DNA of 4,511 nucleotides from a virus (taxonomy: Duplodnaviria; Heunggongvirae; Uroviricota; Caudoviricetes). Location: the IMG/VR virus record IMGVR_UViG_2713896778_000015, one strand, 5' to 3'. Positions within the stretch are counted from its first letter, which is position 1; each line of letters opens with the position of its first letter. The translations under genes were made by a program, and so were the position numbers. Shown here one piece after another: positions 1 through 4,511 of the stretch. The notes under the pieces were generated by a model that made no database searches, had not been told where the DNA came from, and worked only from the letters and a program-made list of their open reading frames with translations.

Positions 1-56
1 TCCGCAAGGTCTGACGGCGACGCCGCCCTGACAACATCATAATGTTTAAATGTCAT
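1..56 (-). CDS. N-terminal fragment of an unknown protein (MTFKHYDVVRAASPSDLA...), continuing beyond the window start
   Basis: ATG at 56..54 on the minus strand, preceded by GGGAGG 4 nt upstream (a little short). Frame stays open for 18 codons to the window edge. Too short for the ORF track. No family recognised. Confidence 0.35.
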   Translation of the reverse strand, partial: MTFKHYDVVRAASPSDLA

Positions 57-98
57 TATTCCTCCCGGCCGGGATAGTGTATTAAATCAGATATGGAG

Positions 99-145
99 TG
101 GGCTGTAGTCCGGAAGCCTGAATGACACACGGGGACTACAGCCCA
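99..145. repeat. 13-bp perfect inverted repeat (TGGGCTGTAGTCC / GGACTACAGCCCA) around a 21-nt spacer
   Basis: Arms at 99-111 and 133-145 are exact reverse complements, read directly. Lies in the presumed 5' leader of the minus-strand ORF that starts at 56. Not followed by a T-tract on either strand, so not a terminator. Confidence 0.7.
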
Positions 146-240
146 AGAAATGAAAAAAGGCCACGCAGTTGCGCAGCCTGATAAACCCTGGTTAAAATCC
201 ACACGATAACAACACAACAATATCAGTATCTCATGCTATT

Positions 241-265
241 GCCCGAACCCATTCGGGCATTTTTT
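241..265 (+). terminator. Intrinsic terminator-like hairpin, plus-strand orientation
   Basis: GCCCGAA-CCCA-TTCGGGC stem-loop (241-258) followed by A-TTTTTT (259-265). On the minus strand the same hairpin is not followed by a U-run. Confidence 0.5.
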
Positions 266-277
266 ACCCATAAAAAA

Positions 278-327
278 NNNNNNNNNNNNNNNNNNNNNNN
301 NNNNNNNNNNNNNNNNNNNNNNNNNNN
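278..327. other. Run of 50 N (assembly gap or masked sequence)
   Basis: Literal N characters at 278-327. Confidence 0.95.
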
Positions 328-528
328 GCATGTTTGCATGCACATTCTTTTTCTTGCATGGTGCCGGGTGCCTCCCGGTGAATTCAGTACCAGCACCTGA
401 ATCCGCGATTATCCCATATACCTACTCACTGATTGCCCCTCCGCACAGGGGGATTCACCATGCCAGTTTCTTTTAACAAACTCCCCGCAAACCAGACAAC
501 AGTCAACCGCCTGAATTGTGAGACATTT

Positions 529-554
529 AAAAAAAAGGCCCGCAAAAGCGAGCC
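529..554 (-). terminator. Intrinsic terminator just downstream of the tRNA-like gene
   Basis: On the minus strand: GGCTCGC-TTTT-GCGGGCC hairpin (one mismatch) at 554..537, followed by a run of 8 T (536..529). It begins 15 nt after the tRNA-like 3' end. Confidence 0.5.
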
Positions 555-568
555 AGGGAAAATAAGTG

Positions 569-644
569 TGGCGCGTTGTACTGGATTCGAACCAGCGACC
601 TGGCGATTATGCGTCGCTCGCTCTCACCACTGAGCTAAAGGGCC
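569..644 (-). tRNA. tRNA-like gene, 76 nt, CAU anticodon, Ile2/Met-type body; acceptor stem does not pair and position 33 is G, so probably a chimeric or pseudo tRNA
   Basis: Minus-strand sequence GGCCCTTTAGCTCAGTGGTGAGAGCGAGCGACGCATAATCGCCAGGTCGCTGGTTCGAATCCAGTACAACGCGCCA. D-arm GCTC/AGTGGTGA/GAGC and T-arm GCTGG/TTCGAAT/CCAGT are canonical. Anticodon loop is CGCATAA. The 5' strand GGCCCTT pairs with the 3' strand ACAACGC only at the two terminal positions. Confidence 0.55.
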
Positions 645-653
645 GGGAGCAGA

Positions 654-682
654 ATAATAACGGTCCGTAATTAATTCCGCAA
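654..682 (-). promoter_or_regulatory. Candidate sigma70 promoter for the tRNA-like gene
   Basis: Minus strand: -35 TTGCGG (682..677), 17-nt spacer, -10 TATTAT (659..654). The -10 ends 9 nt upstream of the tRNA 5' end. The -35 is weak. Confidence 0.3.
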
Positions 683-707
683 TAAAAAACCCGCTCAATG
701 GCGGGTT
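681..707 (-). terminator. Intrinsic terminator ending the upstream (Rha-like gene) transcript
   Basis: Minus strand: AACCCGC-CATTGA-GCGGGTT hairpin (707..688) followed by TTTTTTATT. Its T-tract overlaps the proposed tRNA promoter -35. Confidence 0.5.
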
Positions 708-943
708 CTGGTAAAGTTCATGCGCTTGGTTCGCCTCGCGATACAGCTTTGCGAAGCGTACCGGAATTGAAGCAGTTTATGTGCAAAAATGCAAGAACTT
801 TTTTAAAGCTGCATCAACCTTTCCACCAGTTTATCTCTGCGAACAACAAACCAACCATTGGCTCTCGCCAGTTCCAGCCATGACTCAAGGGAAATAACAA
901 TATCATCATCCCGTAACTGAATTGTGGAAACAGTGACACCACC

Positions 944-1362
944 TCACTGATAACAGAGAACTCGCGTGTCGTAACTTTTCTGGCATGCAACTGGCGCTGA
1001 CGGATCCTTTTGACTGAAATAGCAGTCTTCCAGTTTTTCGAACACATCCCACGCCTGATCGGTTTCGAGCATTTTTGCGTGGCGGGCTGCTCCGCGTTCT
1101 GTCCAGAGGATAAGGGAGCGGGCTTTGGGAGAGATGGGATTTTGTGAGTAGTTTAAAGCTACCCGCAATTCTTTAAGGTCATTACCAACAACTTTGAAAA
1201 NNNNNNNNNNNNNNNNNNNNNNNNNNNNNNNNNNNNNNNNNNNNNNNNNNGAATACGCACCGGCTCAGTGCCGTAAAGCTGCGCCAAAAGTTCGGTGGTA
1301 ATAACAGGAATCCGGTTATGGGTGATCGGGGAGAGAGTTTCAACAGAAATTTGAGTTGTCAT
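944..1362 (-). CDS. Phage regulatory protein, Rha/antirepressor-like (tentative), interrupted by the N-run at 1201-1250
   Basis: ATG at 1362..1360 with GAGGG 7 nt upstream. N-terminus MTTQISVETLSPITHNRIPVITTELLAQLYGTEPVRI. After the N-run the frame of ORF 944..1168 is open back to the gap (FKVVGNDLKELRVALNYSQNPISPKARSLILWTERGAARHAKMLETDQAWDVFEKLEDCYF...). The two track ORFs are one gene whose frame is broken by the arbitrary gap length. Family call is from motif recall only. Confidence 0.45.
1201..1250. other. Run of 50 N (assembly gap or masked sequence) inside a gene
   Basis: Literal N characters at 1201-1250; ORF frames on either side differ. Confidence 0.95.
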
Positions 1363-1375
1363 AATGACGCCCTCT

Positions 1376-1443
1376 GGTGGTTTCTAAACTATCACCACCG
1401 TCAGGTTCCAATCATCGGGTGGTGAGACGCACAGGGTTGGAAC
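1376..1443 (-). promoter_or_regulatory. Structured 5' leader of the Rha-like gene: interleaved complementary segments (pseudoknot-capable or alternative hairpins) next to the ribosome-binding site
   Basis: Plus-strand coordinates: GGTGGT 1376-1381, TCACCACC 1392-1399, GTTCCAA 1405-1411, GGTGGTGA 1418-1425, TTGGAAC 1437-1443. 1392-1399 can pair with either 1418-1425 or 1376-1381; 1405-1411 pairs with 1437-1443. The Shine-Dalgarno (complement of 1366-1370) lies directly 3' of the ACCACC segment on the mRNA. Confidence 0.3.
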
Positions 1444-1520
1444 TACCGGGAAACCGACCGGCGAGCTTTTCAGCTCCCCCATGCGCCCCACCATAATTCA
1501 GATGTGCGCGTGCATACGAC

Positions 1521-1545
1521 AATAAAAAACACGCTCGCGGCGTGT
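1521..1545 (-). terminator. Intrinsic terminator downstream of the Q-like gene (tR'-like)
   Basis: Minus strand: ACACGC-CGCGA-GCGTGT hairpin (1545..1529) followed by TTTTTATT. On the plus strand the hairpin is followed by GTCTGTCGCGG, so it is minus-oriented. Confidence 0.6.
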
Positions 1546-1606
1546 GTCTGTCGCGGTCTCTATCCGGGGTTCCAATCCCGACGCCAGATTTTGCTGGCGC
1601 GTGAGG

Positions 1607-1636
1607 AATATAGCCCCGGATAACAGATTGAGTCAA
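1607..1636 (-). promoter_or_regulatory. Candidate late promoter (PR'-like) overlapping the stop codon of the Q-like gene
   Basis: Minus strand: -35 TTGACT (1636..1631), 18-nt spacer, -10 TATATT (1612..1607). Predicted start near 1600, about 75 nt upstream of the terminator at 1521-1545. A 6-bp hairpin CGCCAG/CTGGCG (1582-1599) sits in the initial transcribed region. Confidence 0.45.
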
Positions 1637-2187
1637 CAGACGGTTTTTAGATCCCCGGAAGAGAATGCATCACGCATCGGTAGATAGAGCATATATTCAG
1701 CAAGATTTAGCCATACATCTACCCGACTGCAGCACGTCCGAAAACACCACTCAGGGTGTGAATCATTCAGCAATTCAGCCATTTTTCGCTTAGTCATCCC
1801 CCTCCCTTCATATCGTTGCCGGAGGATACAAATCAATCCTGGGTGTTCTGCCAGCACTTCACTAATCACCCGATCAATGCATAACGCCTCTGCATCAGTA
1901 CAATGCACCAGCCAGCTTTTTTGCTTGCCGTTGATCATATCCCGCAAAAAAGCCTCAAGTTCAGGTTTGTCCAAACCTGCTTTTTTCATCCTCCGGAGCG
2001 CCTCGTTAATTGCCGTTTTTGTCAGCTTTTTAGAGGTCAGCAACTGGTTGAACATATTTCCCGTCTTACCGCCGCCAATATACGACCAGCGCCCCCACAT
2101 GCGCAGTTTTCCCTGAATCCAGACACTTTCCAGCGTGGTGAGACGAAGGCGTTCCCCGCTTTTGCCTGTATTTGTTGGGTAAATCAT
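1633..2187 (-). CDS. Putative late-gene antiterminator Q-like protein (184 aa), assigned mainly by position
   Basis: ATG at 2187..2185 overlaps the upstream stop as ATGA. The track start at 2307 would overlap the YbcO-like gene in another frame. Sits directly after the DUF1367/DUF1364 nin-type genes and directly before a promoter plus short terminator. Cys pattern HCTDAEALC...CFRTCC could be a metal site. Sequence family not verified. Confidence 0.55.
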   Translation of the reverse strand: MIYPTNTGKSGERLRLTTLESVWIQGKLRMWGRWSYIGGGKTGNMFNQLLTSKKLTKTAINEALRRMKKAGLDKPELEAFLRDMINGKQKSWLVHCTDAEALCIDRVISEVLAEHPGLICILRQRYEGRGMTKRKMAELLNDSHPEWCFRTCCSRVDVWLNLAEYMLYLPMRDAFSSGDLKTVC

Positions 2188-2474
2188 AAATAACCTTCCT
2201 TTCTCCAGATTTCTTGTGTGCGAAAAACACCTTCTGCATGCATCAGGCGCAATTCTTCTTTGGTGTAATCGCTGGTTTTTACCCGCCCGTCGATTAAATC
2301 GTGGCATGAGCTACAGGCAATTGCCGCCTGCATATCGTGTGGTTTTGTCGCTGTTCCACACGTCCCCGCCAGCCTGTAATGCGCCAGCACGGACGTTTCG
2401 GGATTGTGATTGCAGTAGCCAGGAATTCTGACTGTACACATCTGACCTTTTGCCGCTTTACGTAAATCCACCAT
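2184..2474 (-). CDS. DUF1364 family phage protein, YbcO-like (96 aa)
   Basis: MVDLRKAAKGQMCTVRIPGYCNHNPETSVLAHYRLAGTCGT...ACSSCHDLID closely matches my recollection of E. coli DLP12 YbcO, including the conserved Cys/His pattern. ATG at 2474..2472 overlaps the upstream stop as TAATG. Confidence 0.8.
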   Translation of the reverse strand: MVDLRKAAKGQMCTVRIPGYCNHNPETSVLAHYRLAGTCGTATKPHDMQAAIACSSCHDLIDGRVKTSDYTKEELRLMHAEGVFRTQEIWRKEGYL

Positions 2475-3073
2475 TACGCAAACTCCAGCAGCTGCGCGGC
2501 CACATTTTCGACTTCCTCCGGAGAGGAAAATTTACGGAACAGGATCCAGTTCCACAGCACATTCAGTACAGATTTATAAACCTGCTGAAACTCGGTTTCG
2601 TCCATGTTCGCAAATGCGATAGATTTTGCCCTGCGCCCACGACTACCATCAGGATAAATATGCTCGGTGTAAAATCCTGCCTGAATGGTTACCCACTCGC
2701 GGAAAGCCTCAAACGACTTTAGCAATGCTGTATCTCGGGTTCTGCGTGTCGCAACTGTATTCAGATATTGCTCTGCGGCTTCGCTCAGAGCTGGCGTATG
2801 TTCCCGGCCTACTGATTCGCACAGATAATCAACGAAACCGGACACCAGTTTTCGCTCGCGAGGAGTGATCGCCCCACCGACCGGAGTCCAGTAATCGAAT
2901 CCGAGTTGCAGAAGTTTGAAAAAACGCTTATGGAATGCGTAGTTACGAACGCGCTTGAAATCAGCGTGTATCCACTCGCCTATTTTGATTTGATGCAGAA
3001 AATCACAACTCTCCGGCGTCGCCGGGAGAAGTAATCCGGAAGAGGTTTGTTTGACCAGTTGTATATGCGCCAT
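2474..3073 (-). CDS. DUF1367-like phage nin-region protein (199 aa)
   Basis: ATG at 3073..3071 with GGAGA 7 nt upstream; the track start at 3085 is a TTG. About 200 aa, immediately upstream of and translationally coupled to the DUF1364 gene. Family assignment from recall of a conserved phage protein. Confidence 0.7.
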   Translation of the reverse strand: MAHIQLVKQTSSGLLLPATPESCDFLHQIKIGEWIHADFKRVRNYAFHKRFFKLLQLGFDYWTPVGGAITPRERKLVSGFVDYLCESVGREHTPALSEAAEQYLNTVATRRTRDTALLKSFEAFREWVTIQAGFYTEHIYPDGSRGRRAKSIAFANMDETEFQQVYKSVLNVLWNWILFRKFSSPEEVENVAAQLLEFA

Positions 3074-3132
3074 TGCTGTCTCCAATGGCGCTGTAGGTTG
3101 CCAGTTGTTCAGGCTGGCTTACGAATTATAAC

Positions 3133-3306
3133 TCATTCGCGAACTACCTTGAAACCGAGCCTTTCAAGGTATTCAATGAATGCCTCGATAGATAAAATTA
3201 CATGATCATCAGGGATTAACGTTGTGTAGACAACTTTCCCATTCTCAACGCGCACAGCATAGAGGCCATTTTCACTAAAAATTTCACGCAATTCTTCGAT
3301 TTTCAT
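3133..3306 (-). CDS. Small hypothetical protein, 57 aa (MKIEELREIFSENGLYAVRVENGKVVYTTLIPDDHVILSIEAFIEYLERLGFKVVRE)
   Basis: ATG at 3306..3304 with AAGGA 8 nt upstream. It is the C-terminal part of track ORF 3133..3420, whose listed start is a TTG. Has its own promoter-like signal and follows a terminator. No family recognised. Confidence 0.45.
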   Translation of the reverse strand: MKIEELREIFSENGLYAVRVENGKVVYTTLIPDDHVILSIEAFIEYLERLGFKVVRE

Positions 3307-3386
3307 CTTCAGAATCCTTCCAGATAAATAGCTCTTCCCCTTCGGGGTCCATCCCTCTTCTCCCTGCGCGCTACTTAAGAGCCTCG

Positions 3387-3414
3387 ATTCTAGCCGTGAA
3401 GACATACCGATCAA
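3387..3414 (-). promoter_or_regulatory. Candidate sigma70 promoter for the 57-aa ORF
   Basis: Minus strand: -35 TTGATC (3414..3409), 16-nt spacer, -10 TAGAAT (3392..3387). Gives a leader of roughly 75 nt. Confidence 0.4.
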
Positions 3415-3493
3415 CAGCAATAAGCCACCTGAATAACAGAATCAGCCAACCACATCAGTACAACCAGATGCATCATACTCACCGAAAATAAAC

Positions 3494-3520
3494 AACAAAA
3501 AACCCGCCGAAGCGGGTTTT
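3494..3520 (-). terminator. Strong intrinsic terminator (bidirectional geometry) ending the Doc-like operon
   Basis: AACCCGC-CGAA-GCGGGTT hairpin (3501-3518) flanked by an A-rich run on the left (3494-3502) and T4 on the right (3517-3520). On the minus strand it is followed by TTTTTTGTT and starts 17 nt after the Doc-like stop. Confidence 0.65.
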
Positions 3521-3534
3521 CATTGGAAGCACCT

Positions 3535-4020
3535 TTAGTTTTGCTGTTCCATTTTAAACTTGATAGTTTCATACAAAACAATAGTTGCGCCTGTTTTACA
3601 TAATTCCCGGCTGTCATACGCGCGAGACCAATAACACAACCAGTTCTCGAGATCTTCTCGAGTATAGGTTTTGCAGGCCAGTCCCTCTGCCATTTCCACG
3701 ATTTCATCGCCTGGTGCTGTTAATTCATAGCCATTCAACAACAAGAAGACGTAACCAGCCATCATAGCTGTTCGTTTGTTCGCATTAGCAAACGGATGAT
3801 TCTGAATCAGACTTTCAATCAATACCGATGCCAGTACAAACATGTCATTAGTCTGTTCATACCATCGAACCATGCTGGGACGGGCCTGAGAAGAACTTAA
3901 GTTATCTGGACTCAGAACACCAACGAGCTCATCTGGCGTCTGTAATTCAATTAGGGAACGATTGATTTCAACAAGATCATCAACCGTAAGGTAATGCACT
4001 CCTTCAACAATCTCAGCCAT
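3535..4020 (-). CDS. Doc (death-on-curing) / Fic-family toxin-like protein, 161 aa
   Basis: Contains HPFANANKRTAMMAG, matching the Doc-type motif H-x-F-x-(D/N)-(A/G)-N-K-R rather than the Fic HPFx(D/E)GNGR. ATG at 4020..4018; the track start at 4029 is a TTG. Begins 18 nt after the stop of a small upstream ORF. Confidence 0.85.
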   Translation of the reverse strand: MAEIVEGVHYLTVDDLVEINRSLIELQTPDELVGVLSPDNLSSSQARPSMVRWYEQTNDMFVLASVLIESLIQNHPFANANKRTAMMAGYVFLLLNGYELTAPGDEIVEMAEGLACKTYTREDLENWLCYWSRAYDSRELCKTGATIVLYETIKFKMEQQN

Positions 4021-4038
4021 AGAGCACAATACCCATCA

Positions 4039-4218
4039 TTACACTTTTGAAAGTTCTTCCATTGCCTTCTCGTAACGAGAAAAACCGAAATCGAAAGCAT
4101 TTTTCACCTGCTCACGATGAGTGCAATTTTCATCGATAGCCGGGCGCGGAGCTGCCACAACGCTTTTATCGCGAGGGGGAATAGTCAATCGCGGGTGTTT
4201 TTTTAGTGCGTAGCTCAT
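4039..4218 (-). CDS. Small ORF upstream of the Doc-like gene, 59 aa; candidate antitoxin/partner, not in the ORF track
   Basis: ATG at 4218..4216 with AAGGGGGG 6 nt upstream and an in-frame TAA 15 nt further upstream. Translation MSYALKKHPRLTIPPRDKSVVAAPRPAIDENCTHREQVKNAFDFGFSRYEKAMEELSKV. Does not resemble Phd as far as I can recall. Confidence 0.45.
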   Translation of the reverse strand: MSYALKKHPRLTIPPRDKSVVAAPRPAIDENCTHREQVKNAFDFGFSRYEKAMEELSKV

Positions 4219-4263
4219 TGGGTGCCCCCCTTACTTCTCCGTCCTGTTCTTTAACAAAAATCA

Positions 4264-4284
4264 AGTCAATACAAAATTAGTCAA
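4264..4284 (-). promoter_or_regulatory. Two direct TTGACT hexamers 15 bp apart upstream of the Doc-like operon (candidate operator or -35 elements)
   Basis: Plus-strand AGTCAA at 4264-4269 and 4279-4284, inside two similar 15-bp units (4256-4270 and 4271-4285, about 10 of 15 identical). No convincing -10 at canonical spacing. Confidence 0.25.
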
Positions 4285-4400
4285 GCTAATGTTGTTAGCA
4301 TATCCTAATACCAATCGTATTCACAACCACAGTACGTGAAAAAAAACCGCCGAAGTAGGTTAAGTGCGGGTGCGTTGAGGATGCCTGACACATCAGAGGT

Positions 4401-4422
4401 GGCGGGGGATTTCGCCCCCGCC
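4401..4422. other. GC-rich 8-bp hairpin (GGCGGGGG-ATTTCG-CCCCCGCC) just after a possible gene end
   Basis: Perfect 8-bp stem. On the minus strand it starts 8 nt after a TAA at 4432..4430. A T8 run on the minus strand lies about 55 nt further downstream (4339-4346). Confidence 0.4.
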
Positions 4423-4429
4423 GGGTCTC

Positions 4430-4511
4430 TTACTCCTCAGGTTCGTAGGCTACGAAGACAGCGACCTCCGTCTGGCCGGTTCGGATTCGTACCTCGCAGA
4501 GGTCTTTCCTC
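4430..4511 (-). CDS. Possible C-terminal end of a gene entering from the right edge (...RKDLCEVRIRTGQTEVAVFVAYEPEE-stop)
   Basis: Only one minus-strand frame is open across 4433-4510, ending at TAA 4432..4430; the other two frames contain stops. Weak statistical support (26 codons). Confidence 0.25.
   Translation of the reverse strand, partial: RKDLCEVRIRTGQTEVAVFVAYEPEE

Follow-up and report, generated by a model that had tools for sequence, protein, structure and literature searches.

The agvB gene and an adjoining RNA stem-loop in the nanS-p late leader of Stx-type phages

At positions 99-265 of a prophage segment whose genes are all located on the minus strand, a perfect inverted repeat and a plus-strand terminator lie next to each other. 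The segment, referred to below as the window, is the whole stretch of 4,511 nucleotides that was analyzed (IMGVR_UViG_2713896778_000015). It represents the late regulatory region of a lambdoid prophage and is 100% identical to the corresponding sequence of E. coli O121:H19 (NZ_CP022407.1). The plus-strand terminator and the inverted repeat are unrelated neighbors in the interval that extends from the moron slot to the first conserved late gene. One half of the finding is known biology (the sRNA AgvB) and the other half is a modest new observation (a hairpin of the late RNA). The locus is framed by the following features:

1-56, minus strand: start of nanS-p with the ATG at 56-54; the first 18 codons lie inside the window and the ORF runs off the window.
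328-492, minus strand: STnc100-like sRNA (Rfam, 111.8 bits against a cut-off of 47), convergent partner of AgvB.
1636-1607, minus strand: PR′-like promoter, TTGACT-18-TATATT.

The stretch from 99 to 265 is untranslated and is bordered by the moron slot, which lies downstream of PR′, on one side and by nanS-p, the first conserved late gene, on the other; in Stx phages the homologous stretch is flanked by stxB and nanS-p. A gene for a Q-like antiterminator (DUF1133) is located on the minus strand of the window. Homologues of nanS-p are annotated as DUF6645 protein, SASA esterase or yjhS, and the full-length NanS-p encoded at the identical locus contains DUF1737, a SASA sialate O-acetylesterase domain and DUF6645 (Pfam). 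Holin and lysis genes are found downstream of nanS-p at this identical locus.

For the plus-strand half of the region, the original prediction had described a clean intrinsic terminator and had considered antisense or convergent transcription or a small plus-strand RNA ending near 265. The terminator was recovered by the terminator scan, and the RNA could be identified as AgvB:

204-265, plus strand: AgvB (EcOnc01), an anti-GcvB sRNA (Rfam RF02702).
213-219, plus strand: CACAACA, a GcvB-target motif within AgvB's variable 5′ part.
240-259, plus strand: 8-bp stem of the intrinsic AgvB terminator, followed by T6 at 260-265.

The match to RF02702 reaches 96.5 bits (gathering score 56, E-value 1.4e-18) and covers model positions 1-62 of 62, every base being that of the consensus. 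The gene also has the position described for the family, downstream of PR′ at the moron slot and upstream of nanS-p; its orientation is antisense with respect to the late operon, and it converges with STnc100. AgvB was discovered by cross-linking of RNA to Hfq in strain O157 Sakai (Tree et al., 2014; PMC4104026). It was described there as an Hfq-dependent RNA of about 60 nt with the GcvB R1 target motif CACAACA, whose 5′ end in the strain used was determined to be a primary start by RLM-RACE. A sequence identical to 204-265 is expressed in O157 Sakai and relieves GcvB repression; AgvB relieves the repression of dppA by GcvB and helps growth in bovine rectal mucus (PMC4104026). Mechanistically, AgvB sequesters the R1 seed of GcvB; its transcription starts at a deduced sigma-70 promoter and runs antisense to that of the late operon. 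With the AgvB/AsxR/EcOnc03 family (PMC4104026; RF02702, RF02703) the window copy shares consensus identity, the CACAACA motif, a 3′ part of about 42 nt that is conserved, the terminator and the slot, and no difference was detectable; the promoter/terminator overlap and the adjoining hairpin described below are absent from PMC4104026. In 933W-type phages, AsxR occupies the same slot according to an alignment with the AsxR sequence. Already known are thus AgvB as such, the terminator at its end, the orientation antisense to the late operon and the convergent arrangement with a second sRNA.

The terminator of the STnc100-like sRNA is concealed in the window by a run of N at 278-327 and becomes visible in the identical locus (L001, 5278-5297), where the minus sense reads GCCCCUCUCCGGAGGGGC followed by a U-run. 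The terminators of STnc100 and AgvB abut tail to tail. The run of 50 N is not length-preserving, the identical genomes having about 17-20 nt at this place.

Two further features, both absent from the original prediction, lie between AgvB and the inverted repeat:

169-174 and 193-198, plus strand: AgvB promoter deduced from the sequence, with the -35 box TTGCGC, an 18-nt spacer and the -10 box TAAAAT.
179-158, minus strand, T-run to about 148: intrinsic terminator, AGGCUGCGC-AACU-GCGUGGCCU followed by U6CAUUU, with nine pairs, six of them GC.

The start at 204 fits both the spacing of the deduced promoter and the published 5′ end of AgvB. A conserved -35/-10 pair is thus present at the right distance from the 5′ end, contrary to the earlier statement that no convincing plus-strand promoter could be found. 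The promoter scan missed it because TTGCGC matches just three of the six consensus positions. In POCJ13-type phages the layout is kept as TTGCGC-18-TATTAT, although the plus-strand sRNA differs. The 19-codon plus-strand ORF at 150-209, formerly considered the best of its strand, does exist in the window but is not conserved, its ATG being absent in every other clade aligned (CATTTC changed to CGTATT or CGAATT).

The minus-strand terminator at 179-148 has a folding energy of -14.9 kcal/mol (z -4.4) and is present in all homologues with an invariant core, TGCGCAACTG. Even in the POCJ13 type, in which the stem is rebuilt as CCUUGC/GUAAGG, the TGCGCAACTG block is retained. The -35 box of agvB sits in the top of this stem-loop, which explains the invariance of the core in all homologues. 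From the sequence it is deduced that one DNA stretch serves as terminator of the late strand and as promoter of the plus strand. The U-tract of the terminator corresponds to an A-tract at -46 to -51 of the AgvB promoter and may represent an UP-like element. It is virtually certain that 204-265 on the plus strand is the agvB gene and that it is transcribed from TTGCGC-18-TAAAAT, with the -35 box within the late-strand terminator. The only addition to the knowledge on AgvB is the location of this promoter inside the late-strand terminator, by which the same 30 bp are used compactly on two strands.

The second half of the region is formed by the inverted repeat, which is followed by a smaller structure close to the start of nanS-p:

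99-145, minus strand: RNA stem-loop in the leader of the nanS-p late transcript, with a 13-bp stem (145-133 paired with 111-99) and a pyrimidine-rich loop of 21 nt.
63-74, minus strand: small predicted hairpin UCCC-GGCC-GGGA, overlapping the first four bases of the Shine-Dalgarno sequence GGGAGG.

The arms at 99-111 and 133-145 are complementary at 13 of 13 positions, with 21 nt between them. Among 3000 shuffled windows, 0.17% contained a perfect inverted repeat that reached 13 bp or more around a loop of 3-40 nt, in agreement with the earlier view that the repeat is too perfect to be due to chance. As minus-strand RNA, 99-145 folds with -27.3 kcal/mol (z -5.4), as plus-strand RNA with -24.4 kcal/mol. 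Likewise, the view that the repeat is a terminator on neither strand was confirmed: the stem is followed by CUCCAUAUC on the minus and by AGAAAUGAAA on the plus strand, neither with a U- or T-tract, the terminator scan reports no terminator there, and a U-tract after the stem is absent in every sequence family. The search against Rfam 15 (E ≤ 1, permissive filters) gave no match overlapping 99-179 on either strand, and in the papers searched (including searches for nanS-p leader, terminator and locus tags) no description of the hairpin was found. An Hfq-bound sRNA at the hairpin was considered and rejected, since the Hfq CRAC peaks of Tree et al. (Table S2; PMC4104026), from cultures that are not described as induced, lack a site there.

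In minus sense, the leader consists of the anti-agvB sequence (265-204), the terminator (179-148), the hairpin (145-99), a C/U-rich spacer of 24 nt, the small Shine-Dalgarno hairpin, the Shine-Dalgarno sequence and the ATG. The hairpin begins 2-3 nt past the tail of the terminator and about 12 nt past its core U-run. The original prediction had placed the repeat about 45 nt upstream of the ribosome-binding site of the ORF starting at 56; the upstream position is correct, whereas the distance was approximate and amounts to 32 nt from the end of the hairpin (99) to GGGAGG (66-61). The small hairpin, in the general form UCCC-GNCC-GGGA, is part of the predicted minimum-energy fold in 17 of 19 distinct leaders, and the Sh7888/Oki type keeps it with another loop (GGAAAG). 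The predicted mean unpaired probability of the Shine-Dalgarno sequence is 0.2-0.4 in most leaders. The pyrimidine content is 64% in the leader versus 48% in the window, and it reaches 67-79% in the hairpin loops of all four families. The spacer 3′ of the hairpin often contains CUCCUUA, the same sequence as the 16S rRNA 3′ end. Two further candidates within the leader were discarded: an extra helix, UCAUUUCU/GGA-AAUGA, is confined to the window's own clade, and a minus-strand ORF of 54 codons (54 aa; 220-56, TTG start), which runs through anti-agvB, terminator and hairpin and overlaps the nanS-p start in TAATG, is not conserved in frame because of indels in the loop and the U-tract.

Whether the inverted repeat is used as DNA or as RNA was decided by comparison with its homologues. 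Of 5426 complete E. coli genomes, 1603 carry sequences homologous to 1-277, and one genome frequently has them in more than one prophage. They were also found in 347 phage records, the majority of which belong to Stx1- and Stx2-converting phages. The sample analyzed comprises 39 homologous loci from annotated records and viral contigs, which yielded 27 distinct leaders and 16 distinct hairpins; about 30 variants of the 1610 matching E. coli/Shigella records were examined. A first pattern scan of the viral contigs had given 120 loci, mostly chance matches, which were filtered by BLAST and then used as negative background for the model search. The consensus by RNAalifold on the full-leader alignment (A2) was uninformative because MAFFT had mis-registered the 5′ arm of the POCJ13 type, and a hairpin-only alignment (A3) was used in its place.

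The conservation of the repeat in related prophages, which the original prediction had named as a check, was observed throughout: the hairpin is present in 39 of 39 homologous loci, from Stx1, Stx2 and non-Stx lambdoid phages, and all 16 distinct hairpins form the same minus-strand stem with -15 to -27 kcal/mol. Over 13 pairs in 16 variants, 93.2% of the cells are paired, compared with 26-50% in slid controls. Both sides are changed in four of the 13 pairs (UA to CG, AU to GC, GC to UG and CG to UA), and neither the observed pairing nor the covariation score was reached by any of 500 shuffles, although such shuffle-based statistics overstate independence, the hairpin sequences being related through descent and recombination. 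In the L127 type, a one-base insertion turns the U.U mismatch of its clade into an A-U pair with a bulged U. Pairing is kept across about 25% sequence divergence, while the loop drifts in sequence and in length (20 to 28 nt). Weakened stems occur as well, all in the middle of the stem: a U.U mismatch in the whole 933W clade, 2x2 internal loops in L036 and L072, and a 3x3 internal loop in L150. In a search of 1.14 Mb with a covariance model built from the variants (R1), each homologous locus gave exactly one copy, located upstream of nanS-p in every case, and no copy was detected outside these loci; the hairpin is therefore not a dispersed repeat family of the REP or MITE kind, and several copies in one genome are due to several lambdoid prophages.

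The variants also distinguish the strands. Among the paired cells are 26 G-U cells, which would be A.C on the plus strand. The POCJ13 hairpin folds with -19.1 kcal/mol in minus sense versus -5.8 kcal/mol in plus sense, the Oki hairpin with -23.8 versus -14.7 kcal/mol, and the POCJ13 arms are symmetric at 8 of 13 positions as DNA but paired at 13 of 13 as minus-strand RNA. As the arms diverge as DNA and stay paired as minus-strand RNA, a DNA operator is very improbable and the structure is assigned to the late transcript. The comparison of homologues makes it very probable that 99-145 represents a selected RNA structure of the minus strand, and its description as a conserved, apparently undescribed RNA stem-loop in the nanS-p leader of Stx-type phages is well supported.

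Concerning its function, the preferred explanation is that the hairpin, an autonomous, stable stem-loop of the Q-antiterminated late transcript, would stand in the way of nucleases or determine processing where the stx/sRNA module borders on the nanS-p-lysis genes. It could shield the downstream mRNA against 5′-end-dependent attack by RNase E or the upstream RNA against 3′ exonucleases. Such protection would matter once the long late transcript is cut, e.g., at the perfect duplex of AgvB and late RNA 60 nt upstream, and RNase III might also cleave at the hairpin itself. Of the functions considered, a barrier or processing role appears to be the likeliest because the hairpin is autonomous and stable, has no U-tract and is located in a long untranslated spacer of a very long operon RNA after a terminator, 60 nt downstream of the segment forming the duplex with an abundant antisense sRNA. 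Points against it are the stems weakened in natural variants, the loci that have nanS-p but no hairpin, and the lack of an Hfq CRAC peak at this site. Judged by position and structure, this role is proposed tentatively, its chances being somewhat less than even; for the explanation as a whole, i.e., the agvB gene together with a late-RNA hairpin as barrier or processing element, the chances are about even.

When the hairpin was deleted in silico, the predicted accessibility of the Shine-Dalgarno sequence and the AUG was unchanged or nearly so in 11 leaders, with the exception of the Oki type (Shine-Dalgarno sequence, 0.05 to 0.35), which points to a self-contained barrier or module rather than to a switch. 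Pairing of STnc100 and AgvB with the leader was not significant (p = 0.09 and 0.29, respectively, in a duplex folding that is unreliable for RNAs of this length). Between the terminator and the hairpin, neither the scan nor inspection gave an acceptable -10/-35 pair for a minus-strand promoter, and the hairpin as 5′-terminal stem-loop of a separate nanS-p mRNA was rejected for this reason.

Known RNA elements offer partial parallels to a barrier or processing element. Stem-loops that stabilize polycistronic mRNAs include REP hairpins, the 5′ stem-loop of ompA and the hairpins left at T7 RNase III sites. The window hairpin resembles them in its autonomy and stability, in the lack of a U-tract, in its location within a long operon RNA at a spacer that is not translated, and in the conservation of pairing over sequence, but differs in being single-copy rather than a repeat family and in its large pyrimidine-rich loop. 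In lambda, RNase III processing sites are reportedly located in the Q-dependent late leader RNA. The likeness consists in the place of a structured element, in a leader that is not translated and extends from the late-promoter region to the first conserved late gene, and lambda has a remnant of the same terminator and a 10-bp hairpin at the corresponding place, whereas the sequences are unrelated to the window hairpin. Classical RNase III substrates have two helical turns, and a 13-bp stem with a large loop is shorter; the window hairpin has 13 bp plus partial pairing in the loop, and a central mismatch is tolerated in variants.

An effect on translation would be the main alternative to such a barrier. 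In this explanation, the hairpin is a translational operator whose loop (CUUCCGG, UGUCAU) pairs with the Shine-Dalgarno sequence and the AUG of nanS-p, as a pseudoknot or in an alternative fold, and thereby gates translation, with polarity on the lysis genes. Leaders that sequester the ribosome-binding site are known from the lambda N leader and the sdi structure of the S gene, and the window leader resembles them in the distance of 32 nt to the Shine-Dalgarno sequence and in pyrimidine-rich single-stranded parts complementary to it. The loop region 110-127 is 72% complementary to 51-68, and the loop-RBS duplexes, with -13 to -21 kcal/mol, are among the top 2-7% of genomic segments of the same length in three of four families, all of which have pyrimidine-rich loops. 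An apparent covariation, UGUCAU/AUGACA in the window versus UGCCAU/AUGGCA in 933W, would fit as well, but it is broken in L127, L073, L128, L015 and L007, where UGCCAU occurs with AUGACA, and the Shine-Dalgarno sequence and CUUCCGG hardly vary, so that they provide nothing to covary. Moreover, the duplexes are no better than those of shuffled loops (p 0.02-0.64), and for the Oki, Sh7888 and POCJ13 types they do not exceed the chance level. Their advantage over the genomic background is modest, the POCJ13-type loop ranking at 24% of it. In nested folding, removal of the hairpin in silico left the predicted accessibility of the Shine-Dalgarno sequence essentially unchanged. With the loop-RBS tests negative or at chance level, the window hairpin differs from the known sequestering leaders; sequestration of the ribosome-binding site by the hairpin is not supported by the broken covariation, the shuffle-level duplexes and the unchanged accessibility, and a translational operator is considered unlikely.

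More generally, it is rather improbable that the hairpin is a cis-regulatory switch of Shiga-toxin and related phages, be it by a loop-RBS pseudoknot, a bound protein or regulated cleavage. If it were, it would set the translation or survival of the late Q-dependent RNA beyond the stx/sRNA module. It would in this way adjust nanS-p and, through coupling or polarity, also the moment at which the holin brings about lysis and the toxin is released.

A back-up of silencing was considered as a further alternative, in which the hairpin and a C-rich, G-poor leader would stop leak-through past the terminator 179-148 in lysogens by pausing or Rho loading, so that nanS-p and holin would be kept off until the Q-modified polymerase arrives. 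This would fit the arrangement, as the hairpin directly follows the terminator in every homologue and the lysis genes are located downstream of it, and also the composition of the leader, which is pyrimidine-rich and has about twice as much C as G in three of the five leaders counted. On the other hand, the excess of C over G fails in the Sh7888 and POCJ13 leaders, no family has a U-tract after the stem, and Rho does not bind stable hairpins, which leaves this explanation with a small chance.

The behavior of the terminator and the hairpin as a module counts in favor of the preferred explanation. The two co-occur or are jointly absent: loci with iraM upstream lack both and have a different nanS-p Shine-Dalgarno sequence, and the hairpin is hence not essential for the expression of nanS-p. 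In lambda-2B8, E. albertii and related loci, a homologous terminator with another loop and without sRNA promoter is followed by the hairpin CUGCC-ACU-GGCAG. The same hairpin follows in L134/L135 (about 1010-1075, minus strand), L138 and L140, which have no anti-sRNA and carry the terminator GGCUGCGC-AUGG-GCGCGGCC with U8 upstream of nanS-p or S. In phage lambda (L148, 596-665), a remnant of the terminator precedes a hairpin of 10 bp, GGCAGGAGGU/ACCUCCUGCC. The succession of a terminator and a hairpin may be the general layout of this leader.

Finally, the palindrome might have no function of its own and might be handed down by descent as part of a phage module that recombines, perhaps marking a recombination boundary. 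This would be consistent with the carriers all being related lambdoid phages, with the existence of weakened stems and with the mosaic structure of the region, in which L136 has another sRNA and L150 and L008 have local rearrangements. However, over about 25% divergence the loop drifts, whereas the pairing persists thanks to G-U pairs, to changes on both sides of a pair and to an insertion that compensates, and a palindrome without function is accordingly held to be improbable. By far the weakest alternative is a DNA-level site, i.e., an operator at which a dimeric protein would regulate the AgvB promoter, located 60-105 bp upstream of the AgvB start, or another DNA signal: a perfect 13-bp palindrome upstream of a plus-strand promoter would suit it, and the original prediction had proposed a comparison of the arms with phage operators, but the half-site varies between clades (CTGTAGTCC, CTGCGGTTC, CTGTTTTTC), the arm changes are G-U-compatible and compensatory, and the POCJ13 palindrome exists fully in the RNA of the minus strand and not in the DNA, so that it is very improbable.

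Two loci of this comparison show additional particularities. In L136 (Escherichia sp. MOD1-EC7003, 940-1180), a hairpin and terminator of the window type are combined with an EcOnc03-like anti-sRNA instead of AgvB, a combination that indicates recombination between the variable 5′ region of the sRNA and the terminator-hairpin module. Phage 06-3462 (L008; locus 1-584 and 609-661) carries an insertion of an IS3-family element (IS1203/IS629), which is located about 25 nt downstream of the hairpin, before the Shine-Dalgarno sequence of nanS-p, and separates the hairpin from nanS-p.

Many pathogenic E. coli have the leader with the hairpin, a short stretch with stx (or other morons) and the anti-sRNA genes on one side and with nanS-p and the lysis cassette on the other. 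Should the late RNA depend on the hairpin for its processing, stability or translation, the hairpin would matter for how strongly Shiga toxin, sialate esterase and lysis genes are expressed relative to each other; as a mere generic nuclease barrier, it would be an ordinary element.

Besides the leader, further elements of the prophage could be assigned in the window:

569-639, minus strand: tRNA-like sequence (Rfam, 37.3 bits; tRNA-Met according to PGAP in an identical genome, no call by ARAGORN).
944-1362, minus strand: ORF6N antirepressor-like ORF, interrupted by the second N-run of the window; in RefSeq a truncated pseudogene with missing C-terminus.
1498-1415, minus strand: C4-like antisense RNA (71 bits).
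1600-1524, minus strand: IsrK-like RNA with tR′ (77.5 bits).
1613-1561, minus strand: c4 a1b1 target sites near the PR′-like promoter.
3535-4218, minus strand: predicted Doc/Fic-type toxin ORF (164 aa), preceded by an antitoxin-like ORF (59 aa).

The tRNA-like sequence at 569-639 may be degenerate. The elements at 1415-1636, together with the ORF at 944-1362, all on the minus strand, resemble the c4-ant immunity module of P1 and the isrK-anrP locus of Salmonella Gifsy-1. In the source genome, hokD is located just past the end of the window.

Follow-up and report, generated by a model that had tools for sequence, protein, structure and literature searches.

A chimeric ileZ-argO tRNA gene of single origin, probably a pseudogene, in the late region of lambdoid prophages of Escherichia coli

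The locus described here raises the question of whether a tRNA-like sequence with three well-formed arms, an acceptor stem that does not pair and a G at position 33 is a working tRNA gene, the remnant of one, or the trace of a different event altogether. The sequence comprises 76 nt on the minus strand (window 644..569) within the span 529-707 of a 4,511-nucleotide stretch of viral DNA, the whole of which we refer to as the window (IMG/VR record IMGVR_UViG_2713896778_000015). Its parts and the features discussed below are collected in Table 1, and tRNA position n corresponds to window position 645-n throughout. Our analysis indicates that the element is very probably a non-functional chimeric tRNA pseudogene, generated from an ileZ(CAU)-argN(UCG)-argO(UCU) cluster by a one-time deletion and then spread, as the remnant of this cluster, by mosaic recombination.

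Table 1. Coordinates, in the window, of the chimeric element, its flanks and the nearby immunity RNAs
Feature	Position	Strand	Extent and basis
Chimeric ileZ'-'argO tRNA pseudogene	569..644	-	76 nt; Rfam local match, ileZ/argO alignment, stem counts
ileZ-derived part	589..644	-	tRNA positions 1-56; 5' acceptor strand, D-arm, anticodon arm, 5' half of T-arm
Anticodon CAT	611..609	-	read in the ileZ-derived part
G at tRNA position 33 (U33->G)	612..612	-	comparison with intact ileZ
Crossover interval CTGGTTC, 7 bp	589..595	-	tRNA positions 50-56; common to ileZ and argO
argO-derived part	569..588	-	tRNA positions 57-76; rest of T-loop, 3' T-stem, ACAACGC, discriminator G, CCA
Native argO trailer and intrinsic terminator	529..568	-	hairpin 554..537, T-run 536..529; terminator scan, comparison with L002 and L003
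ileZ leader with weak promoter-like pair	645..682	-	similar leader 5' of ileZ in L002, L004 and L005
Upstream terminator-like hairpin, ACCCGC-CATTGA-GCGGGT and T6	684..706	-	read from sequence; Rfam Trp_leader local match
c4-a1b1 targets	1613..1561	-	Rfam, above gathering score
isrK	1600..1524	-	Rfam, above gathering score
C4 antisense RNA	1498..1415	-	Rfam, above gathering score

Outside two N runs, the window is 100% identical to the genome of E. coli O121 strain RM8352 (NZ_CP028110). A blastn comparison showed that each N run (278-327 and 1201-1250) has a fixed placeholder length of 50 bases, standing for 17 and 48 bases of RM8352 sequence, respectively; across both runs, window coordinates are offset from those of the true genome. 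This sequence belongs to the late-regulatory part of a lambdoid prophage. According to the annotation of NZ_CP028110, the minus strand carries, in this order, genes for a Doc-family toxin, DUF1367, DUF1364, DUF1133 and a truncated ORF6N antirepressor, followed by the tRNA-like element and, beyond the window, a DUF6645 gene, a holin and a lysozyme. The element is flanked by an ileZ leader and an argO trailer, and the locus lies 3' of the Q-region genes and 5' of an STnc100-type sRNA, an esterase and the lysis genes. Earlier work described a moron site 3' of Q/PR' that is followed by convergent sRNAs (Tree et al. 2014, PMC4104026). Here, Rfam places two convergent sRNAs 3' of the chimera, namely STnc100 at 492..328(-) with 111.8 bits and a full-length AgvB at 204-265(+) with 96.5 bits. 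The 3' end of STnc100 enters the N gap 278-327, and a weaker AsxR match (43 bits, under the gathering score) overlaps AgvB.

Other parts of the window hold further features of the same prophage. A set of P1/P7-type immunity RNAs, all exceeding their gathering scores, occupies 1415-1613(-) just 5' of the truncated ORF6N antirepressor ORF (about 1360..944, a pseudogene according to PGAP), and the isrK and c4-a1b1 matches within this set overlap on the same hairpins. PGAP annotation of NZ_CP028110 places a toxin gene of the Doc (death-on-curing) family and a small upstream ORF, likely the antitoxin, at 3535-4220(-) and the start of a hokD-type toxin locus at the window edge (4430-4511), with an IS3 element just outside. 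The prophage appears to be partly degraded.

Used as a query, the chimeric sequence is matched in two separate pieces by thousands of further E. coli genomes and by 283 sequenced phages, most of them Stx-converting. A "tRNA-Ile" gene contains one of the pieces, the other lies just past the second of two "tRNA-Arg" genes, and several phage records name the genes of this cluster ileZ, argN and argO. In two such loci (L002 and L003), ARAGORN identified three intact tRNAs with the anticodons CAT, TCG and TCT; ileZ and argO are 98 bp apart in the intact cluster. These phage and genome loci bear out the first-pass annotation of our window, which had been made from the sequence without database searches and had pointed to a tRNA cluster 3' of Q in Stx-type lambdoid phages.

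A base-by-base alignment assigned the two parts of the chimera to the two ends of this cluster. Positions 1-56 correspond to intact ileZ (L002 3040-3095) at all 56 positions except for T33, which is replaced by G, and positions 57-76 are identical at 20 of 20 positions to the 3'-terminal 20 nt of argO (L002 3270-3289). The aligned sequences are GGCCCTTTAGCTCAGTGGTGAGAGCGAGCGACTCATAATCGCCAGGTCGCTGGTTCAAATCCAGCAAGGGCCACCA for ileZ, GGCCCTTTAGCTCAGTGGTGAGAGCGAGCGACGCATAATCGCCAGGTCGCTGGTTCGAATCCAGTACAACGCGCCA for the chimera and ...GCAATCGGTCACTGGTTCGAATCCAGTACAACGCGCCA for the 3' portion of argO, and the sequence of the chimera that spans the junction is GGTCGCTGGTTCGAATCCAGTACAACGCG. The following 40 nt on the 3' side are the native argO trailer and terminator, colinear with intact clusters and, by comparison with L002 and L003, invariant except for one difference in the length of a C/T run. 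The switch point is bounded by the ileZ-type G49 (window 596) and the argO-type G57 and lies inside the common CTGGTTC (595..589), within a 22-bp T-arm block, GGTCNCTGGTTCNAATCCAG, in which ileZ and argO are identical at 20 of 22 positions. The genome search gave the same picture, with ileZ pieces aligning to query positions 1-64 except for two mismatches, at 33 and 57, and argO pieces aligning to query positions 45-92 except for a single mismatch at 49. The proposal that a deletion had fused the 5' part of an ileZ-like gene to the 3' end of a second tRNA gene, perhaps one for arginine, was thus borne out, as was the placement of the breakpoint within the T-arm, which the alignment to intact prophage clusters narrows to CTGGTTC.

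By comparison with intact clusters, 174 bp are missing, as the distance from the start of ileZ to the end of argO is 250 nt there and 76 nt in the fused form. The lost segments are the 3' end of ileZ, the entire argN and the 5' part of argO. In relation to a whole ileZ, the acceptor combination GGCCCTT/AAGGGCC is broken and the 3' strand is ACAACGC from argO. In relation to argO, the anticodon is CAT and the TCT of argO is absent, argO contributing only its last 20 nt and the trailer.

How much of a tRNA remains? According to direct pair counting, the D-stem forms four of four pairs, the T-stem five of five including a G49-T65 wobble, and the anticodon stem four of five, with an A27/C43 mismatch that is also present in intact ileZ. 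Comparison with the intact genes showed that G18-G19 and the T-loop (TTCGAAT) are retained in the window copy and that GTTCGAATC is present, and the fused gene encodes a CCA end. Rfam family RF00005 matches 638..579(-) with 37.3 bits (E=2.2e-05 for the whole window), in excess of its gathering score of 29 bits. With these pair counts and this score, the description of the D-, anticodon and T-arms as those of a convincing tRNA was accurate. The RF00005 alignment is local, spanning model positions 7-64 of 71 with model positions 1-6 and 65-71 outside, and the chimera exceeds the gathering score by virtue of its inherited D, anticodon and T arms alone. Intact ileZ, argO and argN score 72.5, 70.1 and 43.4 bits, respectively, all over model positions 1-71, and the chimera thus reaches half the score of intact ileZ. 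ARAGORN found no tRNA in the window and none in locus L001, and it called all three tRNAs in both L002 and L003.

In the chimera, the GGCCCTT of ileZ is placed opposite the ACAACGC of argO, and the acceptor stem is therefore unpaired. Of its seven pairs we counted two, G1-C72 and T7-A66, in agreement with the earlier judgment that this stem cannot pair. The minimum free energy fold of the chimera was no better than that of shuffled sequences (z = -0.97; 29 of 200 shuffles equally stable), by comparison to z = -4.03 and 0 of 200 shuffles for intact ileZ, and inclusion of the flanks gave z = -0.68 with no new helix arising. A different choice of boundaries did not yield a paired acceptor in ARAGORN, in Rfam searches of the window and of 520-720 at a permissive E-value, or in minimum free energy folding with and without flanks. 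The 5' end of argO, GCGTTGT, which is the complement of ACAACGC, has been deleted, and AAGGGCC is absent downstream.

The near-universal U33 of tRNAs makes the anticodon U-turn. The replacement of this invariant U by G, read previously from the single copy in the window (G at 612), is present in 25 of 25 fused copies, and intact ileZ copies examined have T at this position. RNase P, aminoacyl-tRNA synthetases, CCA maintenance and EF-Tu require an intact acceptor/T-stem helix. Judged from tRNA biology, neither RNase P nor the aminoacyl-tRNA synthetases, TilS or EF-Tu would be able to use the chimera as a substrate. Because the acceptor helix cannot form and U33 is replaced, its product is predicted to be unable to work in translation. 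The lack of function proposed here is thus a deduction from structure.

A terminator scan identified an intrinsic terminator downstream of the chimera, consisting of a hairpin at 554..537(-) followed by T8, and this part of the first-pass annotation stands. Its plausible promoter was not confirmed, as a sigma-70 consensus scan of 300-1000 on both strands was empty. The best candidate found by eye, TTGCGG (682..677) and TATTAT (659..654) separated by a 17-nt spacer, matches the consensus at three of six and five of six positions, and this total of 8/12 is under the scan threshold. Upstream of the tRNA-like sequence, the T-rich hairpin at 706..684(-) reads as a second terminator, not a promoter, and it matches the terminator part of the Rfam Trp_leader model. 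The terminator scan did not call this hairpin, which is visible in the sequence. A module at 686-760(-) that includes the upstream hairpin also occurs alone, at 98-100% identity and unannotated, in genomes without an adjacent tRNA sequence.

With this evidence at hand, other readings of the locus can be weighed. A working tRNA-Met or tRNA-Ile2 gene of unusual form is implied by the RefSeq label of the element, and this reading could draw on an Rfam score above the gathering score (37.3 versus 29 bits), on the PGAP call of tRNA-Met without a pseudogene flag in every copy listed, and on intact D-, anticodon and T-arms together with an encoded CCA. We consider it extremely improbable in view of an acceptor stem with two of seven pairs, an Rfam alignment that lacks positions 1-6 and 65-71, the negative ARAGORN result, a score half that of intact ileZ and a fold like those of shuffled sequences. 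Moreover, G replaces the near-universal U33, G18 is also lost in some copies, and no alternative boundaries restore a paired acceptor, GCGTTGT being deleted and AAGGGCC being absent downstream. Many integrases target the segment from the T-arm to the 3' end of tRNA genes, and hybrid tRNA genes at attachment sites normally restore a functional tRNA, attP carrying the matching 3' end. A scar of site-specific integration, that is, a host tRNA gene whose 3' part came from a phage attP (a hybrid attL or attR), would be in line with a crossover in the T-arm, in a 7-bp segment that lies between the T-stem inverted repeats much like a core site. A recent preprint reads tRNA matches near such prophage sRNAs as integration remnants (bioRxiv 10.64898/2026.05.13.724894). 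Here, however, both partners are phage genes, 98 bp apart in one cluster, and the flanks are the ileZ leader and the argO trailer, colinear with intact prophage clusters. The site is internal, between the Q-region and the sRNA, esterase and lysis genes, with no integrase nearby and no prophage end, and sequenced Stx phages hold the intact cluster at the same internal position. An attachment hybrid would be located at a prophage-chromosome junction with one host flank; both flanks of the chimera belong to the phage and lie deep in the late region. We therefore reject the recombination scar at a tRNA-type attachment core that had been put forward as an alternative, and we assign integration next to no probability.

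Two further readings accept the origin of the chimera from the cluster and differ in what became of it or in how it was made. The chimera might be transcribed as a tRNA-derived regulatory or decoy RNA, for example a stable tRNA-like piece of the late transcript that sequesters an enzyme with affinity for tRNA or works together with the neighboring Hfq-dependent sRNAs. Its position in a prophage region dense in sRNAs (STnc100 and AgvB; Tree et al. 2014, PMC4104026), the preservation of the leader and a strong terminator, and the identity of 23 of 25 copies across different flank contexts would suit such a role. By contrast, the structural signal amounts to no more than the inherited arms (z = -0.97 alone and -0.68 with flanks), compensatory changes that would create a new helix are absent, the observed variants strike conserved tRNA positions, and there is no promoter at the scan threshold. 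Identity among copies is likewise expected for a recently spread allele; constraint could in principle account for the 23 identical copies, and recent spread explains them equally well. Overall, a regulatory role appears very unlikely. Its more specific form, in which the chimera is made in a late or constitutive transcript, is stabilized by its three arms and the terminator, and serves as a tRNA-mimic decoy or sRNA partner (of TilS, MetRS, IleRS or Hfq, for example), strikes us as highly improbable; if it held, selection would explain the spread of the G33 allele through the prophages of several STEC serotypes. Several integrases are expressed in lambdoid polylysogens, and the same pseudogene could have been made by a tyrosine recombinase acting on two directly repeated pseudo-att sites in the T-arms, given that the T-stem inverted repeat CTGG...CCAG borders the 7-bp interval on both sides, in the geometry of integrase core sites. 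This route is unlikely, though less so than a role as an RNA, as the direct repeat of 20/22 bp explains the junction equally well, and the loss of argO in phage LC159, with breakpoints outside the T-arms, shows that other deletion routes operate.

The reading that we favor, a deletion within the phage's own tRNA cluster, would begin from an ileZ-argN-argO cluster in the moron region, which in lambdoid (Stx-type) prophages is flanked by the Q antiterminator and the lysis genes. A single event, either recombination or slippage involving the near-identical T-arms of ileZ and argO and with its crossover in CTGGTTC, would have removed 174 bp and joined the two genes. The acceptor helix of the product would have been unable to form, resulting in the loss of tRNA function. 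The changes of U33 to G and, in some copies, of G18 to A would be such as relaxed constraint predicts, with either the deletion or U33->G as the possible earlier event, and the fused allele would then have spread among the prophages of several STEC serotypes through mosaic lambdoid recombination. The deletion may have come about by slippage, by phage Red/RecT-type short-homology recombination or by a site-specific recombinase that recognized pseudo-sites in the T-arms. For RecA-type recombination, a crossover interval of 7 identical bp in a 22-bp block with 20 identical positions is short.

Did the fusion arise once or repeatedly? The 25 fused copies that we extracted, of which one is that of the window, two come from RefSeq loci and 22 from prophage contigs of IMG/VR, all carry G33, and 23 of the 25 are identical. 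The remaining two, on IMG/VR contigs L009 and L018, have G18 replaced by A in the D-loop (GTGG to GTAG). Both U33->G and the G18->A of some copies affect universally conserved positions, which would fit relaxed constraint. Among 5,426 complete E. coli genomes, a synthetic query combining the fusion with T33 had no exact copy, its single-piece matches all having one mismatch, and a synthetic query combining intact ileZ with G33 had no record at 99% identity or above. Fusion and G33 are thus completely linked, which indicates that the fused copies descend from a single ancestral allele. Recurrent independent fusions were considered and rejected, as G33 is present in every fused copy and in no intact ileZ.

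About 145 complete-genome records contain an exact copy of the 92-nt query, and the serotypes among the carriers listed include O157:H7, O121:H19, O45:H2 and O111:H8. The allele is found in two upstream contexts and on at least two prophage backbones. The first context is the terminator module of the window, with the hairpin carried by 15 of 25 copies and with 71 genomes covering at least 80% of a 261-nt query that includes this module. In the second context, the chimera directly follows a DNA-methyltransferase gene, for example in O111 strain 95JB1. Downstream, there are three flank variants, and in the copies examined an esterase-type gene always follows and stx never does. In IMG/VR, the fused allele is present in prophage contigs only (22). 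It is absent from the sequenced-phage collection, in which the 283 matching records contain intact or otherwise different clusters, and a scan for the exact junction in the species-representative genomes of GTDB gave no match.

The cluster as such is plastic. In phage LC159 (L005, AF548456, 600-830), the argO trailer comes directly after ileZ and argN, and argO itself is absent in its entirety, first and last base included; this variant cluster is located just 5' of stx2A, and its breakpoints are outside the T-arms. Other genomes have one Arg gene, or a "tRNA-Lys" or "tRNA-OTHER" in the cluster. The carrier genomes listed have 4-12 places that match these tRNA genes, and the presence of such other places in the same genomes can explain why the loss of tRNAs from one cluster is tolerated.

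In the public record, the chimera is treated as a gene. In PGAP annotation, window 639..569, equivalent to NZ_CP028110 1671112-1671182, is a "tRNA-Met" gene of 71 nt that carries no pseudogene flag. Every copy listed bears this label, and intact ileZ is labelled "tRNA-Ile". The change from Ile to Met presumably reflects the loss of the isotype signal in the acceptor stem. The label "tRNA-Met" is a systematic mis-annotation of the chimera, with a wrong isotype and with the consequence that counts of tRNA genes in STEC prophages, and arguments on codon supply that build on them, are slightly inflated. At the same time, the junction together with G33 provides a marker of single origin for tracing the recombination of late-region modules among the lambdoid prophages of O157, O121, O111 and O45. 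We found no description of the chimera, its breakpoint or its spread from a single origin in the searchable literature, a scope that does not extend to the first genome papers on phage 933W and Sakai.

Hybrid tRNA pseudogenes that originate from unequal recombination or deletion inside tRNA clusters are a known kind of event. As in known cases of this kind, the chimera keeps the internal arms, has lost acceptor complementarity and has then been mutated at invariant positions (G33 and A18). It is an ordinary pseudogene and implies no new mechanism. With the hybrid tRNA genes at the attL and attR sites of prophages it shares a junction in the T-arm and a foreign 3' part; unlike these, it takes its 3' end from a different tRNA species, has its acceptor destroyed and is internal to the prophage. 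Its position in the late region is the same as that of the ileZ-argN-argO cluster of Stx-converting and related lambdoid phages (Stx2a_1447, AP012536; Stx2a_WGPS2; phage 2851; Nil2/Nil3), from which it differs by 174 bp fewer, the absence of argN, an unpaired acceptor and T33->G. The moron layout of Tree et al. 2014 (PMC4104026) is also found here, with STnc100 and AgvB just past the chimera. In comparison with the reading given in bioRxiv 10.64898/2026.05.13.724894, the tRNA match adjoining STnc100 is here the phage's own cluster, as matched in 283 phage records. Matches to tRNA genes near prophage sRNAs such as STnc100 can thus stem from a tRNA cluster that belongs to the phage itself, whole or as a remnant, and are not necessarily scars of integration.

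Follow-up and report, generated by a model that had tools for sequence, protein, structure and literature searches.

Do two interleaved inverted repeats in front of an antirepressor-like gene form a self-contained RNA switch, or are they parts of a larger RNA system? This question is raised by positions 1376-1443 of the 4,511-nucleotide stretch of phage DNA analysed here (the window). A sequence-only reading had described five short segments there, whose pairings were proposed to form a translational or attenuation switch. On the plus strand, these are GGTGG (1376-1380), CACCACC (1393-1399), GTTCCAA (1405-1411), GGTGGTG (1418-1424) and TTGGAAC (1437-1443), and both a direct re-check and a repeat search located all of them at these places. 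The repeat search returned an 8-nt inverted repeat (1392-1399/1418-1425) and a 7-nt inverted repeat (1405-1411/1437-1443), each matching at 100%, and the interleaving of the two corresponds to an H-type topology. To obtain a null expectation, 20,000 dinucleotide-preserving shuffles of the 68-mer were generated. Two interleaved perfect 7-bp inverted repeats occurred in 0.03% of the shuffled sequences, and one such repeat in 8.3%, so the arrangement is real and far from chance. The stability of the isolated 68-nt segment is unremarkable (folded alone, z = -0.79), which rules it out as a structural unit of its own. The signal of the repeats thus lies in specific complementarities and not in overall stability.

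All genes of the window are on the minus strand, so the segment has to be read as the RNA 1443..1376. In this orientation, ACCACC (1381..1376) is located one base 5′ of AGAGGG and adjoins the Shine-Dalgarno sequence on the mRNA, as had been pointed out before. Additionally, the segments have partners outside of 1376-1443, namely a 10-nt direct repeat of one of them at 1568-1577, a hairpin loop at 1450-1457 and the 5′ strand of a long stem at 1477-1493.

The repeats belong to an IsrK-C4 module

Searching Rfam revealed three families in the canonical order isrK, c4-a1b1 and C4 on the minus strand, all of them above the gathering score (Table 1). Positions 1636..1360 of the minus strand very probably constitute an IsrK-C4 RNA module of the 'immunity I' type, carried by a lambdoid prophage. 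This is a known kind of system, and the window holds one more copy of an already-known immunity switch. The segment with the repeats spans the 3′ third of the C4 RNA (1443..1415) and the leader of the next gene (1414..1376). The interleaved repeats can therefore be explained by a curated RNA family together with a well-studied immunity mechanism.

Table 1. Features of the IsrK-C4 module and its target gene (window coordinates)
Feature	Position	Strand	Evidence or remark
Promoter, sigma-70-type (TTGACT, 18 nt spacer, TATATT)	1607..1636	-	10/12 matches
IsrK-like sRNA	1524..1600	-	Rfam RF01394, 77.5 bits (gathering 50), model 1-77
c4-a1b1	1561..1613	-	Rfam RF03163, 50.1 bits (gathering 46.7); overlaps the isrK match
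a1 site UUGGAAC, loop of IsrK hairpin 2, complementary to a′	1569..1575	-	covaries with a′
b1 site GAGACCG, single-stranded, before the IsrK terminator	1554..1560	-	complementary to C4 loop CGGUUUC
IsrK intrinsic terminator, ACACGC-CGCGA-GCGTGT then UUUUUU	1524..1545	-	terminator scan and Rfam isrK alignment
C4-type antisense RNA	1415..1498	-	Rfam RF01695, 71.0 bits (gathering 45), full-length model 1-87
b′ element, loop of hairpin P3 (UCGGUUUC)	1450..1457	-	pairs with b2 and b1
a′ element GUUCCAA, junction between P3 and the 3′ strand of stem P1	1437..1443	-	TTGGAAC on the plus strand
C4 3′ end UCACCACC, last 5 nt of the stem P1 3′ strand and ACC tail	1418..1425	-	GGTGGTG on the plus strand
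a2 target UUGGAAC	1405..1411	-	same position as a2 in the phage P1 record
Box GGUGGUGA, between a2 and b2, complementary to the C4 3′ end	1392..1399	-	
b2 target GAAACC	1379..1384	-	-22..-17 from the A of ATG; overlaps CCACC 1376-1380
Shine-Dalgarno GAGGG (1374..1370) and ATG (1362..1360) of the ORF6N gene	1360..1374	-	
ORF6N antirepressor-like gene, C-terminally truncated	944..1362	-	Pfam ORF6N, 2.9e-20

The assignment of the sites was transferred from the annotation of the phage P1 record (a1, b1, 77-nt C4 RNA, a2, b2), in which a1, b1, c4, a2 and b2 occupy corresponding positions. Site labels follow the P1 nomenclature; the APSE-7 record uses a′ and b′ the opposite way round. In the IsrK-like sRNA, two 5′ hairpins are followed by a single-stranded stretch and then by an intrinsic terminator. 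The upstream decoy sites a1 and b1 both lie within this RNA. In homologous loci, the promoter pattern TTGAC...GGGGCTATATT is kept at the same place. The terminator consists of a hairpin (1545..1529) and the U run that follows it. A 'late terminator' upstream of the gene had been noticed before; an intrinsic terminator is indeed present and is the one of the IsrK-like sRNA, and it may in addition act as a Q-dependent late terminator. The sites a1 and a2 are contained in a 10-nt direct repeat, GGTTCCAATC, at 1568-1577 and 1404-1413, respectively.

Between b1 and the C4 loop, a duplex of 7 bp with one G-U pair is predicted (-8.8 kcal/mol), and a complement of the own loop was found at the b1 position in every lineage compared. 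It has been described previously that c4-a1b1 contains a1, with b1 immediately 3′ of it (Weinberg et al. 2010, supplement). We also considered the hairpin-1 loop of IsrK, CAAAAUC, as a target of the C4 loop. This loop stays the same where the C4 loop changes and is therefore not a specificity site; b1 proper is the segment that follows hairpin 2, in agreement with the supplement of that study. In the same region, an imperfect 22-nt inverted repeat (73%; 1563-1584 and 1599-1620) connects the IsrK promoter and 5′ end with the 3′ side of hairpin 2. For c4-a1b1, the supplement of Weinberg et al. 2010 mentions an optional 'third stem', to which this repeat may correspond.

The C4 fold and its pairing with the leader are supported by covariation

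The minimum free energy structure reproduces the three-stem fold of C4 RNAs. The closing stem P1 comprises 17 bp (1493..1477 with 1436..1420) and encloses hairpins P2 (1476..1463) and P3 (1462..1445). CACCACC (1424..1418) forms the end of the 3′ strand of the closing stem and the tail, and its main partner is AUGGUGGGG at 1494..1486. The sequences of the homologues carry hallmarks of RNase P excision, with an invariant AUGG at the 5′ end and CACC at the 3′ end. The mature C4 RNA is predicted to extend from about 1492 to 1418, with its 5′ end between AU and GG and an ACC tail at its 3′ end. The target a2 starts 4 nt past the end of the Rfam match (1415) and 7 nt past this predicted mature 3′ end (1418). 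ARAGORN found no tRNA in the window.

For comparison, we collected 160 loci with genes for relatives of the ORF6N protein, and we built a C4 search model from eleven Rfam-confirmed copies. The C4 RNA of the window scores 93 bits with our own model R1. The search gave 27 C4 hits in a set of 82 sources (80 genome loci together with the window and APSE-7) and 78 hits in a set of 80 viral loci. The 3′ end of the RNA is located about 50 nt before the ATG at most of the C4-bearing loci. Two loci contain two C4 RNAs each (L011, 60-146 and 1065-1151; L131, 846-930 and 1995-2078). The L011 copies share the loop allele and differ in the junction allele (UUCC vs UGCA), each with a matching a2. No recognisable a2/b2 was seen downstream of the first L131 copy.

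Covariation was assessed in an alignment of 46 distinct sequences, P1 and APSE-7 included. The closing stem is 97.1% paired and 11 of its 17 pairs changed on both sides; for P2, the values are 97.8% and 5 of 5 pairs, and P3 is 96.1% paired. The pairing of a′ with a2 reaches 92.6%, with 5 of 8 pairs changed on both sides, and none of 500 shuffles attained the observed value. Where a′ carries an insertion, a2 carries a matching one. In slid controls of the whole structure only 33-47% of the positions were paired, and no shuffle reached the observed values. The GTTCCAA/TTGGAAC complementarity noticed earlier is this a′/a2 pairing: a perfect 7-bp duplex that is conserved and covaries. On the other hand, RNAalifold did not find consensus pairs in 39 leaders without C4, which rules out a conserved intramolecular fold of the leader.

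The repeats were originally interpreted as a cis-acting pseudoknot of the H type, in which both stems form at once in one transcript and translation is switched, with GGUGGUG pairing alternatively with the CCACC next to the Shine-Dalgarno sequence. Both stems are in fact perfect in the window and both covary, since the second complementarity, CACCACC/GGUGGUG, is likewise conserved (it joins the C4 3′ end and the box). Loops of 11, 6 and 5 nt would be sterically possible, and a precursor forced into the hairpin of the C4 3′ strand with the box lies only 4.1 kcal/mol above the minimum free energy. However, CACCACC is the 3′ strand of the 17-bp closing stem, which strongly covaries and dominates the minimum free energy structure. 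The second stem of the knot takes the terminal 5 nt of the closing stem and the tail, so the two stems do not coexist free of a stronger conserved structure. Judged by the helix length, a 6-nt linker could not return a2 to a′ once the closing stem has formed. The proposed switch pairing is also not conserved: GGUGGUG with CCACC is 59.8% paired compared to 58.0% in shuffles (slid controls, 36-55%), and the covariation that is seen for both other complementarities does not extend to it. A pseudoknot would require neither a1, the upstream duplicate of a2, nor the second pair b′/b2 outside of the knot. RNAalifold on the leader alone gave no consensus structure, and the P1 record annotates a discrete 77-nt C4 RNA. 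We therefore regard the pseudoknot as unlikely. Control at the ribosome-binding region of the downstream gene, at the post-transcriptional level, is what remains of the proposed translational switch; the self-contained leader pseudoknot does not. In place of the pseudoknot, the control would very probably be exerted by a processed antisense RNA with duplicated targets.

The box/CCACC pairing was rejected as a conserved feature, being at the level of shuffles and present only with the b2 allele GAAACCACC. In this allele, the RNA next to b2, ACCACCAGA, copies the C4 3′ end, ACCACCCGA, and the box can therefore pair with both. A direct repeat of TCTGGTGGT and TCGGGTGGT occurs on the plus strand at 1373-1381 and 1415-1423.

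A leader ORF is not conserved

The RNA also contains a small ORF, and for Gifsy-1 it has been proposed that translation of such an ORF opens the leader of the following gene. By analogy, translation of orf36 (1494..1384) would open the ORF6N leader of the window. This ORF has 36 codons and starts at an AUG inside the 5′ strand of C4. Its stop codon begins 24 nt upstream of the ATG and shares one base, the first of b2, with that site. In Gifsy-1, mutation of the orf45 start or insertion of a stop lowers the activation of anrP (PMC4825925, Table 1C). Across 53 distinct homologues, however, the ORF from the conserved AUG ends anywhere between codon 3 and codon 56, and six run on without a stop. 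In P1 there is a stop inside the loop. These variable ends rule out a conserved leader ORF. The Gifsy-1 authors note themselves that the nucleotide sequence is conserved and the peptide is not (PMC4825925), and conserved nucleotides without a conserved peptide are what an RNA gene would give. Coupling through a leader ORF is thus scarcely probable as an explanation of this locus, and the conservation is read here as that of the C4 RNA.

a′ and b′ occur as reassorted alleles

To examine the specificity of pairing, each element was confronted with its own and with foreign partners over 42 allele combinations. This test was used because the b sites cannot be aligned. The b′ loop pairs with its own leader at -10.5 kcal/mol on average and with foreign leaders at -5.5 kcal/mol. 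Likewise, a′ reaches -8.7 kcal/mol with its own a2 compared to -4.4 kcal/mol with foreign a2 sequences, and the upstream a1/b1 sites show the same preference for the own partner. In total, 18 a′ alleles and 31 b′ alleles are reassorted into the 42 combinations. Judged from their sequences, a′ and b′ are specificity alleles, and such a pattern would be expected of determinants like the ones that set P1 apart from P7. Many of these alleles occur in relatives from E. coli and Stx phages, where they are reassorted in the manner of immunity specificities.

In nearly all lineages, b2 overlaps the Shine-Dalgarno sequence or directly adjoins it, and its 3′ end has a median position of -11 from the ATG. 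The window deviates from most relatives, in which b2 overlaps the Shine-Dalgarno sequence. Its b′/b2 duplex (GGUUUC/GAAACC) comprises 6 bp with -7.3 kcal/mol, and b2 ends 4 nt upstream of the core GAGGG (-12..-8), followed by ACC, an A and then this core. As b2 stops short of the core, occlusion of the ribosome is less obvious in the window than in most relatives.

A box complementary to the C4 3′ end forms a covarying helix

The box between a2 and b2 is the only part of the repeats that is not accounted for by the known system, and we found no role assigned to it. The helix of the box with the C4 3′ end is 92.7% paired and 5 of its 8 pairs changed on both sides, compared to 26-69% in slid controls. 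The duplex energy is -14.1 kcal/mol. Examples are GCGGUAGC/GCUACCGC in L028, GGAGAUGG/CCGUCUCC in L074 and GGUAGCAGG/CCUGCCACC in P1, and the helix is conserved and covaries from P1 to the lambdoid prophages. It competes with the last five pairs of the closing stem, and the cost of forcing it in the precursor is the 4.1 kcal/mol given above. Loci of the Xcc1 class contain an analogous covarying hairpin, formed by the 3′ tail of the RNA with the bases that follow. Possibly, although we propose it only tentatively, the box helix serves as a third helix with a so far undescribed function in the IsrK-C4 system. It might represent a conformation of the precursor in which a2 is displayed in a hairpin loop, or one that gates RNase P or 3′-end maturation of C4 through sequestration of the ACC tail. 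If this were true, the amount of repressor RNA released would be linked to the state of its own target leader. For specialists, this covarying box is the remaining point of interest of the locus.

The nearest remark on the box that we found is that a terminator hairpin is sometimes predicted whose 5′ half overlaps with the 3′ half of the closing stem (Weinberg et al. 2010, supplement). This remark would speak for a transcription attenuator, in which the hairpin formed at 1425..1392 by the box and the 3′ strand of C4 is the terminator and the closing stem of C4 the antiterminator. The covariation of this hairpin would fit, as would the U-rich runs that follow the box in some relatives (L031, L074). 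In the window, however, the strands of the hairpin enclose an 18-nt loop, the sequence after it is UAGUUUAG and not a U tract, and the terminator scan found nothing at this place. Moreover, the closing stem is by far the more stable structure and the first to form as the RNA is transcribed. We consider attenuation at the box very improbable.

The box was also compared with the 8 nt before the AUG. These are 84% paired, which is about the level given by composition (82.6% in shuffles; 68-73% at slides of +/-3), and the G/U-rich box pairs promiscuously. Double changes show a small excess in this comparison (12 vs 4.7).

A putative mechanism of the module

In the most likely mechanism, transcription from the promoter at 1636..1607 would mostly yield the terminated IsrK-like RNA with a1 and b1, together with some read-through. 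The read-through transcript would comprise the C4 RNA and then the leader of the ORF6N antirepressor-like gene with a2 and b2. C4 would adopt its three-stem, tRNA-like fold and would probably be excised by RNase P between AU and GG, leaving the ACC tail. Its a′ (GUUCCAA) would pair with a2 (UUGGAAC) of the leader, and its loop b′ (GGUUUC) with b2 (GAAACC) beside the Shine-Dalgarno sequence. Pairing at a2 and b2 would block the loading of ribosomes on the ORF6N start and possibly also, by polarity, transcription beyond it. IsrK carries the same a and b sequences and would act as a decoy that titrates C4, so that the ORF6N gene becomes de-repressed. The model builds on the family membership, the fold, the covariation of each pairing and the site positions established in this analysis, and we infer from these that its steps operate in this prophage.

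The C4 RNA of P1 is excised from its transcript and acts in trans. For the module of the window, pairing in trans after processing and pairing in cis in the precursor may both be compatible with the sequence. With an intact closing stem, pairing of a′ with a2 in cis looks sterically impossible, as the 6-nt linker would have to span a 17-bp helix. Additionally, the target gene is truncated, and the module may therefore be a relic without protein output.

Genomic context

A prophage of E. coli O121 RM8352 matches the window with 100% identity. In this prophage, the PGAP call for the target gene is 'ORF6N domain-containing protein, incomplete'. This gene had been taken for Rha-like; an ORF6N domain was found in it and not Rha (Phage_pRha). 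Its apparent frameshift in the window is an artefact, because the masked run at 1201-1250 places 50 N where NZ_CP028110.1 has 48 real bases. Neither this run nor a second one at 279-327 keeps the true length. The gene upstream of the module is Q-like, with DUF1133 (1.2e-105) and a marginal match to Phage_antitermQ (26.9 bits, cut-off 26). IsrK is thus located between a Q-like antiterminator gene and an antirepressor-like gene.

Further RNAs and genes were observed in the rest of the window. The prophage sRNAs AgvB (anti-GcvB; 204-265, plus strand) and STnc100 (328-492, minus strand) are full-length Rfam matches with 96.5 and 111.8 bits, respectively, and AsxR gives a weaker match at 215-263. 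PGAP places a tRNA-Met at about 571-641 on the minus strand (L001 5020-5090), where the Rfam tRNA match is only partial (37 bits, model 7-64). A gene for a Fic/Doc-family toxin is encoded at 3538-4029 on the minus strand (PGAP: death-on-curing family toxin). It is preceded by a 59-codon ORF without a Pfam match (4042-4218, minus strand), and the two are probably a toxin-antitoxin pair of the Phd/Doc type inside the prophage.

Comparison with known systems

Other RNAs are found at the same position in front of homologous ORF6N genes. Many genome loci without C4 carry sRNA-Xcc1 (RF02221) at this place. Like P22 sar RNA, it belongs to a different RNA family from C4. In other genera, sRNA-Xcc1 takes the place of C4 at the same distance in L006, L008-L010, L013-L015, L017-L019, L021, L025, L026, L029, L033, L040 and L069 (about 1026-1168 in most; L018 654-738; L021 982-1066). 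The loops of this class complement the Shine-Dalgarno sequence, as judged by eye without statistics. At L038, a P22 sar hit (1084-1155, minus strand; 47 bits) is located on the opposite strand of a Pectobacterium ORF6N leader, and sar is there a third kind of RNA control for the ORF6N gene family. Unlike C4, P22 sar is a true cis-antisense transcript from the opposite strand.

In P4 and N15, the outcome reported for the corresponding RNAs is premature termination of transcription. The IsrK-C4 immunity system has been described for P4, P1, P7, N15 and lambdoid Salmonella prophages (Barquist et al. 2013, PMC3632133). The CI RNA of P4 with seqA/seqC and the CB RNA of N15 are structural homologues of IsrK and C4; in both phages, these are processed antisense RNAs that turn off downstream anti-immunity functions by acting on two sites, located on either side of their own gene (PMC3632133). 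APSE-7 has the same order of RNA families as the window.

The immI region of P1/P7 (c4 - icd - ant; Citron & Schuster 1990; NC_005856) shares with the window the order of promoter, a1/b1, C4, a2/b2 and antirepressor gene, as well as the three-stem fold with a′ in the junction and b′ in the hairpin loop. The promoter of the window is the counterpart of the P1 promoter P1c4 and of PisrK in Gifsy-1. As in the window, a2 of P1 lies a few nt past the C4 3′ end and b2 near the ribosome-binding site, and P1 also has the box (the P1 sequences quoted above, at L163 18433-18441 and 18412-18420; 8 of 9 pairs). There are also differences. The icd ORF between C4 and ant of P1 is absent in the window, where the ATG of the ORF6N gene follows 52 nt after the C4 match without an intervening gene. 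The target is an ORF6N-domain protein instead of Ant1/2. Unlike in P1/P7, the a1/b1 part of the window ends in its own intrinsic terminator and is thereby a separate small RNA (IsrK), and the host element is a lambdoid prophage with the module downstream of a Q-like gene.

The isrK-orf45-anrP region of Gifsy-1 (PMC4825925) has the same order as the window, with a Q-like gene, IsrK and its terminator, a conserved stretch of about 135 nt and an antirepressor-like gene. The two differ in their alleles (a′/b′ UUCC/CGGUUUC in the window, CGCC/CGGUGAU in Gifsy-1). The stop of the small ORF overlaps the start of the next gene in Gifsy-1 (AUGA), unlike in the window, and the target gene is truncated in the window and not in Gifsy-1. 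For Gifsy-1, it has been reported that IsrK activates in trans, supported by compensatory mutations (PMC4825925), and that a species of about 80 nt is processed from orf45 (Hershko-Shalev et al. 2016, PMC4825925). One locus of our sample, L106, is base-identical at all 12 published Gifsy-1 mutation positions (C18, G28, G31, A107, G114, A119-G121, C159, C162, G173 and C175; Hershko-Shalev et al. 2016). In the numbering of that study, the AUG that is invariant in the 5′ strand of C4 is the start of 'orf45', which spans the C4 RNA. Helix d-II of Gifsy-1 corresponds to the closing stem of C4, and the validated compensatory pairs G28/C162 and G31/C159 to a1/a′. With 'orf45' matching C4 base for base, the 2016 model of Gifsy-1 can be read as a decoy, IsrK, acting against an antisense repressor, C4.

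Follow-up and report, generated by a model that had tools for sequence, protein, structure and literature searches.

A putative Doc-family toxin–antitoxin cassette with a minimal 59-residue partner in a lambdoid prophage of STEC

Doc is a classic toxin family, and nearly all work on its neutralization has concerned Phd-type antitoxins. In Phd-Doc of phage P1 (3K33, 3DD7), a type II toxin–antitoxin (TA) system borne by a temperate phage, a Fic/Doc-fold toxin with the motif HxFx(D/N)(A/G)NKR is encoded directly downstream of a small protein gene in the same operon, and a hydrophobic stripe runs along the helix of ~22–24 residues that forms the C-terminus of the partner. Phd antitoxins from different species can be without any sequence resemblance to one another and still use a bent C-terminal helix for binding (PMC13034048). 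One of them, EFPhd of the E. faecalis Phd-Doc system (9VZC; PMC13034048), has a β-sheet DNA-binding N-terminal domain and an operator. That Doc toxins can have partners other than Phd is already known in general (PMC3141249, PMC10440598). In PanA(Phd-C)-Doc of Corynebacterium doosanense, an example of NetFlax "linear neutralization", a short helical element attached to a Panacea domain neutralizes Doc independently of the globular domain, and the Phd-C element on its own neutralizes a Doc toxin when joined to a SUMO tag, which it needed to work (PMC10440598). Class I Fic antitoxins (FicA, VbhA, YhfG) are proteins of ~55–62 aa that are encoded upstream of a Fic-fold toxin, lack a DNA-binding domain and carry the inhibitory motif [S/T]xxxE[G/N]. 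PaaA2 has no DNA-binding domain either, and PaaR2 is the regulator of its system. PaaA2-ParE2 has a small antitoxin and lies in a cryptic lambdoid prophage, CP-933P of E. coli O157:H7 (PMC8630535).

The pair described here lies in a window of 4,511 nucleotides (the whole stretch of DNA that was analyzed) and consists of a Doc-family gene and a gene for a 59-residue protein, termed A59. It shares with P1 Phd-Doc the toxin motif, the small gene directly upstream in a putative common operon, the temperate-phage setting and a predicted terminal helix in the partner. It differs in that A59 has neither the Phd/YefM N-terminal DNA-binding/dimerization domain nor detectable Phd similarity, in that the putative toxin is 35 residues longer and just 21–24% identical, and in charge: A59 is basic (pI 9.3), unlike the acidic P1 Phd (pI 5.1), and the Doc protein here is acidic (pI 4.5). 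By sequence, the Doc protein comes closest among solved structures to E. faecalis Doc (9VZC, E = 6.6e-13), followed by P1 Doc (E = 3e-5), but A59 has neither the N-terminal domain nor the operator of EFPhd. Compared with the Panacea-linked element, A59 would be a natural stand-alone form with a conserved N-terminal motif of its own. PaaA2 counteracts a toxin of another family, ParE, and its system has the transcriptional regulator as a third gene, whereas the cassette here has just two genes between two terminators. Assignment to the FicA/VbhA/YhfG type was rejected: [S/T]xxxE[G/N] occurs in only 2/37 A59 family members and at non-homologous positions, A59 has no Pfam match, and the putative toxin is Doc-type (NKR), not an AMPylator (GNGR).

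Cassette layout and insertion site

The cassette genes and their terminator all lie on the minus strand (Table 1); a sequence-only reading of the DNA had given no strand. That reading had proposed a 59-aa ORF with a good Shine-Dalgarno sequence 18 nt upstream of the Doc-like gene, a strong terminator closing the pair, and an insertion into a phage region, all of which agree with the present analysis. The Shine-Dalgarno sequence of A59 is AAGGGGGG, 7 nt 5′ of the ATG. The doc gene, which has an alternative TTG start at 4029, is without a strong Shine-Dalgarno sequence and shares one frame with A59, TAA TGA standing between them; the two genes may therefore be translationally coupled. Their 18-nt spacer compares with 3–10 nt in the 11 pairs of orthologues whose Doc gene is intact. 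Small, adjacent, co-oriented genes with the putative antitoxin first and tight spacing are the arrangement of type II TA modules. The closing terminator (dG −16.2 kcal/mol, z = −2.8) is the intact downstream copy of a duplicated hokD-type terminator. An Rfam rsmX match at 3497-3586, which at 34.9 bits stays below the gathering score of 56, was judged to be this terminator hairpin and not an sRNA.

Table 1. Features of the cassette and its upstream flank. Positions are those of the window; hokD coordinates come from RefSeq locus L001 (window = locus − 4601).
Feature	Position	Strand	Basis
hokD 3′ part, type I toxin gene running off the window	4427..4511	−	RefSeq annotation mapped from L001, K-12 hokD alignment
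Upstream 22-nt repeat copy, 3′ terminator of hokD	4340..4361	−	K-12 comparison
Cassette 5′ region, 121 nt	4219..4339	−	Promoter and inverted-repeat scan
A59 gene, 59 aa, putative minimal antitoxin	4218..4039	−	ATG start, ORF and Shine-Dalgarno
Intercistronic spacer, 18 nt, TGATGGGTATTGTGCTCT	4021..4038	−	Between A59 and doc
Doc-family gene, 161 aa from ATG, putative kinase toxin	4020..3535	−	ORF, profile matches
Intrinsic terminator closing the cassette, GAAAACCCGCTTCGGCGGGTTTTT	3521..3498	−	10-bp stem, T-run

Lambdoid prophages of E. coli O157:H7 and O121 match the window at 100% identity; the gene order is hokD, the 59-aa gene, Doc, a Rem-like remnant, DUF1367, YbcO and a DUF1133 Q-like gene. 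As to the earlier placement "next to phage nin genes", the flanking DUF1367, YbcO and Q-like genes are equivalents of the nin region and not lambda nin proper. A copy of the hokD terminator flanks the cassette on either side, at 843 bp from repeat to repeat, and the empty site is found in the Qin prophage of K-12, where hokD, terminator and rem follow each other without it. Like a phage moron, the cassette is thus an insertion relative to an empty site and has its own terminator; it entered at the hokD terminator, duplicating 22 nt of it. The upstream copy has decayed, with AACCTACTTCGGCGGTTTT where K-12 and strain M19 have AACCCGCTTCGGCGGGTTTT, and its hairpin is no longer predicted, which leaves read-through from hokD possible.

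The Doc-family protein and A59

By its profile matches, the 161-aa protein is clearly a member of the Doc family. It reaches 124.8 bits against TIGR01550 (DOC_P1; cut-off 38.65, E = 2.1e-36) over residues 11–130, which places it in the Doc subfamily, 46.4 bits against Pfam Fic (cut-off 24, E = 7e-12) and E = 6e-51 against phrog_577, "Doc-like toxin"; PADLOC gave weak Fic-domain matches only, to PDC-S23 and PDC-S05. The motif HPFANANKR, which the sequence-only reading had named as Doc-type, occupies residues 75–83 and fits the Doc-type active site, not the HxFx(D/E)GNGRxxR of Fic AMPylators, with H75, F77, N79, N81, K82 and R83 invariant in 46 homologues. A Foldseek search with the AlphaFold model returned P1 Doc chains (3k33/3dd7) as its top five matches, with probability 1.00 and TM-scores of just 0.43–0.59; the model, of low confidence (pLDDT 62), is consistent with the α-helical Fic/Doc fold. 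The excess of about 35 aa over P1 Doc had also been counted correctly (161 vs 126 aa), and this C-terminal extension is kept only to approximately residue 141 (WLCxWSRxYDSRxLC), the last ~20 residues being variable. Since identity to P1 Doc is low, the target of the protein could differ from that of P1 Doc.

Because its substitutions fall mainly at third codon positions (~18/7/41 by codon position relative to orthologues), the A59 ORF can be taken as a real protein-coding gene. Against orthologues dS is saturated and dN is 0.22–0.30, indicating purifying selection, and the 59-aa length and the start codon are retained across genera. RefSeq already annotates both genes, A59 as WP_000119356.1 "hypothetical protein", so that the partner was aptly called unrecognized with respect to function but not as an ORF. 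A59 matches phrog_2208 (function unknown) over 59/59 positions. It has zero matches in Pfam, NCBIfam and PADLOC, and a Pfam search of its family matched 0/37 members to any family.

The earlier impression that the partner is not Phd is in line with all comparisons made. Aligned with P1 Phd by hhalign, A59 receives a probability of 1.4%, and a profile search of the PDB found nothing, although Phd chains are present there. An ungapped comparison of the A59 helix with the Phd C-terminus (Phd 52-73), evaluated by shuffling, was non-significant (p = 0.04-0.12). The AlphaFold model (mean pLDDT 79.9) consists of a single amphipathic helix at residues 34-57 preceded by an extended stretch, 1-33, and shows no RHH, AbrB, HTH or Phd/YefM fold and no DNA-binding fold. 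Membership in Phd/YefM (PF02604) was rejected, as Pfam, NCBIfam, the PDB profile, hhalign and the predicted fold all speak against it. A59 belongs to no described family.

Conservation within A59 is highest at I13, P14, R16, A41, Y49 and L56. The N-terminal half is basic (+2.6) and contains a near-invariant I13-P14-x-R16-D17 motif. In the predicted C-terminal helix the hydrophobic stripe is conserved, and the modeled length and position match those of the Phd-C element.

Spread of the pair and its upstream region

Of 12 loci extracted from other genera (Providencia, Morganella, Kluyvera, Rosenbergiella), two Pseudomonas phages and metagenomes, 11 have an intact Doc gene 3-10 nt downstream of A59; in the twelfth (L008), Doc is disrupted. 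All seven loci found by searching for Doc (Providencia, Morganella, Rosenbergiella, Kluyvera) have an A59 ORF upstream, at gaps of 3-10 nt, and Doc is intact in 6/7, L008 being the exception. The pair adjoins the integrase or the att end in the two Pseudomonas temperate phages, whose A59 proteins show 53-56% identity, and each of three metagenomic A59 relatives (41-50% identity) is followed by a Doc with HPF[A/F]NANKR. Both genes occur in 125 of 5,426 complete E. coli genomes, every matching genome having both. As in type II TA modules, the partners are conserved together across taxa and mobile elements.

An exhaustive search showed that A59 relatives form a coherent family of small proteins. 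The family is small, with 39 clusters at 50% identity, but extends over Enterobacterales and Pseudomonas phages; metagenome gene sets hold 17 A59 clusters compared with 233 for Doc, and the small ORF is often uncalled. Three further candidates (P0046, P0048 and P0051; E = 2e-5 to 2e-4) have no Doc gene 3′ and are probably false family members. Doc is truncated beside an intact A59 in L008 and P0037, and orphan A59 genes also occur, a pattern of decay that fits a toxin–antitoxin pair. In the loci examined, A59 was never seen beside another toxin type. A59 is most likely the antitoxin of the neighboring Doc.

An antitoxin that binds DNA and autoregulates its operon is typical of type II TA modules, though not obligatory. 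For A59, the model and Pfam reveal no DNA-binding domain, and a scan of the window's upstream region for inverted repeats of at least 6 bp found no operator. A sigma-70 scan of the cassette 5′ region gave no site reaching 9/12 matches; the region contains two TTGACT hexamers 15 nt apart (4284-4279 and 4269-4264). Loci from Providencia and Morganella have a palindrome, TAATG(T/A)A..T(A/T)CATTA, over a TTGACT promoter, with its symmetry kept through changes on both arms, which would be compatible with autoregulation through a DNA-binding factor. From one genus to another the upstream regions show no relationship, whereas the N-terminal motif of A59 is conserved.

Preferred reading and alternatives

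We consider it probable, at about 0.7, that the locus is a mobile type II TA cassette of two genes with a Doc-family toxin, that it is a moron of a lambdoid prophage of Shiga-toxin E. coli (STEC), and that its antitoxin acts as a minimal neutralizing element. As such, the cassette is a new variation within the well-known Doc TA class and not a new class. We infer toxicity, binding and neutralization, target and biological role as follows. Doc would act as a Fic-fold kinase, and because of its intact active-site motif and the P1 Doc precedent, free Doc would most likely arrest translation through phosphorylation of EF-Tu. A59, made first from the shared transcript, would neutralize Doc by direct binding, with its amphipathic helix docking on the concave side of Doc in the manner of the bent C-terminal helix of Phd, and with the N-terminal I-P-x-R-D segment as a putative second contact. 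A59 would thereby be a stand-alone neutralizing element, and since it appears to have no DNA-binding domain, classical antitoxin-mediated autorepression is probably absent or different. A possible role of the cassette is stabilization of the prophage or region, phage exclusion, or both.

Two alternatives retain a TA module and concern what the N-terminal half of A59 does. In one, the module is a canonical, autoregulated one with a cryptic DNA binder: the helix would dimerize, basic N-terminal I-P-x-R-D-K arms would bind an operator, and A59-Doc would repress its own promoter like Phd-Doc. The positive charge of this half, a motif as conserved as the helix, and the Providencia/Morganella palindrome that overlaps the promoter are what such a protein would lead one to expect, but the predicted fold, the lack of Pfam matches in the family, the window's upstream region without an inverted repeat and the divergence of upstream regions between genera despite the conserved motif make this unlikely. 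In the other, which we regard as quite unlikely, A59 would be a bipartite, non-DNA-binding inhibitor that places its helix in the Phd-binding groove of Doc and uses I-P-x-R-D as an active-site plug or pseudosubstrate. The segment would resemble the acceptor loop G-G-R-T382 of EF-Tu, the place of the phospho-acceptor Thr being taken by Asp (or Asn/Glu). Transcriptional autoregulation would be absent, and read-through from hokD across its decayed terminator would feed expression in the O157/O121 variant, so that a type I toxin would be coupled to a type II toxin, an arrangement also found in the relBE-hokD operon of Qin.

The remaining alternatives give up the TA module. Doc could serve the phage as an accessory kinase whose substrate is a host or phage protein and whose activity does not poison the lysogen, with A59 as its cofactor, specificity subunit or regulator. 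The targets of Fic-fold enzymes are diverse (PMC10440598), the protein has little identity to P1 Doc, the conserved C-terminal extension is missing in P1 Doc, and the cassette is present in temperate phages of several families; yet the catalytic motif is exactly Doc-type, TIGR01550 is matched at three times the cut-off, and gene order, sizes, tight spacing, own terminator, TA neighbors and decay pattern are those typical of type II TA modules, so that we hold this explanation to be very unlikely. The idea that the 59-aa ORF arose by chance within the doc leader, Doc being solitary or RNA-controlled, is effectively refuted: functional database families fail to match it and its clusters are few in metagenome gene sets, but the strong third-position bias, the constant length and start codon, the identity retained in Pseudomonas phages, the Shine-Dalgarno sequence and the coherent protein family all argue for a gene.

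No study of the A59-Doc pair turned up in literature searches that used the RefSeq accessions or addressed Doc in prophages of STEC or EDL933. The cassette combines Doc with a partner of 59 residues that has no known family and, by its model, no DNA-binding domain. A59 may be a natural minimal inhibitor of the Doc kinase, and would make a compact system for asking what suffices to neutralize Doc and what controls a TA module whose antitoxin does not repress its own operon. The annotation of WP_000119356 and phrog_2208 could read "putative Doc-associated antitoxin". The location in prophages of major pathogens bears on the stability of STEC prophages and possibly on phage exclusion. The prophage hot spot in O157:H7, O121 and O104:H4 also collects hokD, relBE and RelE/HTH modules; TA genes neighboring the cassette are hokD and, in O104:H4, a RelE/HTH pair.

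A Doc-family protein and its upstream partner

The best-supported reading of the gene pair at 3535-4218 is a type II Doc toxin-antitoxin cassette, composed of a putative Doc toxin of 161 aa and a putative antitoxin of 59 aa, here termed A59. Both ORFs, the 18-nt gap, the HPFANANKR motif and the terminator were recovered as the sequence-only reading had described and placed them. The A59 ORF ends in TAA TGA, and doc starts 18 nt further on in the same frame. Both genes had previously been called in RefSeq, A59 as the hypothetical protein WP_000119356.1, without an assigned function, and Doc as the death-on-curing family toxin WP_000818166.1.

Features of the window, with positions and strands
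Feature	Position	Strand	Remarks
A59 ORF, 59 codons	4218..4039	-	ATG start; AAGGGGGG 7 nt upstream
doc ORF, 161 codons	4020..3535	-	ATG start; alternative TTG at 4029
doc terminator	3521..3498	-	10-bp G+C-rich hairpin and T-run; dG -16.2 kcal/mol, z = -2.8 versus shuffles
22-nt direct repeat	3497-3518 and 4340-4361		86% identity, 843 bp apart
hokD terminator copy	4340-4361	-	
Rem remnant, 95-aa ORF	3133-3420	-	residues 39-64 73% identical to K-12 Rem N-terminus
C4 antisense RNA	1415-1498	-	Rfam, 71 bits
isrK Hfq-binding RNA	1524-1600	-	Rfam, 77.5 bits
c4 a1/b1 target sites	1561-1613	-	Rfam
ORF6N/antirepressor-like ORF	1159-1362		truncated
AgvB	204-265	+	Rfam, 96.5 bits
STnc100	328-492	-	Rfam, 111.8 bits
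tRNA-like element	571-641	-	37.3 bits versus Rfam tRNA model (579-638)
50-N runs	278-327 and 1201-1250		masked

The proposed assignment of the larger protein to the Doc family was borne out by profile searches, which returned TIGR01550 DOC_P1 (124.8 bits, cut-off 38.65, residues 11-130), Pfam Fic (E = 7e-12) and phrog_577 "Doc-like toxin" (E = 6e-51), and by the Doc-type HPFANANKR at residues 75-83. This motif has the A-N-K-R of Doc kinases in place of the G-N-G-R of AMPylators and is invariant across 46 homologues. The closest solved structures are Enterococcus faecalis Doc 9VZC (E = 6.6e-13) and P1 Doc (E = 3e-5), and an AlphaFold model, modest in quality with its pLDDT of 62 and shallow alignment, has P1 Doc chains as all five of its best PDB matches, with probability 1.00. 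Compared with P1 Doc, the protein is 35 residues longer, about 9 of them N-terminal. Its C-terminal stretch (WLCxWSRxYDSRxLC) is conserved to about residue 141, the last ~20 residues being variable, and the C-terminal extension is shared by distant Doc partners of A59 relatives. Every feature testable in silico agrees with family membership; within the Doc family, the toxin is new but ordinary. Its kinase activity, target and toxicity we infer.

Conservation of the 59-aa ORF in homologous loci was likewise confirmed. Compared with seven orthologues of the same length, differences concentrate at third codon positions (about 18/7/41), with dN of 0.22-0.30 and saturated dS; judged by this substitution pattern, the ORF is a real gene. 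An A59 orthologue lies upstream of Doc in all seven Doc-containing loci drawn from species-representative genomes (Providencia, Morganella, Rosenbergiella, Kluyvera), with a gap of 3-10 nt in six of these close relatives. A 145-165-aa Fic protein carrying HPF[A/F]NANKR is encoded 3-5 nt after each of three metagenomic A59 relatives (41-50% identity), and in the Pseudomonas temperate phages Sirocco (Peduoviridae) and LPPA56 the pair adjoins the integrase or att end. The seventh close-relative locus, L008, has a disrupted Doc and an intact A59, and the Fic gene behind a further A59 relative is truncated to 101 aa. Two A59-like genes, P0033 and P0041 (L024 1501-1653 and L026 295-444), are orphans without an adjoining Doc and are shorter than A59 at the N-terminus; the L024 gene has a hok/gef gene and a DUF1187 gene nearby. 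Among the loci examined, A59 was never seen beside another toxin family. Decay of the toxin with persistence of the small gene matches the pattern expected of an antitoxin. In the metagenomic locus L010, the A59-Doc pair has a second, longer Fic-domain gene right behind it (1192-1920(+), 242 aa, motif HCFHNGNKR).

Insertion at the hokD terminator

Between positions 3400 and 4400, the window matches E. coli O121 and O157:H7 chromosomes with 100% identity. In O157:H7 strain F6294 the matching region is a lambdoid prophage that reads, on one strand, replication genes, DUF551, hokD, A59, doc, a pseudogene remnant, DUF1367, DUF1364/YbcO, a DUF1133 Q-like protein and lysis genes. The corresponding place in K-12 Qin reads relB-relE-hokD-rem-ydfU-ydfT. 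When K-12, strain M19 and the window are aligned, homology stops exactly after the hokD terminator. It returns ~100 nt past the doc terminator, before the rem-like remnant is reached. The remnant, partly marked as a pseudogene in RefSeq, diverges from K-12 Rem outside residues 39-64, with deletions, and matches phrog_340 ("unknown function", E = 5.5e-19). The terminator after doc duplicates that of hokD. The homology break, the flanking 22-nt repeat and the K-12 comparator lacking the cassette thus directly uphold the suggestion that the pair was inserted. Measured between the repeats, the cassette is a discrete unit of 843 bp, and K-12 provides the empty site.

Both terminator copies are intact in M19. 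In the O157/O121 variant, three changes abolish the hairpin of the hokD copy, which is intact in K-12 and M19; in the window CCCGC has become CCTAC and GCGGG has become GCGGT, and a fold is no longer predicted. With this hairpin lost, transcription of hokD could run on into A59 and doc in the window, an arrangement that would recall the Qin operon relBE-hokD (relBEF). Expression of the E. coli cassette may thus come from a promoter of its own or from hokD, and may or may not be autoregulated. Neither a sigma-70 match of at least 9/12 nor an inverted repeat of at least 6 bp occurs in the 121 nt preceding A59, where a pair of TTGACT hexamers, 15 nt apart, is all that was seen. Regions upstream of A59 are unrelated from genus to genus. 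In five Providencia/Morganella loci (L002, L003, L004, L006, L008), a palindrome ~70-95 nt upstream of the A59 start overlaps a TTGACT-17-CATTAT promoter; it reads TAATGTA..TACATTA, TAATGAAA..TTTCATTA or TAATGAAAG..CTTTCATTA, its symmetry being preserved via paired changes on both arms. The palindrome is a candidate operator, of which the E. coli window has no counterpart.

The 684-bp pair occurs in 125 of 5,426 complete E. coli genomes, invariably on the chromosome and with both genes. Among the carriers are O104:H4 outbreak-lineage strains. In O104:H4 the cassette directly adjoins a HigBA-like pair (L021 2321-2950), made up of genes for a RelE/ParE-family toxin and an HTH protein. The order there, hokD, A59-Doc, RelE/HTH, ORF6N-NinB-NinE, places three toxin-antitoxin modules consecutively, and the prophage segment around hokD is a collecting point for such modules.

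A59 as an antitoxin candidate

Searches of Pfam, NCBIfam and PADLOC gave no match for A59, whose sole profile match is phrog_2208 ("unknown function"), and none of 37 family members matches any Pfam family. The suspicion that the partner is not Phd also held: an A59 profile returned only noise from all PDB sequences (Phd chains included), hhalign against P1 Phd gave 1.4% probability, and an ungapped comparison of the C-terminus with Phd 52-73 was not significant (p = 0.04-0.12). A FicA/VbhA-type inhibitory motif is present in just 2 of the 37 members. Across 1.84 billion representatives, searched exhaustively with an HMM, only 39 clusters were recovered, nearly all of proteins of 38-95 aa; two long matches (1,274 and 2,917 aa) cover short repeated stretches only. 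The family alignment contains an N-terminal module, L-x-I-P-x-R-D-K...V-A-x-P-x-P, and a C-terminal module, H-x-x-Q-V-x-N-A-F-x-x-x-F-x-R-Y-x-K-A-x-x-x-L-S-K-V, with conservation highest at I13, P14, R16, A41, Y49 and L56. In the AlphaFold model (pLDDT 79.9) the N-terminal half is extended, a single helix spans 34-57, and no DNA-binding fold is present. A59 is basic (pI 9.3) versus its very acidic Doc (4.5).

We propose that A59, an undescribed, minimal antitoxin candidate, would neutralise Doc as a free-standing element: the amphipathic helix at its C-terminus would occupy the toxin's concave face, in the manner of the C-terminal helix of Phd. E. faecalis and P1 Phd lack detectable similarity and both bind Doc via a C-terminal bent helix (PMC13034048), and a Phd-C element alone, SUMO-stabilised, neutralises a Doc toxin (PMC10440598); neutralisation by A59 is thus plausible despite the lack of sequence similarity. 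The I-P-x-R-D segment, as conserved as the helix, might make a second contact, plug the active site, act as a degron or form an arm that binds DNA. That Doc toxins pair with several antitoxin superfamilies and many unclassified partners was known earlier (PMC3141249). The toxin-antitoxin interpretation of the sequence-only reading is supported, the function of the pair being putative.

Other elements in the window

The C4, isrK and c4 target-site elements lie just downstream of the Q-like gene, and the antirepressor-like ORF lies beyond them. Together, the RNA elements at 1415-1613 and this ORF resemble P1-type c4/ant immunity and the Gifsy-1 IsrK/anti-Q module. The masked 50-N runs, one of them between STnc100 and AgvB, an anti-GcvB sRNA of EHEC prophages, break several mechanical ORFs. 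ARAGORN calls no tRNA in the window; at the equivalent of the tRNA-like element in the RefSeq-annotated locus L001 (5172-5242), RefSeq annotates a tRNA-Met.
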